From assembly GCA_012270965.1 (NCBI GenBank), contig JAAXHJ010000055.1, positions 15,345 to 79,344 on the forward strand: a DNA stretch of 64,000 nt, read 5' to 3'. The translations under genes were made by a program, and so were the position numbers. Of this stretch, positions 1-64,000 are shown in pieces. How positions within the stretch are numbered: position 1 is the first letter of the stretch; each line of letters starts with the position of its first letter. The notes under the pieces are model-generated. The model worked only from the letters and a program-made list of their open reading frames with translations. It made no database searches and was not told the DNA's origin. Source of the stretch: Candidatus Palauibacter poriticola. GTDB taxonomy: Bacteria > Gemmatimonadota > Gemmatimonadetes > Palauibacterales > Palauibacteraceae.

Positions 1-629
1 CCCGCCACGTCGCCTCCGTCCGCCGGGTCGGCTCCATCCGGCCGGGGGACGACGAGCCCCGGGTCCGGAAGCGTCACGTGGAGCCGCCGGGCCGAGCGCC
101 GGGATCCCTCGTCGAGGGCCCGGCGGGCCTCCGGGCCGTCGAGGTCCCAGCGCACGATGAACCGGTCGGTTTCGCCCCCGCCGTGCAAGGGGCTCCCCGT
201 ATCGGCGCCGTACATGTTCGGTGCGTAGCGAAGCACCGTCGCGCCAAGCCGGTTCAGGTTCAAGTGCGCGTTGCGTGCGACCATCGGGTCGTACGTCCAA
301 AAGATCGTGCGGATGCCGTCGGACCGGACAGACTCCCGCTGAAAGAGCTTCAAGTCGCGGCCCAGGCCCCGTCCGCGCGCGGACGGCGCGACGGCCAGCA
401 TGTGCGACCAGTGAGACGGGACACCCTCGAACCGTCCCAGGAGGGAATAGACGAAGCCAATCATGCGCCCGTCCTCGAACGCGCCACCCGCGAACCCGCC
501 GATCTTCCGGGAGACTTGGAGGACGGAGGCGGGAACGATGTCGGAGAACTCCTCCCCCCACGTCATCTCTTGGAGCCGCACGCACGCGCGCCACTCATCG
601 AGCGTCTCGAGCGCCCGAAACTCCGTCAC
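1..629 (-). CDS. GNAT-family N-acyl(succinyl)transferase, partner of NSAR/OSBS (3' end runs off the window)
   Basis: Not in the ORF track. Manual translation from GTG at 629 (overlaps the menC stop): VTEFRALETLDEWRACVRLQEMTWGEEFSDIVP...HWSHMLAVAPSARGRGLGRDLKLFQR...WTYDPMVARNAHLNLNRLGA. Contains the acyl-CoA motif RGRGLG. Confidence 0.8.
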   Translation of the reverse strand, partial: MTEFRALETLDEWRACVRLQEMTWGEEFSDIVPASVLQVSRKIGGFAGGAFEDGRMIGFVYSLLGRFEGVPSHWSHMLAVAPSARGRGLGRDLKLFQRESVRSDGIRTIFWTYDPMVARNAHLNLNRLGATVLRYAPNMYGADTGSPLHGGGETDRFIVRWDLDGPEARRALDEGSRRSARRLHVTLPDPGLVVPRPDGADPADGGDVA

Positions 630-1786
630 GCCGACACGCGAACGCAGGCACCGGCGGCGAGCGTCTCGCTCCGCCGCGTGAGCGCTTCCACGCGCTCGAT
701 GTCCACTTCCACGCCGAGCCCCGGCCGGTCGCGGGGCACCGCCACGAAGCCGTCCGCGCTCATCGTCCACTCGGGGGCGACGATGTCGCGTTCCCAGTAG
801 CGGGCGCTCGGCGACAGATCGCCGGGAAGCCGGAAGTTCGACATCGAGGCCAGCGCGACGTTGTAGGCCCGCCCGATTCCGCTCTCGAGCATCCCCCCGC
901 ACCAGACCGGCACTCCGGCCCGCTCCGAGAGGTCATGGATCTCGCGCGAGTTCCGGACCCCCCCGACCCGGCCCGGCTTGATGTTCACGATCCGCCCGCT
1001 GCCGAGCGCCAGCATGTCCTCGCACGACGCCGGGTCCACGATCGACTCGTCGAGGCAGAGGGGCGTGGCGAGCCGCTCCTGGAGCCGGGCGTGGCGCACG
1101 AGGTCACCGGCCGCCAGCGGCTGCTCGATCATGATCAGATCGAACGCGTCGAGTTCCGCCAGACGGTCCGCGTCGTCAAGCGTGTAGGCCGCGTTCGCGT
1201 CGACCGCGAGCGCCCGGTCCGGCCCGAGCGCCTCGCGCACCGCCCCGACGTACTCGATGTCCTTCTGCGGGCTGATCTTGAGCTTGACCTTGCCGTAGCC
1301 CTCGTCGACCGCCTGCCGCGCCTTCTCGACGAGCGCGGCGGGCGAGGGTTGGAGGCCGAGGGAGATCCCCGTCGCCACCCGGTCGCGAGTCCCTCCGACG
1401 AGTGCGGACAGAGAAACGCCCGCCACTTCGGCGCTCAGGCCCCAGATGCCCATCTCGATCGCGGCTTTGGCCATGGGGTGGCCTTGAACGCCCTCATCCA
1501 GAAGGGGCCCGACCGCCTCCGGGCCCTCCAGTTCCCGCCCCAGCACCCGCGGCAGGAGCCAGCGCCGCAACGCCAGCCGCGCGGTCTCCACCGTCTCGGG
1601 AGAATAGTTTGGCTGTTCCCCGCACACGCACTCCGACCACGCCGCGGCACCGCTCCGGTCGCGGAGTTCGAGGAGAAGGATCCGGCGGTTCTCGACCCAG
1701 CCGGAGGAGATGATGAACCGTTCCCGGAGCGGAAGTTCGATCTCCCGAAGCGTCACTTCCGTCAGGCACAGAGGGTTCGTCGGCAA
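626..1786 (-). CDS. menC: o-succinylbenzoate synthase / N-succinylamino acid racemase (enolase superfamily)
   Basis: KVKLK, VDANAAY, IEQPL, LDESI, NIKPGRVGG, WCGGMLES, PGDLSPS motifs. Start taken at TTG 1786 behind a GGAG; the ORF track extends to 1873. Confidence 0.88.
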   Translation of the reverse strand: MPTNPLCLTEVTLREIELPLRERFIISSGWVENRRILLLELRDRSGAAAWSECVCGEQPNYSPETVETARLALRRWLLPRVLGRELEGPEAVGPLLDEGVQGHPMAKAAIEMGIWGLSAEVAGVSLSALVGGTRDRVATGISLGLQPSPAALVEKARQAVDEGYGKVKLKISPQKDIEYVGAVREALGPDRALAVDANAAYTLDDADRLAELDAFDLIMIEQPLAAGDLVRHARLQERLATPLCLDESIVDPASCEDMLALGSGRIVNIKPGRVGGVRNSREIHDLSERAGVPVWCGGMLESGIGRAYNVALASMSNFRLPGDLSPSARYWERDIVAPEWTMSADGFVAVPRDRPGLGVEVDIERVEALTRRSETLAAGACVRVSA

Positions 1787-1977
1787 GGCGTTCGTCTCCG
1801 CGCGGGGTGGGTCGATCCGCGACCGGTCGCCCCGGTCCGCTCGGGCCCGGACAGGGGCCACCCTGGCAGCCACGGGCTCCTACGGGCCGGCGTCGACAGC
1901 CGCGGGAAGACCCGGCCGGAAGGCGGGACGTTAGCCGTTGTCACACCGGTCGCGCCAGAATCGGACCCCGGCGGAAC

Positions 1978-2018
1978 AGGATCGGATGGAGACGGAGAAC
2001 GGATCGGATGGAGAACGG
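1978..2018. repeat. Short imperfect direct repeats (GGATCGGATGGAGA x2 plus partial copies) just past the DUF5916 stop
   Basis: ggatcggatggaga at about 1979 and 2001, followed by gatggagag inside the gene end. Confidence 0.55.
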
Positions 2019-4817
2019 TCAGATGGAGAGGTAGTGACTCACCTTGACGATGAAGACGTTCTCCGCGGGCGCCAGCCACAGTCCCTCGAGGTCGCGGCTG
2101 AGGTCGAAATCACCGAGCAGGACGCTCTCGCGGCGCGCGTGCTGCCACACGAGGAAGAGTTCGGATCCCGGGCGGTACTCCCAGCGGAACACCGCGTTGC
2201 CTCGCAGCGAACGGATGTTGAAATCGCGGTCCCGGGTCGAGTAGTCCAACTCGCCGTCGCCGTTGAAGTCGAAGTAGCGCACGCCGTCGAAGGCACACGT
2301 CGTTCCGTCCTTGCATCCCGTGACGACGCCGTTGAAGCGGTAGGCCCGCCCCTCGGCATGGTCGAGAAAATCGAACGACGCGGCGGCCGCGAGTTGGCGG
2401 TAGCCTCGGTAGTCGCCCGAGGTGAGCAGCGGTTGCGCGTAGAGCTGCAGGCTGAGGTCGGGTGTGAACGACACGTTCAGGCGCGTCTCCATCGAGAACC
2501 CGGTCCGCCGGAGATCGCCGAACAGGTACCGGTCGCCGTACGTCGGCGCGTAGGGCAGCGTGGTCGACCGGGCCACGAATTGCGCTCCGTCGCGCCGGTC
2601 GTTGTAGTTCGGATTCAGGGACACCCGCCAGTTCGGAAGCGGCCGGTAGGAGATGTTCACGCCGGTGCTCATGTCGTATCCGCGCCCCCGCGCCGCCACT
2701 CGATACGAGAGGTTCGGCGACACGTGGAATGACCGGCTCCGATCCGTGTTCGCGTCCGCCCGGACGTTGAACTCCGCGGGTTCGGTCATGAGCGGGCCGC
2801 CACGGGTCTGCGTATCGGATTGCGATTCCGGCGAGTACGAGAAGTTGAGGTTGAAGCCCCAGTTGTTTAGGAAGGTGAACCTTCCGCTGACCCACGCGGC
2901 TCCCGTGTCGTAGGACCGGCGCCAGTGGTCCGGCCCCCGCACCTTCTCCAGGAGCGAATGACGGAAGTTGTGGAAGGTGAAGAGGCTGATGTTGTAGTTG
3001 CGGAACAGGTCGCCCGGCCGGATCTCGCGATATCCGATGCGGGCCCCCACGTCGAGCCGTTCGCCGGTGGTCAGGAAACCGAAGTCGTTGACCTCGAAGC
3101 CGGGGGTCTGCTGGCCCGCCCAGGTACCCCACGTCCAGTGCTCGCCCTCCTTCTCGAGTTGTACGCGCCAGTCGCTCCCGAAGAGGGACGTGGCGGTGGA
3201 GTCGACCGCCAGGTAGGTGGCGTCGGGACGCTGATAATAGTGCGTCGGATTGCGCTGCAACCTGACGAGCGCCTCGTTCGATCCCTGGACCAAGCTACCC
3301 GAGTAGAAGCCCCACAGACGATAGTCGCGCCCGCGCGGTCCGCCCCACTGGTGCTCGAAATCGAGGCCGAAGCTGAACGCCTCCGAGGGGAGGAAGTCGA
3401 ACGATCCGTCGCCCGGCAGTTCCCGCTTCAGCCCGGTGCCGATGACGCCGACCTTGCTGGCACCCCCGCGGAAATCCTGCTGTAGCCTCAATACGGCATG
3501 CTCGGCCTGCGGCTCGGCCACGAACCGGCCCAGGGAATCGCCCTGCGCGAAGTACGCCTGCCCGCTCTCCTGCCCGGTCACCGCCGCCAAGGCCCCGACC
3601 GAGAGACCGCCGGACGTGCGGCCGGTCAGCTTGGCGGCACCGAGAATCGAGGTCAGGTTCGGGGTGTCGCGGAAGCTGGCCTCGTAGGGCCCGAATCCCC
3701 GCGGTTCCCGCCCGATCCGCCGGCTGAAGAAGAGCGCCTTGCCGCCGCCGAAGCGCCCGCCGCGCGAGCCGGCGAAGGTGAAGATCTGCGCGTCGCGCAC
3801 GAAGAAGGGGCGCTTCTCCGGAAAGAAGGTCTCGAAGGCCGTGAGGTTGATGACCTCCGGGTCCACCTCGACTTGGCCGAAGTCGGGATAGACGGTCGCG
3901 TCGAGGCTGAACGCGGAGCCGATCCCCATGCTCACGTCAAGGCCGCCGCGAGGTTCCATCTCGGTGCCGTCGAACAGCGGGTTCCCCGGTGCCGCGGGCG
4001 CGGTGTGGTACTGCGACACCGCGAAGGGCCGGACCTCGAGCCTGCGGCTCGATCGAGGGAGTTGCAGCCCATCGATCGTGCCGAACTGGCTGACTCGCCC
4101 CCGGGCCGTGCGCGACTGCAGGGCGAAATAATCCGTCTCGTTCGTCTCGAGACGCCGACGCTCGAAGTTGATCCCCCAGGTCTGCATGCCGGGGCGGGCC
4201 TCATAGCGGATCTGTGAGAGCGGGATCCGCATCTCCACGGTCCACCCCTGGTCGTCGACCTGCACGGCGGAGTCCCAGATCGCGTCCCAGTTCACGTCTT
4301 CCCGGGTATCGCCGAACAGGTACCGATCCGTCTCGGCCCCCGCGGCGCTGACCTCGAACTCGTAGCCGGTCAGCCCGTCCCGGTTCGGATCGAGGGAGAG
4401 CTTGAAGGAGTCGAAGGAACCGCGTTCATCCCGGCGTGTGAGGCGCGCCCGGATCACGCTCGGGTCGCTCTCGTACATGCGGGCGGCGACGTAGATCGCG
4501 CCGTCGTCGAACACGACCCGCACCTCGGTCGGCTCGGACGGTTCCGCGCCCTCCAGAGGGACCCCCTGAACGAAGTCCGTGATAATGGGGGCCGGCTGCC
4601 AGGCGGGGTCGCCGAGCCGGCCGTCGATCGAGAGCGCGCCCTCGCGGCGCACCGCCTCCACGGCCGCCGGCGCCACGCCGCCTCTGAAGACGGTCGCCCC
4701 CGGCCCCTCGGGCGGTGAGAGTCCCTCCTGTTGCGCGGACAGCCCCCACCCAACTCCGGATATCGCGAGAGCCGCGGGGAGGAGCACCGCGCGGCCCGCC
4801 AGATGCAAGTTTTTCAT
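2019..4817 (-). CDS. Secreted/outer-membrane protein with CBM9-like N-terminal domain and DUF5916 domain
   Basis: Signal peptide, IDGRLGDPAW, EMRIPLSQIRY, DATVYPDFGQVEVD, FFPEKRPFF, C-terminal LRWEY-like FRWEYRPGSELFLVW. Start taken at ATG 4817. Confidence 0.8.
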   Translation of the reverse strand: MKNLHLAGRAVLLPAALAISGVGWGLSAQQEGLSPPEGPGATVFRGGVAPAAVEAVRREGALSIDGRLGDPAWQPAPIITDFVQGVPLEGAEPSEPTEVRVVFDDGAIYVAARMYESDPSVIRARLTRRDERGSFDSFKLSLDPNRDGLTGYEFEVSAAGAETDRYLFGDTREDVNWDAIWDSAVQVDDQGWTVEMRIPLSQIRYEARPGMQTWGINFERRRLETNETDYFALQSRTARGRVSQFGTIDGLQLPRSSRRLEVRPFAVSQYHTAPAAPGNPLFDGTEMEPRGGLDVSMGIGSAFSLDATVYPDFGQVEVDPEVINLTAFETFFPEKRPFFVRDAQIFTFAGSRGGRFGGGKALFFSRRIGREPRGFGPYEASFRDTPNLTSILGAAKLTGRTSGGLSVGALAAVTGQESGQAYFAQGDSLGRFVAEPQAEHAVLRLQQDFRGGASKVGVIGTGLKRELPGDGSFDFLPSEAFSFGLDFEHQWGGPRGRDYRLWGFYSGSLVQGSNEALVRLQRNPTHYYQRPDATYLAVDSTATSLFGSDWRVQLEKEGEHWTWGTWAGQQTPGFEVNDFGFLTTGERLDVGARIGYREIRPGDLFRNYNISLFTFHNFRHSLLEKVRGPDHWRRSYDTGAAWVSGRFTFLNNWGFNLNFSYSPESQSDTQTRGGPLMTEPAEFNVRADANTDRSRSFHVSPNLSYRVAARGRGYDMSTGVNISYRPLPNWRVSLNPNYNDRRDGAQFVARSTTLPYAPTYGDRYLFGDLRRTGFSMETRLNVSFTPDLSLQLYAQPLLTSGDYRGYRQLAAAASFDFLDHAEGRAYRFNGVVTGCKDGTTCAFDGVRYFDFNGDGELDYSTRDRDFNIRSLRGNAVFRWEYRPGSELFLVWQHARRESVLLGDFDLSRDLEGLWLAPAENVFIVKVSHYLSI

Positions 4818-4920
4818 GTAGGGCCAGACACGCCTTCGCGCGCGATCGTTTAATCGCGTCCGATCCAAGTTTCCCCGGCGTTCAGGTGACGCTAGTTTGA
4901 TGTCCGCCGGGGCATCCGGA

Positions 4921-4969
4921 CGTGGTGATTTGAGGCGGATTGCAGCCACGCAAAACAATCGCTAAAGAG
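4921..4969 (+). ncRNA. SAM-II (SAM_alpha-type) riboswitch aptamer
   Basis: CGTGGTGATTTGAGGCGGATTGCAGCCACGCAAAACAATCGCTAAAG. P1 pairs 4921-4927 with 4943-4950; pseudoknot GCG-G-AUUG pairs with CAAUCGC; conserved GAUUU, UUGCA and GCUAAA. Lies directly upstream of metH. Confidence 0.88.
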
Positions 4970-4973
4970 CCAC

Positions 4974-5011
4974 GCCCCGGGCGCGATTCTTTGGCGGCCG
5001 GGGTTTTTTTT
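4974..5011 (+). terminator. Intrinsic terminator forming the riboswitch expression platform
   Basis: Stem (G)CCCCGG 4974-4980 with CCGGGG(T) 4998-5004, followed by 8 T (5004-5011), ending 13 nt before the metH GTG. Confidence 0.8.
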
Positions 5012-5023
5012 GAGGGGAACGTC

Positions 5024-8000
5024 GTGTCCGAAGGGCGAGAACAGCGCGTCACACGGATTCGGGAGTCGCTCGAGCGGCGCATCCTCCTGATGGACGGCGG
5101 CGCGGGAACGATGATCCAGCGGCTGGGCCTCGACGAGGCGGCCTATCGCGCGGGTCCGCTCGCGGATCATCCGCAGCCCCTGTTCGGGAACCACGATGTG
5201 CTGTGCCTCACTCGTCCCGACGAGATCGCGTCCCTCTACCGGGGCTACCTGGAGGCGGGGGCCGACTTCGTCACGACGAATACCTTCAACGCCCAGGCCA
5301 TCTCCCAGGCGGACTACGGCATCTCCGCCGAGGCCGGGAACGCCCGCCTCATCCACGACATGAATTGCTCGGCGGCGCGGATCGCCCGGCATGAAGCCGA
5401 TGAGGCGACGCGGGCGGATCCCTCGCGGCCCCGCTTCGTGCTCGGGAGCATGGGGCCGACCAATCGGACCGCCTCTCTCTCGCCGGATGTGGAGAACCCG
5501 GCGTTCCGCGCCGTCTCCTTCGACGAACTCGCCCGCGCCTATCGACAGCAGGCGGAGGGACTCGTCGAGGGCGGCGCCGACGTGCTGCTCGTCGAGACCG
5601 TGTTCGACACGCTCAACGCGAAGGCGGCGATCTTCGCCATCCTCGAACTCGAGGCGGACCTCGCCGAGCCGCTGCCGATCGCGGTCTCCGGCACGATCAC
5701 CGACCTCTCGGGGCGGACGCTGTCGGGGCAGACGGTGGAGGCGTTCTGGCTCTCGATTCGGCATGCGGACCCCCTCTTCGTCGGTCTCAACTGCGCGCTC
5801 GGAGCGGAGGAACTCGAGCCCTACGTCGCGGAGCTCTCCGCCGTGGCCGATGTTCCCGTGAGCTGCCACCCCAACGCGGGCCTCCCGAACGAGTTCGGGG
5901 GCTACGACGACACGCCAGACCACATGTCCGACCTGCTGGGGGAGTTCGCGGACCGCGGGCTCCTCAACCTCGTCGGCGGCTGCTGCGGGACGGAGCCGGC
6001 GCACATCCGGGCCCTGGCGGAGCGCATGGAGGGCGTACCCCCGCGACGGATTACCGCCATCGAGCCGCTGCCCCGCTTCTCGGGTCTCGAGCCGCTGGCG
6101 ATCCGGCCGGACACGCTGTTCGTGAACATCGGCGAGCGCACGAACGTCACGGGCTCGGCCCGCTTCGCGCGTCTCATCCGGGAGGACGATTTCGACGAGG
6201 CGGTCGAGGTCGCGCGCGACCAGGTCGTCAACGGGGCGCAGCTTCTCGACGTGAACATGGACGAGGGCCTCCTCGACTCCGAAGCCGCCATGACGCGTTT
6301 CCTGAACCTCATCGCGGCGGAACCCGACATCGCCCGCGTCCCCACGGTCATCGACTCCTCACGCTGGGAGGTCATCGAGGCGGGGCTGAAGTGCACGCAG
6401 GGCAGAGCGGTCGTGAACTCGATCTCGCTCAAGGAGGGGGAGGAGGCGTTTCTCGAACAGGCGGCCCTCATCCGCCGCTACGGGGCCGGCGTCATCGTCA
6501 TGGCTTTCGACGAGCGGGGGCAGGCGGACACGGTGGACCGCAAGGTGGAGGTCTGCGGCCGCGCCTACGGCCTCCTGCTCGGCGCCGGTTTCCGGCCCGG
6601 CGAGATCATCTTCGATCCCAACGTCTTCGCCGTGGGAACGGGAATCGCGGAACACGACGAGTACGGGGTCGCCTTCATCGAAGCAGTGCGCCGGATCAAG
6701 AGCGAGCTTCCCGGCGCGATGACGAGCGGTGGGATCAGCAACATCTCCTTCTCCTATAGGGGAAACGACGCCGTAAGAGAGGCGATGCACACCGCCTTCC
6801 TGTACCATGCGATCGCGGCCGGACTCGACATGGGGATCGTGAACGCGGGACGGCTCCCCCTCTACGACGACATCGACCCGGAACTGCTCGAAGCGGTGGA
6901 GGATGTCCTGCTCGCCCGCCGGTCGGGAGCGACGGAGCGACTGACGGACCTCGCGGGCCGGATCCGGGACGAGGGGATCGAGACCCGGGTGGACGACGCG
7001 TGGCGCTCGGAGGGCGTCGAGGCGCGGCTCGAGCACGCGCTCGTGGAGGGGATCGTCGAGCACATCGAGGCGGATGCCGAGGAGGCGCGCCTCCTATACG
7101 GCAAGGCGCTCCCGGTCATCGAGGGGCCGCTCATGGCGGGGATGAATCGCGTCGGCGACCTGTTCGGGAGCGGGCGCATGTTCCTGCCGCAGGTCGTGAA
7201 GTCGGCGCGGGTGATGAAGCGGGCCGTCGCCTTCCTCGTCCCCCACCTGGAGGCGGAGAAGGAGGGGAAGGCGGCGGGGAAGGGAACGATTCTCCTCGCG
7301 ACGGTGAAGGGGGACGTCCACGACATCGGGAAGAACATCGTCGGCGTCGTCCTGCAGTGTAACGGCTACGACACCGTGGATCTCGGCGTCATGGTCCCCC
7401 CGGACCGCATTCTCGCGGAGGCCCGGGCCCACGGCGCGGACGTGATCGGGCTCAGCGGCCTGATCACGCCGTCGTTGGACGAGATGGTGCGCGTGGCGAG
7501 CGAGATGGAGCGGCAGGCGTTCGAGGTGCCTCTCCTCATCGGAGGCGCGACGACGTCGCGGAAGCACACGGCGGTCAAGATCGAGGAGCGGTACTCGGGG
7601 GCGACCGTGCACGTGCTCGACGCCTCGCGCGCGGTGGGGGTCGTGGGGAAGCTCCTGGGCGACGACGGCGGGGCGGAGTTCGTGGAGCGGACGCGCGCCG
7701 AATACCGGCGCGTGCGTGCGGAATACCGGGGGATGAGACGCCCGCTCACCACGATTGATCGAGCCCGCGCGAACCGGCTTGCGGTCGATGCGGCCGTGGC
7801 GGTGCCGTCGCCGCGGGAACCCGGCGCGCATGTGTACGACCCGTTTCCGCTGGAGGAACTGGTCGGCTACATCGACTGGACTCCGTTCTTCCAGACTTGG
7901 GAGATAAGGGGTCGCTTCCCCCGGCTGCTCGACCATCCCGAGCGGGGGGCGGCGGCGCGCGCGCTGTACGACGATGCCCGCCGGCTGCTCGACGAGATCG

Positions 8001-8773
8001 TCGGAGACGGATCCCTCACGGCGCGAGCGGTCGCGGGGCTGTATCCGGCGAACGCCCGCGGGGACGACATCGTCCTCTTCGCGCCGGGCGAAGGGGCGCC
8101 GGGCGAAGGGGCGCCGGGAGATGGGCGTCGCGAGTTGCTCCGCGTGCCCCACCTCCGGCAACAGATGGACCGCTCAACGGGCGCGAACGTCAGTGTGGCC
8201 GACTTCGTCCTCCCCGAGACGGTGGGCGCCGCCGACTGGAGCGGCGCCTTCGCCGTGACGGCCGGGATCGGCCTGGAGGCGCTCTGCGCCCGCTTCGAGG
8301 CGGCCGTGGACGACTACCGGAGCCTGCTTGCGAAATCGCTCGCCGACCGGCTGGCGGAGGCCCTGGCCGAGCGTCTGCACGAGATCGTGCGCACGGACCT
8401 CTGGGGCTATGCGCGGGACGAGGCGCTCGACAACGAGGCGCGGATCGCCGAGCGCTACGTCGGGATCCGTCCGGCCCCGGGTTATCCGGCGTGTCCCGAC
8501 CACTCGCAGAAGGCGCTCCTCTTCGACCTGCTCGACGTGGAGCGTCGTCTCGGGATCACCCTCACGGAGAACTACGCCATGCATCCCGCCGCCTCGGTGT
8601 CCGGCTGGTACTTCGCGCGGCCGGAGGCGCGGTACTTCGGTCTGGGCCGCATCGGGCGCGATCAGGTGAAGGACTACGCCGCGCGCAGCGGGATCTCGCT
8701 CGCCGAGGCGGAGCGCCGCCTCTCGCCCAACCTGGCGTACGACCGGGATCCGGTGCCGGAGGCGACGGCGTGA
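5024..8773 (+). CDS. metH: Cobalamin-dependent methionine synthase
   Basis: [33 protein letters not shown]12-binding [12 protein letters not shown]-terminal [15 protein letters not shown] 5024 with SD GAGGGG. Confidence 0.97.
8081..8125 (+). repeat. In-frame 15-bp tandem repeat x3 ([15 protein letters not shown]) in the MetH reactivation domain
   Basis: gcgccgggcgaaggg x2 then gcgccgggagatggg. Confidence 0.85.
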
Positions 8774-10614
8774 GCGGGCGGCTGCGGGAATGGATCGAGG
8801 GCGACCGCATCCACCTGATCGATGGCGCGATGGGGACGGTGCTGTACGAGAGCGGCGTGTTCGTGAACCAGTGCTACGACGAGCTGAACCTCTCCGAGCC
8901 CGATCTGGTGCTTGGCGTCCACGCCGACTACGTGCGGGCGGGGGCGCAACTCATCGAGACCAACACCTTCGGCGCGAACCCCGTCAAACTCGAGGCGTTC
9001 GGGCTCGAGCCGTCCGCGCACGAGATCAACGTGGCGGCCGCGCGCCTGGCCCGGCAGGCGGCCGGCGGGCGCGCCGAGGTTCTCGGGGCCGTCGGCCCGC
9101 TCGGCATCCGCATCGAACCCTGGGGTCCGACGTCGGTGGACGAGGCGGCCGACCTCTTCGGGCGACAGGTCGCCGGGCTCGCGGAGGGCGGCGTCGACGG
9201 CTTCATGCTCGAGACCTTCTCCGATCTCGATGAACTGCTGCAGGCGGTGCGGGCGGTGCGGACGGTCGCGGGGGCGGTGCCCGTGTTCGCGCAGATGACC
9301 TTCGGAGACGCGGGCCACACGGAGTACGGTTCCACGATCGAGGCCGCGGCGGCGGCGCTGGAAAGCGCCGGGGCGGACGTCATCGGCCTTAACTGCTCGG
9401 TCGGCCCCTCCTCCATGTTGTTCGGCGTCGAGCGCATGGTGGCGGCCACCTCGCGGCCGGTGTCCGCGCTGCCCAACGCGGGGCTGCCGCGCGACATCGG
9501 CGACCGGAAGATCTATCTCGCGAGTCCGGAATACATGGCCCGCTACGCCCGGCGCATGGCGGAGACGGGTGCCCGCTTCGTGGGAGGGTGCTGCGGGACG
9601 TCGCCCGAACACACGCGCCTGACGGCGACGCTGCTGGGAACCGACGGCCCGGGACCGGCTCGCGTGTCCGTCGCCTCCCCGGGCGAGACCGGTGCCCAGG
9701 CGGCGAGCGAGCCGACTCCGCTAGCGGACCGCTCCGCACTCGGACGCCGGCTCGCGCGCGGCGAGTTCGTGGGGGCGGTGGAGCTGACGCCGCCGCGCGG
9801 GTGGGATCCGAGCGAACTGCTGGCGGGAACCCGCCGGCTCCGCGACGCCGGCGTGCACGCCGTCCACATCGTCGACGGCCCCGCGCACCGGAGCCGCATC
9901 GCCTCGCTCCCCGCCGCGATCGTCATCGAACGCGAACTCGATATGGAGACCGTCCCGCACTACGGCTGCCGCGACCGCAACATGCTCGGCATGCTGAGCG
10001 ACCTCCTGGGCGCGGCCGCCGCCGGCCTCCGCAACGTCGTCCTCGTCACCGGCGACCCCCCGCGCGGCGGCCCCTACGACACGGGCGGCGTGTACGACAT
10101 CGACAGCATCGGTCTCACGAACATCGTCCGGCAGTTGAACCTCGGGCTCGATCCGGGTGGGAGTTCGATCGGCGCCCCGACCTCGTTCGTGAAGGGGGTC
10201 GCCGTGAATCCCGGAGCTGTCGACCCGGAGGAGGAGATCCGGCGTTTCGCCTGGAAGGCCGAGGCGGGCGCGGACTTTGCCGTCACGCAGCCCATCTTCG
10301 ACCCCGGCAGGTTCCTCGCCTTCGCCGGCGAGATCGAAGGTTTCGGCGTGCCGCTCGTCGTGGGTATATGGCCCCCGATTTCGCTCGAGAACGCCGAGTT
10401 CCTGGCGCACGAGGTGCCCGGAGTCGACGTGCCTGCGGAGGTGCTGGAGCGAATGGCGCGAGCCCGGGAGCGCGGAGTCGAAGCGGCGGCGCGGGAGGGT
10501 GTCGCCGTGGCTCGCGAGGTGCTGGAAGCCGTGCGGCCTCATGCCGCGGGCGCCTTGGTCAGCACCCCCGGGAACGAAGTCGACCGCGCCGCCGCCGTCC
10601 TGGCCCAGCCATGA
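8770..10614 (+). CDS. yitJ: Bifunctional homocysteine S-methyltransferase / methylenetetrahydrofolate reductase (YitJ-like)
   Basis: GTG overlaps the metH stop (GTGA). [27 protein letters not shown]; C-terminal [29 protein letters not shown]. Confidence 0.9.
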
Positions 10615-10969
10615 CCGGCTGCGACGAAACGGAGACGAACCCCCTGGATTAGTGCCGTCTCGCCGACCCACGCGTCAGGTCACCGATCCGGATACCTCCC
10701 CGAGCGGCTTGACGACCGTGAACTCACTTGTTGCTCCGCACGAATCGCCTCTGCCCGCGGCATCTCGTCCCGCCCGTGGCGGCCACGCGGGCCGGGACGA
10801 CCGTCCGACGTGCCGGAGTTTGTGCCCGCGCGGGCGGGGCCCGCAACTTGTGGCATGACCGGAACCGTCCGGGTCGCGCCGGTTCGACGACGCCCGCGGG
10901 AACATGCGTCGCCGCGGGAGGAGTCGTCGCTGGGTTCCGTAACCTCACGAGCGTGGAAGTGGAAACGAT

Positions 10970-11947
10970 ATGCGAACTCGATACCCGAAGGCTGGGCGAG
11001 AACTCGTGGCGGGCGGGTTCGCCGCCGGCACGCTAGTCGCCGTCGCGCTCCTCGCGGCCTCGAACGCGTCCGCGCAGTGGACGCGCGGCATCTACCTGTC
11101 CGTTGACGTGGGTCTCTCGCGTGGGGCCGCGACCGAGTCGACGCTCTCGGGGCCCAATCACCCCACCCGGTGCGACAGGTTGCTGTACCCCAACCCCGCG
11201 GACGCGCCCCGGGACGCGGAGTGCCTCGTCGCCTCCGACGCCGGGGGGCTGTATTCCTACGACCCGGAGGCCGCCCTCGCCGGAAGCATCGCCGTCGGAT
11301 ACGGGTTGGGGGCCCTGAGCGTGGAGCTCGAACTCCTGCAGCGGCATCAGATCATCCATAACACGCTGCTCACGCTCGGGGATGCGGCGGGCGCGGCGAT
11401 CGTCGGGAAGGACACCGAATGGAGCGCGGACCGTCCGCCGCGGGGCGACATGTCGGAGTTCCGGGGGCGGCAGTTCTTCGCCAACGTGTACTACGCGTTC
11501 CGGAACCCGAGCCGCCTGACCCCCTACGTGGGAGTTGGGGCGGGGCTCTCGCAGACCGATTTCCGCTACTACTTGGGGTTCGCCCGCAAGTCGGTCGCGG
11601 AGGGATATCTCGAGGTCTTCGGGGGCGACCGCGCGAACCCCGGCGCGTCGCCGGACTGGCAGCGGGCGGCGGCGGGAACGGTCAGCGAGCTGACGACGGA
11701 CGTGTCCGCGCGAGACTTGGGGTACCAGCTCCTCGGCGGCGTGGACTTCGCCTTCTCACCCCGCGCCTCGCTGGGCCTCAAGGCCCGCTGGGTGCGCGTC
11801 CCCGACTTCGGCGTGGATGCGCAGTGGACGACGATCCGCAGCCACGCCCCCGTGCACGCGGACGGGGTGACGCCCTTCGTCTCCACGTTGGATTTCTCGC
11901 AACTCGGGCATTGGGCGCTCACCGCGAGCCTGAAATACGTCCCGTAG
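10970..11947 (+). CDS. Outer-membrane beta-barrel protein (OmpA/opacity-like, 8-stranded type with long loops)
   Basis: Signal peptide, alternating beta strands (GIYLSVDVG, ANVYYAF, TPYVGVGAGLS, YQLLGGVDF), terminal aromatic strand SLKYVP. Confidence 0.7.
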   Translation: MRTRYPKAGRELVAGGFAAGTLVAVALLAASNASAQWTRGIYLSVDVGLSRGAATESTLSGPNHPTRCDRLLYPNPADAPRDAECLVASDAGGLYSYDPEAALAGSIAVGYGLGALSVELELLQRHQIIHNTLLTLGDAAGAAIVGKDTEWSADRPPRGDMSEFRGRQFFANVYYAFRNPSRLTPYVGVGAGLSQTDFRYYLGFARKSVAEGYLEVFGGDRANPGASPDWQRAAAGTVSELTTDVSARDLGYQLLGGVDFAFSPRASLGLKARWVRVPDFGVDAQWTTIRSHAPVHADGVTPFVSTLDFSQLGHWALTASLKYVP

Positions 11948-11978
11948 CGGGCGGCGGACTGCGGGGGCCGCAGCCGCG

Positions 11979-13394
11979 GTGAGCCGGCCAGCGCTCGAAC
12001 AGCTTTCGGCGGAGGTCCGGCGCGGCGGCGGGGCCGCCATCCGCGAAGCCGAGGCGGCGATCCGGTGCCACGAGGCGAGCGGTTTGGATGCGTACATCGC
12101 CTTCGATGCCGAGGCGGCGCGGCGGCAGGCGCGGGCGGTCGACGCGGCCGCCGCGCGCCGTGACGACCCCGGCCCGCTCGCCGGCGTCACGGTCTCCGTC
12201 AAGGATCTGTACGCGCTGGACGGATACCCCCTGCGGGCTGGCTCGAAACGGCCGCTCCCGGCTTGGCCCGAGGGGTTCCTCGTTCAATCCCTCCGGCGCC
12301 TCGGGGCGGTGTTCACCGGAAAGACGCACACGGTGGAGTTCGCTTTCGGCGCGGTGGGCCTCAACCCGAACACGGGAACCCCCGTCAACCCTTGGGACGC
12401 CGGCGAGCACCGGGCCCCGGGCGGTTCGTCGGCCGGCGCGGGCGTGAGCCTGTGGGAAGGCTCGGCCCGGATCGCGCTCGGCTCGGACACCGGCGGTTCG
12501 ATCCGGATTCCCGCCTCGGCCACCGGCGTTGTCGGCTTCCGCCCGACGACCGGCCGCTGGCCGGCCACGGGGGTCGTCCCGCTAAGCACGACGCTGGACA
12601 CGGTCGGGTTGCTCGCCCACACCGTGGAGGATCTGCGCCACGCCTTCCGCGCCTTGGACCCCTTGGCGGGGTACGCGCGGGGCACCGCGGATGGGAAACC
12701 GGACGGGGTTTCGGGGCTCCGGATCGGCGTTCCCGCGTCCGGACTGTGGACGGAGGCCGACCCCGGCGTCGCCGCCGTCGCCGAGGGCGCGCTGGCCGAA
12801 CTCGAGGCGGCGGGCGCGACGCTGCTCTCCGTCGATGTGCCCGAACTCGATGATGCCGGGGACCGGTACTTCGATGGCCGAATCGTCCAACCGGAGTTCC
12901 TGGGCTTCCTGGAGCGCGAGCTGCCGGAGTGGATTCCGCTCCTGCACCCCATCATCGGGAAGCGGCTGGGGGCGGCACGCGAGGTGCGGGCGGTCGACTA
13001 CCTGGCCGCGCTCGACGGCCGCCTGCGCCTCTCGGCGTGCGTCCACGAGCGGCTGGCCTCGGAATCGGTCGACCTCCTCGCGACACCCACCCTCCCCATC
13101 GCGCCTCCGCCACTCGCCGAGCTGTCGCGCCTCGGCGCCTACCGCGACGCAAACCGCCTCATGCTCTCCGGGACGTGTCCGGCCAGCATGCTCAACCTGT
13201 GCGCGGCCAGCCTGCCCGCCGGACTGGACGGGGATGGGATGCCCGTCGGGCTGCAGCTGATGGGGCCGTCCGGCGACGATCTCCTCGTCCTCGCGCGGGC
13301 CGCCGCCGTCGAAGCCGTCCTCGGCACGAACCTGACGCGGCTCGGCACGCCTCCACGCATCGCGGAAGCTTCTCGCGCCGGCGAGCGCGGCTGA
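11979..13394 (+). CDS. Amidase signature family protein
   Basis: SVKD, GGSSAG and GSDTGGSIRIPA catalytic motifs; GMPVGLQL. Confidence 0.88.
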   Translation: MSRPALEQLSAEVRRGGGAAIREAEAAIRCHEASGLDAYIAFDAEAARRQARAVDAAAARRDDPGPLAGVTVSVKDLYALDGYPLRAGSKRPLPAWPEGFLVQSLRRLGAVFTGKTHTVEFAFGAVGLNPNTGTPVNPWDAGEHRAPGGSSAGAGVSLWEGSARIALGSDTGGSIRIPASATGVVGFRPTTGRWPATGVVPLSTTLDTVGLLAHTVEDLRHAFRALDPLAGYARGTADGKPDGVSGLRIGVPASGLWTEADPGVAAVAEGALAELEAAGATLLSVDVPELDDAGDRYFDGRIVQPEFLGFLERELPEWIPLLHPIIGKRLGAAREVRAVDYLAALDGRLRLSACVHERLASESVDLLATPTLPIAPPPLAELSRLGAYRDANRLMLSGTCPASMLNLCAASLPAGLDGDGMPVGLQLMGPSGDDLLVLARAAAVEAVLGTNLTRLGTPPRIAEASRAGERG

Positions 13395-13420
13395 GTCAGG
13401 GGTGAGTGCGGGAGGCCGGC

Positions 13421-14338
13421 TCAACGGGAGCCTGTATCCGCCTCCCCGTGGGCCTTCTCCGGCGACACCCGCGCCGGCGTCTCGTCCGAGTCGTCGGGCG
13501 CGCGGGGGTAGGAGCCGAGGATCTTCAGGGATGAGGTGCGGGCGCGGATGCGGTCGAGCGCCTCCGCCACCACGGCGTCCTCCCGGTGTCCCTCGACGTC
13601 GATGAGGAAGATGTAGCGTCCGAGGCTGCTCCTCGCGGGCCGCGACTCGACCTTGAACATGTTGATCCGGCGTGCGGCGAGTTCGCCCAGCACGGCGTGT
13701 AGGATTCCCGGACCGTCGCTGGAGAAATCGAAACAGATCGACGTTCGGTCCCGCCCCGTGCGGCCCGCGTCCCCCCGCCCAAGCACGATGAACCGCGTGC
13801 GGTTGCCTTGGATGTCCTCGATGTCGGAGGCCGCGACGAACGCTCCGAACACGTCCGCGGCGCGGCGGCTCGATATCGCGCCAGCCGCCCGCCCGGCCTC
13901 TCTCATGTCCCGGACCGCGCTCACGGTGCTCAAGGAAGCCACCGCCTCCACGCCGGGAAGACGCCGCGCGAGGAAGTCCCGGCACTGCGCGATCGCCTGC
14001 GGGTGCGAATAGACGACCCGTACCTCCTCCAGCGCGACATCTCGCGCCGTGAGCAGGCAGTGGTGGACCGGAACCACGACCTCGCGCCGGATCCGGAGGT
14101 CCGTGTGGTGGACGAGGAGGTCCGTCGTCAGAGTGACGGCACCCTCCGTGCTATTCTCGAGCGGGACGAGCGCCTCGTCGACCGCCCCGGTTTCCGCCGC
14201 CCGCACGACGCCGGGGATGTCGCCGAATGGGACGTGCGCCGCGGCGGGCGCAACCTCCAGCGCCGCCTCCTCGCTGAACGTCCCCGGCGGTCCCAGATAG
14301 CCGATCCTCAACGCCACGGTATCCCCATCCCGAAACAT
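13421..14338 (-). CDS. pheA: Prephenate dehydratase with ACT domain
   Basis: YLGPPGTFSEEA, VPLENSTEG, SHPQAIAQC, NRTRF, ESRP, LGSYP. Confidence 0.93.
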   Translation of the reverse strand: MFRDGDTVALRIGYLGPPGTFSEEAALEVAPAAAHVPFGDIPGVVRAAETGAVDEALVPLENSTEGAVTLTTDLLVHHTDLRIRREVVVPVHHCLLTARDVALEEVRVVYSHPQAIAQCRDFLARRLPGVEAVASLSTVSAVRDMREAGRAAGAISSRRAADVFGAFVAASDIEDIQGNRTRFIVLGRGDAGRTGRDRTSICFDFSSDGPGILHAVLGELAARRINMFKVESRPARSSLGRYIFLIDVEGHREDAVVAEALDRIRARTSSLKILGSYPRAPDDSDETPARVSPEKAHGEADTGSR

Positions 14339-14396
14339 ACGTTATTGGTCCGGGATAGCGTGAGTCTCACCGCCTTCGGCCGGAGGTAGGTCCGCC

Positions 14397-15644
14397 GTGA
14401 TTCCGCAGCCACTGAGGCGCCGCTCCTCGCCGCTCCTTATCGGCGCTATCTGCACGATCGCGGCGGGGCTGCGGCCCGGAGAGGTGGAGGCCCAGCGCGC
14501 CAGGTCGGTGGTGGACAGCGCGGGCGTTTCGATCGTGACGAGCGACCCCTTCGCAGCCGACCGACGCTGCGCGGTGGGCGAAGCGCCTTTCTTCTCGGTG
14601 GGCGACGCGCTCGGCAACGAACGGTACGAGTTCTACCGCCTCCGCGGCATGGCGCGGCTCTCGGACGGGTCGGTCGCCGTCATCGACCGCCGCGACCAGC
14701 GCGTCCGGATCTTCAACCAGAACGGGGAGTTCGTGCGGTCGATGGGCGGGCGCGGCGAAGGACCGGGGGAGTTTCGCAACCCGTGGTTCATGTGGGCTCT
14801 CCCGGGGGACACGCTCTGGGTGGGAGACTATCGCCCCCAGCGGTTCAACGTCTTCTCGCGCGACGGAGAGTTCGTTCGGCTCGTCACGCTGAATCCCCCG
14901 TACCCGAATCCGAGCCGCGGGGGCGGCGTGCTGTCGAACGGCACCTCGATCAACCTACGGGAAGACCGGGAGCGAGAACGCGACTTCCGAACCCCGGGGA
15001 GACTGCGGGTAGAGGTACACGGGCCGGACGGCACCCGCTTGGCTCCACTCCTCACACTCGATGGAAGGCGCATGGGGTCCGTGGAGAGCGCGCCGAACTT
15101 CTACTTTGCTCCGCTCTTCGATGCGGGTTCCGATGTCGATGCCGGCGGGACGACGGTCGCCGTCACGACGGGGCGGGATCCCGAGGTCCGCATTCTGGAT
15201 GAGCAGTTTCGCCTTCGGCGGATCATCCGCTGGAGCGAGGAGGAGCGGGACGTGACCCGGGCCGATGTCCGTACTTGGCGCGAGGAGTACAGGAGGGAAC
15301 AGCGCGAGCGCGATCTGGGGGACTTCGCAGCGACCCTTGGCCCCGAAATCGAGGCCCTCGCGAGCGACGAGCGCCCGGTGGCGGACCTCTTTCCCACCGC
15401 CGCTTCCGTGATGGTCGCGCGCGACGGACGGATCTGGGTGCGGCGCTACCCGAGACCACGACAGACGACCGGCTGGCTGGCCTTCGAGCCGGACGGACGA
15501 TTCCTCTGCCACATGGAGGAAGTATCGGACCTCGAAGACATCCATGAGTTCGGGGTCGACTACGTTCTTGGGTCGAGCCGGGATGCCATCGACATCGAGT
15601 CGGTCGTCATGTACGAACTCATCACGCCGGACCCGCCGCGCTAG
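14397..15644 (+). CDS. Secreted 6-bladed beta-propeller protein
   Basis: Signal peptide, VVDSAGVSIVTS, repeats such as MGGRGEGPGEFRNP, DGRIWVRRY. Confidence 0.7.
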   Translation: MIPQPLRRRSSPLLIGAICTIAAGLRPGEVEAQRARSVVDSAGVSIVTSDPFAADRRCAVGEAPFFSVGDALGNERYEFYRLRGMARLSDGSVAVIDRRDQRVRIFNQNGEFVRSMGGRGEGPGEFRNPWFMWALPGDTLWVGDYRPQRFNVFSRDGEFVRLVTLNPPYPNPSRGGGVLSNGTSINLREDRERERDFRTPGRLRVEVHGPDGTRLAPLLTLDGRRMGSVESAPNFYFAPLFDAGSDVDAGGTTVAVTTGRDPEVRILDEQFRLRRIIRWSEEERDVTRADVRTWREEYRREQRERDLGDFAATLGPEIEALASDERPVADLFPTAASVMVARDGRIWVRRYPRPRQTTGWLAFEPDGRFLCHMEEVSDLEDIHEFGVDYVLGSSRDAIDIESVVMYELITPDPPR

Positions 15645-15735
15645 AGACCAAGCCGCCTTCCGCCCCCGCCGAATCTCCATCTATCTTGAGCGGACGGAGC
15701 AAATCACCGTCAGCGTCCATCCACGGAGCCTCGCC

Positions 15736-18700
15736 ATGAACCGTATCCCGCGTCTCGTTTCGCTCTTGTTGGCGCTCTCCATCTTCATGCCGTTCGCCGG
15801 TCTCGACCACTCAAGCCCGCTGGCGGCGCAGGAAGCCGCCCCGGCGGCGGTGACGCTCGACTCCGCCTTTCTCGCCGGCTACCGCTGGCGCAACCTCGGG
15901 CCCGACCGGGGCGGGCGCTCAATCGCCGCGAGCGGCGTCGTCGGGCGGCCGCTGGAGGGCTACTTCGGCGCCACCGGCGGGGGACTGTGGAAGACGACGG
16001 ACGGGGGCGAGAACTGGTTCCCGGTCACCGACTTCAAGATTACTTCGGCGTCGGTCGGGGCGGTCGCCGTCTCCGAGACGGATCCGGACCTCGTCTTCAT
16101 CGGAATGGGCGAGACGTGCATCCGCGGCAACATCATGCCGGGCGACGGCGTGTACCGGAGCCGGGACGCGGGCGAGACGTGGGAGCACGTCGGCTTCTCC
16201 GCATCCGACGCGATCGCGAAGATCCGCATCCATCCCACGGATCCGAACATCGTGTATGTCGCGTCGTTCGGGAAATACAGCGTCCCGAGCGAGGAGCGGG
16301 GCCTCTTTCGGAGTACGGATGGCGGCGACACCTGGGAGCGGATCCTCTTCCGCGACGAGCGCACGGGCGCCGTGGACATCGCCCTCGACCGCAACAACCC
16401 GGACGTGATCTACGCGGCGCTGTGGGAGGCGTTCCGCAAGGAGTACACGATGTCCTCCGGCGGCCCCGGGAGCGGGATGTTCAAGAGCACCGACGGGGGA
16501 GACACGTGGACGGAGATCACGCGCAACCCCGGCATGCCGGGGTCGGGAGTCGTGGGGCGGATCGGGCTGGCGGTCTCGAGCGCCAACTCGGGGCGGGTGT
16601 TCGCGCTATTCGAGCATGCGGACGGAGGCCTCTTCCGCAGCGACGACGGCGGCGACACGTGGGAACTCGTGAACGACGAGCGCCGCATCCGGCAGCGCGC
16701 CTTCTACTACACGCACGTGTTCGCCGACCACCACGACCCCGATGTCGTGTACGTGCAGAACACCTCGCTCTTCCGCTCGACCGACGGCGGTGAGACGTAC
16801 GAGGTCATCAACAACGGGACGCACGGCGACTTCCACGACTTCTGGATCAACCCGGAGGATCCCGCGCACCTCATCGTGGCGAACGACGGCGGCGGCGCGG
16901 TCAGCTTCGATACGGGTCAGCACTGGACCGACCAGGAGTTTTCGACCGCTCAGTTCTACCACGGCGTGACCACGGCCCACGTGCCCTTCCACGTCTGCGG
17001 CTCGCAGCAGGACAACACGACGCTCTGCCTGCCTTCGGCTTGGAACGCGAGCCGGTTCGGCTTCGGCGAGGCACCCCGCTTCGGCGGCGGGGAGCCCCGC
17101 AGCGTCACCGAGGGGTCGATGAACGTGGCGTACCAGGCCGGGGGCGGGGAACCGGGCTACATCGCGCCGGACCCGAAGGATCTCGACATCTTCTTCTCGG
17201 GGACGAACAACGGGCGCTACATCGACCGCTTCAACCGCCGGCTCGGGACGTCGCGCGAGGTGAACCCGTACCCGTGGTTCTACTCCGGCGAGCCGGCCAG
17301 TGAGATGGTCGAACGCTGGCAGTGGACCTTCCCGATCATCTTCTCCCCCCTCGACCCGAACGTCCTCTACACGTCTTCGAACCGGCTCTGGAAGACGACG
17401 AACGGGGGTGACGACTGGGAGGCGATCAGCGGCGACCTCACCCGCGCCGACCCGATGACGCTGGGCCATTCCGGCGGACCGATCACCGGGGACATGAACG
17501 GGCCGGAGGTCTACGCCACGATCTTCTCGGTCGGGCCGGGGAAGGTGGACATCGACGTGATCTGGACGGGGTCGGACGACGGCCTCGTGCACGTGACGCG
17601 CGACGGGGGCGCGACGTGGACGAACGTGACCCCGCCGGACATGCCGGACTTCGGGCGTGTGAGCCAGATCGACGCCTCGGCCTTCGAGGCGGGCCGGGCC
17701 TATGTCTCCGTCCGCAAGCCGCTCCTGAACGACCTCTCGCCCTACCTCTGGAAGACGGACGACTACGGAGCGACGTGGACGAAGATCGTGGACGGGATCC
17801 GGGATGACGCCTACGTGCACGCGGTACGCGAGGACCCGAACCGGGAGGGGTTGCTGTACGCCGGGACGCAGCACGGCATGTACATCTCGTACGACGACGG
17901 CGCGAACTGGCGGGAACTGAACCCCGGGTTCCCCGACCTGCCGGTGTCGGACGTCATCGTGGAGCACAACGAACTCGCGATCGCGAGCCACGGGCGCGGG
18001 TTCTGGGTGCTCGACAACCTCGCGCCCTTGAGGCAAGCCCGCCCCGGCATGACGGAGGAGACGGTCGCGCTCTTCGATCCGGCCACCGCGTACCGTTCCG
18101 CCAACGGCGCGACGCTCTCGTGGTGGTTCCGGGAGGCGCCGGAGGAGGCTCGGCTCGACATCCTCGACGCTTCGGGCGAGGTACTGCGCACCTACGAGCC
18201 GGCCCCGCGTCCGGACCGGGTCGCGGAGGGCGACGCGGCGGCTGCGGAGGGCGAGGTGGCCGCGGAGGGCGAGGCGGCCCCGGCCCCGGCCGGGGATCGC
18301 TGGGCCGGACCTGCGATGCCGGCCGAAGCGGGGCTCAACATGCTGCAGTGGGACCTGCGCACGGCACCCGCCGCGACCTTCCCCGGCATGATCCTGTGGG
18401 GCGTGCGCACAATGTCCCCCGCCGTGCCGCCGGGGACGTACACGGTGCGATTGACGACCGACGGAGAAGTGCGGGAGACGGAGATCGAGGTCGCCCGCCA
18501 TCCCTGGATCGAGGACGTGACGGACGAGGATCTGCGGGAGCAGTTCGAGTTCGGGATGCGGATCCGGGCGCGGGTGGACGAGGCCAACTCGGCCGTGATC
18601 GCGATCCGGCGCGTGAAGTCGCAACTCGACGACCGGCTGGAAGTCTCGGACGACGCCGCGCTCGCGGAGGCCGCGGAGGCGCTGCGGACAGCGGCCTCCG

Positions 18701-18996
18701 TAGTGGAGGGCGACATCTATCAGGTGCGGAACCGCAGCAACCAGGATCCGCTGAACTTCCCGATCCGGGTGAACAACCGGCTTGCGAACCTCCTCTCGAT
18801 GTCGGAGCGCGGCGACGGCCGGCCCGGGAGCGGGATGTACGAGGTGTTCGAGATCATGGTCGCCGAACTCGAGGGCTACACGACCCGCCTGCGCGAGATC
18901 TGGACGAACGAACTCGCGGCCGTGAACCGGGAGCTGGAACGTCTGGAACTCCCCCCGGTGGATCCGGCCGACGAACCGGTCGAACTCGTCTCCTGA
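15736..18996 (+). CDS. Secreted VPS10/sortilin-like BNR-repeat (glycosyl hydrolase-like) protein
   Basis: Many S-T-D-G-G-x-T-W BNR repeats, WRNLGPDRGGRS, ERWQWTFPI. Start taken at ATG 15736. Confidence 0.85.
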   Translation: MNRIPRLVSLLLALSIFMPFAGLDHSSPLAAQEAAPAAVTLDSAFLAGYRWRNLGPDRGGRSIAASGVVGRPLEGYFGATGGGLWKTTDGGENWFPVTDFKITSASVGAVAVSETDPDLVFIGMGETCIRGNIMPGDGVYRSRDAGETWEHVGFSASDAIAKIRIHPTDPNIVYVASFGKYSVPSEERGLFRSTDGGDTWERILFRDERTGAVDIALDRNNPDVIYAALWEAFRKEYTMSSGGPGSGMFKSTDGGDTWTEITRNPGMPGSGVVGRIGLAVSSANSGRVFALFEHADGGLFRSDDGGDTWELVNDERRIRQRAFYYTHVFADHHDPDVVYVQNTSLFRSTDGGETYEVINNGTHGDFHDFWINPEDPAHLIVANDGGGAVSFDTGQHWTDQEFSTAQFYHGVTTAHVPFHVCGSQQDNTTLCLPSAWNASRFGFGEAPRFGGGEPRSVTEGSMNVAYQAGGGEPGYIAPDPKDLDIFFSGTNNGRYIDRFNRRLGTSREVNPYPWFYSGEPASEMVERWQWTFPIIFSPLDPNVLYTSSNRLWKTTNGGDDWEAISGDLTRADPMTLGHSGGPITGDMNGPEVYATIFSVGPGKVDIDVIWTGSDDGLVHVTRDGGATWTNVTPPDMPDFGRVSQIDASAFEAGRAYVSVRKPLLNDLSPYLWKTDDYGATWTKIVDGIRDDAYVHAVREDPNREGLLYAGTQHGMYISYDDGANWRELNPGFPDLPVSDVIVEHNELAIASHGRGFWVLDNLAPLRQARPGMTEETVALFDPATAYRSANGATLSWWFREAPEEARLDILDASGEVLRTYEPAPRPDRVAEGDAAAAEGEVAAEGEAAPAPAGDRWAGPAMPAEAGLNMLQWDLRTAPAATFPGMILWGVRTMSPAVPPGTYTVRLTTDGEVRETEIEVARHPWIEDVTDEDLREQFEFGMRIRARVDEANSAVIAIRRVKSQLDDRLEVSDDAALAEAAEALRTAASVVEGDIYQVRNRSNQDPLNFPIRVNNRLANLLSMSERGDGRPGSGMYEVFEIMVAELEGYTTRLREIWTNELAAVNRELERLELPPVDPADEPVELVS

Positions 18997-19072
18997 ACAG
19001 CCGAAGTTCGGCTACTTATCGCCAGGTTATTCTGCCCGGCCTGGCCCGAGTGCGGGCGTTGGTCGCGCTCGC

Positions 19073-19213
19073 TCAGGTGTCGGCGAGACGCTTCACCTCG
19101 GAGATGAACTGGTCGAGGGTCTGGAGGCGTGGTCGAATCGCGGAAGGGAACTTCCGCACCAGCGGAGCCGGAACGACAAGCTGTACTCCACTGTCCGACA
19201 TTTCGCGCTGGGT
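19073..19213 (-). pseudogene. Remnant of the extreme C-terminus of an EcoRII-like type II restriction endonuclease
   Basis: Manual translation TQREMSDSGVQLVVPAPLVRKFPSAIRPRLQTLDQFISEVKRLADT*, which resembles the EcoRII C-terminal tail as I recall it (QFREM..GV.LVVP..L...YP...R..L.TL..FI..V). The rest of the gene is absent. Confidence 0.62.
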
Positions 19214-19274
19214 ACTCACGGTTCCGTCGGCGAGGGTGCGGAGCACTTGAGGCGTCGGGGCCGGGACCGTGAGT
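19214..19274. other. Inverted repeat/hairpin between the HNH stop and the EcoRII remnant
   Basis: ACTCACGGTTCC (19214-19225) and GGGACCGTGAGT (19263-19274) match 11/12, with an inner GTGC-GGA-GCAC stem. Confidence 0.65.
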
Positions 19275-20182
19275 TAGGGGTGGATCCCGAACACCCGCTT
19301 GCGATGAAACCTGAGAAAGTTCGGATGCGGGCGCTGCGCGGGCGCTGCGGGCAGCTTCAAGCGACGGTCGTCGTTGATGATTCGAAAGAAGGGCTCGGGG
19401 ATGGCCGACTCCTTGAGTAGCAGCGCGTAGTCGTCGCGGACGGAGATGAGGCCGCGGTCGAACATCCAATGCGCGGTTCCGCACAGCGCGAGGCCGTTGC
19501 GCATGCTGTCCGGCCCGTTCGCGGCGACCGGCCGGATGTGGGCGGCCTGGACCTCCGGTCTCCCGCCGCCGTTGATGATCCGGAGTCCGGTGATCGCGCA
19601 CGTATTGTTGTACGCCTGCTTCACTGCGGTGGAGAAGACGCGGTCGCGGAACGGCCTGTGTATGAGCTGCTCGAACACGGGGCGCTCCGGCACGACTGGG
19701 TTCCCGGTGCCAATTCTGGCTGGGTTGTCCGCAACGAATGGTTGTGCCTCGTGCGCCTGACGCTGGAAGCCGGCGGCGAGGATGACGTGATATTCCGTGT
19801 CGGGCAGGGGTCTCACAGAGCGTCCGAATCTGCCCTTGTTCGTCGTACCGTCGGCCTTGCGAAGGCTCTGTTCGTAGTAGAAGCCGGCCTCGCGGAACGG
19901 GACGGCATCGTCGAACTCCAAATAATGCTCGACGTAGCCGTAGAAACGATCAGCCCGTGCGGGATCGGGCCGAATGTCCACGAGGCGCGCCGTCGCGAAA
20001 TACGACTGCCGTCCTCCCGAACTCGACAGGTCGGCGGTGGAGCGACGGGGCTCGTAGTAGACAATCCAATCCCCCAGAGCAGACTTTGCCGCGTTGAGAT
20101 AGGTGCGCGGGAAGTGATACCTCTCCTCCGGCAGGTCGTCATAGCCGGGCTTCGCCTTCGTCGTGAAGACGGCCTTCGCCAT
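19274..20182 (-). CDS. HNH endonuclease with N-terminal PUA/EVE-like domain (putative modification-dependent restriction nuclease)
   Basis: C-terminal CAITG..VQAAHIRP..GPDSMRNGLALCGTAHWMFDRG; N-terminal YDDLPEERYHFP..GDWIVYYEP..YFATARL. GC visibly lower than the flanks. Confidence 0.8.
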   Translation of the reverse strand: MAKAVFTTKAKPGYDDLPEERYHFPRTYLNAAKSALGDWIVYYEPRRSTADLSSSGGRQSYFATARLVDIRPDPARADRFYGYVEHYLEFDDAVPFREAGFYYEQSLRKADGTTNKGRFGRSVRPLPDTEYHVILAAGFQRQAHEAQPFVADNPARIGTGNPVVPERPVFEQLIHRPFRDRVFSTAVKQAYNNTCAITGLRIINGGGRPEVQAAHIRPVAANGPDSMRNGLALCGTAHWMFDRGLISVRDDYALLLKESAIPEPFFRIINDDRRLKLPAAPAQRPHPNFLRFHRKRVFGIHP

Positions 20183-20444
20183 GGCTCTACGTCGCCACGT
20201 CCCTCATCCCCGCCCGCTGCGGGGAGGGACCCAAGGGGGAGCGTGTCGATTTCTCCGTCGTTGTATTCGTCTCGACACTGCAGCCTACCGGCCGAACGGG
20301 AGGGGGCGTTACACGTTCGGTGCGCGAGGGGATGATTGCGTGGCTGTCCCCCTTCTGACCCCGCCGCAGGACCGAGTGCGCTGATGTCGGCTTGGCGATG
20401 GCTCGTCGGTTTGAGGGATAGAATTGCGGTGCCATCGAGAATCG

Positions 20445-21401
20445 TCAGCCGGCTTCGGGGAGCTGGCTGACGAACTCGATCATGCGCTGCTGCTGGTCCT
20501 CATTGGGGAGGCGGCCCATGCCGCCGCCGAGGTTGTCCACCATGTGTTCCGGGCGGCTCGTGGCCGGCGTCACGACCGTCACGGCGGGGTGCGCGGCCGC
20601 GAACTTGATGAAGAACTGCGCCCACGAGTGGGCGTCGAACTCGCCCGCCCACTCCGGCACCTCGCGGTCGCCCACTCGCGACCACAGCCGGGAGCGGCCG
20701 AACGGGACGTAGACGAGCACACCGATCCTCCGCTCCGCCGCGAGCGGCAGGATCTCCTCGGCCGCGCTCACGTTGTCGACCGCGTAGTCGATCCCGATGA
20801 AATCGAGGGGGTAGTCCTGCATGGCTTGGATCAGCGCCGGGTACTGCCGCTTGCTCGTGCTCGTGATCCCGATGTACCGGACGCGCCCCTCCGCCTTGAG
20901 TTCCTCGAGGATCCCGACCTGTACCGGCGGATCGCCCAGGTTGTGGACCTGGATGCAGTCGATGACGGGGACGCCGAAGTACTCGAACGAACGCTCGATC
21001 TGGGCGCGCGCCGCGTCCGGATCCGCAGAGCCGCCGCCCCGCCGGGCCACGTTCACCTTCGTCGCCCAGAAGATGCGGTCGGAGATGCCGAGCCTCTGGC
21101 AGATGTCCCCCGCCACCTCCTCCGAGGTTCCGTAGCTGGGAGCCGTGTCGAAGACCGAGGCGCCGCCGTCCACCAGCGCCTGCATCACCTTCTCGAGTTG
21201 CGTCACGTCGTCGCCCCGCGCCACGCGCTGGAACGTCGCCGAACTCCCGAGCCCGACGATGGGCAGTTCCTCGCCCGTGGAGGGCACCGGCCGTGTGATC
21301 ATCTTCTGGCCCTGGAAGGCGCGTAGGATGCGGGGGTTGAGGGAGAGGGCGGCGCCCGCGGCGGCGGTGGAGCGAAGCCAGTCTCGTCGAGTGACCATCA
21401 T
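20445..21401 (-). CDS. Aldo/keto reductase with twin-arginine signal
   Basis: TRRDWL Tat motif, GLGS, FDTAPSYG, ATKV, DCIQVHN, GRVRYIGIT. Confidence 0.88.
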   Translation of the reverse strand: MMVTRRDWLRSTAAAGAALSLNPRILRAFQGQKMITRPVPSTGEELPIVGLGSSATFQRVARGDDVTQLEKVMQALVDGGASVFDTAPSYGTSEEVAGDICQRLGISDRIFWATKVNVARRGGGSADPDAARAQIERSFEYFGVPVIDCIQVHNLGDPPVQVGILEELKAEGRVRYIGITSTSKRQYPALIQAMQDYPLDFIGIDYAVDNVSAAEEILPLAAERRIGVLVYVPFGRSRLWSRVGDREVPEWAGEFDAHSWAQFFIKFAAAHPAVTVVTPATSRPEHMVDNLGGGMGRLPNEDQQQRMIEFVSQLPEAG

Positions 21402-21530
21402 CAGTTGTCCTCGTTCTGGGGTTGGACCGAGCGCATTCAGGCCGGAAAGGATCGACGATTGGGTAACACTTCACGCGGCACGACCGCTGCACCGTCGCAG
21501 GTGCCGGCTTGGATGGGGCCCGGAGGCGAG

Positions 21531-21553
21531 TTGACCATGGTCATGACCATGGT
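21531..21553 (+). promoter_or_regulatory. Putative TA promoter -35 (TTGACC) overlapped by a perfect 20-bp palindromic operator
   Basis: ACCATGGTCATGACCATGGT (21534-21553) is a perfect palindrome made of tandem TGACCATGGT units, about 50 bp upstream of the antitoxin ATG. Confidence 0.7.
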
Positions 21554-21600
21554 TCTATTGATCGTACGTTGAAGACTTCGGACAGACTCGGAGCGGACGG

Positions 21601-21882
21601 ATGACGGCAGACCACGAGGGACCCGAGGGCGTCCCCCGGACCCTAAAGGCTTCGGAATTCAAGGCGAAGTGTCTCAGGCTCATGGATGAAGTCGCCGCCA
21701 CCGGCGAGGAGATCATCATCACGAAGAACGGTCGCCCCGTGTCGAAGCTCGTGCCATGCGACGGACCGCCGGAGACCTGGTTCGGGCGGGATCGCGACAT
21801 CATCCGGATCCATGGCGACATCGTCGGGCCCATGCCAAGGGAGTGGTGGGACGATGGGGACGACGGAGACGACCTCTTTTGA
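21601..21882 (+). CDS. Phd/YefM family antitoxin
   Basis: LKASEFKAKCLRLMDEVAATGEEIIITKNGRPVSKLVP, with an acidic C-terminus. Confidence 0.9.
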   Translation: MTADHEGPEGVPRTLKASEFKAKCLRLMDEVAATGEEIIITKNGRPVSKLVPCDGPPETWFGRDRDIIRIHGDIVGPMPREWWDDGDDGDDLF

Positions 21883-22277
21883 TCCTGCTCGACACGCACG
21901 TTCTGCTATGGCTCAGAAGTGGAGACCGCCGTCTCGGGCGACGCGCGCGTCGGACCGTCGAGCAAGCGCTACCGCGGAGGCACGCCGCGGTCTCGGCTAT
22001 TTCCTTCTGGGAGGTTGCCATGCGCGTGCGCGGCGGGCGGCTCGATCTCCTTGGGGATCCGGAGACGTGGCGCCGTGACCTTCTTGCTCAAGGCCTCGTC
22101 GAACTCCCCGTGAACGGCATTATCGGCGCGCGGGCGGGGCTGCTCCCCGGCCTACCGGGCGACCCGGCCGATCGGCTGATCGTGGCAACGGCTCTCGAAG
22201 GACACCGACTGTTGACCGCCGACCGGCGCATCCTTGACTGGCCCGGCAAGCTGAGCCGGATCGACGCGAGGGAGTAG
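21879..22277 (+). CDS. vapC: VapC/PIN-domain toxin
   Basis: TTG start overlaps the antitoxin stop. ILLDTHVLLW, SAISFWEV, GDPADRLIVATA, LLTADRRI. Confidence 0.9.
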   Translation: MILLDTHVLLWLRSGDRRLGRRARRTVEQALPRRHAAVSAISFWEVAMRVRGGRLDLLGDPETWRRDLLAQGLVELPVNGIIGARAGLLPGLPGDPADRLIVATALEGHRLLTADRRILDWPGKLSRIDARE

Positions 22278-22306
22278 CGGGGATCCGCGCGGGATTCCTT
22301 CCGAGG

Positions 22307-23233
22307 TCAACCGGGGCCTGTTTCGGCTCGTCCGGCTTCGAGCGCACAAACCTCGGCCATGATGCGGTTGAACTGGGTGCCGGCATGGTGCGGAACGAGG
22401 TTGCACAGGTAGACGTGCACGCCCCCCAGACGCCGTAGCGCGGCGATCGTTTCCGCGCAGTGACGCTCCGGCGTGACCCCGGCTTCGAAGGCCGAAGCCA
22501 CCGCTTCCACCGGCACTGGGAAGAAGCGGGACAGCCGCTCCAATACCGCCCGGCGGCCGTTCCGGTAGTAGAAGATGCCGAACGAGCCGGGAATCTCGAG
22601 GCCCTCGCGCTCGGCACCCTCCAGCCAGCGCTCCGCCCGCCCCAAGTCGTGGTGGGAAACCACCTGCGTGAGGTAGTAGTCCGCCTCGAACCCCGGGGCG
22701 GTGGCGAAGCCGATCTGTTCGGCGATGGGGCGGTGCAGGTTGACCCAGCCGCCGAGCGACAGTTCCGGTGCCCGCTCCCGGAATCTCTGTCGAAGCTGAT
22801 ACCCGTGGGGTAGGCAGCGCCGGGCGCCGCGCACCTTGTCTCCACCCGTCACGGTCACGCTCTGGACCCCGCGGGCCCGGGCGCGGTCCACGTAGCGCAG
22901 GCAGTAGTCGAGGGGGTGGAGACAGGTGAGGAAGGGCACCACGCGCCAGGGTTCGACCTCGTTCGCGAGGTTGGCCGTCAAGTGCTGGAGGTTCTCCTCC
23001 TCCTCCTCGCCCACGGCGCTGTCCGTGAGCATGAGGAAGGCGTCGCGCGCCGCGAGGCCCCGAATGGCATGGGAGAGGTCGATCCACATGTCCATGGCGC
23101 CGCCGCGCGTGAGTCCGCTCCGCGGCGGCCGGAGTTCGACCGTCATAGTCGGCCTTTCCCCGCGCAGCCGCGCCACGAACCGGCTGGAGCCCGGTCCCCG
23201 GGATGTGTGCTGGGAGGGTGCCGTGTCGCTCAC
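22307..23233 (-). CDS. Divergent MTHFR-like (FAD-linked TIM-barrel) protein
   Basis: TVELRPP, LTDS, PFLTC, TGGD, YLTQ, IPGSFGI align by eye with MTHFR motifs. Start uncertain (GTG 23233 or ATG 23146). Confidence 0.6.
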   Translation of the reverse strand: MSDTAPSQHTSRGPGSSRFVARLRGERPTMTVELRPPRSGLTRGGAMDMWIDLSHAIRGLAARDAFLMLTDSAVGEEEEENLQHLTANLANEVEPWRVVPFLTCLHPLDYCLRYVDRARARGVQSVTVTGGDKVRGARRCLPHGYQLRQRFRERAPELSLGGWVNLHRPIAEQIGFATAPGFEADYYLTQVVSHHDLGRAERWLEGAEREGLEIPGSFGIFYYRNGRRAVLERLSRFFPVPVEAVASAFEAGVTPERHCAETIAALRRLGGVHVYLCNLVPHHAGTQFNRIMAEVCALEAGRAETGPG

Positions 23234-23357
23234 GCCGGAAGATCCCGCCTTGTTCGTCGCGTGGCCCCGCGCGGAGCGGGCTTCGGATCGAAGGAGGATG
23301 CGGTTCGGGGGTTCCGTTGCAAAGGCGGCGGCCGAGGGTTCCGTTTCGAGCCGCGAC

Positions 23358-23485
23358 GCGTTCCACGGGGCCGCCGGTCTTCCGCGGCGGTCCCCGACGG
23401 CGTTTCCACGGGGCCGCCGGTCTTCCGCGGACGGTCCCCGACGGGTTCCCATCGGGCGCCCGTCTTCCGCGGGCGATCCCCGACC
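23358..23485. repeat. Three tandem ~43-bp hairpin repeats between divergent genes
   Basis: GTT(T/C)CCA + CGGGG-CCGCCG-gTCTTCCG-CGGCGG-t-CCCCG. Unit 3 has a changed but still paired stem, CGCCCG/CGGGCG. Confidence 0.8.
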
Positions 23486-23516
23486 CGTTCCATGCACCGC
23501 GGCCGGAGGAGTCCGA

Positions 23517-24083
23517 ATGACGGGAGAAACGACGAACGAAACGATCATCGAGGACAGGGCACTGGCGGAGGACATCCTCGCGCTCCTCGCACGCACTCCC
23601 GGGACCGTGCGCGTGCTGCTCGAGGACCTGCCTCCCGGCCTCCTGCACGCGGACGAGGGTCAGGGGACGTTCAGCCCCTTCAGCGTCCTCGGGCATCTAG
23701 TTCAAGGTGAGATCGATGACTGGATCCCGCGGGCGCGGTGGATCCTGGAACACGGCCGCGCACGGGCGTTTCCTCCCTTTGATCGCTTCGCGCACATCGA
23801 GCGGATCCGGGGCCGCGCGCTGGATGAACTACTCACCGAGTTCGAGACGCTGCGCGAGACCGGGCTCGCGGCGCTGCGGGAAGTCGTTGAGGGCGAAACC
23901 GACCTCGACGCGGGGGGACTTCACCCGGAACTGGGCGAGGTCACGCTGCGGCAACTGCTCACCACCTGGGCCGTACACGACCTAAACCATATCGCCCAGA
24001 TCGCGCGCGTCGTCGCACACCAGTTCGAGGACGAGGTCGGTCCATGGAGGGCCTACCTCCCGATCCTCCACCACGATCAGTAG
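23517..24083 (+). CDS. DinB/YfiT family protein
   Basis: FSPFSVLGHLVQGEIDDWIPR, HPELGEVTLRQLLTTWAVHDLNHIAQI. ATG 23517 with SD GGAGGA. Confidence 0.88.
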   Translation: MTGETTNETIIEDRALAEDILALLARTPGTVRVLLEDLPPGLLHADEGQGTFSPFSVLGHLVQGEIDDWIPRARWILEHGRARAFPPFDRFAHIERIRGRALDELLTEFETLRETGLAALREVVEGETDLDAGGLHPELGEVTLRQLLTTWAVHDLNHIAQIARVVAHQFEDEVGPWRAYLPILHHDQ

Positions 24084-24084
24084 C

Positions 24085-25036
24085 GACGTCGCGCGCAGCT
24101 TCCCCCTCAATACGATTCAGATGGGGCTGCGGCGGCGGGTACGGAGCATCGAGCCCGATGCCATCGTATCGCAGCGCCTGAAGCACGCGCCGGCCACGAT
24201 CGCCAAGCTACGACGGTTCCTAGGCGTGAAGGTTGTCCCGGATACAGGATATCGCAGGTTGCCGCGGTATCGTCGGCAGCCCCCATAGTGGTTCGCGAAC
24301 TGTGGGATGCGCATCGTCACTCAAAGATGAAGCACAAGCTCATCCGGGAAGTGGATATATCCAGTGGCCCAAATTGTCCGGCTATCGTGGTATTCATCTG
24401 GTATGCCGTTATCGAAGCGGCCGGAACGAGACGTACAACGGGCTTCAGGTCGAAATCCAACTCCGTTCGAAGCTTCAACACGCGTGGGCCACTGCGGTTG
24501 AGACGGCCGGAGCCATCAAGGATCAGGCTCTGAAGTCCAGCGAAGGGAATGCGGACTGGTCGCGGTTCTTCGCACTGGCGGGATCGTGGCTGGCCATAAG
24601 GGAACGCTCTCCGATGGTTCCAGAGACTCCGTGGGACCCGGTCGCTCTCCGAGACTCGTTGGTACTGCTCGCGAACGATCTCAACGTGGTCGGCACGCTG
24701 GACGACTATCGAAGGTTTATTAGCTACGCTCCAGAGCGTCTGCCGCCACACTGTCACTATTTTCTTCTTCAACGGAGGCCCGATGAGCGATCGATGACGG
24801 TATCGGGTTTTCGGAAATCGCAACTCGCGAGGGCTGCAAGATTGTACGAAGAGAGAGAAGAGAGAATCCGAGGAATTGCTGGCGCGGAAGTCGTCCTTGT
24901 CGCCATGGATTCCGTAGCGAACTTGCGCGCGGCCTATCCGAACTACCTGTTCGATACTGACCTGTTCATTGAGGAACTTGATCTTGCGACGCGGAGGCGA
25001 GTGCACCTGCCCGGACATCCACTCCATCGGCGATAG
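24085..25036 (+). pseudogene. N-terminally truncated, frameshifted RelA/SpoT-domain toxSAS of CapRel type (fused toxin-antitoxin)
   Basis: Joined across three frames: SFPLNTIQMGLRRR..IVSQRLK..K / LSRIQDIAGCRGIVGSP / IVVRELWDAH..IREVD / YIQWPKLSGYRGIHL..VEIQLRSKLQHAWATAVE..EGNADWSRFF..EVVLVAMDSVANLRAAYPNYLFDT. Indels at about 24232 (+G), 24280-24284 (+C) and 24356 (-T). No start codon. Low GC. Confidence 0.8.
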
Positions 25037-25044
25037 CCGGCGTC

Positions 25045-26181
25045 CTATCGGCGGATACGCGGGCTGTCGGAGAGAGGTGTGGACTCACCCTTTTTGGGCC
25101 GTCGCTCAGCCTCGGCCGCGTCGACGGCGGCTCCGAGGGAGTCCGTGTAGGGCGGGCGATGGATGCCGCGTTCGGTGACGATGCCGGTCACGAGTTCCGC
25201 CGGCGTGATGTCGAACGCCGGGCTGTAGACGCCTGCGGCCTCGGGGGCGAGGAGGGGACCGAAACCGCGGCGGACCTCGTCCGCGTCGCGGTGCTCGATC
25301 GGGATGTCCGCGCCGGTGGGTGTGCCGAGGTCCACGGTGGAGGTCGGCGCGAGGACGTAGAACGGGACTCCGTGGCGTTGGGCCAGCACGGCCAGCGGGT
25401 ACGTGCCGATCTTGTTCGCGACGTCGCCGTTGGCCGCGATGCGGTCGGAACCCACGAACGCGATGTCGGGCGGGTCCGAGGCGAAGAGCGATCCGGCCAT
25501 GTTGTCGGCGAGCACGGTCACCTCGATGCCGGCGCGGGACAGCTCCCACGCGGTAAGGCGGCTCCCTTGAAGGAGGGGGCGGGTCTCGTCGGCGAAGACT
25601 CGGACCCGGCGACCGGCCTCCGCCGCCACGTAGACGGGGGCGAGGGCCGTCCCGATGCCGCCCGTGGCGAGCGACCCCGCGTTGCAATGCGTGATCACGG
25701 ATTCGCCGCCCGCAAGCAGCCCCGCCGCGTGCTCGCCGATCGCGCGGCACATGCGGCGGTCCTCCTCGTGGATGGCGTCGGCTTCCGCCGCCAGCGCCGC
25801 GGCCAGTGCTCCCGCATCCCCGGTGGCGGCATCAAGGCGGGCGCGCTGGCGACGGACCGCCCATGCGAGGTTGACCGCCGTGGGCCGGGCGTCGGCCAGC
25901 CGGTCGGCCCAGCCGGCGAACCGGTCGCGCAGACCGTCCGCCGAGACTCCCTCCGCGGCGACCTGCCGGGCCAGAGCCGCAAGACCGATGGCGGCGGTGA
26001 TCCCGATGAGCGGCGCGCCCCGCACGCGCAGGCTCCGGATCGCCTCGATGAAGTCGTCGAGGGTCGAGAGTTCCCTCTCCTCGTGGACGCCGGGAAGGAG
26101 CGTCTGGTCGAGGATCAGCGCGCTCCGCCCCCCGGGGGCCCAGCGGATCGTTTCCGGCACCGAGAACTCGCGATCGTTCAT
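25045..26181 (-). CDS. mtnA: S-methyl-5-thioribose-1-phosphate isomerase
   Basis: LDQTLLP, VRGAPLIG, RPTAVNL, THCNAGSLAT, ETRPLLQGSRLTAWEL, ANKIGTY, YSPAFDITP. Start ATG 26181. Confidence 0.93.
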   Translation of the reverse strand: MNDREFSVPETIRWAPGGRSALILDQTLLPGVHEERELSTLDDFIEAIRSLRVRGAPLIGITAAIGLAALARQVAAEGVSADGLRDRFAGWADRLADARPTAVNLAWAVRRQRARLDAATGDAGALAAALAAEADAIHEEDRRMCRAIGEHAAGLLAGGESVITHCNAGSLATGGIGTALAPVYVAAEAGRRVRVFADETRPLLQGSRLTAWELSRAGIEVTVLADNMAGSLFASDPPDIAFVGSDRIAANGDVANKIGTYPLAVLAQRHGVPFYVLAPTSTVDLGTPTGADIPIEHRDADEVRRGFGPLLAPEAAGVYSPAFDITPAELVTGIVTERGIHRPPYTDSLGAAVDAAEAERRPKKGESTPLSDSPRIRR

Positions 26182-26269
26182 GCGGCGCAACCTATCCGGC
26201 GGCGGGAAAGGCGCTACCTTGACTGTCGCGGGACGTCCCCCAGAGATCGAATGCTGTCCAGGAGGAACC

Positions 26270-28405
26270 ATGACGCCGTCACGAGAACACAGGGTCGCCG
26301 GCTCCGCGGTCGCTTGCCGGGTGCCGGCCGCCGCGCTCGCAGTCGCTTGCCGGGTGGTCGGCGCCGCGCTCGCGCTCGCCATCGTCGCCCCGGCCGCACC
26401 GCTTGCCGGGCAGGAGCGGGATCCGAACCACTTCGGCCCCGCCGACGTGTTCGAACTTGAACTCGCCGGCGATCCCCGGATCTCGCCCGATGGTTCTCGG
26501 GTCGTCTACGTGCGGTCCTCGATGGACATCATGACGGACCGTCAGCGAAGCAACCTGTGGACCGTCGATTACGACGGCTCGAACCACCGTCCGCTCCTCA
26601 CGGGACAGACCAACTTCTCGTCTCCGCGCTGGTCGCCGGACGGCACGCGGCTCCTCTACGTCGCGAGCGACGAACACGGGAAGTCGCAGCTCTACCTGCG
26701 CTGGATGGACACCGGACAGACGGCCCTGCTCACGCAGCTCGAGCGAGGCCCGGGCGGGCTCTCGTGGTCCCCCGACGGGAGCATGATCGCCTTCAGCATG
26801 TTCGTCCCGGAGACGCCACAGCCCTTCGCACGGATGCCGGCGAAGCCGGAAGGCGCGACGTGGGCGCCCCCCGCCACGACGTACGAACGGCTCTACTACC
26901 GCTCGGACAGCCAGGGCTTCCTGCCGGTCGGCTACTCCCACGTCTTCGTCCTCCCCGCCGAGGGAGGGACGCCGCGCCAGGTCACGCACGGCCCCTACCA
27001 CCACGGCGGGACGCCCGAGTGGACGCCCGACTCGCAGCACCTCCTGATCTCGGCCACGCGCCGCGACGACTGGGAGTACGTGCGCGACTCCGAGATCTTC
27101 GAGTTCTCCGTGGCCGATGGCGCCTTGCGGCAACTGACCGACCGGCGCGGTCCCGACTCGAGTCCGACGGTGTCACCCGACGGCGGCATGATCGCCTACA
27201 CCGGCTACGACGACCGCTTCCTCGGGCATCAGGTGTCGAAGCTCTACGTCATGAACCGGGACGGGTCCGGCTCGCGCCTCATCGCCGACGACCTCGACCG
27301 TTCCATCGGCAACCTGCACTGGGCGAGCGACGGGGCGGGGCTGTTCTTCCAGTACGACACCGAGGGGAACACGCGACTGGCCCATGTCGATCTCGACGGG
27401 ACCCTGACGGACATCGTCTCCAGCGTCCAGGGATTGTCGATCGGTCGTCCATACGGCGGCGGCACCTTCTCCACCTCCGGAAACGACAGGTTCGCCTACA
27501 CCTACGGGACGCCGGACCACCCCGCGGATCTTGCGGTGACGGATCGCGGCGGGGACTGGCGGCGCCTCACGCAACTGAACGAGGACCTCTTCGCGCAGAA
27601 GGCGATCGGGGAGACGGAGGAGGTCTGGTACAAGTCCTCGCACGACGGGCTCGACATCCAGGGTTGGATCGTGAAGCCGCCGGACTTCGATCCGAGCCGC
27701 AAGTACCCGCTCCTGCTCGAGATCCACGGCGGTCCGTTCGCCAACTACGGGGACCGCTTCAGCGCCGAGGTCCAGCTCTATGCAACGGCGGGCTACGTCG
27801 TCCTCTACACGAACCCGCGCGGCAGCACGAGCTACGGCGAGGACTTCGGGAACGAGATCCACCACGCCTATCCCAGCCACGACTTCGACGATCTCATCTC
27901 GGGCGTCGACGAGGTCATTTCGCGCGGGTACATCGACGAAGACCAGCTGTTCGTGACCGGCGGGTCCGGCGGCGGCGTGCTGACGGCGTGGATCGTGACC
28001 CACTCGGACCGCTTCGCCGCGGCCGCGTCGCAGAAGCCGGTCATCAACTGGTACAGCTGGGTGCTGACGGCGGACATGGGCGGCACGGGGGGGATGAACT
28101 ACTGGTTCCCGGGCGCGCCGTGGGACCACCTCGAGCACTACATGGAGCGCTCGCCCATCCACCACATCGAGAACGTGACGACCCCGACGATGCTCATCAC
28201 GGGCGAGGTGGATTGGCGGACCCCGATGTCGGAGTCCGAGCAGTTCTATCAGGCGCTGCGGGTCCGGAAGGTGCCTTCGGTCCTCGTTCGCATCCCGGAG
28301 GCGAACCACAGCATCGGCGCCCGTCCGAGCGGCCTGATCAGCAAGGTGCAGCACATCCTCGCTTGGTTCGAGCGCTACCGGAAGAGCGGGACGACGACGC
28401 AGTGA
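26270..28405 (+). CDS. S9 family (acylaminoacyl/dipeptidyl) peptidase, secreted
   Basis: SD AGGAGG. PD40 repeats SSPRWSPDG; EIHGGP, NPRGSTSYG, nucleophile GGSGGG, D-W-R-T-P and ANH triad. The signal peptide has a 33-bp duplication (26309-26374). Confidence 0.92.
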   Translation: MTPSREHRVAGSAVACRVPAAALAVACRVVGAALALAIVAPAAPLAGQERDPNHFGPADVFELELAGDPRISPDGSRVVYVRSSMDIMTDRQRSNLWTVDYDGSNHRPLLTGQTNFSSPRWSPDGTRLLYVASDEHGKSQLYLRWMDTGQTALLTQLERGPGGLSWSPDGSMIAFSMFVPETPQPFARMPAKPEGATWAPPATTYERLYYRSDSQGFLPVGYSHVFVLPAEGGTPRQVTHGPYHHGGTPEWTPDSQHLLISATRRDDWEYVRDSEIFEFSVADGALRQLTDRRGPDSSPTVSPDGGMIAYTGYDDRFLGHQVSKLYVMNRDGSGSRLIADDLDRSIGNLHWASDGAGLFFQYDTEGNTRLAHVDLDGTLTDIVSSVQGLSIGRPYGGGTFSTSGNDRFAYTYGTPDHPADLAVTDRGGDWRRLTQLNEDLFAQKAIGETEEVWYKSSHDGLDIQGWIVKPPDFDPSRKYPLLLEIHGGPFANYGDRFSAEVQLYATAGYVVLYTNPRGSTSYGEDFGNEIHHAYPSHDFDDLISGVDEVISRGYIDEDQLFVTGGSGGGVLTAWIVTHSDRFAAAASQKPVINWYSWVLTADMGGTGGMNYWFPGAPWDHLEHYMERSPIHHIENVTTPTMLITGEVDWRTPMSESEQFYQALRVRKVPSVLVRIPEANHSIGARPSGLISKVQHILAWFERYRKSGTTTQ

Positions 28406-30408
28406 GGCGCGGTCCCGGGCGTGACGGCGGACGCGCTGGAGCGAGCGGCCGGAGGACGGACCGCGAGCTGGGTCTCCACCGGGAGATCACGCGCCGGGAC
28501 TTCGTCCAGCTGGCGGGGGCGGGGATCGCGGGCTCGGCGATCCTGGGGTGCGGGACCGAGGCCCCGGGAGGCGGGAGCGGCGTTGCGGTTCCGCGGATGG
28601 CCTCCGAGCCGTGGTCCGATACCCTCGGGCCCGACTGGTACGGGCCGGGCGGGGTGGGGGACTACGCGTCCTCGCACGGGAACACGCCGGAGGTCGTCCG
28701 CGCCGCGCACTGGGTGCGAGACGGGCGGGTCCCGAGCGGGGAGATGACGGACACCGGGGAGCGCTTCGACGTCGTGATCGTCGGGGGCGGGCTCGCGGGT
28801 CTCTCCGCCGCGCACCACTTCAAGCGGCACCGCCCCTCGGGCCGTTGTCTCGTTCTCGAGAACCATCCGGTGTTCGGCGGCGAGGCGAAACGCAACGACA
28901 TCATGGTCGACGGCGTGCGCCTGGCCGGGCCGCAGGGTTCGAACGACTTCGGCATACGACCGCCCACGGGGGAGCCGGACGACTACTTCACGACGCTGGG
29001 CATCCCGCGCGAGTTCGAGTACGCGCCGGATGCGGGCCGGGTGAAGGCGCCGCTCGAGAACTACGGCTTCATGCACTGGGTTCAGGACCAGTTCTCCATC
29101 GGGCACTACTTCGGCGGAACCCGGCGCGGCGGCCAGCCGGGCTGGTCGGGCGGGTCAGGCGGGTCGGGCGCCTGGGTCAACGGCCTCTTCGGAGACACCT
29201 CCCGCGCGCCGTGGACGCCGGAGGTGCGCGAGGGCTTCGAACGCTGGCGGAGGGCGCGGGTCACGGACCACGTGCCGGCGGACGCCCCCGGGGGACCGGA
29301 CAACCCCGGGCCGTGGCTCGACGGCATGACGCTCAAGGCGTACTACGAGGACGTGCTCGGCCTGCCGCCCGAGGTGACCGCGTACGTGGATCCGATCCTC
29401 GCCAGCATCATCGGCCTCGGCTGCGATGCCATCTCCGCGTGGTGGGGGATGCACTTCGACCTCCCCGGTTTCGGCCTGCCCTCCCGCTACGACGGCATGA
29501 CCTTCCACTCCTTCCCCGGCGGGAACGCGGGGATCGCCCGCTATTTCGTGAAGGACGTCGTACCGGACGGGATCGCGGGCGAACGCACGTTGGGGGACGT
29601 GCTGAACGGGGCGATCGATTTCGGGGCCCTCGACCGCCCGGATCAGTCTGTACGGCTGCGGCTCGGGTGCACCGCGATCGACGTGCGCCACGCGGGGGCC
29701 GGCGGCGGGCCCGTGCGCGTCGCGTACGTGCACGAGGGTCGAGCGTGGTCCGTCGAGGCCGACGGGGTCGTGCTCGCGAGCGGGGGGTGGATGAACCGCT
29801 ACATTGCGGCCGACCTGCCCGACGGACACCGCGCCGCCTACGAGAGCTTCCGGCACGGGCCGATCCTCGTCGCGAACGTGGCGCTCCGGAACTGGCGCTT
29901 CCTCGACCGCTTGGGGATCGCCGGTTGCTTCTACGAGGGCGACCTCGGCTTCTCGTGCAACATCCGGCGGCCCATGTACGCGGGAGACCACCGACCGGTC
30001 CACGCGCCGGACCATCCGACGATGCTGACCTTCTACATCACCTTCGAGTCGCCCGGAGCGTCGCCCGTGGATCAGGGGATGGCGGGACGCACCGAGATGC
30101 TGAGCGCGTCCTTCATTGACTACGAGAGGCGGCTGCGCGCGCAGATGGTCGAGCTATTCGCCGAGGGCGGCTTCGACCCGGCCGAGGATATCGCCGGCCT
30201 CGTCCTCAACCGCTGGGGGCATGCCTACGTGGCACCGGGTCCGGGTTTCTTCTTCGGCCGTGACGGCAGGCCCGCCCCGCCGGACGTCATCCGTGAACCC
30301 TTCGGCCGCGTCGCGATCGGCCACTCGGAGTTGCGCGGCCACCAGAACTGGACCGGCGCGTCCGCCGAGGGTCGGCGAGCCGTCGAGACGGTCCTCGATC
30401 TCATCTGA
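28402..30408 (+). CDS. Tat-exported FAD/NAD(P)-binding oxidoreductase, spermidine dehydrogenase (SpdH)-like
   Basis: ELGLHREITRRDF, DVVIVGGGLAGLSAA, LENHPVFGGEAKRN, FPGGNAGIAR, NRWGHAY, IAIGHSEL-like VAIGHSEL. Confidence 0.75.
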   Translation: MRRGPGRDGGRAGASGRRTDRELGLHREITRRDFVQLAGAGIAGSAILGCGTEAPGGGSGVAVPRMASEPWSDTLGPDWYGPGGVGDYASSHGNTPEVVRAAHWVRDGRVPSGEMTDTGERFDVVIVGGGLAGLSAAHHFKRHRPSGRCLVLENHPVFGGEAKRNDIMVDGVRLAGPQGSNDFGIRPPTGEPDDYFTTLGIPREFEYAPDAGRVKAPLENYGFMHWVQDQFSIGHYFGGTRRGGQPGWSGGSGGSGAWVNGLFGDTSRAPWTPEVREGFERWRRARVTDHVPADAPGGPDNPGPWLDGMTLKAYYEDVLGLPPEVTAYVDPILASIIGLGCDAISAWWGMHFDLPGFGLPSRYDGMTFHSFPGGNAGIARYFVKDVVPDGIAGERTLGDVLNGAIDFGALDRPDQSVRLRLGCTAIDVRHAGAGGGPVRVAYVHEGRAWSVEADGVVLASGGWMNRYIAADLPDGHRAAYESFRHGPILVANVALRNWRFLDRLGIAGCFYEGDLGFSCNIRRPMYAGDHRPVHAPDHPTMLTFYITFESPGASPVDQGMAGRTEMLSASFIDYERRLRAQMVELFAEGGFDPAEDIAGLVLNRWGHAYVAPGPGFFFGRDGRPAPPDVIREPFGRVAIGHSELRGHQNWTGASAEGRRAVETVLDLI

Positions 30409-30412
30409 TTCG

Positions 30413-31228
30413 ATGCCGACCGGCCGTACGCGACCGTCGCGGCCCGCCGCGAGTCGATGGCGTGAGATTTCGGGCTTTCGCCACGTCCTGTGGACGCTTG
30501 CACTCTGCGGGCTGGCGGGCTGCTCCTCCCCTGCGGTCCCATCCATCGAGTACGAGATCCTCGGGACGTTCCCTCACGATCCGGCAGCCTACACGCAGGG
30601 ACTTCTGTTTCACGACGGACATCTCCTCGAGAGCACCGGCCGCTACGGCGAATCGAGCGTGCGCCGGGTCGATGTGCCGACCGGCGAGGTTCTGGCGAGC
30701 GTGGCGGTGGACTCGGCGCTCTTCGGCGAAGGACTCGCCCGCGTGGACTCGGAACTCGTGCAGCTCACGTGGAAGTCCGGCAGGGCCTTCGTCTACGATC
30801 TCGATACCTTGGATGTGCTCCGGGAGTTCGCCTACGAGGGCGAGGGATGGGGCCTTTGCTACGACGGGGAGTCCCTCTGGATGTCCGACGGGTCGAGCGT
30901 GCTTGATCGCCGGGATCCCAAGACGTTCGAGGTGCTGGCGACGGTCGACGTGATCCGCGGCGGGCTAGCGCGGAACCGGCTGAACGAGCTGGAATGCGTG
31001 GGCGATTGGATCTACGCCAACGTCTACCAGACGGACATCATCGTCCGCATCGACAAGGCCACGGGTGAAGTCCTCGGCGAGATCGACCTCTCGAGCGTCC
31101 CACTCAGCGCCCGCCGCCCCGGCGACCCGGAGGCGGTGCTCAACGGCATCGCGTACGTGCCGGCGACGGGCGTCCTCCTCGTGACCGGCAAGCTGTGGCC
31201 GAAGATCTTGGCCCTCCGGCTCAAATGA
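30413..31228 (+). CDS. Glutaminyl-peptide cyclotransferase (lipoprotein)
   Basis: Lipobox LAGC, FPHDPAAYTQGL, ESTGRYG, FGEGL, EGWGL, NELE, LNGIAY. Confidence 0.88.
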   Translation: MPTGRTRPSRPAASRWREISGFRHVLWTLALCGLAGCSSPAVPSIEYEILGTFPHDPAAYTQGLLFHDGHLLESTGRYGESSVRRVDVPTGEVLASVAVDSALFGEGLARVDSELVQLTWKSGRAFVYDLDTLDVLREFAYEGEGWGLCYDGESLWMSDGSSVLDRRDPKTFEVLATVDVIRGGLARNRLNELECVGDWIYANVYQTDIIVRIDKATGEVLGEIDLSSVPLSARRPGDPEAVLNGIAYVPATGVLLVTGKLWPKILALRLK

Positions 31229-31474
31229 CTAACCGGAGTGGGGCGCTGAACCTGCCGTGGTGCGACTCCGACGCGGATTCAGCCGCAGGCCGCGTAGACG
31301 CCGCCGGTGAGGTTGGGCACTCTCTGGCTCCATCCGGCCGTTCGATTTCCTTGAGCCTCACCGAAACGACCTGATCGTCACGACGGAGCGTGATCTCCCG
31401 TAAAAACTCCGGGCTTGGACTTGTGGAATGGGGGAGGCCGTCCTGAGAGGGCGTTGGTAGGTCGGGCAAGGGCG

Positions 31475-32680
31475 CTACAGGACTTCGGCGAAGCGGTCGC
31501 CGAGCGTCCGGAGGCGGGCGGCGGGTTCGTTGCTGAACACGAGGCGGAGTTGGTATTCGGCGTCCGGGCCGCCCCAGGCGTCCATTGGAGTGGCCGCGAC
31601 GCCCGCCCGGGCGAGCAGCCGCACGGAAAGCTCACGCGCCGTGAGACCGAGGGGCCGGGTGTCGACGAGGAGGGACCAGCCGCCGCCGGCGGGCCGGACC
31701 GGGTAGTCGCGGAGCGCAGCGAGTACCGTGTCGCGCCGGCGCTCCCAGCGCCGTACGCTCGCAGCCACGTCCTCCGCCTCGTCCGCGGCGGTCAGCGCCG
31801 CGAGCGCGCCGGGCTGCCCGATCCCGACGCCGGTGACAACGTTGTAGATGCCGACTTTGGCGACATCTGCGAGGACGGCGGCCGGACCGACGACCCAGCC
31901 CGTGCGCCACCCGATCAGGCGGTACTCTTTCGAGACCGAACCCACGGTGAGCGTCCGCCCCCGCATGCCGGGGAGTCCGGCCGGGTGCAGGTAGGGACGG
32001 CCGTCGAAGAGGATGCGCTCCATGACGGCGTTGTAGATGAGCCATAGGTTGCGGCGCTCGCACAGGTCCGCGACCGCGGCCCAGTCGTCCGCGTCGAGCA
32101 CGCCGCCGGACGGCATGGACGGGTTCATGATGAAGAGCGCCCGCGTCCGGTCGCCGACGCAACCGGCGAGGACATCGAGGTCGAGACGCCACCCGGCCGC
32201 CGGTTCGAAGACCCAGGGCGCGAGCCGCGGGACCGCCCCGGCCAGCCGCACGCGCTGCAGCATGCCGGCGTACGTCGGGTCGGTGAGGATCACTTCGTCG
32301 CCCGGGTCCAGCGTCGCGAGCAGCGCGTTGAGGAGGCCCTCCGTGCCGCCCGCGGTGATCACGCACTCCTGGTCGGGGTCGTACTCCTGCCCGGCGAGCC
32401 GGCCGACGTGCCGGGCGGCCGCCGCCCGGAGGCCGGCCCGGCCCGTGAAGGGCAGATAGCTGTTGGCGGCCGGCGATTGGAGCGCGGCGCGGGTGGCGGC
32501 CACTGCCGCCGCGGGCGGGCGCAGATCGGTGTCGAGGTTCTCGAGCCGGAGGACGCCGGGATCGCCCGCCGCCGTCCGCGCCACCCCGTCGATGTCGAAC
32601 CCCGGAATCCCGGCCAGCCGCCGGGGCAACGTAGGCGCGGGCCCCCGCCGAGCGCGCACGGAGTCGTCGGGGGCGCTCAC
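31475..32680 (-). CDS. PLP-dependent aminotransferase class I/II
   Basis: ITAGGTEG, DPTYAG, MNPSMPSG, PLP lysine GSVSKEY, GWRTGW. Confidence 0.88.
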   Translation of the reverse strand: MSAPDDSVRARRGPAPTLPRRLAGIPGFDIDGVARTAAGDPGVLRLENLDTDLRPPAAAVAATRAALQSPAANSYLPFTGRAGLRAAAARHVGRLAGQEYDPDQECVITAGGTEGLLNALLATLDPGDEVILTDPTYAGMLQRVRLAGAVPRLAPWVFEPAAGWRLDLDVLAGCVGDRTRALFIMNPSMPSGGVLDADDWAAVADLCERRNLWLIYNAVMERILFDGRPYLHPAGLPGMRGRTLTVGSVSKEYRLIGWRTGWVVGPAAVLADVAKVGIYNVVTGVGIGQPGALAALTAADEAEDVAASVRRWERRRDTVLAALRDYPVRPAGGGWSLLVDTRPLGLTARELSVRLLARAGVAATPMDAWGGPDAEYQLRLVFSNEPAARLRTLGDRFAEVL

Positions 32681-35316
32681 CCGCCCATCCTCCGCTGCAG
32701 GGCGTCGAGCGCCGCCATGAGGTCGGGCGCGTCCGACAGCACGCCCAGAAGCGGATCCGGGTCAAGCGCCCGCGCCCGCTCGGGCATCGTCCGAATCGTG
32801 AAGTCCTCCATGGAGAGCCCCTCCCCCACCTCGTCCCAGGCCAGCGGCGCCGACACGGTCGCCCCGGCCCGCGGGCGGACGGAATAGGGGGCCACCACAA
32901 GCCGTCCGCGACCGTTCTGGACGAAGTCAATGTAGATCTTGCCGTCTCGTCCCGCCGGGTTCCGCACGATCGTGGCCCGGCCGGGAATCTCCGCCGCCAC
33001 CAGCTTCGCGAGCAGGAGCGCGAGCGTGCGCGACTGCCCGTAGTCGAGTTGACCGCCGAGGGGGATCATCACGTGGATCCCCGAAGATCCGCTCGTCTTC
33101 GGATAGCTGGGCAGCCCGATCTCCTCGCACAGGGCACCGATCGTCCGCGCGACCTGGACCACGTCTTCGAACGACGCGTACACCTCCTCGCCGTCCCGCT
33201 TGTGCTTCGGATCGAGATCGAGGAGACACCAATCGGGGCGGTCCAGGCTCCCGATGCGGCTCGCCCACACGTGCAGCGGGATCGCGCCGAGATTCGCGAC
33301 GAACACGAGGACGGCGGGGTCATCGGCGATGAAGTAGTGGATGTCGCGTTCGGAGCCGCGGCTCCAGATCGCTTCCGTGCGCACCCACTCGGGCTGGAAC
33401 CCGGGCGCGTTCTTCTGGAAGAAGGATTTTCCGTCGATGCCGTCGGGATACCGGGTCAGCACGAGCGGCCGGTCCTTCAGGAACTTCAGCAGCCAGGGGG
33501 CGATGTCCCGGTAGTACGTGATCAAGTCGCCCTTCGTGTACCCGTCGTCCGGCCAGAAGACCTTGTCTAGGTTCGAGAGCTGCAGTTCGTTGACGGGCGG
33601 GGGGGACGTGTCCACTCGCACCGGGTCGGCCAGCGCCGCGCGCGGATCGGGCGGAAGCCGACAATCCGTGGGGAGTACGTACTCTCGATCATCGTTCCTG
33701 TCCCCGTTCCCGCTCCCGCTCTCTTCCTCCGGGACCGGGAGAAGGCCCAGGAAGACGGCGTGCCGGAGGAGGCCGCCCTCAGTGACTTCCTTGTAGCGGA
33801 TGTCGGCGACGAGCTCGGGCTCTACCCAGGTGTGATCGTCTCCCGCCGGGGCCGGCGTCACGAAGGCGGGGCCATCGGACTTCAACTCGTCGAGCCGGGT
33901 CCGGACCTCCACCAGGGTGTGGTCGTCGAAGCCCGTTCCCACGCGGCCGACGTAGTGGAGCGCGAACCCGTCGTCGCCCGCGGCTACTCCGGATTCCGCG
34001 TCGGCCGGACCGTATGCGCCGAGGTGGAGGGCCCCGAATCCCGTCCGCGAGCCGGCGGGCCTCGTGAATCCGACGATGACGAAGCGGGCCCGGCGGGCCG
34101 CGTGGATCTTCCTCCAGTCGGAGGAGCGGCCGCCGGTGTACCGGGAGTCGGCGCGCTTGGCCATGATCCCCTCCAGCCCCATCCCCTGAACCTGTCGCAG
34201 AAGGGCCTCCCCGCACCCCTCGAAGTGCTCGCTGAAGCGGATCGGACCCGCTTCCGGCACGACGTCGCGCAGGAAACGGCGCCGCTCGGAGAGCGGAAGG
34301 TCGCGCAGGTCGCAACCGTCGAACGCGAGGAGGTCGAAGGCGTAGAAGCTCGCCGGCGCCTCGAACGAGGCCCGCCGGATATCGAATGGACGGGAGAGCC
34401 GGGCCCGCCGCTGCAGGCGCCGGAAGCTGGGATACCCGGCCGCGTCGTGGACGACGACCTCGCCGTCCAGCACGACCCGCCGATAGGGGAGTTTGCGCAG
34501 GGTGCGCCCGATCTCGGGGAAGGTGGGGAGCGCGTCGTGTCCGTTGCGCGTCAGGAGGCTCGCCTCACCGCCGACCGCCGAAGCCAGCATGCGGTAGCCG
34601 TCCAGCTTGAGTTCGAAATGCCACGCGGGGTCGTCGAAGGCGTCCTCGCGAGGGGTGGCGAGCATGAGCCGCACCTCGGAGGGGGCGACCCGCGCCTCCC
34701 GCGCCCCCGCCCGAGCGAGGGCCGCGCCCAGCTCTTCTCCCGGATACCAGCCGCGCTCCCGCTCGGCCATCTGCTCGATGGTGAGCCCGGACAGGATGGA
34801 ACTCTCCGGGAGCGACCCATCCTCGAGGATCGGGTGTCCGCCGCGCCGCTCGCGGATGAGCAGCCATTCCTTCCCCGTCTCCCCCTTCTCGATGCGCACG
34901 AGCGTCCACACGCCCTTGAGCTTGTGCCCCCGAAGCTCGAACAGGAGCTTGCCCTTCTCCAGTCCCTCCTCCGGATCTTCGAGCATGATGCAGCGGCCGA
35001 TGTCCCACACGATCATCTCGCCGCCACCGTATTCGTCAGCCGGAATCACGCCCTCGAACTCGATGTACTCGACCGGGTGGTCCTCGACGTGGACGGCAAG
35101 CTTCTTGTCGGCGGGGTCGGCCGAGATCCCCTTCGGGACCGCCCATGAGACGAGGACGCCCCCGATCTCCAGGCGCAGGTCGTAGTGTCGGCGGGTCGCC
35201 GCGTGCAGTTGGACGGCGAACGCGCCGACGCCCGTCCCGGGAGCCCCACCGAAGGGCTCCGGGGTGCGCTCGGAAGCTCGCTTGTCCCGGTATTCCTCGA
35301 GTTTCTCGCGGGGCAT
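32677..35316 (-). CDS. ligD: NHEJ DNA ligase D (phosphoesterase-ligase-polymerase domains)
   Basis: LEEYRDKR..TPEP, HYDLRLE, SWAVPKG; ELKLDGYR, DGEV, EGIMAKR; LSNLDKVFWP, RYPDG, KTSGSSGIH. Start ATG 35316. Confidence 0.95.
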   Translation of the reverse strand: MPREKLEEYRDKRASERTPEPFGGAPGTGVGAFAVQLHAATRRHYDLRLEIGGVLVSWAVPKGISADPADKKLAVHVEDHPVEYIEFEGVIPADEYGGGEMIVWDIGRCIMLEDPEEGLEKGKLLFELRGHKLKGVWTLVRIEKGETGKEWLLIRERRGGHPILEDGSLPESSILSGLTIEQMAERERGWYPGEELGAALARAGAREARVAPSEVRLMLATPREDAFDDPAWHFELKLDGYRMLASAVGGEASLLTRNGHDALPTFPEIGRTLRKLPYRRVVLDGEVVVHDAAGYPSFRRLQRRARLSRPFDIRRASFEAPASFYAFDLLAFDGCDLRDLPLSERRRFLRDVVPEAGPIRFSEHFEGCGEALLRQVQGMGLEGIMAKRADSRYTGGRSSDWRKIHAARRARFVIVGFTRPAGSRTGFGALHLGAYGPADAESGVAAGDDGFALHYVGRVGTGFDDHTLVEVRTRLDELKSDGPAFVTPAPAGDDHTWVEPELVADIRYKEVTEGGLLRHAVFLGLLPVPEEESGSGNGDRNDDREYVLPTDCRLPPDPRAALADPVRVDTSPPPVNELQLSNLDKVFWPDDGYTKGDLITYYRDIAPWLLKFLKDRPLVLTRYPDGIDGKSFFQKNAPGFQPEWVRTEAIWSRGSERDIHYFIADDPAVLVFVANLGAIPLHVWASRIGSLDRPDWCLLDLDPKHKRDGEEVYASFEDVVQVARTIGALCEEIGLPSYPKTSGSSGIHVMIPLGGQLDYGQSRTLALLLAKLVAAEIPGRATIVRNPAGRDGKIYIDFVQNGRGRLVVAPYSVRPRAGATVSAPLAWDEVGEGLSMEDFTIRTMPERARALDPDPLLGVLSDAPDLMAALDALQRRMGG

Positions 35317-35409
35317 GCTCGCAGGCGTCCCCCCTCGCCGCCGGCCAAGGTCCGCCGTCGCTCTGTGCGACGATCCGGGCCGCAACCTATTATTCGACCC
35401 CTCCGTCCG

Positions 35410-35488
35410 GCATCACGCGGGAGGGCGCAGCATCGCGCGGGAGGGCGCGGGCAGCGCGCGGGAGGGGGCGGCATCGCGCGGGCGGACC
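35410..35488. repeat. Four imperfect ~20-bp tandem repeats (GCATCGCGCGGGAGGGCGC) in the ligD/ku divergent intergenic region
   Basis: Units begin at 35410, 35430, 35451 and 35471. Confidence 0.7.
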
Positions 35489-35512
35489 GGCGCGGACAAG
35501 GAGAGGCACAGG

Positions 35513-36352
35513 ATGGCTCCTCGACCCATCTCGACGGCGACGATCTCGTTCGGGCTCGTTTCGATCCCGTGCCAGCTCTACTCGTCCGCCGAGAACTCGC
35601 ACAAGGTCCGCTTCAACTTCCTCTCCCCCGGCGGGAGCCGCGTGAAGCAGCAATACGTGGATGCGAAGACCGGGGACCTGGTCCCGCGCAGCGACCTCGT
35701 GAAGGGGTATCAGTTCGCGAAGGACCAGTACGTGACGTTCAAGCCCGAGGAACTGAAGGCGTTGGAAGCCGAGGCGACGCAGGCGATCGAGATCGTCGAA
35801 TTCGTGCCGCTGGACCAGGTCGAGCGGGCGTATATCGGGAAGACGTACTACCTCGGACCGGCGCGGGGAGGGGACAAGGCCTACCGCCTCCTCGGCGCCG
35901 CGATGACGAAGACGGGCTGGGCCGCGCTCGCGAAGTACGCGGCGCGCGGCAAGCAGTATCTCGTCCTCGTGCGCCCGGTCGGGGATCACCTCGTGCTGGA
36001 ACAACTGCATTACGCGCACGAAGTGCGGAACATCGCCGAGGTGCCGTCGGGAGAGGGCGAGGTCGCCGATGCGGAACTCGGCCTTGCCGTACAGCTGATC
36101 GAGCAGATCGCCTCGGAGAACTTCGATCCGTCGAAGTACGAGGATGAGGTCGGACAGCGCATGCTCGAAGCGGTCGAGCGCAAGGTCGCGGACGGAATGG
36201 AGATCGCCGCGCCCGCCGAGGAGGAGACGACGACTCAGGTCATCGACCTCATGGCCGCGCTCCGGGCCAGCGTCTCCGGCGCCGGCGAGACGGAGGCCGG
36301 GGACGATGCGGCGGAGAGCGAGCCGGAGAAGAAGCAGGCCGCGGGGTCGTAG
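35513..36352 (+). CDS. ku: NHEJ Ku protein
   Basis: ISFGLVSIP, LVKGYQFAKDQYV, IEIVEFVP, YYLGP, VIDLMAALRAS. ATG 35513 with SD AAGGAG. Confidence 0.95.
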   Translation: MAPRPISTATISFGLVSIPCQLYSSAENSHKVRFNFLSPGGSRVKQQYVDAKTGDLVPRSDLVKGYQFAKDQYVTFKPEELKALEAEATQAIEIVEFVPLDQVERAYIGKTYYLGPARGGDKAYRLLGAAMTKTGWAALAKYAARGKQYLVLVRPVGDHLVLEQLHYAHEVRNIAEVPSGEGEVADAELGLAVQLIEQIASENFDPSKYEDEVGQRMLEAVERKVADGMEIAAPAEEETTTQVIDLMAALRASVSGAGETEAGDDAAESEPEKKQAAGS

Positions 36353-36404
36353 CCGGACCTCACGACAGAAGACCAGCGATAGAAGACCAGCCAAGGAGAA
36401 TCCG

Positions 36405-38924
36405 ATGCGGGTCCGATCCGTCACGCTGTTCGCGCTCATCCTCATGCTGGCGGTCTGGCGGAGTTCCGGCCGGGATCCGTCCGGCGCGCCAACCGTCGAA
36501 GACTTCCCGGCCGCCGCCGTCGATGCGGTCGACACGGAGACGCTGCGGGTTCCCGGGCTCGAGGCCCAAGTCGAGATCCTCAAGGATCTGTGGGGCGTCG
36601 GTCACATCTACGCGGAGACGGAGCACGACCTCTTCTTCGCGCAGGGGTACGCCGCCGCGCGCGACCGCCTCTTCCAGTTCGAACTCTGGCGGCGCCAGGC
36701 CACGGGCACGGTCGCCGAGATCCTCGGTCCGCGCGAACTGGAGCGCGACCGCGGCGCGCGCCTGTTCCGCTTCCGCGGCGATCTGGAAGCGGAGCTGAAC
36801 CACTACCACCCGCGGGGCGCCGACATCATCCGGGCCTTCACGGATGGAATCAACGCGTACATCTCCGAGACGGAGCGCTACCCGGATCTGCTTCCGGTCG
36901 AGTTCGAGATGCTGGGGATCCGTCCGCAGCCGTGGACCCCCGACGTAGTCATCTCCCGCCACCAGGGCCTGCTCATGAACATCGGGCAGGAACTCGACCT
37001 CGGGATCGCGGTCGCGGCGGTGGGGGCGGAGAAGGTGAGGGAGGTCTCCTACTTCCACCCGGGGGAGCCGGACCTCGATCTCGACCCCGCGATCGACGGA
37101 TCGCTTCTACGGCGCGAGATCCTCGACGTGTACCGGGCCTTCCGCGGACCCGTCCGCTTCCGGCCCGAGGACCTCGCCCCCCGCTTCCGCGCCACCGCCT
37201 CCGATGCGGAGGCCCTCGCCCCGGCGACGCTCGCAGCGGAGACCGACGCCGAACCGTACGGCGCGGGACGCCTGGCAGCCCACGGACTGCTGGAGGCGGA
37301 GCGGATGGGGACGGGGAGCAACAACTGGATCGTGGCGGGGAGCCGCACGCTGAGCGGACACGCGATCATGGCGAACGACCCGCACCGCGTGCAGGCGGCC
37401 CCCTCGCTCCGCTACTTGGTCCACCTCGTCGGACCGGGGTGGAACGTGATCGGCGGTGGGGAGCCCGTCCTCCCCGGCGTCTCGATCGGGCACAACGGGT
37501 ACGGAGCGTGGGGTCTCACGGTCTTCCAGACCGACGCGGAGGACCTCTACGTCTACCGGACGCATCCGGACGACCCCGACCGCTACTGGTACGGCGGCGA
37601 CTGGGAGGGGATGCGGGTCATCGACGACGAGATCCCGGTCGAGGGGCGGGAACCGGAACGGGTGCGACACCGATACACGCGGCACGGACCCGTCGTGTAC
37701 GAGGACCGCGACAACGACCTCGCCTACGCGGTGCGCGCGGGGTGGATGGAGATTGGCGGCGCGCCCTACCTCGCCAGCCTGCGCATGAACCAGGCGAAGA
37801 CGTGGGAGGAGTTCCGGGACGCCTGCAACTACTCGAACATCCCCGGCGAGAACATGGTGTGGGCCGATGTGGAGGGGAACATCGGCTGGCAGTCGGTGGG
37901 GATCGCGCCCATCCGCCGCAACTGGTCGGGTCTCGTCCCCGTGCCGGGAGACGGCCGCTACGAATGGGATGGCTACCTCGAGATCAGGCACAAGCCGCAC
38001 GTGCTCAACCCGGAGAAGGGCTTCTGGTCGACGGCGAACCAGAATCTCGTCCCGCCCGGCTACGAGCACCGGGACGCCGTGGGCTGGAGCTGGAGCGACC
38101 CCTTCCGGAGCGCGCGCATCGACGAGGTGCTCGCGTCGGGGAGGCGCTTCACGATGGCGGAGATGATGCAGCTGGCGACGGACTACATGTCGCTCCCGGC
38201 CCGCTCGCTGGTGCCGATGCTGCGCGGCATGGATCTGCCCCAGGGGGCGGAGGCGGCCCGAAACGAGCTGTTGCAGTGGGACTTCGCGCTGGCTCCGGAG
38301 TCCCGCGAGGCCGCGATCTATGTGTCGTGGGAGCGTGAGATTCAGAGGCAGATGGTGCCGCTCGTCGTCCCCGCCGAGGTCCGCGCGTCGCTGGGACGGC
38401 TGTCGATGAAGAGGATCATAGACTGGCTCGGCTCGCCCCCGGCGTGGTTTGCGCCGCTCGGAGACGGGGATCCGGTGGCTGGCCGGGACGCCTTCCTCGC
38501 CCGCACGCTGGCCGACGCCCTGGAGGGGCTGGAGGATCGCTTCGACGGCGACCCTTGGCGGTACGGCGACGTGCGCTTCAAGCACGCGCGGTTCCGGCAC
38601 CCGCTGTCCGGGATCGTGAACGACGAGATGCGGGCACGCCTCGAGGTCGGACCGCTCCCGCGCGGAGGCAACGGCTTCACCGTGAACCAGACGGGCGGCG
38701 GGGACAACCAGACATCGGGCCCCTCCTTCCGGATCATCGCGGAGGCGGGGGACTGGGACACGGCCGTGTTCACGAATACGCCGGGGCAGGGGGGAGATCC
38801 GGACGACCCCATGTACCAGAACCTGTTCGAGGGCTGGGCGAAGGACCGTTTCTTCCCGCTCTACTACTCCCGGGAGCGCGTGGAGGGGGCCGTCGCCAAC
38901 CGAGTGATGCTGACCCCGAACTAG
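36405..38924 (+). CDS. Penicillin acylase (S45, Ntn-hydrolase) family protein
   Basis: DLWGVGHIYA, FAQGY..ARDRLFQ, beta-chain start GSNNW, ANDPH, PGQGGDP. Confidence 0.92.
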   Translation: MRVRSVTLFALILMLAVWRSSGRDPSGAPTVEDFPAAAVDAVDTETLRVPGLEAQVEILKDLWGVGHIYAETEHDLFFAQGYAAARDRLFQFELWRRQATGTVAEILGPRELERDRGARLFRFRGDLEAELNHYHPRGADIIRAFTDGINAYISETERYPDLLPVEFEMLGIRPQPWTPDVVISRHQGLLMNIGQELDLGIAVAAVGAEKVREVSYFHPGEPDLDLDPAIDGSLLRREILDVYRAFRGPVRFRPEDLAPRFRATASDAEALAPATLAAETDAEPYGAGRLAAHGLLEAERMGTGSNNWIVAGSRTLSGHAIMANDPHRVQAAPSLRYLVHLVGPGWNVIGGGEPVLPGVSIGHNGYGAWGLTVFQTDAEDLYVYRTHPDDPDRYWYGGDWEGMRVIDDEIPVEGREPERVRHRYTRHGPVVYEDRDNDLAYAVRAGWMEIGGAPYLASLRMNQAKTWEEFRDACNYSNIPGENMVWADVEGNIGWQSVGIAPIRRNWSGLVPVPGDGRYEWDGYLEIRHKPHVLNPEKGFWSTANQNLVPPGYEHRDAVGWSWSDPFRSARIDEVLASGRRFTMAEMMQLATDYMSLPARSLVPMLRGMDLPQGAEAARNELLQWDFALAPESREAAIYVSWEREIQRQMVPLVVPAEVRASLGRLSMKRIIDWLGSPPAWFAPLGDGDPVAGRDAFLARTLADALEGLEDRFDGDPWRYGDVRFKHARFRHPLSGIVNDEMRARLEVGPLPRGGNGFTVNQTGGGDNQTSGPSFRIIAEAGDWDTAVFTNTPGQGGDPDDPMYQNLFEGWAKDRFFPLYYSRERVEGAVANRVMLTPN

Positions 38925-39033
38925 CAACCCCGCCGGGAAATCCCGCTGCGTTCGAGCAGGGGCTGCCGGCAGCATCCACGTTGCCAGGCCTCGTGGCGGC
39001 GGGGGCTCGCTTCCCGCTGGACGGCACTTCCGT

Positions 39034-39105
39034 TTGCAGCGGCCGCCCCGCTCCGGCTAGATTATATGGTTGTTCCGCAGACGCCTCCGCCGGAGGCGGA
39101 CAACC
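39034..39105 (+). promoter_or_regulatory. Putative sigma70 promoter and structured 5' leader of rpmE
   Basis: TTGCAG ... TAGATT/TATATG, then a hairpin GGTTGTTCC..GCCTCC-GCC-GGAGGC-GGACAACC at 39068-39105. Confidence 0.4.
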
Positions 39106-39123
39106 CAACGCGTGGGAAGAGAC

Positions 39124-39345
39124 ATGAAGGCAGGCATACATCCGGAGTACGCACCCGCCAAGATCACCTGCGCGTGCGGGCGGGAGACGGAGACCGCTTC
39201 GACCGTGGGCGAGATCCACGTCGAGATCTGTTCGCACTGCCACCCCTTCTTCACGGGGCGGCAGAAGCTCGTCGACACGGCGGGGCGCGTGGAGCGCTTC
39301 ATCGCCAAGTACGGCGATGGGCACGCGCGCGGCCGCAAGAAGTAG
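39124..39345 (+). CDS. rpmE: 50S ribosomal protein L31 (Zn-binding type A)
   Basis: [34 protein letters not shown]. Confidence 0.97.
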
Positions 39346-39422
39346 GGGGGCGGAGAAGGAGGCGGCGGCAGCGGCGGAGGCCTGAGCCGGAAGCGCTCGG
39401 CGCTCCAACATGACTTTCAATG

Positions 39423-39450
39423 ACGGGGTTCCTCGCGGACCCCGTTTTCA
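39423..39450 (+). terminator. Hairpin with short T tract between rpmE and prfA (weak terminator/attenuator candidate)
   Basis: ACGGGGT pairs with ACCCCGT, followed by TTT. Confidence 0.4.
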
Positions 39451-39465
39451 TGTAGGGAACGAACG

Positions 39466-40551
39466 ATGTCGGATCGGGACACGCTCGAGGGTCGCCTGCG
39501 GGAAGCCGCCGAGCGGTACGAGGGGCTGGCACGCCGGATGGCGGAGCCGGAGGTGCTGTCGGATATGGCGCTGCTGCGCGACCTGGCGCGCGAACACTCG
39601 GCGCTGGAGCCGGTGGCGCGCGCGGCGGAACGCCACTTCAAGCTCCTCGACGACCTGCGCCAGGCGCGGGAGGTCGCGGCGGAATCCGAGGGGGAGCTGG
39701 CCGAGATGGCCGCGGCCGAGGTTGCCGAGTTGGAGACCGAGCGCGAGGCGGCCCGCGACGAGCTTCGTCACCTCCTCGTTCCGAAGGACCCGCTCAACGA
39801 TCGCCCCGCCGTGGTGGAGATCCGCGCCGGTACGGGCGGCGACGAAGCCGCGCTCTTCGCGGCGGACCTGTACCGGATGTATGCGCGCTTCGCCGCGGAG
39901 TCCGGCTGGGATGTGGAACTCGTGAGCAGCAGCGAGGGGGTTTTGGGCGGCCTCAAGGAGATCGTCTTCGTCGTGCGCGGATCCGACGCCTACGGCCGCC
40001 TCCGCTACGAGTCCGGCGTCCACCGCGTCCAGCGCGTGCCCGAGACGGAGAGCCAGGGTCGGGTACATACGTCGGCGGCTACGGTCGCCGTCCTCCCGGA
40101 GGCGGAGGAGGTGGACGTCGAGATCGATCCCGCGGACCTCAAGATCGACGTGTTTCGCTCTTCCGGCCCCGGTGGGCAGTCGGTGAACACCACCGACTCC
40201 GCCGTGCGGATCACGCACGGGCCGACGGGGCTCGTGGTCTCGTGCCAAGACGAGAAGTCGCAGCACAAGAACAAGGCACGGGCGCTCAAGGTGCTGCGGA
40301 GCCGGCTGCTCGACCGGCTCGTCGCCGAGCAGGAGGCCGAGCGGGCGCTCGAGCGGCGGACCCAGGTGGGGACGGGTGACCGCTCCATGAAGATCCGCAC
40401 GTACAACTTCCCGCAGAACCGAGTGACGGATCACCGCATCCACTTCACGAGCCACCGGCTGGAGGCCATCCTCGCCGGCGACTTGGGCGAGGTGGTCGAG
40501 GCGCTGCGGCTCGCCGGGACCGAAGAGCGGATGGCGGCGGGGGCCGGATGA
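39466..40551 (+). CDS. prfA: Peptide chain release factor 1
   Basis: EIRAGTGGDEA, ESGVHRVQRVPETE (PxT specificity), SGPGGQSVN, RTYNFPQNRVTDHR. Confidence 0.97.
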   Translation: MSDRDTLEGRLREAAERYEGLARRMAEPEVLSDMALLRDLAREHSALEPVARAAERHFKLLDDLRQAREVAAESEGELAEMAAAEVAELETEREAARDELRHLLVPKDPLNDRPAVVEIRAGTGGDEAALFAADLYRMYARFAAESGWDVELVSSSEGVLGGLKEIVFVVRGSDAYGRLRYESGVHRVQRVPETESQGRVHTSAATVAVLPEAEEVDVEIDPADLKIDVFRSSGPGGQSVNTTDSAVRITHGPTGLVVSCQDEKSQHKNKARALKVLRSRLLDRLVAEQEAERALERRTQVGTGDRSMKIRTYNFPQNRVTDHRIHFTSHRLEAILAGDLGEVVEALRLAGTEERMAAGAG

Positions 40552-41477
40552 TCGATCCGCCGCCGGGCGGGGAGGGGCGCCGCCCGGCGGGTCCGACGCG
40601 CGGCGAGATCGTGCGGGGCGTGCGGCGGGAACTCGAGCTGGCCGGGATCGAGGCGCCGCGCGTGGAGGCCGAGCGGCTGGTGGCCGCGGCGCTCTCGCTG
40701 TCCGTGGGCGAACTCGGCCTCACCGGCGGAGAACGCGTCGATCCCGGTGCCGCGGCCGCGGTGGCCCGCGCCGTGTCGCGCCGGCTCGAGGGGCAACCGC
40801 TGCAGCACATCGAGGGCACGGTCGACTTCCGGCGGGTGCGCCTCGTCTCGGATGGCCGCGCCCTCATTCCGCGGCCCGAGACGGAACAACTGCTTGACCT
40901 CGTCGCCGCCTGGCACCGCGGCCTGGGCGCGCCCGTCGACGCGCTCGACATCGGCGTCGGGTCGGGCGCCATCGCGATCGCGCTCCTCGACGAGGGGATC
41001 GCCGACCGCGTCGTCGGGCTCGACGTGTCGGACGACGCGCTCGACCTCGCCCGCGAGAACGCCCGTCGCGCGGCTGCCGACGGACTCGAGCTGCGCCTCT
41101 GTCCGCCCGGCATCTGGTCCGCGCTCGACGCCGGCGAAACCTTCGACCTCATCATCTCCAACCCACCCTACGTTACGACCCCGGAATGGGCCGGTCTCGA
41201 CCCCGCCGTCCGGGACCACGAGCCCCGCGTCGCCCTGGATGGCGGGGAAGACGGACTGGACGTGATTCGAACCGTGGTGTCCGGGGCCGCGGCGCGGCTC
41301 CGGGAAGGCGGCGCGCTCTTCCTCGAGATCGGGATGTCGCAGGGCCCCGCCGTCCTCCGGCTTCTGAAGGCCGCAGCCATGCTCTCCGACGGCCGGATCG
41401 GCACGGACCTCGCCGGCCGACCCCGCTTCGCGAGCGCGCGGCGTGCCGACTCCGGACCTGAAGCCGACCGCCCGTAG
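40548..41477 (+). CDS. prmC: Release factor glutamine methyltransferase
   Basis: LIPRPETE, DIGVGSGAI, SNPPY, ALDGGEDGL. Confidence 0.95.
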   Translation: MIDPPPGGEGRRPAGPTRGEIVRGVRRELELAGIEAPRVEAERLVAAALSLSVGELGLTGGERVDPGAAAAVARAVSRRLEGQPLQHIEGTVDFRRVRLVSDGRALIPRPETEQLLDLVAAWHRGLGAPVDALDIGVGSGAIAIALLDEGIADRVVGLDVSDDALDLARENARRAAADGLELRLCPPGIWSALDAGETFDLIISNPPYVTTPEWAGLDPAVRDHEPRVALDGGEDGLDVIRTVVSGAAARLREGGALFLEIGMSQGPAVLRLLKAAAMLSDGRIGTDLAGRPRFASARRADSGPEADRP

Positions 41478-41744
41478 GTAGCGCGGTGAGGCTTGAGTTG
41501 TCGTGAGGGAGTACGTGGAGGGAATCGCGGGCGGTTTGGCTGATTCCGACTGCGGGCCGGAGTCGTTGGCGGCGCGGTGGCGCAAGTCGCGTGGGGGTCG
41601 AAGCCGGGTTATACTCGGGCGTCGAATCGTCGGCCCGGGCCCCGGATGGCGAGCGGGGAGGGCACGGGAGATTCGAACCTCCGCCCGCTGCCGGCCCGAC
41701 TCGTCGGCCCGGGGTGCTTCCTGATTCCGTTTCGAGCCGGGGAT

Positions 41745-42113
41745 ATGGACGAACGAGACCGCATGCTGGAGAAGGCGCGGGAGGTGGGGCGCATCATCTC
41801 GCAGCTCTCGGAATACGCCTACCTGCGCGCGGCCCGCCGCGAGATCGACGAGGACCGCGACGCGACGGAACTGCTCAACCGGATGCGCGATCTTCAGGGC
41901 ACGCTCGTGGAAGCGGTCGGCCGCGGCGAGCAGCCGAGCGAGGAGCAGGAACGGGAGTTCGCCGAACTGCGGGAAAGGGTGCAGACGAACACCCGTTACC
42001 AAGCCCTCATCTCCTCTCAGGCGAACTTCGAGAAGCTCATGGAGCGGGTGGATCGAGCCATCGGGGAAGGCGTCCGGAAGGGCGAGGAAAGCCGGATCAT
42101 CCTCCCGACATGA
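41745..42113 (+). CDS. YlbF/YmcA/YheA family regulator
   Basis: All-helical ~122 aa: KAREVGRIISQLSEY..F..L...QANFEKLMERVDRAI. Confidence 0.75.
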   Translation: MDERDRMLEKAREVGRIISQLSEYAYLRAARREIDEDRDATELLNRMRDLQGTLVEAVGRGEQPSEEQEREFAELRERVQTNTRYQALISSQANFEKLMERVDRAIGEGVRKGEESRIILPT

Positions 42114-42766
42114 AGGCGGCCCGCGATCTGGGGGAACGCGCGCTGCGCGCGATCTTCGAGCCGGCCATGGCGTGGCTCACGAGACGCCGCGTCCACCCCA
42201 ACGTCATCAGCACGCTCGGTTTCATCATCACCTGCAGCTCCGGCTACTTCTTTCATCAGCACCATGTGAGCACGGCCGGCTTCCTCGTCCTCCTGGGCGG
42301 CGTGTTCGACCTGTTCGACGGCACGGTCGCGCGCCGCACGGGCCTGGCCTCGTCCTTCGGGGCCTTCTACGACTCGACGCTCGACCGGCTGTCCGAGATC
42401 GTCGTGTACCTGGGACTCCTCTCCCTGTACAACGACTACCGTCTCGAACTCGGCGACGTGGGGATGATCTACTGGATCGTGCTCGCGATGGCCGGCTCAC
42501 TGATGATCAGCTACACCCGCGCCCGGGCCGAGGCGCTCGGCATCGCCTGTTACGTTGGGCTCATGCAGCGCCCCGAACGGGTCATTCTGATCGGCTTCGC
42601 CGCGCTCATCTTCGGCGAGACGACCATGTTCGGGCACCAAGGTCTCGTGCTCAGGGCCGTGATCATTGTGCTCGCGATACTCACCAACCTGACCGCCTTC
42701 CAGCGCATCTGGTGGGTGTACCGGAATACGCGGCCCGACGGCGAGCCGCCCCCGGAGTCGAACTGA
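42110..42766 (+). CDS. CDP-alcohol phosphatidyltransferase (likely phosphatidylinositol-phosphate synthase)
   Basis: HPNVIS; signature D-G-x2-A-R-x8-G-x3-D-x3-D (DGTVARRTGLASSFGAFYDSTLD); SYTRARAE; R-P-E-R. Adjacent to ino1. Confidence 0.85.
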   Translation: MKAARDLGERALRAIFEPAMAWLTRRRVHPNVISTLGFIITCSSGYFFHQHHVSTAGFLVLLGGVFDLFDGTVARRTGLASSFGAFYDSTLDRLSEIVVYLGLLSLYNDYRLELGDVGMIYWIVLAMAGSLMISYTRARAEALGIACYVGLMQRPERVILIGFAALIFGETTMFGHQGLVLRAVIIVLAILTNLTAFQRIWWVYRNTRPDGEPPPESN

Positions 42767-42791
42767 ACCAGACACGGAGTGAACCGGCATC

Positions 42792-44114
42792 GTGGATTCG
42801 GATAGATCACCCGCAACCATAGCCTCCGCCGAAGGCAGGCTCGGCGTTCTCCTCGTAGGGCTCGGAGCGGTCTCGACCACCTTCATCGCGGGCGTGGAGG
42901 CGGCGCGCCGCGGACGGAACCGGCCCATCGGATCGCTCACGCAGATGAACACGATCCGGCTCGGGAAACGGACGGAGAACCGCACCCCGTTCATCCGCGA
43001 CTTCGTGCCGCTGGCCGAACTGAACGACCTTGTCTTCGGGGCATGGGACCCGATTCCCGACAACGCCTACGAGTCCGCCAAGGTGTGCGGCGTCCTCCGG
43101 CCGGAGGACATCGATCCGCTGGCGGACTTCATGCGGGGCATCGAACCGATGCCGGCCGCCTTCGACCGCGCCTACGTCAAGAAGCTCGACGGCTCGAACG
43201 TGAAGACGGGCGCGAACAAGCGCGAACTCGCCGAGCAGCTCCGCGAGGACATCCGGCGCTTCAAGGCGGAGCACGGCTGCGACCGTCTCGTGATAGTGTG
43301 GGCGGCCTCGACCGAGATCTTCATGAAGGCGAGTCCGGTGCATGACAGCCCGGCCTCCTTCGAGCGCGCGATGGAGGAGGATCACCCCGACATCGCGCCC
43401 TCGATGCTCTATGCCTGGGCCGCGCTCATGGAGGGGGTGCCGTTCGCGAACGGGGCCCCGAATCTGACCTGCGACATCCCCGCGCTTCTCACGCTCGCCG
43501 CCGATCGGGGCGTCGCGATCGCGGGGAAGGACTTCAAGACCGGCCAGACGCTGATGAAGACGATTCTGGCGCCCGGCCTCAAGGCGCGCATGCTCGGCCT
43601 CAACGGCTGGTTTTCGACGAACATCCTCGGCAACCGGGACGGCGAGGTGCTCGACGACCCGGAGAGCTTCAAGACGAAGGAGGAATCGAAGCTCGGGGCC
43701 CTCGAATACATCCTGCAGCCGGACATGTACCCGCACCTCTATGGAGACATGTATCACAAGGTCCGTATCAACTACTATCCGCCGCGCGGTGACAATAAGG
43801 AGGGATGGGATAATCTAGACATATTCGGCTGGATGGGATACGGCATGCAGATCAAGATTGATTTTCTGTGCCGCGACTCCATTCTGGCCGCGCCCATCGT
43901 CCTTGATCTAGCGCTCTTCCTCGACCTCGCGGCGCGCGCCGGATTGTCGGGGATCCAGGAGTGGCTGTCCTTCTACTTCAAGGCGCCGCAGACGGCTCCG
44001 GATCTTTATCCGGAACACGACATTTTCATCCAGCACTGGAAGCTCAAGAACACGCTGCGCTGGCTGAACGGGGAGGAGCAGATCACCCACCTCGGCGTGG
44101 AGTACTACGACTGA
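42792..44114 (+). CDS. ino1: myo-inositol-1(3)-phosphate synthase
   Basis: LGVLLVGLGAVST, NGAPN, GKDFKTGQT, STNILGNRDG, YYPPRGDNKE, CRDSILAAP. Confidence 0.95.
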   Translation: MDSDRSPATIASAEGRLGVLLVGLGAVSTTFIAGVEAARRGRNRPIGSLTQMNTIRLGKRTENRTPFIRDFVPLAELNDLVFGAWDPIPDNAYESAKVCGVLRPEDIDPLADFMRGIEPMPAAFDRAYVKKLDGSNVKTGANKRELAEQLREDIRRFKAEHGCDRLVIVWAASTEIFMKASPVHDSPASFERAMEEDHPDIAPSMLYAWAALMEGVPFANGAPNLTCDIPALLTLAADRGVAIAGKDFKTGQTLMKTILAPGLKARMLGLNGWFSTNILGNRDGEVLDDPESFKTKEESKLGALEYILQPDMYPHLYGDMYHKVRINYYPPRGDNKEGWDNLDIFGWMGYGMQIKIDFLCRDSILAAPIVLDLALFLDLAARAGLSGIQEWLSFYFKAPQTAPDLYPEHDIFIQHWKLKNTLRWLNGEEQITHLGVEYYD

Positions 44115-44795
44115 ATGAAGGGGTGTTTCCTCGTATTCGAGGGACCGGAGGGGGCGGGGAAGTCGCTCCAAATCGGTCGGTTGGCCGAACGGCTGGCGGC
44201 CTCCGGCGTGACGCACACGGTGACGCGGGAGCCCGGCGGCACGGCGACGGCGGAAGCGATCCGGAGCGTACTCCTCGACCGACCGGAGCTGCGGCTCGAC
44301 GGAATCGCCGAGCTGCTGCTCTTTTCGGCCTCCCGCCGTGCCCATGTCGAGGAGGTGGTCCGGCCCGCGCTGAAGCGTGGCGAGGTCGTCCTCTGCGACC
44401 GCTTCGAGCTGTCCACGCGGGTTTACCAGGGGTGGGGCCGCGGCGTCGCCGCGAAGACGATCGACCAGGTCACGCGCGCCGCGACGGGCGGCCTCCTGCC
44501 GGATCTCTACCTCGTGCTCGACGTCCCCGTGCGTGTGGGGTTGGATCGCCAGGGGCAGGACTTGGAGGACCCCGGCCAGTTGGGCTTCTTCGGGCCCGCT
44601 CCAGATCGGATCGAGCTTGAGAAGCGGTCGTTCCGCGAGCGCGTGCGGAAGGGGTATCGAGAGCTGGCGGCGGAGGAGGAGAGGATCGCGGTCGTCGACG
44701 GCTCGGGGACGCCGGAGGAGGTGGAGGGCCGGATTCTGGGGCTTCTCGACGAGAGGTTCCCGGATCGCTTCGAAGGCGCGAGCTTTCCTCTTTGA
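44115..44795 (+). CDS. tmk: Thymidylate kinase
   Basis: FEGPEGAGKS, TREPGGT, DRFELSTRVYQG, DRIE. Confidence 0.95.
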   Translation: MKGCFLVFEGPEGAGKSLQIGRLAERLAASGVTHTVTREPGGTATAEAIRSVLLDRPELRLDGIAELLLFSASRRAHVEEVVRPALKRGEVVLCDRFELSTRVYQGWGRGVAAKTIDQVTRAATGGLLPDLYLVLDVPVRVGLDRQGQDLEDPGQLGFFGPAPDRIELEKRSFRERVRKGYRELAAEEERIAVVDGSGTPEEVEGRILGLLDERFPDRFEGASFPL

Positions 44796-44844
44796 CGGTG
44801 TGGTGTGACATTGACGGTAACGGCGGATTGACGGTAGCGGCGGA
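44792..44844 (+). repeat. Three TTGACGGT copies, two as a 17-bp tandem repeat, upstream of ctpA
   Basis: TTGACGGT at 44792; TTGACGGTAACGGCGGA at 44811; TTGACGGTAGCGGCGGA at 44828. Confidence 0.75.
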
Positions 44845-44898
44845 GCGCCCGCGCGAGCGCGGCCCGGCGCGATACGGGGCCGCCAACACGGAGGATGC

Positions 44899-46557
44899 AT
44901 GAGAGTGGAGCGATCTTGGACGACGGGAGTGCTGGTCGGCGCCATCGCCCTTGCGACCGGAGGCTGGCTGCTAAACCAGAGCGGGGCCGCGAACGGCGGG
45001 GAGAGCCGTCGGCTCCTCGATGAAATCCACCGTCTGATCTCTGCCCGCTTCGTCGACGAGATCCCGCCGGAGGAGCTGTATCAGATGGCGATCGACGGGA
45101 TGCTCGAGAATCTGGGCGACCCGTACACGACCTTCCTCGAACCCCGGGATTCCGAGGATCTGCGTCTCACCACGACGGGCAACTACGGGGGGCTCGGCGT
45201 CCGGATCGACGTGAAGGACGACTGGATCACCGTCGTTCAGGTGCTCCCGAACTCGCCGGCCCTGCGCGAGGGCCTCGAGGTCGGCGACCGCATCATCGAG
45301 GTCGAGGGCGAATCCGCCGAGGGCTGGTCGGTGGACAAGGCCGTGGACACGCTGCGGGGAGAGAGGGGGGCGCCCGTCGACATTATGATCGCGAGGGTGG
45401 GCGTGGATCGGCCGCTCGCGATTCGCATCGTGCGCGATGTCATCCAGGTGGCGCAGGCGCAGGGCTTCATTCTGGACGGCGATATCGGCTACGTGACGCT
45501 GCGCGGCTTCAGCCGCGAGGCGAAGGAGGAACTCGTCGCGACGCTGGACCGCCTCGTCGATGAAGGCGCCGGCGGCTTGATCCTCGACCTGCGCAGAAAC
45601 CCCGGCGGTCTGCTGCCGGCGGGAATCGACGTCACGGACCTCTTTCTTGAGCGCGGCAAGCCCGTCGTCGAAACGCGTTCACGCCTGGACGAGCAGAATC
45701 ACCAGTTCCGCGCCTCCACCGAGGACCGCTACCCCGACATTCCCATCGTCGTCGTCGTGGACGGCCTCAGCGCGAGCGCGTCCGAGATCGTGGCCGGCGC
45801 GCTCCAGGACCACGACCGCGCGGTCGTGGTGGGGACGACGACGTTCGGCAAGGGCTCGGTGCAGACGCTGTACCGCCTCTCCGGGAACAACAGCATGAAG
45901 GTCACGACGGCCCGTTGGTACACGCCGGCGGGGCGCTCCATCACGAAGGACTTCGACCGCGAGAGCGCGCTGCGCGACTTGGCGGCGAGCGCCGTGGCGA
46001 TTTCGGGCGAACCGATCGCGGCGCCGTCGGAGCCGGGAGACCGTGAGGAGTTCCGGACGACGGGTGGCCGGACGGTGTATGGAGGCGGCGGCATTACGCC
46101 GGATCTGATCGTCTACCGCGACACGCTCTCCACGGAGGAGCAGGAGTTGCGGCGTCTCGCGACGCGCTCGGGGGCGATCCCGCGGAACGTCGTCTTCCGG
46201 TGGGCCGTCGCGTATTCGAACGAGCACGATGTCAACGAGGGGTTTTCCGTCACGCAGGGGATGCGGGACGAGGTTTGGACGGCGCTGGTGGAGGCGGGAG
46301 CCGAGGTCGAGAGGGAACTCTTCGACCAGTCGCGGACTTATGTCGACTGGCTCATCGCCGATGAGCTGGCCGGCGCGGAGTTCGGGGAGGTGCCCCAGCT
46401 CCGCAGCCGGGCCGTGCGCGACGCGCAGATCAAGGTCGCCATAGACCTTCTGAGGGAGGCGGATTCGCCGGAAGCGCTGCTCACCGTCGCGGCGAGCGCC
46501 GCGGAGGAGCGGAGTGCGGAGGGGATGCGGAGCGGCGAACCCGGCGGAGATCGCTAG
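44899..46557 (+). CDS. ctpA: S41A carboxyl-terminal processing protease
   Basis: LGDPYT, PDZ GLGVRI, ILDLRRNPGG, SASASEIV, FGKGSVQ, TTARWYTP. Confidence 0.92.
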   Translation: MRVERSWTTGVLVGAIALATGGWLLNQSGAANGGESRRLLDEIHRLISARFVDEIPPEELYQMAIDGMLENLGDPYTTFLEPRDSEDLRLTTTGNYGGLGVRIDVKDDWITVVQVLPNSPALREGLEVGDRIIEVEGESAEGWSVDKAVDTLRGERGAPVDIMIARVGVDRPLAIRIVRDVIQVAQAQGFILDGDIGYVTLRGFSREAKEELVATLDRLVDEGAGGLILDLRRNPGGLLPAGIDVTDLFLERGKPVVETRSRLDEQNHQFRASTEDRYPDIPIVVVVDGLSASASEIVAGALQDHDRAVVVGTTTFGKGSVQTLYRLSGNNSMKVTTARWYTPAGRSITKDFDRESALRDLAASAVAISGEPIAAPSEPGDREEFRTTGGRTVYGGGGITPDLIVYRDTLSTEEQELRRLATRSGAIPRNVVFRWAVAYSNEHDVNEGFSVTQGMRDEVWTALVEAGAEVERELFDQSRTYVDWLIADELAGAEFGEVPQLRSRAVRDAQIKVAIDLLREADSPEALLTVAASAAEERSAEGMRSGEPGGDR

Positions 46558-46584
46558 CGATTCAAAGAGGTGAGGAGACGAGCG

Positions 46585-47019
46585 ATGAGAGAGAGCGCGC
46601 GACGCTGGGCCGCGATTGCAACCACGATGGCGCTGATGGCGGCGACGGCATGTGCCAGCAACCCCCGCCCCGGGACGTACACCCGGCTCATCATCACCGG
46701 GAGCGAGATCCGCGCGGACGGATACCGGTCGGCCTACGAGGCGCTCACCCATCACCGGGAACTGATCGTTCTTGAAGACGAGATCGGTTTCAAGGGCGGC
46801 AACGACAGCGCCGCTCTGTTCGGGCGGCAGACGCAGGAATACTTCGTGCCGATGCTGGTCGTGGACGGCGACTTCAATCTGAATGACGCGATCACCACAC
46901 TGCGGCGGATTCCCGCGGAGGAAATCGTGTCGATCCGGCTGTACCACCAGAGCATGGTTCCGCCCCGCTATCGCCGACCGGGCGCGGAGGGCGGAGTGAT
47001 CGAGGTCAACACCCGCTAA
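46585..47019 (+). CDS. Small lipoprotein, TonB-plug-like
   Basis: Lipobox ATAC, LIITGSEI, L...IP.E.I.SI, GGVIEVNT. Confidence 0.55.
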   Translation: MRESARRWAAIATTMALMAATACASNPRPGTYTRLIITGSEIRADGYRSAYEALTHHRELIVLEDEIGFKGGNDSAALFGRQTQEYFVPMLVVDGDFNLNDAITTLRRIPAEEIVSIRLYHQSMVPPRYRRPGAEGGVIEVNTR

Positions 47020-47046
47020 CCTGCTAACATCCGGGTCGGTGCGCGC

Positions 47047-47721
47047 CTGAAATCCCGCCTCCTCGTCTTCGGCCGCCTGCCCGAGCCGGGCCACGTCAAG
47101 ACGCGCCTCCATCCCGGGCTGACCAGGGAGGGGAGCGCCGTTCTGTACGCGGCGTTCTTGGACGACGCCATGAGGCTCGCGCCGGACGGCGTCGCGGTGG
47201 AGTTGTGGGTGCCCGATCGTCCCGGAGCGGAGGAGCGGCTGGGTTCCCGGTACGCGGCGGCTCGCATCCGGCTACAATCTGGCGGCTCGCTCGGTGACCG
47301 GCTCGAGATGGCGTTTGCCCGCGCCTTCGGCGAGGGTGTCGGCCGCGCGGTGGCGCTCGGAAGCGACCATCCGACCCTCCCGGCCGAGTTCGTCGCGCGG
47401 GCCTTCGAGGCGCTGGCGGGGTGCCCGGTGGCGCTTGGGCCGAGCCTGGACGGCGGATACTACGCGGTCGGACTGCGCGCGTCGGCCTGGCCGCGGGCCC
47501 GCGGGCTCTTCGCCGGAGCCCCGTGGTCGACGTCGGGGCTGTTCGCCTGGACGCGCGCGCGCGCCGCGTCGCTGCGGCTCGATTGCGCGGAGCTGCCACC
47601 CTGGTACGATGTGGACCGTCCGGCCGATCTGGCCCGCATGGCCGGCGATTTGACCGAAGGGAGCGCGACGGCCGCCGCGTGGGCCCGGCTCGCGCCGACG
47701 ACGTCGGGACCGGCGGGGTGA
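47047..47721 (+). CDS. TIGR04282/DUF2064 family glycosyltransferase-like protein
   Basis: LLVFGRLPEPGHVKTRL, QSGGSLGDRL, GSDHPTL, LGPSLDGGYY, LPPWYDVD. The conserved N-terminus lies upstream of the first ATG/GTG/TTG, so CTG 47047 is assumed as start. Confidence 0.8.
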   Translation: MKSRLLVFGRLPEPGHVKTRLHPGLTREGSAVLYAAFLDDAMRLAPDGVAVELWVPDRPGAEERLGSRYAAARIRLQSGGSLGDRLEMAFARAFGEGVGRAVALGSDHPTLPAEFVARAFEALAGCPVALGPSLDGGYYAVGLRASAWPRARGLFAGAPWSTSGLFAWTRARAASLRLDCAELPPWYDVDRPADLARMAGDLTEGSATAAAWARLAPTTSGPAG

Positions 47722-48722
47722 TGGGGCCGATCCGAGTCACGGTGGAGCGGGCCGGAACGCGGGAATCGTCGCATCTCGTGTACGGCATGGTCCGCGAAGC
47801 CCGTTCTTCCGGTCGCGGCCGCAGCCACAGCTTCGGCGACGCGCGATTGACGGCCTTCTGGCGTTCGTCGATGAAACCGCTCCAGATCCTTCCCGCGGTG
47901 AGAGACGGCGTGCTCGAGCGCCTCGGGCTCGGAGCGGAGGCGCTGGCGCTGGCGTGCGCGTCCCACCATGGCACGCCACGGCACCTGGAGGTCGTGCGGT
48001 CGGTGATGGACGCGGCGGAGTTGACGCCCGAGATGTTCGCCTGCGGGCCGCATCGGCCGTTCGACGACGGGGCGGCCCGGCGGATGGATCGGGCCGGGCA
48101 CCTGCCGGGACGGATCCACAACAACTGTTCGGGACAGCATGCGGTGCTGTTGGCGCTCTGCGTTGCCCGCGGCTGGCCCGCGGCGGGTTACCAGGAGCCG
48201 GAGCATCCGCTGCAGCGGACGATTCGGCGCGAACTCTCGGCGTGGCTGGGGGAGGATTGCGAACGCCTGCCGTGGGGGACGGATGGCTGCGGCCTGCCGA
48301 CCCCGGCCCTTTCCCTGCGGAAGATGGCCCGGGTGTTCGCCGATTTCGGTGCCTCGCGCGAGGTGGCCGTGCGGTCGGTTGTGACGGCGATGACGACGCA
48401 CCCGACATTGGTATCGGGGCCTGCGGCGCTTTCGGCGAACCTGATGCGGGCGAGTTCCGGCCGGATTCTCGCCAAGGAGGGGGCGGAGGGAGTGTTCTGT
48501 CTGGCGAGCGCGGAGGGGGGCTGGGGGGCGGCCTTCAAAGTGCTGGACGGGGCCACGCGGCCGCTCGGGCCGGCGGTCGCGCACGCGCTGGCCACGCTGT
48601 CGTTGCTGGCGCCGGAGGAGATCGGGCGGATGGTGAGCTTCGCGCACCCGGTGGTCCGGAACACCTGTGGGGACGAGGTCGGCGTGCTTTCGGTGGAGAG
48701 GGAATCTTGTTCGTCGATGTAG
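47718..48722 (+). CDS. L-asparaginase II (Rhizobium AnsA/ReAV-type) family
   Basis: RSSMKP, ACASH, HNNCSGQH, GTDGCGLP, AKEGAEG, KVLDG. Confidence 0.85.
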   Translation: MMGPIRVTVERAGTRESSHLVYGMVREARSSGRGRSHSFGDARLTAFWRSSMKPLQILPAVRDGVLERLGLGAEALALACASHHGTPRHLEVVRSVMDAAELTPEMFACGPHRPFDDGAARRMDRAGHLPGRIHNNCSGQHAVLLALCVARGWPAAGYQEPEHPLQRTIRRELSAWLGEDCERLPWGTDGCGLPTPALSLRKMARVFADFGASREVAVRSVVTAMTTHPTLVSGPAALSANLMRASSGRILAKEGAEGVFCLASAEGGWGAAFKVLDGATRPLGPAVAHALATLSLLAPEEIGRMVSFAHPVVRNTCGDEVGVLSVERESCSSM

Positions 48723-49753
48723 CGAGAATACACGTCACCGGAGGCGCGGGCGGCGCGGGTGCCGTCGCCTTCCGGCGCGAGAAGGGCGTGCCCCGGGGAG
48801 GGCCCGCCGGCGGCCGGGGCGGAGACGGCGGCGGCGTGATCCTCGTGGCGGATCGCCGACTCGACACGCTGCTCGACTACTCCTACCGCGAGCACTACAA
48901 GGCCGGGCGCGCCGGACACGGGGAGGGGAAGAACCGGGACGGCGCCTCGGGGAAGGATCTCCGGCTGCCGGTCCCTCTCGGGACGCTCGTGTGCGATGTC
49001 GAAACCGAAGAGCGCATCGGCGAACTGCTTGCGGAGGGCGATGAACTCGTCGTGGCCCGCGGCGGCCGCGGAGGAAGGGGCAACGCGAGCTTCGCTTCGC
49101 CCACGCGCCAGACGCCGCGCGAATGGGAACCCGGGGAGTGGGGGGAGGAGCGGCACATCGAACTCGAGCTCAAGCTCATCGCCGACGTGGGTCTGGTGGG
49201 GGAGCCCAACGCGGGCAAGTCGACGCTCCTCGCCCGCGTAACGGCGGCGAAGCCCCGGATCGCGGACTACCCCTTCACCACGCTGACGCCCAACCTGGGG
49301 GTCGTGGGGCTCAGCGGGTATCGTTCGTTCGTGATGGCGGACATCCCGGGGATCATCGAGGGAGCGCACGAGGGGCGCGGTCTGGGCGCCCAATTCCTGC
49401 GACACATCGAACGTACGCGCACCCTCGCGCTCCTCGTGCCGGTCGACGACGAGGATCCGCAGGCGACGTACGACCTGCTGCGCGAGGAGCTGCGGGCGCA
49501 CGACGCGGCGCTCGCCGGCATATCCCACTGCGTCCTCCTGACGAAGGCCGATTTGAGTCCCGCCGCGCCGGAGCCGGGTGTGTCGGTCGATGCCCCCGGG
49601 AGTTGGGGCCAGTTCACGGTCTCCGCCGTGACCGGGGCCGGCCTCGACCGCGCCCTCGAGGGGCTGTGGGCGCGCGTGCGGTGTGAGAAGGAGGTGGCGG
49701 CGGGGGAAGCCGAAGCGGATCCGTTCGGGAGCGGCTCAGGGTGGCGTCCTTGA
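48707..49753 (+). CDS. obgE: GTPase ObgE/CgtA
   Basis: FVDVARIHVTGGAGGAG, FRREK..P.GGP.GGDGG, GEPNAGKST, YPFTTL, DIPG, TKAD. TTG 48707. Confidence 0.97.
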   Translation: MFVDVARIHVTGGAGGAGAVAFRREKGVPRGGPAGGRGGDGGGVILVADRRLDTLLDYSYREHYKAGRAGHGEGKNRDGASGKDLRLPVPLGTLVCDVETEERIGELLAEGDELVVARGGRGGRGNASFASPTRQTPREWEPGEWGEERHIELELKLIADVGLVGEPNAGKSTLLARVTAAKPRIADYPFTTLTPNLGVVGLSGYRSFVMADIPGIIEGAHEGRGLGAQFLRHIERTRTLALLVPVDDEDPQATYDLLREELRAHDAALAGISHCVLLTKADLSPAAPEPGVSVDAPGSWGQFTVSAVTGAGLDRALEGLWARVRCEKEVAAGEAEADPFGSGSGWRP

Positions 49754-51048
49754 CGGAGAAACGCGCTGCCGAGGTTCGGACCGCGGAGGCACGAGCTGCG
49801 GAGGCACGAGCCGCGGAGGCGCGGGCTGTGGACGCTCGGGCCCCGGATGCTCGCGCCACGGATGCTCAGGTCGCGGAGGAGGAGTTGACGGCGCTCGTCG
49901 TCCTCGCCCGCGCCCCGGGCATCGGGCTACGCAGCGTCCGGCGCCTGGTCGACCGCCATGGCGGAGCGTCGGAGGCGCTCGCAGCCCTTCGGCGGGCCGC
50001 ACCGGCCGACCTGCGGGGGCTGCGCCGGGGCGGTCGAGTTCCGCTGGCGAAGACGGTCCGCGCCCTCGGCTCCGCCGGGGAGAGGGCGGCGCGGTCGCTG
50101 TTGCGCGAAGCGAGGGCGAAAGGGCTTCGTGTGGCGGGGTACACCGATTGCGGGGAGGCCGCATACCCCGCGCCGCTGCGCGATCTCCCCGATCCGCCTA
50201 CCGTTCTCTTCGGTTGTGGCACCGGGACGCTGGGCTCCGAGCGTGGCGCCGGGACGCTGGGCTCCCAGCGGGTGATCGCCGTCGTGGGCACGCGGGCCGC
50301 GTCGTCCTACGGGCTGCGCACGGCGTACACGCTGGGAGGGGAACTCGGACGCTGGGGCTGGACGGTGGTGAGCGGCATGGCGCGCGGCATCGATGCGGCG
50401 GCCCACACCGGCGCCCTCGACGCCGGTGGACGGACCATCGGGGTCCTCGGAACCGGACTTGATCGCGAATACCCGGCGGAAAACCGGGATCTGTACCGGA
50501 GGATGCGCTCGCACGGGATTCTCCTGAGCGAGTTCGAGCCGGGGGCGCCGCCGACGCGTTCCGCCTTTCCGCGCCGCAACCGGGTGATCGCCGCCCTCGC
50601 CCGCGGCGTCATCGTCGTGGAGGCCGGCGGAAGGAGCGGGGCCCTGAACACGGCGGACCATGCCCTCGACCTGGGACGCGAAGTCCTCGCGGTACCCGGG
50701 CGCATCGATGATCCGGGCTCGGTCGGGTGTCTTCGCCTCCTGCGTCAGGGAGCCGGACTCGTGGCCGGCGTGCAGGACGTGTTCGACGCCCTGGGCTGGC
50801 TGTGCCTCGAGGCGCAGACGTCAAAAACGGAGGAGGAATTTGCCCCGGCCCTCGATGGATCCTCCGGCGACGCGCGTCTGCTCGGAGCGCTCTCGCGCGG
50901 ACCCCGCTCGCCGGATGAACTTGCCGTCGGTCTCGAGATGCCCGTCGCGAAGGTGCTTGGCGGGCTGGGGCGGCTGGAACTCGAGGGATGGGTCGAGCGC
51001 CGGCCCGGAGGGGACTTCGCCGCCGTCCGGCGGCGGGGCGGACGCTGA
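49741..51048 (+). CDS. dprA: DNA-processing protein DprA with repetitive N-terminal extension
   Basis: AVVGTR, VSGMARGID.AAH, SEFEPG, FPRRNRVIA, VEAGGRSGALNTA, C-terminal winged helix. Confidence 0.93.
   Translation: MASLTEKRAAEVRTAEARAAEARAAEARAVDARAPDARATDAQVAEEELTALVVLARAPGIGLRSVRRLVDRHGGASEALAALRRAAPADLRGLRRGGRVPLAKTVRALGSAGERAARSLLREARAKGLRVAGYTDCGEAAYPAPLRDLPDPPTVLFGCGTGTLGSERGAGTLGSQRVIAVVGTRAASSYGLRTAYTLGGELGRWGWTVVSGMARGIDAAAHTGALDAGGRTIGVLGTGLDREYPAENRDLYRRMRSHGILLSEFEPGAPPTRSAFPRRNRVIAALARGVIVVEAGGRSGALNTADHALDLGREVLAVPGRIDDPGSVGCLRLLRQGAGLVAGVQDVFDALGWLCLEAQTSKTEEEFAPALDGSSGDARLLGALSRGPRSPDELAVGLEMPVAKVLGGLGRLELEGWVERRPGGDFAAVRRRGGR
49768..49872 (+). repeat. Seven in-frame 15-bp repeats encoding x-(E/D)-A-R-A pentapeptides at the DprA N-terminus
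   Basis: AEVRT AEARA AEARA AEARA VDARA PDARA TDAQV. Confidence 0.85.
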
Positions 51049-52202
51049 TGTGCGACGAGCGCCCGCCACGCTCCCTGTATGTGCACTTTCCGTTCTGCGC
51101 CCACCGCTGCCACTACTGCGACTTCTCCGTTAAGCGGGCGTCGGCGCCGCCGGTGTCCCGATGGCTCGCCGCGATCGAGATCGAACTCGCCTGGTGGTTC
51201 GAGCGCAACGGTTGGGATCGGGGCGCCACGCTCGACACGATCTTCGTCGGAGGCGGGACGCCTTCACTCATGGGGTCGGCCGGGATGGAGGGGCTGGCCT
51301 CGCGCATCTCCGCCTGGTTCCACATCGACCCCGCGCACACGGAATGGACGGCCGAGGCGAACCCGGCCTCCTTCAACGCGCGTCTCGGTTCAGGCTGGCG
51401 GGCGACGGGCGTCAACCGGCTGAGTCTGGGCGTCCAGGCCCTGGACGATGCGGTCCTGACATGGCTGGGCCGGCTTCACGACCGGCGCCGGGCCACGGAG
51501 GCCGTCGCCGAGGCGAGGGAGGCCGGGTTCGAACGGGTGAGCGTCGATCTCATCTTCGGTCTCCCCCCGGAGGTAGGGCGGGACCTCGGCGCGGAAGTGG
51601 AAGCGGCGACCACACTCGATGTGTCTCACCTGAGTCTCTACGGCCTGACCGTGGAACCTCGCACGCCGTTGGCCGAGTGGATCCGCCTCGGCCGGGTCGG
51701 GGCGCCGGACGAGGAGCGCTACGCGGAAGAGTACCGACTCCTGTCCCGCGAGCTGCGCGCGGCGGCGTATGAGCAGTACGAGGTATCCAACTTTGCCCGG
51801 CCGGGAGAGCAGTGCCGACACAACTGGTCGTACTGGAACCGAACGTCGTATCTTGCCCTCGGCCCGTCCGCGCATGGCTTTTTCCCACCGATCCGCAGTT
51901 GGAACGTCTTCCGCTGGGACCGGTATGAACGCGCGCTGCACGCGGGCCTTGGTCCCCTCGAAGGCTGGGAACGCGTGGGGCCGGAAGAGGAGGAACTGGA
52001 ACGGATCTGGCTGGGCCTCCGTACGAATCGCGGCTTGACGCCCGAGTTCGTGCAGGAGATCTCGCCGGACGGACTCCGCCTCGATGATTGGGCCGGGGCC
52101 GGGTGGATGGAGGAGCGGGACGGACGCTGGCTGGCGACGATCGAAGGCTGGCTCCGCCTGGATGCGATCGCCGCCGAACTCGCCGGGGCTGAGGAAGCAT
52201 GA
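51048..52202 (+). CDS. hemW: Radical SAM heme chaperone HemW
   Basis: LYVHFPFCAHRCHYCDF, GGGTPS, EANP, NRLSLGVQ, DLIFGLP, YEVSNFA, HNWSYW. Confidence 0.92.
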   Translation: MCDERPPRSLYVHFPFCAHRCHYCDFSVKRASAPPVSRWLAAIEIELAWWFERNGWDRGATLDTIFVGGGTPSLMGSAGMEGLASRISAWFHIDPAHTEWTAEANPASFNARLGSGWRATGVNRLSLGVQALDDAVLTWLGRLHDRRRATEAVAEAREAGFERVSVDLIFGLPPEVGRDLGAEVEAATTLDVSHLSLYGLTVEPRTPLAEWIRLGRVGAPDEERYAEEYRLLSRELRAAAYEQYEVSNFARPGEQCRHNWSYWNRTSYLALGPSAHGFFPPIRSWNVFRWDRYERALHAGLGPLEGWERVGPEEEELERIWLGLRTNRGLTPEFVQEISPDGLRLDDWAGAGWMEERDGRWLATIEGWLRLDAIAAELAGAEEA

Positions 52203-53242
52203 CCCTGCCAACACTGACAGAGCGCGAACGGGCCGTCCTCGCCGCGGTCATCGACTCCTTCGTCCGCACGGCCGCCCCGGCCGGCTCGCGAAGGATCGGA
52301 AAGGAGTACGCGCTCGGCGTGTCCCCCGCGACGATCCGCAACACGATGGCGGACCTCGAGGGCAAGGGTCTGCTCACACACCCCTACACTTCCGCCGGAC
52401 GGCTTCCGACCGACCTCGCGTACCGGTACTACGTCGATGCGCTCATGCGCTGGGGCGGCATCCGGAAGCGGGACCAGGCGAAGATCGAACGCGAGCTGGG
52501 GGATGCGGACGCCGGCGGGGTCGAAGACCTCATGGGCAAGGCGGCCCGCGTCCTCAGCCTCCTGACGGGGGAACTCGGCCTCGCGGTGGGTCCGACGCTC
52601 GCCACGGCCACGCTCGAGCGTCTCGAACTCGTACCGCTTTCGAGTGAGAAGGTGCTCCTCGTGTTCACGATCGAGTCCGGCGTCGTTCGCACCGTGTACG
52701 TGGATGTGACGACGCGGGTACCGCGGGCGACGCTCCAGGCGGTGTCGCAGGCGCTGAACGAACGGTTGGCGGGGAGCGCCATCTCGGAGATCCAGGCGAC
52801 GCTGCGCGAGCGGCTGGGCGACCTGAGTTTCGACAGCCGCGGCGCCCGGGAGTTAATGAACATCTTCGTGCACAGCGGTCCGGACATCTTCGAGTGGGCC
52901 CGCCGCGAGCGCGAGCTCCACCTCGGGAGCGCGGCGGCGCTGACCGAACAGCCGGAGTTTACGACGAGCCGGCGCCTGCGCGACCTCCTGCTCCTCACGG
53001 AGCGCCGGGAGCTGCTCGCCTCCGTGCTGGGGGATCGCGGTGGCTCGGATGGTCCCCATGTGACGATCGGAGCCGAGCACGGCCAGCCGGAACTCGAGGA
53101 TCTGACCATCGTCACGGCCAACTACGCCGTCGGGAGCCTGCAGGGCACGGTCGGCGTGATCGGGCCCACGCGGATGCCGTACGACAAGGTCGTCTCCATC
53201 GTCGATTGGACCTCCGATCTTCTCACGCGGCTGACTCCGTGA
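52199..53242 (+). CDS. hrcA: Heat-inducible transcription repressor
   Basis: LTERERAVL, VSPATIRNTMADLE, HPYTSAGRLPT, GVIGPTRMPY. Confidence 0.95.
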   Translation: MTLPTLTERERAVLAAVIDSFVRTAAPAGSRRIGKEYALGVSPATIRNTMADLEGKGLLTHPYTSAGRLPTDLAYRYYVDALMRWGGIRKRDQAKIERELGDADAGGVEDLMGKAARVLSLLTGELGLAVGPTLATATLERLELVPLSSEKVLLVFTIESGVVRTVYVDVTTRVPRATLQAVSQALNERLAGSAISEIQATLRERLGDLSFDSRGARELMNIFVHSGPDIFEWARRERELHLGSAAALTEQPEFTTSRRLRDLLLLTERRELLASVLGDRGGSDGPHVTIGAEHGQPELEDLTIVTANYAVGSLQGTVGVIGPTRMPYDKVVSIVDWTSDLLTRLTP

Positions 53243-54408
53243 GCGGACGCCGCGACTACTACGACCTGCTCGGCGTCTCCCGCGACGCGGGTGCGGACGA
53301 ACTGAAGAGGGCGTACCGGCGCCTCGCCATGGAGTACCATCCGGACCGCAATTCCGCGCCGGACGCGGAGGAGCGGTTCAAGGCGGTGACGGAGGCGTGG
53401 GAAGTGCTCCGCGACCCGGGGAAGCGGCAGTTGTACGACCAGTACGGCGAGGCCGGGGTACGGCGGGGTGGCGGAGGCGAGGCGCCGTTCTCCGGATTCA
53501 GCAACTTTTCCGACGCGTTCGACGTGTTCATGCGCGAGTTCGGCGGGGCGGGCTTCGGAGGCGGCGGCTTCGGCGACCTGTTCGGAGAGGCGCGCTCCCC
53601 GAACCAGCCGCGCCGCGGCTCGACCCTCAAGGTCTCCCTCACAATCACGCTGGAAGAGGCGGCGACGGGGGCCCGGCGCTCCCTCCGCGTCTCCGCTCTG
53701 GATCGGTGCGAGCGCTGCGACGCGACGGGCGCCGAGCCGGGAAGTACGGCTTCGACGTGCGGAACGTGTCAGGGCTCCGGCGAGATTCGCATGGTCCAGC
53801 GCTCGATGCTGGGACAACTCGTCTCGGTGCGTCCCTGCTCCGCCTGCGGAGGAGAGGGAACCGCGATCACGGACGAGTGCCGCGACTGCCGGCGCACCGG
53901 GCGCGTGCGGGTCGACCGGTCCGTCGACCTCGAGATTCCCGCGGGGATTTCGTCCGACGACTACCTGAAGCTTCGCGGGCGCGGCAACGCGGGTCCGCGC
54001 GGCGGGCCGGCGGGGGACCTCATCGTGCAGGTGGAGGTCGAGCCGCACGACCGCTTCGAGCGCAGGGGCGATGACCTCCTCCTCGACTTGCCCGTCACCT
54101 TCTCCCAGGCGGCGCTGGGCGATGAACTCGACGTGCCGACGATCTTGGGACAGGCCCGGCTCAAGGTGCCGGCGGGAATCCAGGCGGGTCAGGTTCTGAG
54201 GCTTCGTGGCCAGGGGATGCCGCGTTTGCGGGCCGCGGGCCATGGGGACCAGCTGGTGCGCGTACACACGTGGACGCCAAGTGAGCTTTCCCGGCGCCAG
54301 CGCGACATCCTGGAGTCGCTGCGGGAGGTGGAGGGTGCGCCGCCCGAACCGCGCCGGGGCGAGGATCCGAGCTTCTGGGAGCGCGTGAAGGCGGCGTTTA
54401 CCGCGTAG
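53239..54408 (+). CDS. dnaJ: Molecular chaperone DnaJ
   Basis: DYYDLLGV, HPD, G/F region, four CxxCxGxG repeats, GRGNAG. Confidence 0.97.
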   Translation: MSGRRDYYDLLGVSRDAGADELKRAYRRLAMEYHPDRNSAPDAEERFKAVTEAWEVLRDPGKRQLYDQYGEAGVRRGGGGEAPFSGFSNFSDAFDVFMREFGGAGFGGGGFGDLFGEARSPNQPRRGSTLKVSLTITLEEAATGARRSLRVSALDRCERCDATGAEPGSTASTCGTCQGSGEIRMVQRSMLGQLVSVRPCSACGGEGTAITDECRDCRRTGRVRVDRSVDLEIPAGISSDDYLKLRGRGNAGPRGGPAGDLIVQVEVEPHDRFERRGDDLLLDLPVTFSQAALGDELDVPTILGQARLKVPAGIQAGQVLRLRGQGMPRLRAAGHGDQLVRVHTWTPSELSRRQRDILESLREVEGAPPEPRRGEDPSFWERVKAAFTA

Positions 54409-55549
54409 CCGACCCCGACGCCACGGCCGCGGCGGGCAAGCGCGCCATCCGCTCCGCGAGGCTCGCGAGAAGCCGGTCGAAGGGAACGGCGAACTTCTCG
54501 ACGCCCTCGGCCAGAAGCTGATCCGTCACCTCGTCCAACTCGATCCCAACGGCCGCCAACTCCGCCATCGCGCGACGGGCCTCGTCGACGCCCTCGGTCA
54601 AGGTGCCGGCGACGCGCCCGTGGTCCCTGAAGGCGTCGATCGTCTTCTCCGGCAGCGTGTTGACCGTAAGTTCGCCGATCAGCGGCTCGACGTACTTCAC
54701 ATCGGAATACGCCGGGTTCTTCGTGCTCGTGCTCGCCCACAGCATGCGCTGCGGGTGGGCGCCGAGCCGTGCGAGCCGGGCCCAGCGCTCCGTGGCCAGC
54801 CGCCGTTGGAAGCCGACATAGGCGAGTTTCGCGTTGGCGACGGCCGCCTCGCCGAGCAGGGCCTCGAGGCGAGCGGCGTCGCCCTCGGAGGCGCCGGCCA
54901 GCGTCCCGAGCTTCCGGTCGGTGAGCGCGTCGATCCGGCTCACGAAGAAGCTGGCCACCGAGGTGACGCCGTCAACGGACCGGCCGGCTTCGAGCCGCTG
55001 CTCCAGCGCCTCCGTGTGCGCGTCCGCCACCGCCTCGTACGCTGCGATGGAGAAGAGGAGCGTCACGTTCACGTTCACGCCCTCGAACAGCGCCTGCCGG
55101 ATGGCCGGAACTCCGGCCGGAGTCCCCGGGATCTTGATGAGGACGTTGGGGCGGGCCACCTCGTCGTGGAGGCGGCGCGCCTCCCGCACCGTGCCCTCCG
55201 CGTCGTTCGCCAGATGGGGGGAGACCTCGAGGGAAACGTATCCATCGACCCCGCCGGAACTCTCCCACACGCCCCGCAGCACGTCGCACGCGCCCCGCAC
55301 GTCGGCGATCGTGAGCCGGTCGTAGACCTCTTCGACGCCGAGACCCTGGGCGCTGAAGCGGGCGATGTCCCCATCGTACTGCGCACTGCCCGTGATCGCG
55401 TTATGGAAGATCGCGGGGTTCGAGGTAACCCCTTGCAACCCTTCGGTCTCGACCCGGCGAGCCAGCTCCCCGTCGACGAGCATCCCGCGCGTCAGGTTGT
55501 CGAGCCAATAGCTCTGGCCGTGCTCCCGCAGCTGAAGCAGCGCGCTCAT
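54398..55549 (-). CDS. tal: Transaldolase
   Basis: WLDNLTR, GVTSNPAIF, IKIPGT, NVTLLFS, FFVSRID, WASTSTKNP. Confidence 0.95.
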   Translation of the reverse strand: MSALLQLREHGQSYWLDNLTRGMLVDGELARRVETEGLQGVTSNPAIFHNAITGSAQYDGDIARFSAQGLGVEEVYDRLTIADVRGACDVLRGVWESSGGVDGYVSLEVSPHLANDAEGTVREARRLHDEVARPNVLIKIPGTPAGVPAIRQALFEGVNVNVTLLFSIAAYEAVADAHTEALEQRLEAGRSVDGVTSVASFFVSRIDALTDRKLGTLAGASEGDAARLEALLGEAAVANAKLAYVGFQRRLATERWARLARLGAHPQRMLWASTSTKNPAYSDVKYVEPLIGELTVNTLPEKTIDAFRDHGRVAGTLTEGVDEARRAMAELAAVGIELDEVTDQLLAEGVEKFAVPFDRLLASLAERMARLPAAAVASGSATR

Positions 55550-55574
55550 CTCGCTCCCCTCCCCATCAACGGTC

Positions 55575-56036
55575 TCAGGTGTCCGACTTCAGGTGTCGGG
55601 CTTCGATGTCCAAGACTTTCTCGAGCCGGCGGCGATGCCTCGGTTCGGCCGAGAAACCGGCCGCCAGGAACGCCTCCGTGATCGCGCGCGCGAGGGCGAT
55701 CCCGATCACGCGCTCCCCCATGCAGAGGACGTTCATGTCGTCGTGATCGACCGCCTGCGCAGCCGAATACGTGTCGTGGCAGACGCCTGCCCGCACTCCC
55801 GGTACCTTGTTGGCGGCGATACAGACGCCCACCGCGGATCCGCAGATGACGATGCCGCGTTCCACGTCGCCGCGCGCCACCCGCTGGGCGACGGCGAAGG
55901 CGAAGTCGGGGTAGTCGACGGAGTGGGTGCCGTGCGTGCCGACGTCGACGATCTCGTGGCCCGCCTCGCGTAGCTCCGCGGCGAGGATATCCTTGTAACC
56001 CACGCCCGCGTGATCCGCCCCGAGCGCGAGCTTCAC
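55575..56036 (-). CDS. rpiB: Ribose-5-phosphate isomerase B
   Basis: [38 protein letters not shown]. Confidence 0.95.
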
Positions 56037-58093
56037 GGCGGGCCCTCCGCAGGGAGCGCCTCAAGGGCGCGCGCGGCGAGGGCCTCCGCGGTGAAGCCGA
56101 AGTGGGCGAAGTTGTCCGCCGCCGATGCGGACTGGCCGAAGCGGTCGATCCCGATCACGGTGCCGTCCCGGCCCACCCATTCCGTCCACCCGAGGGTGGC
56201 GCCGGCCTCGACCGCGACCCGCGGTACGCCGGGGGGAAGGACCTCGTCCCGGTAGGACGCCGGCTGCGCGCGGAACAGTTCCCAGCTCGGGAAGGAAACC
56301 ACGCGCGCCGATACGCCCCGGGCCTCGAGGACTCGCGCCGCTTCGACCGCCACCTGCACTTCCGAACCGGTCCCGAGGAGCACGATCTGAAGGGGGCCGG
56401 GCTCCGGCTTGAGGACGTAGGCGCCGCGTCCCACCCCATCGCGGGCGGCCCCGGGAGCGCGCTCAAGATGGGGAACCTTCTGGCGCGTGAGCGCCAGAAT
56501 CGTGGGCCCCGCGCGGCGCTTGATCGCGACGCGCCACGCCTGAACAGTCTCCTCCGGGTCGGCGGGGCGTAGCACGACGACGCCGGGCATCGCCCGGAAG
56601 GAGGCGAGGTGCTCGATCGGCTGGTGCGTCGGCCCGTCCGCCCCGAGGCCGATCGAGTCGTGCGTCATCACGTAGATGTTGGGCAGCCCCATCAGGGCGG
56701 CGAGCCGCATCGACGGGCGGGCGTAGTCCGTGAAGGTGAGGAAGGTGGCGATGTAGGGACGGATGCCGCCGTGGAGGACAAGTCCGTTCGCGACGGAGGC
56801 CATGGCGTGCTCGCGGACGCCCCAGCGCAGATTGCGGCCTTCGGGCGCGTCCCTCGAGAAGTTCGGCGAGTCGATCAAGGTGTTGTTCGAGCCCGACAGG
56901 TCGGCGCTCCCGCCGATGAGTTCGGGGAGGCGGGGCGCGAGCGCGGCCAGGATCCGGCCGGAAGCGGCCCTGGTGGCGATCGGATCGTCGTCCGGGCCGA
57001 AGCTCGGCAGCTCCTCGTCCCACGCCCCCGGGAGCGCCGACCGGATGCGGCGTTCGAGTTCCGCGGCCAGCTCCGGGTGCTCCGCGCGGTATCGCTCGAA
57101 GCGCGTTCCCCACTCCGCGGCGAGCGCTTCGCCGCGTGCGACCCGCCGGCCCATGTGGCTCCGGACGGCGTCCGGCACGAGGAACGGAGGTTCGCTAGGC
57201 CAGCCGTACACCTCCTTGGTGAGCCGTACCTCCTCCTCGCCGAGCGGCGCGCCGTGCGCGGCGGCCGTGTCCTGCTTGTGGGGGGCGCCGTAGCCGATGT
57301 GAGAGCGGACGATGATGAGCGACGGCCGGTCCTCCTCGATCCGCGCCCCTTCGATCGCCGCGTCGAGCGCCGCCAGGTCGTTCGCGTCTGCGACGGACCG
57401 CACGTGCCACCCCAGCGACTCGAACCGGCCGCGCACATCCTCGGAAAAGGCGAGGTCGATGTCGCCATCGATCGTGATCCGGTTGTCGTCGTACAGCCAG
57501 AGGAGCTTGCCGAGGCCCAGGTGTCCGGCCAGCGAGGCGGCTTCGTACGAGACGCCCTCCATGAGGTCGCCGTCGCTGCAGATGACGTACGTGCGGTGAT
57601 CGATGATCGAGTGGCCCGGCCGGTTGAACACCGCCGCGAGGTGCGCTTCGGCGATCGCCATCCCCACGGAGTTCCCGACGCCCTGGCCCAGCGGGCCGGT
57701 GGTCGTCTCGACGCCATCGACGTGGCCGTACTCGGGATGCCCCGCCGTGCGGCTCCCCGCCCGCCGGAAGTTGCGGACTTCGTCCAAGGGAAGATCGAAC
57801 CCGGTGAGGTGGAGGACGGCGTATTGGAGGATCGCCGCGTGGCCGGCGGAGAGCACGAACCGGTCGCGGCCGAACCAGGCGGGGTCTCGCGGGCTGTACC
57901 GCATGTGGCGCATCCACAGCGTGTACGCCACGGGAGCGAGCGCCATCGCGGTGCCCGGGTGCCCGGAGCCGGCTCGCTGGACGGCGTCCATGGCGAGCGT
58001 GCGGATCGTGTCGATGGACTGGGATTCTACGGACGGATCCGCGCCCGGAGCGGCGGACCCGGAAACGGCTTCGACGGTCCTTGTCTCGTTCAA
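56033..58093 (-). CDS. tkt: Transketolase
   Basis: [51 protein letters not shown]. Confidence 0.96.
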
Positions 58094-58312
58094 TCGCCCC
58101 CTCGCGCGAGTTGAATCGCCCTTGGCTGGCCCAATGCCCGGAAGCCGGAGGCCGCGCGAGACAACTCGTGTTGGGCGGGCCGCTTCGGCGGAGCGAACAT
58201 AAGGGTTCGGGACGTTGCCGGAAAAGCCTTCGCCGCGAAGCGTGCGGGGTGGGTGGCGTCGGCCCGCGGGGTTGGTGGCGATGGCCCGCCGACGACGGAT
58301 ACGTTGCCCCGC

Positions 58313-59134
58313 GTGAGCGATTCAGAAGACGGCGGGGGCAGGGAATCGGCGCCGCCGCGGACGCCGGCCCGGACGTTCTTCGCCGACCGTCTTGCGGGCT
58401 TGGAAGCGGGCGCGCGGGCCGAACTCGCGAGCGACGAGGTGAGCCATGTTCGTGCCGCCCGGATCCGCGCCGGCCGTCGTCTCGCCGTCATCGACGGGGC
58501 GGGAAGCCGCTGGGAGGCGGAACTGGTTGCGCTGGACCGGCGCCGCGCGAGCTGTCGGCTGCTCGCTCCCCTTCCGCCCGAACCCGCGCTCCCGCTGCAC
58601 CTCTGGGCCCCCGTGGCGAATCGCGACCGGTCGCTGTGGCTCGTCGAGAAGGTCGTGGAAGTGGGCGCCGCCACGATAACGTGGATCGAGTGGGAGCGGT
58701 CGCGCTCCGTGGCCGATGCCGGGCGCTCGGAGGGCTTTCTGCGGCGGGCGGAGGGCCGCGCCAAGGCGGCGATGAAGCAATCGGGGCGCAGTTGGCTCCC
58801 CCGGCTGAAGGGGTCGGTGATGCCGGAGGAGGCGCTCCGCCGCCACGACGGAGCCGGCTGGCTGGCGGACGCGGAGGGGCGGCCCTGGCTTGCCGCCGTG
58901 ATCGGGCGCGGCCGGAAGGGGCGGCGCGCCGCAAGCGGGCTGACCGTCGCGGTGGGGCCGGAGGGCGGCCTCACGGATCCGGAACGCCGCCGCTGTCTCG
59001 AGGCGGGCTTCGAACCCGTCGCCCTGGGGCCGGCGGCACTGAGGTTCGAGACCGCCGCCGTGGTCGCCGTCGCGGCGGCGGCGGCGATGCTGGCGGACGA
59101 GGATTACGAGGCAGGCGACGAGGTGATGACATGA
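58313..59134 (+). CDS. rsmE: 16S rRNA m3U1498 methyltransferase
   Basis: [37 protein letters not shown]. Start uncertain (GTG 58313). Confidence 0.9.
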
Positions 59135-59466
59135 CGGACTGCGTATTCTGCGGCATCGCTTCGGGGGCGGTCGGGGCGACGGTGGTCGCCGAGACGGACG
59201 ACTGGATGGCGTTCCGGGATCTCGAACCCCAGGCGCCGGTGCATGTGCTCGTCGTCCCGCGGGCGCACGTGTCGAGCCTCGCGGCCCTGTCGGAGGGGCC
59301 GCTCGGAACCCAACTCCTCCTCGCGTGCGCGGCCGTCGCCGACGCGGAGGGGCTGGACGGCGGCTACCGCGTGGTCGCGAACGTCGGCGACGACGGCGGT
59401 CAAGCCGTGCCCCACCTGCACTTCCACGTGCTCGGGGCTCGCCGCATGGGCTGGCCGCCCGGGTAA
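59131..59466 (+). CDS. HIT-family nucleotide-binding protein
   Basis: DCVFCGIA, AFRDLEPQAPVHVLVVP, GQAVPHLHFH. Confidence 0.93.
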   Translation: MTDCVFCGIASGAVGATVVAETDDWMAFRDLEPQAPVHVLVVPRAHVSSLAALSEGPLGTQLLLACAAVADAEGLDGGYRVVANVGDDGGQAVPHLHFHVLGARRMGWPPG

Positions 59467-59472
59467 GGGGCC

Positions 59473-61857
59473 GTGGATCACGCGCTGAGGGTGATCGAGT
59501 TCGACCGCGTGCTGGCGGCGATCGGGAAACGCGCCGTGTCCGAGGCGGGCCGCTCGGCCGTGCGCGGACTCCGGCCGCTCACCGATGCGGCATCCGCGAA
59601 ACGCTCGCTCGCGGCGGTGAACGAACTTCGGGAGCTTCTCGGGAGCCGGCACGGATGGGCGCTGGATCCGATCGCGCCGCTCGATGGGGCCCTGCGGCGG
59701 CTCGCGATCGAAGACGCGGCGCTGGAGCCGCCCCAACTTCTCGCCTGCGGGCAGATCATGGCCGTCGCGCGCGCGGCGCGTCGACTGGAGGCGCACCTCG
59801 ACCCCGACGGCCTCCCCGCGGAGCATGTGAGCCGGTTGTGGGGAGAGGCGGCCCTCGAGAAACGGATTGCGCGCACCTTCGATGCGACGGGCGCGGTCGC
59901 GGACGGGGCCTCCCCGGAGCTTCGGCGCATCCGCCGCGCGCTCACGAGCCGGCGCGGCCGGCTGGTCGACGAACTCACGCGCTACGCCCGCTCCCTTCCG
60001 GAACGCGTTCGCGTGCCCGACGCCTCGGTCACGGTCCGCAACGGCCGCTACTGCATCCCGGTCCGCCGCGAGGGTAAGGCCATTGCGGGCGGTCTCGTAC
60101 ACGACGCCTCCGCCAGCCGCCGGACGCTGTTCGTCGAGCCGTCGCGCGCCATCGAGGCCATGAACGAAATCCGTGAACTCGAACTCCGCGAGGCCCGCGA
60201 GGTGGACCGGGTTCTGCGCGACCTGTCCTCCGCCGTGCGCGCCCGGGCAACCGAACTCGCCGGCTCGTACGCCGCCCTCGTGGAGCTGGACTCGCTGCGC
60301 GCCCGCGCGCTCTTCGCCGACGAGATGGACGCGGCGTCCCCGGCCTTCGTCGAGGCGGAGTCGGAGGGGATCCACATCCGCGGCGCTCGTCATCCCCTTC
60401 TCGCCCTCGGTGCCGGCGGAGCGGTCCCGTTCGATCTCGATCTCTCGGCCGGCGAGCGCGTCCTTCTCGTGTCGGGCCCCAACGCGGGGGGGAAGACGGT
60501 GTTTCTCAAGACGTTCGGCCTGCTGTGCTCGCTCTTGCAGAGCGGGGTCCCGCCGCCGCTCGGCGCCGGGAGCCGGATCCCCTTCTTCCGTCGATTCTTC
60601 GCGGTCATCGGGGACGAACAGTCGATCGATGCGTCGCTCTCCACCTTCGGTGCGCAGGCGCGCAACCTGGCCGAGATTCTGCGCGAGGCGGGCGACCGCG
60701 ACCTCGTCATCTTTGACGAGATCGGCAGCGCCACGGATCCGGCCGAGGGGGGCGCGCTGGCGGCGGCGGCGCTGGGACGGCTGGCTCGGCAGGCTCGTCT
60801 CACGGTGGCCACGACGCACCTCGGCGACCTCAAACGCCTGGGCGACGAGAGGGCCGCGGCCGTGAACGCGTCGCTGGAGTTCGATGGAACGCGGCTCGAG
60901 CCGACGTACCGCCTGGTCAGAGACCGGCCCGGCCGCAGCTACGCGCTCGTCATCGCGGCGCGGCTCGGGGTTCCGGAAGAGGTGCTCGCCGACGCCCGCG
61001 ACCGGCTTGGGCCGGAGCATCTCTCGCTGGACGCGTTCCTCGCCCGGCTCGAGACCGAACGGGGCGAGGTCGAGGACCTTCGGATCCAACTCGAGCGCCG
61101 GGCGGGAGAAACGGCCGCGCGCGAACGCGACCTCGCGTCCAGGGAGGCCGCCTTGGACGATTCGGAGCGCTCCGCCGCCCGCAGACGGGAGGCGGAGCGG
61201 CTCGCGGCGCTGCGCGAGGCGCGAGAGCGGGTGGAGAGGGCGATCTCACGCCTCGAATCCGACTTCGCCGCGGGGGACGAGGTGCGCCGGCGCGAGGCCA
61301 AGCGGGCCGCGCGCGGGGACGTGGAGCGGGCGCTCCGGGCGTCTTCCCGCGCGCTCCGCGCTTCGGGCGAGTCGGCGCCTCCACCAACGGCGGTAACGGT
61401 CGGCGTCGGCGATGCCGTGCGTTGGAACGCGTCCGCCCGTCCGGCGCGCCTCGTCGAGATTCGGGAAGGTCGCGGCGTCATCGAGGTGGGCGAAGTGCGG
61501 CTGACGGTACCGCTGCGGGAGCTGACTCCCCAGTCTGCACCGGAGACCCGTTCGTCCCGGCCGCCCGGGGTCCGCGAAGCCGACGGCCCACCGCCGCGCC
61601 GGCCGAATCTCACCGTCGCCACGGAGGTCGATCTGAGGGGACTGCGCGTCGACGAGGTGGAGGGGACGCTCAACCCGGCCGTCGATGCGGCCGTGGTCGG
61701 AGACCTCCCGTGGCTCAGGGTCATTCACGGAAAGGGAACGGGCGCGCTGAGGGCGAGGGTCGGGCAACTGCTCGCCGGCGACCCGCGGATCCGGCTGTTC
61801 AGAACCGGTGAATCGAACGAAGGGGGCACGGGCGTCACAGTGGTGGAATTCGAGTGA
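59473..61857 (+). CDS. mutS2: MutS2 endonuclease (Smr domain)
   Basis: SGPNAGGKT, IGDEQSI..SLSTF, DEIGSATDP, TTH, C-terminal DLRG..IHGKGTGALR. Confidence 0.93.
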   Translation: MDHALRVIEFDRVLAAIGKRAVSEAGRSAVRGLRPLTDAASAKRSLAAVNELRELLGSRHGWALDPIAPLDGALRRLAIEDAALEPPQLLACGQIMAVARAARRLEAHLDPDGLPAEHVSRLWGEAALEKRIARTFDATGAVADGASPELRRIRRALTSRRGRLVDELTRYARSLPERVRVPDASVTVRNGRYCIPVRREGKAIAGGLVHDASASRRTLFVEPSRAIEAMNEIRELELREAREVDRVLRDLSSAVRARATELAGSYAALVELDSLRARALFADEMDAASPAFVEAESEGIHIRGARHPLLALGAGGAVPFDLDLSAGERVLLVSGPNAGGKTVFLKTFGLLCSLLQSGVPPPLGAGSRIPFFRRFFAVIGDEQSIDASLSTFGAQARNLAEILREAGDRDLVIFDEIGSATDPAEGGALAAAALGRLARQARLTVATTHLGDLKRLGDERAAAVNASLEFDGTRLEPTYRLVRDRPGRSYALVIAARLGVPEEVLADARDRLGPEHLSLDAFLARLETERGEVEDLRIQLERRAGETAARERDLASREAALDDSERSAARRREAERLAALREARERVERAISRLESDFAAGDEVRRREAKRAARGDVERALRASSRALRASGESAPPPTAVTVGVGDAVRWNASARPARLVEIREGRGVIEVGEVRLTVPLRELTPQSAPETRSSRPPGVREADGPPPRRPNLTVATEVDLRGLRVDEVEGTLNPAVDAAVVGDLPWLRVIHGKGTGALRARVGQLLAGDPRIRLFRTGESNEGGTGVTVVEFE

Positions 61858-61920
61858 GCGCGGGTTGCGCGCGGCGCGCGGGATGATCGGCCGCTCCCGT
61901 CTCGGCTCGGGGGCGGGATC

Positions 61921-63705
61921 GTGGTGAGCGACGGCCTCGTGGAGGACATCCGCGCGCGGGCGGACATCCTCGAGATCGTGGGGGACCACGTCCAGCTTCG
62001 ACGATCGGGGAAGAGCTACCGCGGACCCTGCCCCCTGCACGGCGGCGACGGCCCGAACTTCGCCGTCGACCCCCAGCGTCAAATCTTCAAGTGCTTCGTC
62101 TGCGGGGAGGGCGGAGACGTCTTCGGCTTCTTGATGAAGCACCTCGGGTTCGAGTTCCCGGAGGCGGTGCGCCACGTGGGCGCACGGGTTGGGATAGAGG
62201 TCCCCGACCGGGAGGAGCGGCGCGAGGATCCGTATGCGCCGCTGCGCGGAGTGCTCGCCTTTGCGGCCGAATGGTTCCAGAGCCGGCTGCGCGAGCCAGC
62301 CGGCGCCGGGGCGCGCGATTATCTCCGGCGGCGCGGACTGTCGCTGGAGGAGGCGCTCGACTTCGGGCTGGGCTACGCGGACGACGAGTGGCGGGCGTTC
62401 CGGTCCGCCGCGGCTCGACACGGGATCGAGGAGCCGACCCTGCTCGAACTCGGGCTCCTCGCGACGAGCGAGAAGGCGGAGGAGCCGTACGACCGTTTTC
62501 GCGGGCGTCTCATGTTCACGATCCACGATCTGCGCGACCGGCCGATCGGCTTCGGCGGCCGCATCCTCGATGCCTCCTCCGATGCGCCCAAGTACATCAA
62601 CTCGCCCGAGTCACCCGTCTTCCACAAGGGCGAGGAACTGTACGGACTCAACCGGGCCCGCCACGCCATGCGACGCGAGGGCCGCGCGGCGGTCGCGGAG
62701 GGGTTTACCGACGTCATCGCGCTGCACCGGGCCGGCCTCGGCTTTGCGGTCGCCGGGCTGGGGACGTCGTTCACGGCCGACCAGGCGCGGCGCATCGGCC
62801 GATACGCGAAACAGGCCTACCTGCTCTACGACAGCGACCTCGCCGGGCTCCGCGCGACGTTCAGGACGGGCGACATCCTCCTCGCTGCCGGGGTCCACCC
62901 GATGGTCGTGTCGCTTCCTTCCGGCGAAGATCCCGATTCCCTCATCCGCCGGGACGGTTCCGGCGCCATCCGGCAGCTCCTGGACGATGCGGTGGACCTT
63001 CTCGAACGCAAGCTCCAGATCCTGCGTCGCGAGGGGTACCTCGATCGTGTGGAGGGGCGGCGGCGCGCCGTGGACGGCCTGCTCAGCACGCTGAGGGCGG
63101 TCTCCGACCCGGCGCTCCGCGACATCTACGTGGACCGGGCGGTGGAAGGGCTGGGGATACGGCGCGAGACGCTCGTGGACGAGATCGCGCGCCTCGAGAG
63201 TTCCCGCCCTCGCCGCCGTCCCCCCGCCGTCGGCACCGGACCTCCCCGTCGCGGGCCATTTCCGGCCTCGCGGACGGAGCACGATTTGCTTCTCCTGCTC
63301 GTGCGCGACCCGGCGCTCGCGCGGCAGGCCGTGCGCGTCGGACTCGAACCCGGCCACATGTCCGACCCGCGGGGCCGCGAGCTGTTCGAGATCCTGTCGG
63401 CGGCGGCGGACGAGGGGATCGATTCTCCGGACTGGACGTCCGCCTCCGCCGCGGCCGGGGGATTGGCGAGGGCGCTGCGAGAGTCCGACCGGGAACTTCA
63501 CGACGCCGCTCGGGTGTTCGACGCCGTGGTGCGCCGCCTCCTCTATCGACCGCATCGTGAACGGATCAAGGAGATCGGCCGCGCGATCGTGCTTGCGGAG
63601 CCTGAGCAGCAACGTCGATTGTTGGGCGAGAAAGAGGAACTCGCGCGCGAACTTCGTGCCGCGGACGAGTCGGGGGCGTTCATGCCTACGGCCACGGAGC
63701 GATGA
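61921..63705 (+). CDS. dnaG: DNA primase
   Basis: CPLH..CFVC zinc finger, DRFRGRLMF, KYINSPE, EGFTDV, YDSDLAG, DPD. Confidence 0.96.
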   Translation: MVSDGLVEDIRARADILEIVGDHVQLRRSGKSYRGPCPLHGGDGPNFAVDPQRQIFKCFVCGEGGDVFGFLMKHLGFEFPEAVRHVGARVGIEVPDREERREDPYAPLRGVLAFAAEWFQSRLREPAGAGARDYLRRRGLSLEEALDFGLGYADDEWRAFRSAAARHGIEEPTLLELGLLATSEKAEEPYDRFRGRLMFTIHDLRDRPIGFGGRILDASSDAPKYINSPESPVFHKGEELYGLNRARHAMRREGRAAVAEGFTDVIALHRAGLGFAVAGLGTSFTADQARRIGRYAKQAYLLYDSDLAGLRATFRTGDILLAAGVHPMVVSLPSGEDPDSLIRRDGSGAIRQLLDDAVDLLERKLQILRREGYLDRVEGRRRAVDGLLSTLRAVSDPALRDIYVDRAVEGLGIRRETLVDEIARLESSRPRRRPPAVGTGPPRRGPFPASRTEHDLLLLLVRDPALARQAVRVGLEPGHMSDPRGRELFEILSAAADEGIDSPDWTSASAAAGGLARALRESDRELHDAARVFDAVVRRLLYRPHRERIKEIGRAIVLAEPEQQRRLLGEKEELARELRAADESGAFMPTATER

Positions 63706-63719
63706 CAGCCGGGGAGAGT

Positions 63720-64000
63720 ATGCAAGCGAGCGATATCGTCGAAGAGTTGCTCACCCTTCAGGAGATCGATCACAGGATCCTGAAGATAGAAGATGAACTC
63801 GAGAGTCTCGGCCGGGAGGAGGCCGGGCTCCGGGAGGCGGTGGAGGCGCTGGAGTCGCAGGTCGCGCGGATCCGGGCGGAAGCGGAGGGGGCGGAAGGGC
63901 GAGTGCGGCGCTTCCACCGGGCCGTGGAAGCCGGGAGGGCGACGCTCAAGCGTCTCGAGGCGCGCTCCGTCGCGGTGGCGAACATGCAGCAGCATCTCGC
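63720..64000 (+). CDS. CT398-like coiled-coil / C4 zinc-ribbon protein (partial)
   Basis: Manual translation MQASDIVEELLTLQEIDHRILKIEDELESL..., matching the LQ-x-x-D start typical of the family. Follows dnaG and runs off the window. Confidence 0.7.
   Translation, partial: MQASDIVEELLTLQEIDHRILKIEDELESLGREEAGLREAVEALESQVARIRAEAEGAEGRVRRFHRAVEAGRATLKRLEARSVAVANMQQHL

Follow-up and report, generated by a model that had tools for sequence, protein, structure and literature searches.

A predicted SAM-II-class transcriptional OFF riboswitch upstream of a metH-yitJ operon in a Palauibacter-like member of the Gemmatimonadota

The metH-yitJ locus and its SAM-II aptamer

The stretch of DNA analyzed here, 64 kb in length and referred to as the window, carries two adjacent forward-strand genes downstream of a divergent intergenic region (4818-5023). 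The first, metH (5024-8773), encodes a full-length cobalamin-dependent methionine synthase of 1249 amino acids with five Pfam domains (S-methyl_trans, Pterin_bind, B12-binding_2, B12-binding and Met_synt_B12). Its GTG start at 5024, where the alignment of MetH with its relatives begins at residue 1, follows a Shine-Dalgarno-like GAGGGG at 5012-5017, the two together spanning 5012-5026 of the forward strand. The second gene (8770-10614) encodes a yitJ-like bifunctional homocysteine S-methyltransferase/MTHFR (Pfam S-methyl_trans and MTHFR), and its GTG start overlaps the TGA stop of metH as GTGA at 8770-8773. No terminator-like site was detected between the genes at the metH/yitJ boundary; we therefore treat the pair as one operon. 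The Pfam domains and the GTGA overlap bear out the assignment of metH-yitJ as the controlled genes in an earlier note on this DNA. On the other side of the intergenic region, a gene for a secreted DUF5916/CBM9 protein occupies 2019-4817 of the reverse strand and lies outside the switch. We rejected the idea that the terminator described below serves this upstream gene, because the gene is divergent and starts with an ATG at 4817 of the minus strand.

The MetH protein of the window shares 92.8% identity with its counterpart in Candidatus Palauibacter irciniicola and 82-90% with those of other Palauibacter and Gemmatimonadota metagenome-assembled genomes, whose leaders are near-identical. Palauibacter belongs to the Gemmatimonadota, within the FCB group, and the probable gemmatimonadote host named in the earlier note is thereby upheld. 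The sequence is also present in DNA runs from coral-reef and sponge metagenomes.

An Rfam scan of the whole 64 kb window returned a single match above its gathering score, the SAM-II family RF00521 (SAM_alpha), in the intergenic region at 4912-4985 of the forward strand, flanks included. The match scored 45.1 bits (gathering score, 36), with an E-value of 6.3e-7 over 64 kb and 2.9e-9 in a local permissive scan. The SAM-V model (RF01826), which the earlier note had proposed for comparison alongside RF00521, matched nothing in 4800-5100 at E-values up to 10, and SAM-I had no match in the window in the Rfam scan. The long-loop SAM-II model RF01726 was set aside at 29.8 bits, below its gathering score of 44.

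The elements of the fold can be assigned nucleotide by nucleotide. The 5’ strand of P1, CGUGGU (4921-4926), pairs with GCCACG (4945-4950) in both the Rfam structure line and a base-by-base check; the resulting 6 bp run from C4921-G4950 to U4926-G4945 and enclose a loop that holds the 5’ strands of the pseudoknot. L1, GAUUUGA at 4927-4933, is identical to the Rfam consensus, and the core motifs GAUUUG (4927-4932) and GCUAAA (4961-4966) match it exactly. P2a is formed by GGC (4934-4936) and GCC (4969-4971). In P2b, read from the sequence, UUGC (4940-4943) pairs with A4965, A4964, C4962 and G4961, skipping U4963 just as U44 is skipped in the structure 2QWY. The 3’ strand of the pseudoknot, hereafter the tail, thus spans 4959-4971, with the GC-U-AA of P2b at 4961-4965 and the GCC of P2a at 4969-4971. 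Mapped through the published description (PMC3303485), U4929-U4931 would correspond to the triplex uridines U10-U12 of 2QWY, and U4963 to the uridine that pairs with the adenine of SAM.

Comparison with other copies of the aptamer (described below) supports the P2a helix. Across 114 aptamers of the FCB type, comprising 113 leaders and one further aptamer with a flank too short for the leader set, P2a is paired at 322 of 342 positions, against 7-49% when its 3’ strand is shifted. It covaries to ACC/GGU (L007, Neomarinimicrobiota copy). In alpha-proteobacteria it occurs as the combinations CGGCC/GGCCG, CGGUC/GACCG and CGACC/GGUCG, given as paired combinations only, because a 1-nt register difference in the tail blurred a fixed-offset count. 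By every sequence-level criterion of the family the window element is a genuine SAM-II aptamer, and with P1, P2a and P2b all present the intact H-type pseudoknot described in the earlier note holds up.

A probable promoter lies upstream of the aptamer on the forward strand (4870-4898), with a -35-like TTTCCC at 4870-4875, a 17-nt spacer and a -10-like TAGTTT at 4893-4898. A generic sigma-70 promoter scan detected no promoter at the leader. However, in 96 of the 113 related leaders a lineage-specific TAnnTT box is located 21-27 nt ahead of P1; shuffles gave 18.7 +/- 3.6. A sponge metatranscriptome (X25), in the form of assembled unitigs of related strains, shows transcription of the leader: an 88-nt unitig, 98% alike, covers 4916-5002, with no contig coverage upstream. 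The start of coverage at 4916, together with the TAnnTT box, is consistent with a transcription start shortly before P1. Three other RNA runs (X24, X26 and X27), labelled with the same species as a DNA run that contains the sequence, had no reads on the leader region. We considered whether the unitig might represent a terminated small RNA and rejected this; its end at 5002 is a strain branch point that breaks the assembly graph, as two downstream variant unitigs overlap it by 30 nt (4973-5002) and first differ at 5003.

Alternative helices in the window and in related leaders

Between the aptamer and the metH start lies a terminator hairpin at 4974-5004 of the forward strand (-22.6 kcal/mol). 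The CCCCGG/CCGGGG stem and U8 tract reported in the earlier note are present, at 4975-4980/4998-5003 and 5004-5011, respectively, the latter seen in the sequence and in a terminator scan; the hairpin extends further than was noted, by an additional G4974-U5004 pair and, past a 1x1 mismatch, by an inner stem of CGC (4982-4984) and GCG (4994-4996). The segment UUCUUUGGCGG (4987-4997, forward strand), which falls within the apical loop of this hairpin and the 3’ side of its inner stem, is complementary to 4959-4969. The latter would therefore have a double role, as part of the 3’ strand region of the pseudoknot and as the 5’ strand of an antiterminator. All 11 pairs proposed for this helix are present, three of them G-U. 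In order from the outside they are U4959-G4997, C-G, G-C, C-G, U4963-G4993, three A-U pairs, G4967-C4989, A-U and G4969-U4987. The 11-bp helix with G-U pairs described in the earlier note was thus verified pair by pair, as was its sharing of a strand with the pseudoknot.

The hairpin closed by the antiterminator (4959-4997) has a predicted stability of -19.7 to -20.2 kcal/mol. For a transcript that stops at 4997, in which the 3’ strand of the terminator has not yet been made, it is the minimum free energy (MFE) fold. A small GCCC/GGGC hairpin within the loop of this fold holds three of the six nucleotides of the terminator 5’ strand. The antiterminator and terminator had been described as incompatible, a point that can be refined: the inner GCG at 4994-4996 is claimed by both helices. 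These are the sole nucleotides that they have in common, none of those in the outer 6 bp of the terminator being part of the antiterminator. For the remainder the incompatibility would be one of topology, as an outer stem formed beside the antiterminator would be a linker-less pseudoknot across an 11-bp helix, an arrangement that should be sterically impossible.

Over the whole leader the two folds are near-isoenergetic, at -34.3 kcal/mol for P1 with the terminator and -31.6 kcal/mol for P1 with the antiterminator. The unconstrained MFE structure of the full leader contains the terminator, which would thus be favored at equilibrium even without SAM. Because the two folds are so close in energy, with the terminator slightly better, the choice between them is probably kinetic and made during transcription. 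In the window alone, the complementarity of tail and hairpin is moderately unusual: the duplex is predicted at -16.3 kcal/mol, compared with -10.6 +/- 2.1 kcal/mol for shuffled hairpins, and the native value was equalled 24 times in 2000 shuffles.

We therefore turn to related leaders, for which the earlier note had proposed a survey. Retrieval based on MetH placed the aptamer upstream of metH in seven of eight Gemmatimonadota loci and in two Neomarinimicrobiota loci. A DNA pattern for the short-loop aptamer identified at least 119 further copies in a collection of species-representative genomes; among the matches listed, going by their record titles, 84 were from Gemmatimonadota, 29 from Latescibacterota, one from Calditrichia and three from Myxococcota/Bradymonadia, and two were unclassified. 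Gemmatimonadota, Latescibacterota, Calditrichia and Marinimicrobia are grouped with Bacteroidota in the FCB group, and the occurrence of the aptamer in these hosts is therefore an extension rather than a surprise. Our literature search on SAM-II in Gemmatimonadota turned up no paper.

The copies yielded a set of 113 unique leaders from Gemmatimonadota, Latescibacterota and a few Calditrichia and Myxococcota; in 103 of these leaders a hairpin is followed by a U-rich tail. L083, L140 and L144 are among the few relatives that have a hairpin yet a poor U tract. Taking 16 nt around GCUAAA as the tail, we calculated its complementarity to the hairpin in the 103 leaders. The mean was -13.9 kcal/mol, compared with -7.9 for shuffled tails, -9.1 for shuffled hairpins and -10.2 kcal/mol for reversed tails, and the partner segment of the tail extends into the 3’ strand of the terminator in 95 of the 103.

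For covariation, 66 leaders with a proximal terminator were aligned with MAFFT from sequence only. The antiterminator is paired in 78.1% of cells in this alignment, falling to 37-57% when one strand is slid by 1-3 columns; the terminator, in the same 66 leaders, is paired in 76.5%, against 41-47% when slid. Five antiterminator pairs, with 25 cells in total, are changed on both sides, and none of 500 shuffles reached the covariation score; as related leaders share ancestry, such shuffle counts, like Wilcoxon p-values, overstate independence and are not to be read as probabilities. Among the covarying column pairs are 13/39 (A-U, G-C, C-G), 5/49 (U-A, U-G, C-G) and 6/48 (C-G, U-A). Compensatory changes are readily followed between individual leaders: AAAG/CUUU in the window is AAAC/GUUU in L086 and AAAAAG/CUUUUU elsewhere, and at positions that are not A or U, UCGC/GCGA becomes CCGC/GCGG and UGC/GCA. 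The antiterminator, which the earlier note had left to be checked in relatives, is conserved, and its support is as good as that for the terminator itself. Of the findings that the earlier note said would speak against its reading, neither a missing Rfam match nor a lack of conservation in relatives applies. These comparative data, and not the window alone, are the strong part of the case.

The first gene downstream is metH in 52 of the 113 leaders, yitJ-like in 16 and another gene in 45. By rough ORF clustering, which left one leader without assignment, these 45 comprise about 29 Cys/Met-metabolism PLP enzymes (metY/Z-like), five PALP-domain enzymes, four homoserine dehydrogenases, three Zn-dependent dehydrogenases, two HTH genes and one metK. 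The two HTH-type genes aside, every first gene either has a place in methionine/SAM biosynthesis or can plausibly be linked to it. A terminator precedes the coding sequence in 48 of the 52 metH leaders, versus six of the 16 yitJ leaders. In the terminator-less yitJ leaders (for example L166, L168, L185 and L188) the start codon is about 10 nt past the tail, the classical translational design. The metY leaders of Latescibacterota have two tandem terminators, the loop of each complementary to the tail. Translational and tandem-terminator derivatives thus occur alongside the short-loop SAM-II platform.

Proposed mechanism and rival explanations

We propose that the element is a SAM-II-class transcriptional OFF riboswitch controlling the metH-yitJ operon, and assign this reading a probability of roughly 0.85. 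Transcription would start about 10-15 nt upstream of P1, and P1 (4921-4926/4945-4950) would be the first helix to fold. With SAM bound, the tail (4959-4971) would be locked in the H-type pseudoknot through P2b (UUGC/GC-U-AA) and P2a (GGC/GCC), with U4963 pairing with the adenine of SAM and the uridines of L1 making a triplex. With the pseudoknot closed, the downstream RNA would fold into the hairpin at 4974-5004 and, together with the U8 tract, release RNA polymerase before it reaches metH at 5024.

At low SAM the tail would be free, and 4987-4997, once emerged from the polymerase, could pair with 4959-4969 as the 11-bp antiterminator. The loop of this helix would keep part of the terminator 5’ strand in the small GCCC/GGGC hairpin, while the helix itself would take up the inner GCG and sterically bar the outer CCCCGG/CCGGGG stem. 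Read-through would follow, with synthesis of MetH and the translationally coupled YitJ. The choice between terminator and antiterminator would be kinetic and co-transcriptional. Three parts of this scheme are predictions, namely the binding of SAM, the folding order and the termination event; that SAM would free the terminator and turn transcription off, as the earlier note suggested, is well supported by the comparison of leaders.

The rival that survives best accepts the aptamer but treats the hairpin and U8 as a constitutive attenuator, which would end a fixed fraction of transcripts and yield a stable riboswitch sRNA, SAM acting through RNA stability or translation. Such a route has been proposed for the metA leader of S. 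meliloti, where no SAM-II-driven antiterminator is predictable (PMC9373788), and where Scheuer et al. (2022) described a terminator that follows the metA SAM-II, as well as stabilization of the sRNAs that depends on SAM (PMC9373788). The preference of the window leader for the terminator at equilibrium would also fit. However, in the nascent transcript to 4997 it is the antiterminator that is the MFE fold, and this antiterminator is built from the pseudoknot’s own 3’ strand and covaries across 66 leaders. An unregulated terminator would leave that conservation unexplained, and we consider constitutive attenuation improbable.

Translational or dual control is less probable again, and we give it little credence. 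Here the purine-rich AAAGAG (4964-4969) would be a ribosome-binding element that the pseudoknot covers, on the pattern of the metX SAM-II model. The structural literature views SAM-II as a switch that occludes the ribosome-binding site (PMC10907184), and among relatives of the window leader yitJ can begin some 10 nt beyond the tail, as in the four terminator-less leaders cited above. In the window, however, the start codon at 5024 is 55 nt beyond the tail, there is no in-frame start near 4975-4985, and the GAGGGG of metH itself (5012-5017) lies past the terminator, outside both alternative helices.

That the complementarity of 4959-4969 and 4987-4997 is incidental, a product of U-rich loops and A-rich tails, with another fold such as the aptamer-disrupting MFE structure doing the switching, is just as doubtful: the modest window-only z-score and the unconstrained full-leader MFE, in which the tail pairs non-natively with the P1 loop region instead of forming the antiterminator, would fit such a reading, but positions that are not A or U covary, pairing is lost in slid registers, and the reversed-tail and shuffled controls are weaker.

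Transcriptional OFF control by the SAM-II-class element, if correct, means that the metH-yitJ operon of a Palauibacter-like sponge- and coral-associated bacterium can be annotated as under predicted SAM feedback at the RNA level, and that the same predicted control applies to methionine/SAM genes across Gemmatimonadota and Latescibacterota. SAM-II has been studied almost solely as a translational switch (metX), and the wiring of its pseudoknot to a terminator has so far been at the level of prediction. About 100 leaders now provide an antiterminator model backed by covariation, in an RNA of about 95 nt that is short enough for direct biochemistry. This model and the phyletic spread of the element are the most useful outcome of the analysis.

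Comparison with known systems

Coupling of SAM-II to a terminator is not in itself new. The earlier note had taken SAM-II to act mostly on translation, which would make a terminator unusual, and the literature does not support this. Corbino et al. (2005; PMC1273637) noted putative intrinsic terminators in many SAM-II representatives, and terminator coupling was called the commonest SAM-II arrangement in 2007 (Barrick and Breaker 2007; PMC2258182). In vivo data for the metZ SAM-II of S. meliloti, although indirect, are consistent with termination that produces the RZ sRNA (Scheuer et al. 2022; PMC9373788). The translational view derives from the structural and biophysical literature on metX, not from the family as a whole (PMC10907184). 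In our own DNA-pattern scan, 90 of 105 leaders in an alpha-proteobacterial SAM-II sample have a terminator. The window switch leaves what is known of this kind of mechanism unchanged. What it adds is modest: the host lineage, Palauibacter-like Gemmatimonadota of the FCB group, and a comparative model of the antiterminator.

A broader reading, which we offer tentatively and regard as somewhat less probable than its negation, is that the short-loop SAM-II elements of Gemmatimonadota, Latescibacterota, Calditrichia and Neomarinimicrobiota form a distinct lineage, ancient within the FCB group and with its own stereotyped platform, and not a recent transfer from alpha-proteobacteria. In this lineage an antiterminator strand in the apical loop would block the terminator chiefly through topology, with competition for the stem playing a lesser part. 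If so, the name SAM_alpha would be a misnomer, and the element would be a small, naturally occurring system in which to study kinetic, loop-invasion antitermination.

The window element resembles the SAM-II metA motif (2QWY) in its 6-bp P1, U-rich L1 and H-type pseudoknot of P2a and P2b, in the invariant core GAUUUG...UUGC...AAAnAA...GCUAAA, and in its placement before methionine/SAM genes with a putative promoter just upstream of P1. It differs in host, which is a member of the Gemmatimonadota (FCB group) rather than of the Pseudomonadota, and from alpha-proteobacterial SAM-II in having a short loop, with a P2a of GGC/GCC as opposed to CGGCC/GGCCG in the alpha-proteobacterial sample. Like the SAM-II leaders of alpha- and beta-proteobacteria that are coupled to a terminator, S. 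meliloti metZ among them, it has an intrinsic terminator separating P2 from the ORF, and its predicted logic matches theirs, the SAM-bound state leading to termination.

The segments that link tail and terminator are not the same in the two groups. In alpha-proteobacterial examples that we inspected without tallying, a distal tail ACAGGCC often pairs with the terminator 5’ strand GGCCUGU. In the window and its FCB relatives, by contrast, it is a proximal segment, (U)CGCUAAA(G/A), that pairs with the terminator loop and inner 3’ strand, UUUGGCG(A/G). Measured against controls, the complementarity is stronger in the FCB set (-13.9 versus -9.1) than in the alpha-proteobacterial set (-12.7 versus -10.1).

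SAM-I (S-box) riboswitches precede yitJ and metE/metH-type genes, yitJ being a classic S-box gene. The window element is therefore like the SAM-I riboswitches of Firmicutes in its predicted ligand, in its OFF logic with a terminator and antiterminator, and in the class of genes regulated. The aptamer folds are unrelated, with an H-type pseudoknot here and a four-way junction in SAM-I. SAM-V and metX-type SAM-II have a similar pseudoknot binding site, and the lineage of the window itself includes translational versions before yitJ. The window element differs from these in that its ribosome-binding site lies outside the pseudoknot.

Expression platforms and downstream genes in relatives

Related leaders differed in whether a terminator separates aptamer from coding sequence. 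Among the matches listed, a terminator preceded the coding sequence in 48 of 52 metH leaders, whereas only 6 of 16 yitJ leaders carried one. Soil Gemmatimonadales yitJ leaders (L166, L168, L170, L175, L179, L183, L185 and L188) combine an aptamer like that of the window with no terminator and a start codon about 10 nt past the tail, the 3' strand of the pseudoknot; they represent a predicted translational version. The metY-type leaders of Latescibacterota have a single SAM-II aptamer followed by two tandem terminators (L095, 3373-3428, minus strand; also L120, L130, L147-L149, L158, L173, L177, L194, L195 and L197), and the loop of each terminator reads CUUUUUAG or GCUUUUGUGGC and shows complementarity to the tail, GCUAAAAAG.

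A few aptamer copies precede unusual genes: HTH-type genes in Bradymonadia and Myxococcales (L126, 4691-5467, and L163, 3403-3894, both plus strand), a Zn-dependent dehydrogenase gene in Latescibacterota (L129, 1306-2481, minus strand) and metK in Calditrichia (L164, 1913-3070, plus strand). No obvious terminator follows the aptamer at the two HTH-type loci. Of eight Gemmatimonadota metH loci, only that of MAG SMAG_U16038 (L003) lacked an upstream SAM-II match, and the 1.5 kb 5' of its metH held no other Rfam match either.

Internal loop of the pseudoknot

A 3x3 internal loop (window 4937-4939 with 4966-4968) separates P2a from P2b. At the equivalent positions in 114 aptamers, the outer position covaried like with like (A/A, G/G, C/C) and the middle position was U-A, G-C or G-G, which hints at non-canonical pairs within the pseudoknot.

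Neighbouring genes in the window

The yitJ start codon (GTG) overlaps the metH stop codon (TGA) as GTGA at 8770-8773, suggesting translational coupling of these two methionine-cycle genes. The divergent neighbour (2019-4817, minus strand) encodes a DUF5916 and CBM9 protein of about 930 aa whose signal peptide, MKNLHLAGRAVLLPAALAISG, is clear; the ORF as listed, at 979 aa, is too long and runs into the riboswitch.

Leader transcription and a promoter-like box

A sponge metatranscriptome (run X25) contained at least three strain variants of the leader and metH start (window 4916-5157), which are 98%, 92% and 88% alike to the window sequence. Transcription of the leader therefore takes place inside the host, in related populations of Palauibacter-like bacteria.

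Surveying window 4870-4898 and the upstream flanks of L081-L199, we found a -10-like TAnnTT box 21-27 nt 5' of P1 in 96 of the 113 leaders listed (about 19 expected). Its partner in Latescibacterota leaders is a canonical TTGACA at 17-nt spacing, and in Gemmatimonadota leaders a TTTC-type -35, as in the putative window promoter (4870-4898, plus strand; TTTCCC-17-TAGTTT). This Gemmatimonadota combination is reminiscent of Bacteroidota promoters.

Follow-up and report, generated by a model that had tools for sequence, protein, structure and literature searches.

A probable pseudogene of a fused CapRel-type toxSAS toxin-antitoxin at a conserved chromosomal locus of Candidatus Palauibacter

Fused CapRel proteins and the intact Palauibacter gene

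CapRel-SJ46 of the Salmonella prophage SJ46 is a fused toxSAS toxin-antitoxin (PDB 7ZTB), which is also represented by a complex with Bas11 Gp54 (PDB 9ERV) (PMC9712102, PMC11578894). Its C-terminal domain autoinhibits the enzyme, and binding of a phage protein releases it, leading to tRNA pyrophosphorylation and translation arrest; the pseudo-zinc-finger domain (pseudo-ZFD) consists of three antiparallel strands forming a sheet, with a helix inserted between the second and the third (PMC9712102). Three properties, namely tRNA 3'-CCA pyrophosphorylation, triggering by a phage protein and defence by abortive infection, are known only for the SJ46, Ebc and Kp homologues (PMC9712102). The unfused pairs CapRel:ATcapRel and PhRel:ATphRel have the same toxSAS catalytic domain and are encoded in two-gene operons (PMC7229694, PMC9712102), and the antitoxin partners, encoded separately, share homology with the C-terminal part of fused members (PMC9712102). 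RelQ and RelP (YjbM/YwaC; PDB 5DEC, 6EWZ and 6FGK) have the RelA_SpoT nucleotidyltransferase fold in common with the N-terminal half of the fused proteins, but they are devoid of the C-terminal autoinhibitory/sensor domain and make (p)ppGpp.

In the window, by which we mean the whole 64,000-nt stretch of DNA analyzed here, a capRel-like remnant lies at 24091-25036 on the + strand and represents the final 314 of the 361 codons of a RelA/SpoT-domain gene, read successively in frames 1, 2, 0 and 2. Homology search returned the 361-aa proteins P0001, P0002 and P0003, which are 72–82% identical over a 267-aa ORF of the remnant (P0001: 82% over this ORF and 88.5% over 313 comparable codons). NCBI names one of the three, from Candidatus Palauibacter sp., a RelA/SpoT domain protein, and Pfam RelA_SpoT (PF04607) is precomputed for all intact orthologues. 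The 267-aa ORF itself matched PF04607 (E = 8.8e-9) and the PADLOC profile PDC-S33 (E = 6.4e-71), and a 55-aa ORF of the remnant aligned to the PDC-S33 profile positions immediately preceding those covered by the 267-aa ORF. These two E values together with the 82% identity to P0001 exclude chance resemblance.

The initial annotation had assigned a CapRel architecture to this gene, and the assignment stood up to alignment and to structure prediction alike. In phmmer, P0001 aligned with CapRel-SJ46 (7ZTB, 9ERV) nearly end to end (E = 1.4e-37, residues 8–339 versus 15–362 of 373), whereas ordinary small alarmone synthetases aligned to its catalytic core only (E = 5e-9 or worse). When P0001 was modelled with AlphaFold2 from a 54-sequence alignment (mean pLDDT 87.9), 7ZTB and 9ERV were the best Foldseek matches of the model (E about 1e-21, TM 0.64–0.69, 30% identity over 357–360 columns); the rmsd of about 10 Å in these matches fits a comparison of a closed model with an open crystal form. 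The C-terminal part of the model (strands 270–276 and 281–287, helix 289–305 and strand 313–318) reproduces the pseudo-ZFD topology described in PMC9712102. The presence of the pseudo-ZFD and the anchor helices was thus assessed on P0001 in place of the remnant.

Profile searches led to the same family. The intact orthologues matched PDC-S33 (profile PDLC04999) at about 1e-112 over profile positions 1–342 of 349, and CapRel-SJ46 itself matched the whole profile (E = 1.2e-84), indicating that PDC-S33 is the fused-CapRel family. A literature search for the label 'PDC-S33' found no papers, and we treat it as a candidate-family label containing CapRel-SJ46 that adds no separate biology. On sequence and modelled structure, the intact gene belongs to the fused CapRel toxSAS family.

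Descent from a housekeeping small alarmone synthetase, that is, a RelQ/RelP-like (p)ppGpp synthetase and no defence toxin, would account for the facts that Pfam reports only the generic RelA_SpoT domain and that the top NCBIfam match is the YjbM GTP diphosphokinase model. However, P0001 and the remnant scored 42.6 and 24.4 bits against this YjbM equivalog (NF053588), far below its cut-off of 320 bits, and RelP/RelQ structures matched the N-terminal half of the P0001 model only (E about 1e-7, TMq 0.32–0.42), in contrast to the full-length match of CapRel. Moreover, RelQ/RelP have nothing that corresponds to the C-terminal 150 residues with the YXXY motif. Such a descent is accordingly exceedingly unlikely, being refuted by both sequence and fold.

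Key residues were located through the phmmer alignment to 7ZTB and the residue roles given in PMC9712102. Equivalents of SJ46 R79, R116 and Y155 (in QRLK, GCR and SGYRG, respectively) are kept both by the orthologues and by the remnant, and so are those of V338, L339, A341, A351, Y352 and Y355 (VVLVA...AAYPNY); in the alignment of the 7ZTB segment VLLATNNIKSLKKAYPNY with VVLVAMDSVANLRAAYPNY of the remnant, the V, L, A, A, Y and Y are identical. Besides the YXXY motif, 5 of the 6 interface residues tested are kept in the intact orthologues, and SJ46 A77 is replaced by Ser in the Palauibacter clade. Like CapRel-SJ46, the Palauibacter protein is one polypeptide of about 360–370 aa. Its N-terminal toxSYNTH domain bears two Arg residues that coordinate ATP as well as the G-loop Tyr, and it is followed by anchor helices, the pseudo-ZFD and a C-terminal V-L-x-A...A-Y-P-N-Y autoinhibition segment, which correspond residue by residue in the two proteins. 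Unlike the prophage-borne SJ46 gene, to whose product the Palauibacter orthologues are about 30% identical with the sensor (pseudo-ZFD) segment as the least similar part, it is chromosomal and occupies a conserved locus of marine host-associated Gemmatimonadota between DinB_2 and mtnA genes; the window copy differs further in being a pseudogene that has lost 47 N-terminal codons and carries three frameshifts.

Unlike the two-gene operons of CapRel:ATcapRel and PhRel:ATphRel, the Palauibacter gene is one fused ORF, and no small co-oriented ORF stands beside it in any orthologous locus, as in a single-gene system. A two-gene toxSAS module with an adjacent partner was rejected, the flanks being DinB_2 and mtnA genes. 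A 407–409-aa gene found beside capRel in some relatives has a weak beta-propeller match (DUF5128, below the cut-off) and no PADLOC match, and it is missing from several genomes with an intact capRel.

By homology, the ancestral 361-aa protein would have had a toxSYNTH pyrophosphokinase domain at its N-terminus, kept closed by the pseudo-ZFD at the C-terminus of the same chain, whose YXXY motif would plug the ATP site. A phage protein binding the C-terminal domain would open the enzyme, which would then pyrophosphorylate tRNA 3'-CCA ends, stop translation and thereby abort the infection. We infer both this biochemical activity and an anti-phage role in the Palauibacter clade by analogy with the characterized proteins.

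Four lesions in the window copy

The ORF list of the window yields only fragments of this gene, at 24121-24288 (55 aa), 24288-24533 (81 aa) and 24233-25036 (267 aa). That the ORF track is partial and the gene is spread over three frames, as initially proposed, was borne out by this list, by tblastn and by DNA alignment, and all of the SYNTH and C-terminal motifs quoted at that stage were found in the three-frame translation, where SQRLK, QDIAGCR, SGYRGIH, EIQLRSKLQHAWA, EGNADWSRFF and VVLVAMDSVANLRAAYPNY are distributed over the three frames. The lesions were mapped by tblastn of P0001 and by DNA alignment with four orthologous loci (L001, L003, L004 and L006).

The first lesion is a deletion. 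Homology to the orthologue loci sets in at about 24088-24091, 5–8 nt past the TAG stop codon (24081-24083) of an upstream DinB_2-superfamily gene, and at the junction just past this stop (24084-24090, + strand) about 211 bp are absent in comparison with L001. The missing segment comprises the 77-bp intergenic DNA (promoter region), the start codon and codons 1–47 of the capRel-like gene, which confirms the proposal that the N-terminal region and the start were lost at the upstream stop. The 'dinB' named there as the neighbour is, on the other hand, a gene of the DinB_2 superfamily (PF12867) and not DNA polymerase IV.

The other three lesions, all on the + strand, are single-base indels confined to about 130 bp of the toxSYNTH core. 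Lesion 1 (24231-24232) is an extra base, GG versus the single G of all orthologues, shifting the reading from frame 1 to 2, and lesion 2 (24280-24284) is an extra base in a C5 run relative to the orthologues, shifting it from frame 2 to 0. Lesion 3 (24356-24358) is the loss of one base between 24356 and 24357, where the window has GAT-AT versus GAT/GAC TAC in relatives, shifting frame 0 to 2; it hits the codon for Tyr136, a residue invariant in the 54-sequence alignment. The positions reported for the three indels were all correct, but their description as indels in short homopolymers has to be amended for the third, in which a T was lost from a TT pair.

The lesions divide the coding sequence into four segments on the + strand. 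Segment A (24091-24231, frame 1) corresponds to orthologue codons 48–94 and contains QRLK with the equivalent of the ATP-binding Arg R79 of SJ46; segment B (24233-24283, frame 2) corresponds to codons 95–111 (LSRIQDIAGCRGIVGSP) with the equivalent of the ATP-binding Arg R116; segment C (24285-24356, frame 0) corresponds to codons 112–135 (IVVRELWDAHRHSKMKHKLIREVD) according to tblastn and DNA alignment. Segment D (24359-25036) covers codons 137–361 without a break (225 codons to 25033) and ends with the TAG stop codon at 25034-25036. It includes the G-loop Tyr (SGYRG, Tyr codon at 24383-24385), EIQLR..QHAWA, the anchor helices, the pseudo-ZFD equivalent at about 24758-24904 and YPNY, the YXXY motif, at 24935-24946; for these landmarks, secondary structure was taken from the AlphaFold2 model of P0001 and motif definitions from PMC9712102.

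Because of the 5' deletion and the three frameshifts, the window copy has no intact full-length reading frame of a fused CapRel. The 267-aa ORF (24233-25036, + strand) starts with TTG, its stretch 24285-24358 is out-of-frame filler, and it is authentic only from Tyr136. A gene caller would nevertheless report a 267-aa 'RelA/SpoT domain protein', and defence finders could wrongly count a working CapRel/PDC-S33 system.

Independent assemblies of four public runs, drawn from three samples of two studies, gave contigs that carry the deletion junction and the three indels without a single difference or gap. The runs are X1 and X2 (sample S1, study P1), X4 (S2, P2) and X8 (S3, P2). Contigs of X1, X2 and X4 cover the deletion junction without differences, lesion 1 is reproduced in contigs of X1, X2, X4 and X8, and a single X2 contig bridges all four lesions. 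The samples S2 and S3 belong to a coral reef metagenome study. In 2026 DNA and RNA runs under the same organism label, no reads of the bacterium were found in the portion sampled, and the locus was absent from all RNA runs checked.

The initial annotation had left room for an intact allele obscured by assembly errors. On this view, the three indels, and perhaps the truncation too, would have arisen when short homopolymers were misread or misassembled. Two of the indels do lie in short runs (GG and C5), all three are close together, and the supporting runs are only about 3–7x deep, contigs of which drop rare variants, so that a minority intact allele could escape. However, identical lesions in contigs from three samples and two studies refute errors as their source; one X1 contig ends in a Nextera-type adapter tail, suggesting short-read chemistry, with which runs of 2–5 nt are rarely miscalled, and no homopolymer error would remove 211 bp. 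The assembly is also not generally indel-prone, since seven neighbour genes each gave one full-length unshifted HSP with their L001 orthologues, and the remnant has, in addition to its indels, substitutions at family-invariant positions. We consider it very improbable that the gene is intact. Phase variation or programmed frameshifting was rejected as well, the runs being only 2–5 nt long, the sequence identical across samples and the start codon deleted.

We conclude with a probability of roughly 0.9 that the window locus once encoded a fused CapRel-type toxSAS toxin-antitoxin and is now a genuine, fixed pseudogene. The earlier reading as a decayed defence gene thus gained support on both counts, from the four lesions and from the family of intact orthologues. 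That the gene was inactivated to neutralise its toxicity, as was also suggested at that stage, is conjecture. With the upstream region, the start codon and 47 codons gone, and with three frameshifts and private substitutions in what is left, the copy would give no active toxin, and the locus would be non-functional for defence because no active toxin can be made. We infer that the remnant has no function, and non-expression of its 3' ORF is assumed. As such, this is ordinary defence-gene decay in a known family, and knowledge of the CapRel mechanism is unchanged. The value of the case is chiefly for annotation and bookkeeping: beyond the decay itself, it indicates that one conserved locus was inactivated repeatedly and independently, that PDC-S33 equates with fused CapRel, and that defence-finder profiles will score even this remnant as a match, which calls for caution.

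A conserved locus with recurrent inactivation

The remnant is enclosed by two intact genes. Upstream on the same strand is the DinB_2-superfamily gene (23529-24083, +; PF12867, E = 4.2e-10), which gave one full-length tblastn HSP with 86% identity to L001, and downstream in convergent orientation is an mtnA-like gene of the IF-2B family (25045-26181, −; PF01008, E = 2.4e-72; 91% to L001 in one HSP), whose stop codon is 9 nt from that of the remnant. The gene order common to the window and its relatives is AKR, Phd/YefM antitoxin, PIN toxin, an approximately 260-aa gene (261), DinB_2, capRel, mtnA and S9 peptidase. Across the orthologous loci, capRel is flanked by DinB_2 on the same strand and by mtnA or the 407–409-aa gene on the opposite strand, and its DinB_2/mtnA position is common to all Palauibacter-like lineages recovered (at least 11).

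No fewer than seven sister lineages of Candidatus Palauibacter (L001/L002, L003, L004–L006 and L009–L012) have an intact allele of 361 codons at this locus, so that comparison with sister genomes, suggested at the outset, supplied the 361-aa counterpart and allowed the truncation point to be mapped by alignment. In other lineages the same resident chromosomal CapRel has been knocked out in different ways: by the 5' deletion and frameshifts in the window, by an IS insertion, and by internal deletions or a frameshift. In L007/L008, the gene is interrupted at codon 162 by a 1.74-kb IS insertion that carries a DDE_Tnp_1_4 transposase and is accompanied by a 3-bp duplication. Two further cases are seen at the assembly level only, namely L013, with a one-base deletion at nt 849 (frameshift at codon 283) and a 57-bp insert, and L051, with internal deletions of 108 bp and 410 bp; the 410-bp deletion stops at nt 849, and given this common position, the lesions of L051 and L013 may be one ancestral event. 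By sequence comparison, the gene would have been inactivated independently no fewer than three times, and probably four, in about 11 lineages.

The toxin domain is the part hit in the window and in L007/L008, and the L013 frameshift falls where the pseudo-ZFD begins; should this lesion be genuine and the gene expressed, L013 would make a toxin lacking its lock. At the population level, at least three independent knock-outs in about 11 lineages could be read as CapRel being recurrently selected against in a host-associated genus. The locus illustrates turnover of costly abortive-infection genes in symbionts recovered from reef and sponge metagenomes.

Regarding its origin, the remnant region is a GC trough (56–57% versus 70% in the window), the deepest within the surrounding 15 kb. 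The capRel genes of the window, L001, L003, L004 and L007 have 58–62% GC and 66–77% GC3, compared with 66–73% and 80–93% for their flanks, and relatives at 35–55% identity occur in many bacterial and some archaeal phyla. A foreign origin of the capRel gene is therefore plausible from its composition. The claim of horizontal acquisition accordingly holds as far as low GC fits foreign origin, but the acquisition predates the divergence of the lineages: it is older than the genus radiation, because the gene is at the same locus in at least 11 congeneric lineages. Recent horizontal acquisition by the window genome was rejected on this synteny and on the low GC and GC3 in all five loci.

Age of the decay and the 3' reading frame

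The dN/dS of the window copy versus the orthologues was 0.07–0.13 over 313 codons, the same range as among pairs of intact orthologues (the closer of these pairs are likewise at about 0.07), indicating that most of the divergence predates the loss and that inactivation is recent relative to species divergence. On the other hand, counting amino-acid changes private to one lineage (the other four lineages agreeing), we found 13 in the window lineage versus 2 in its nearest relative L001 (private non-synonymous:synonymous changes 13:24 versus 2:19; Fisher p = 0.059, borderline), which suggests relaxed selection on the window branch. Window substitutions hit the family-invariant positions H49R and R79H and the near-invariant positions Y152C and L204S (P0001 numbering, 54-sequence alignment). 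Several of the private changes are radical (Y to C, L to S, S to W and D to G). With the base-level counts of private changes (17 non-synonymous, 33 synonymous), omega set to 0.07 as the baseline and three non-synonymous sites assumed per synonymous site, a rough calculation would place the inactivation in about the last tenth of the private branch of the window.

The private changes are unevenly distributed along the gene, with a non-synonymous:synonymous ratio of 13:12 in codons 48–160 versus 4:21 in codons 161–361 (Fisher p = 0.016, post hoc). This skew is compatible with recent decay, though it leaves room for a retained C-terminal product, and the few private replacements in codons 161–361 are not what long neutral decay predicts, which counts against the pseudogene reading. 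One may accordingly suppose that only the toxin part is dead and that the 3' ORF is still expressed and kept on its own as an antitoxin-like protein or a decoy, much like ATcapRel and ATphRel, the individual antitoxins of unfused systems, with a product authentic from codon 136 or a shorter one covering the anchors, the pseudo-ZFD and the YXXY motif. The 3' two-thirds would then be under purifying selection as anchors, pseudo-ZFD and YXXY plug, a natural 'un-fusion' of a toxin-antitoxin, and if this were true, the un-fused product could buffer incoming CapRel toxins or titrate the phage trigger.

Besides the skew, the unbroken reading through codons 137–361 and the conservation of the autoinhibition-interface residues in the remnant (A77 of SJ46 being Ser throughout the clade) speak for such a product. 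However, the skew is equally expected from merely recent inactivation, the counts are small and the test was picked after the data had been seen. A scan of 23300-25200 found no promoter-like site and no terminator, no start is convincing (the TTG at 24233 lacks the spacing to a Shine-Dalgarno-like AAGG), and the RNA runs, none of which holds the locus, lend no support. We therefore regard a retained C-terminal product as improbable and prefer the pseudogene without function. Nor is the C-terminal part spared elsewhere: it is hit by the frameshift at codon 283 in L013 and by the large deletions in L051, and in L007 the non-synonymous:synonymous ratio in codons 211–361 is 5:4.

Disrupted capRel-like genes in sister lineages

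In one orthologous locus of the sister Candidatus Palauibacter lineages, L007, the capRel-like gene and an insertion within it span positions 2796-5621, and the arrangement is identical in a second locus, L008. The insertion, 1.74 kb in length and bordered by a 3-bp target duplication, divides the gene at codon 162 and carries, on the strand opposite to the capRel-like gene, the coding sequence for a DDE_Tnp_1_4/DDE_Tnp_1 transposase of 450 aa; apart from this insertion, the reading frame is open in both halves.

Apparent broken copies were also found in two representative genomes of Candidatus Palauibacter (L013, 4001-5139; L051, 4001-4559). The L013 copy, as assembled, carries a -1 frameshift at nt 849 and a 57-bp insert at nt 955, and its sequence would leave the toxSYNTH toxin part still open, without the C-terminal pseudo-ZFD. 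In the L051 copy, as assembled, two stretches inside the gene are deleted, one of 108 bp and one of 410 bp; the 410-bp deletion ends at nt 849.

A polymorphic gene between capRel and mtnA

A gene of 406-409 aa, flanked by capRel and mtnA, is a presence/absence polymorphism among the compared loci: it was found in L001 (7121-8350, - strand), L003 (7218-8438, -), L007 (5630-6853, -), L010-L013 and L051, and is missing in the window, L004 and L009. Its sole domain match was to a 6-bladed beta-propeller (DUF5128) and was sub-threshold, and the PADLOC profile search returned no match.

Genes upstream of capRel

A Phd/YefM antitoxin and PIN-domain toxin pair (window 21601-22277, + strand), which looks intact, lies 2 kb upstream of the capRel remnant. 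The PIN gene was 132 aa with a PIN match in L004 and L007, and was called at just 85 aa with no Pfam match in L001, L003 and L008, where the short calls may reflect either the choice of start codon or decay. The conserved gene between PIN and DinB_2 (window 22307-23233, -) has a product of about 290-310 aa; its synteny is kept in all relatives, and no Pfam match at E <= 0.001 was obtained for it in the window or L001. GC-rich tandem repeats with a unit of about 43 nt (…GTTCCACGGGGCCGCCGGTCTTCCGCGG…) occupy window 23330-23500, upstream of the DinB_2 gene.

Further upstream, the interval separating a BNR/Sortilin-like gene from an aldo-keto reductase gene is a variable slot whose contents differ between lineages: empty in L001 and L003, it is occupied in the window by an HNH_2 nuclease gene (19274-20182, -; Pfam 1.4e-11, PADLOC 'HNH') and in L004 by the gene for a 500-aa Fic protein (846-2348, +; PADLOC SoFic, 3.7e-25).
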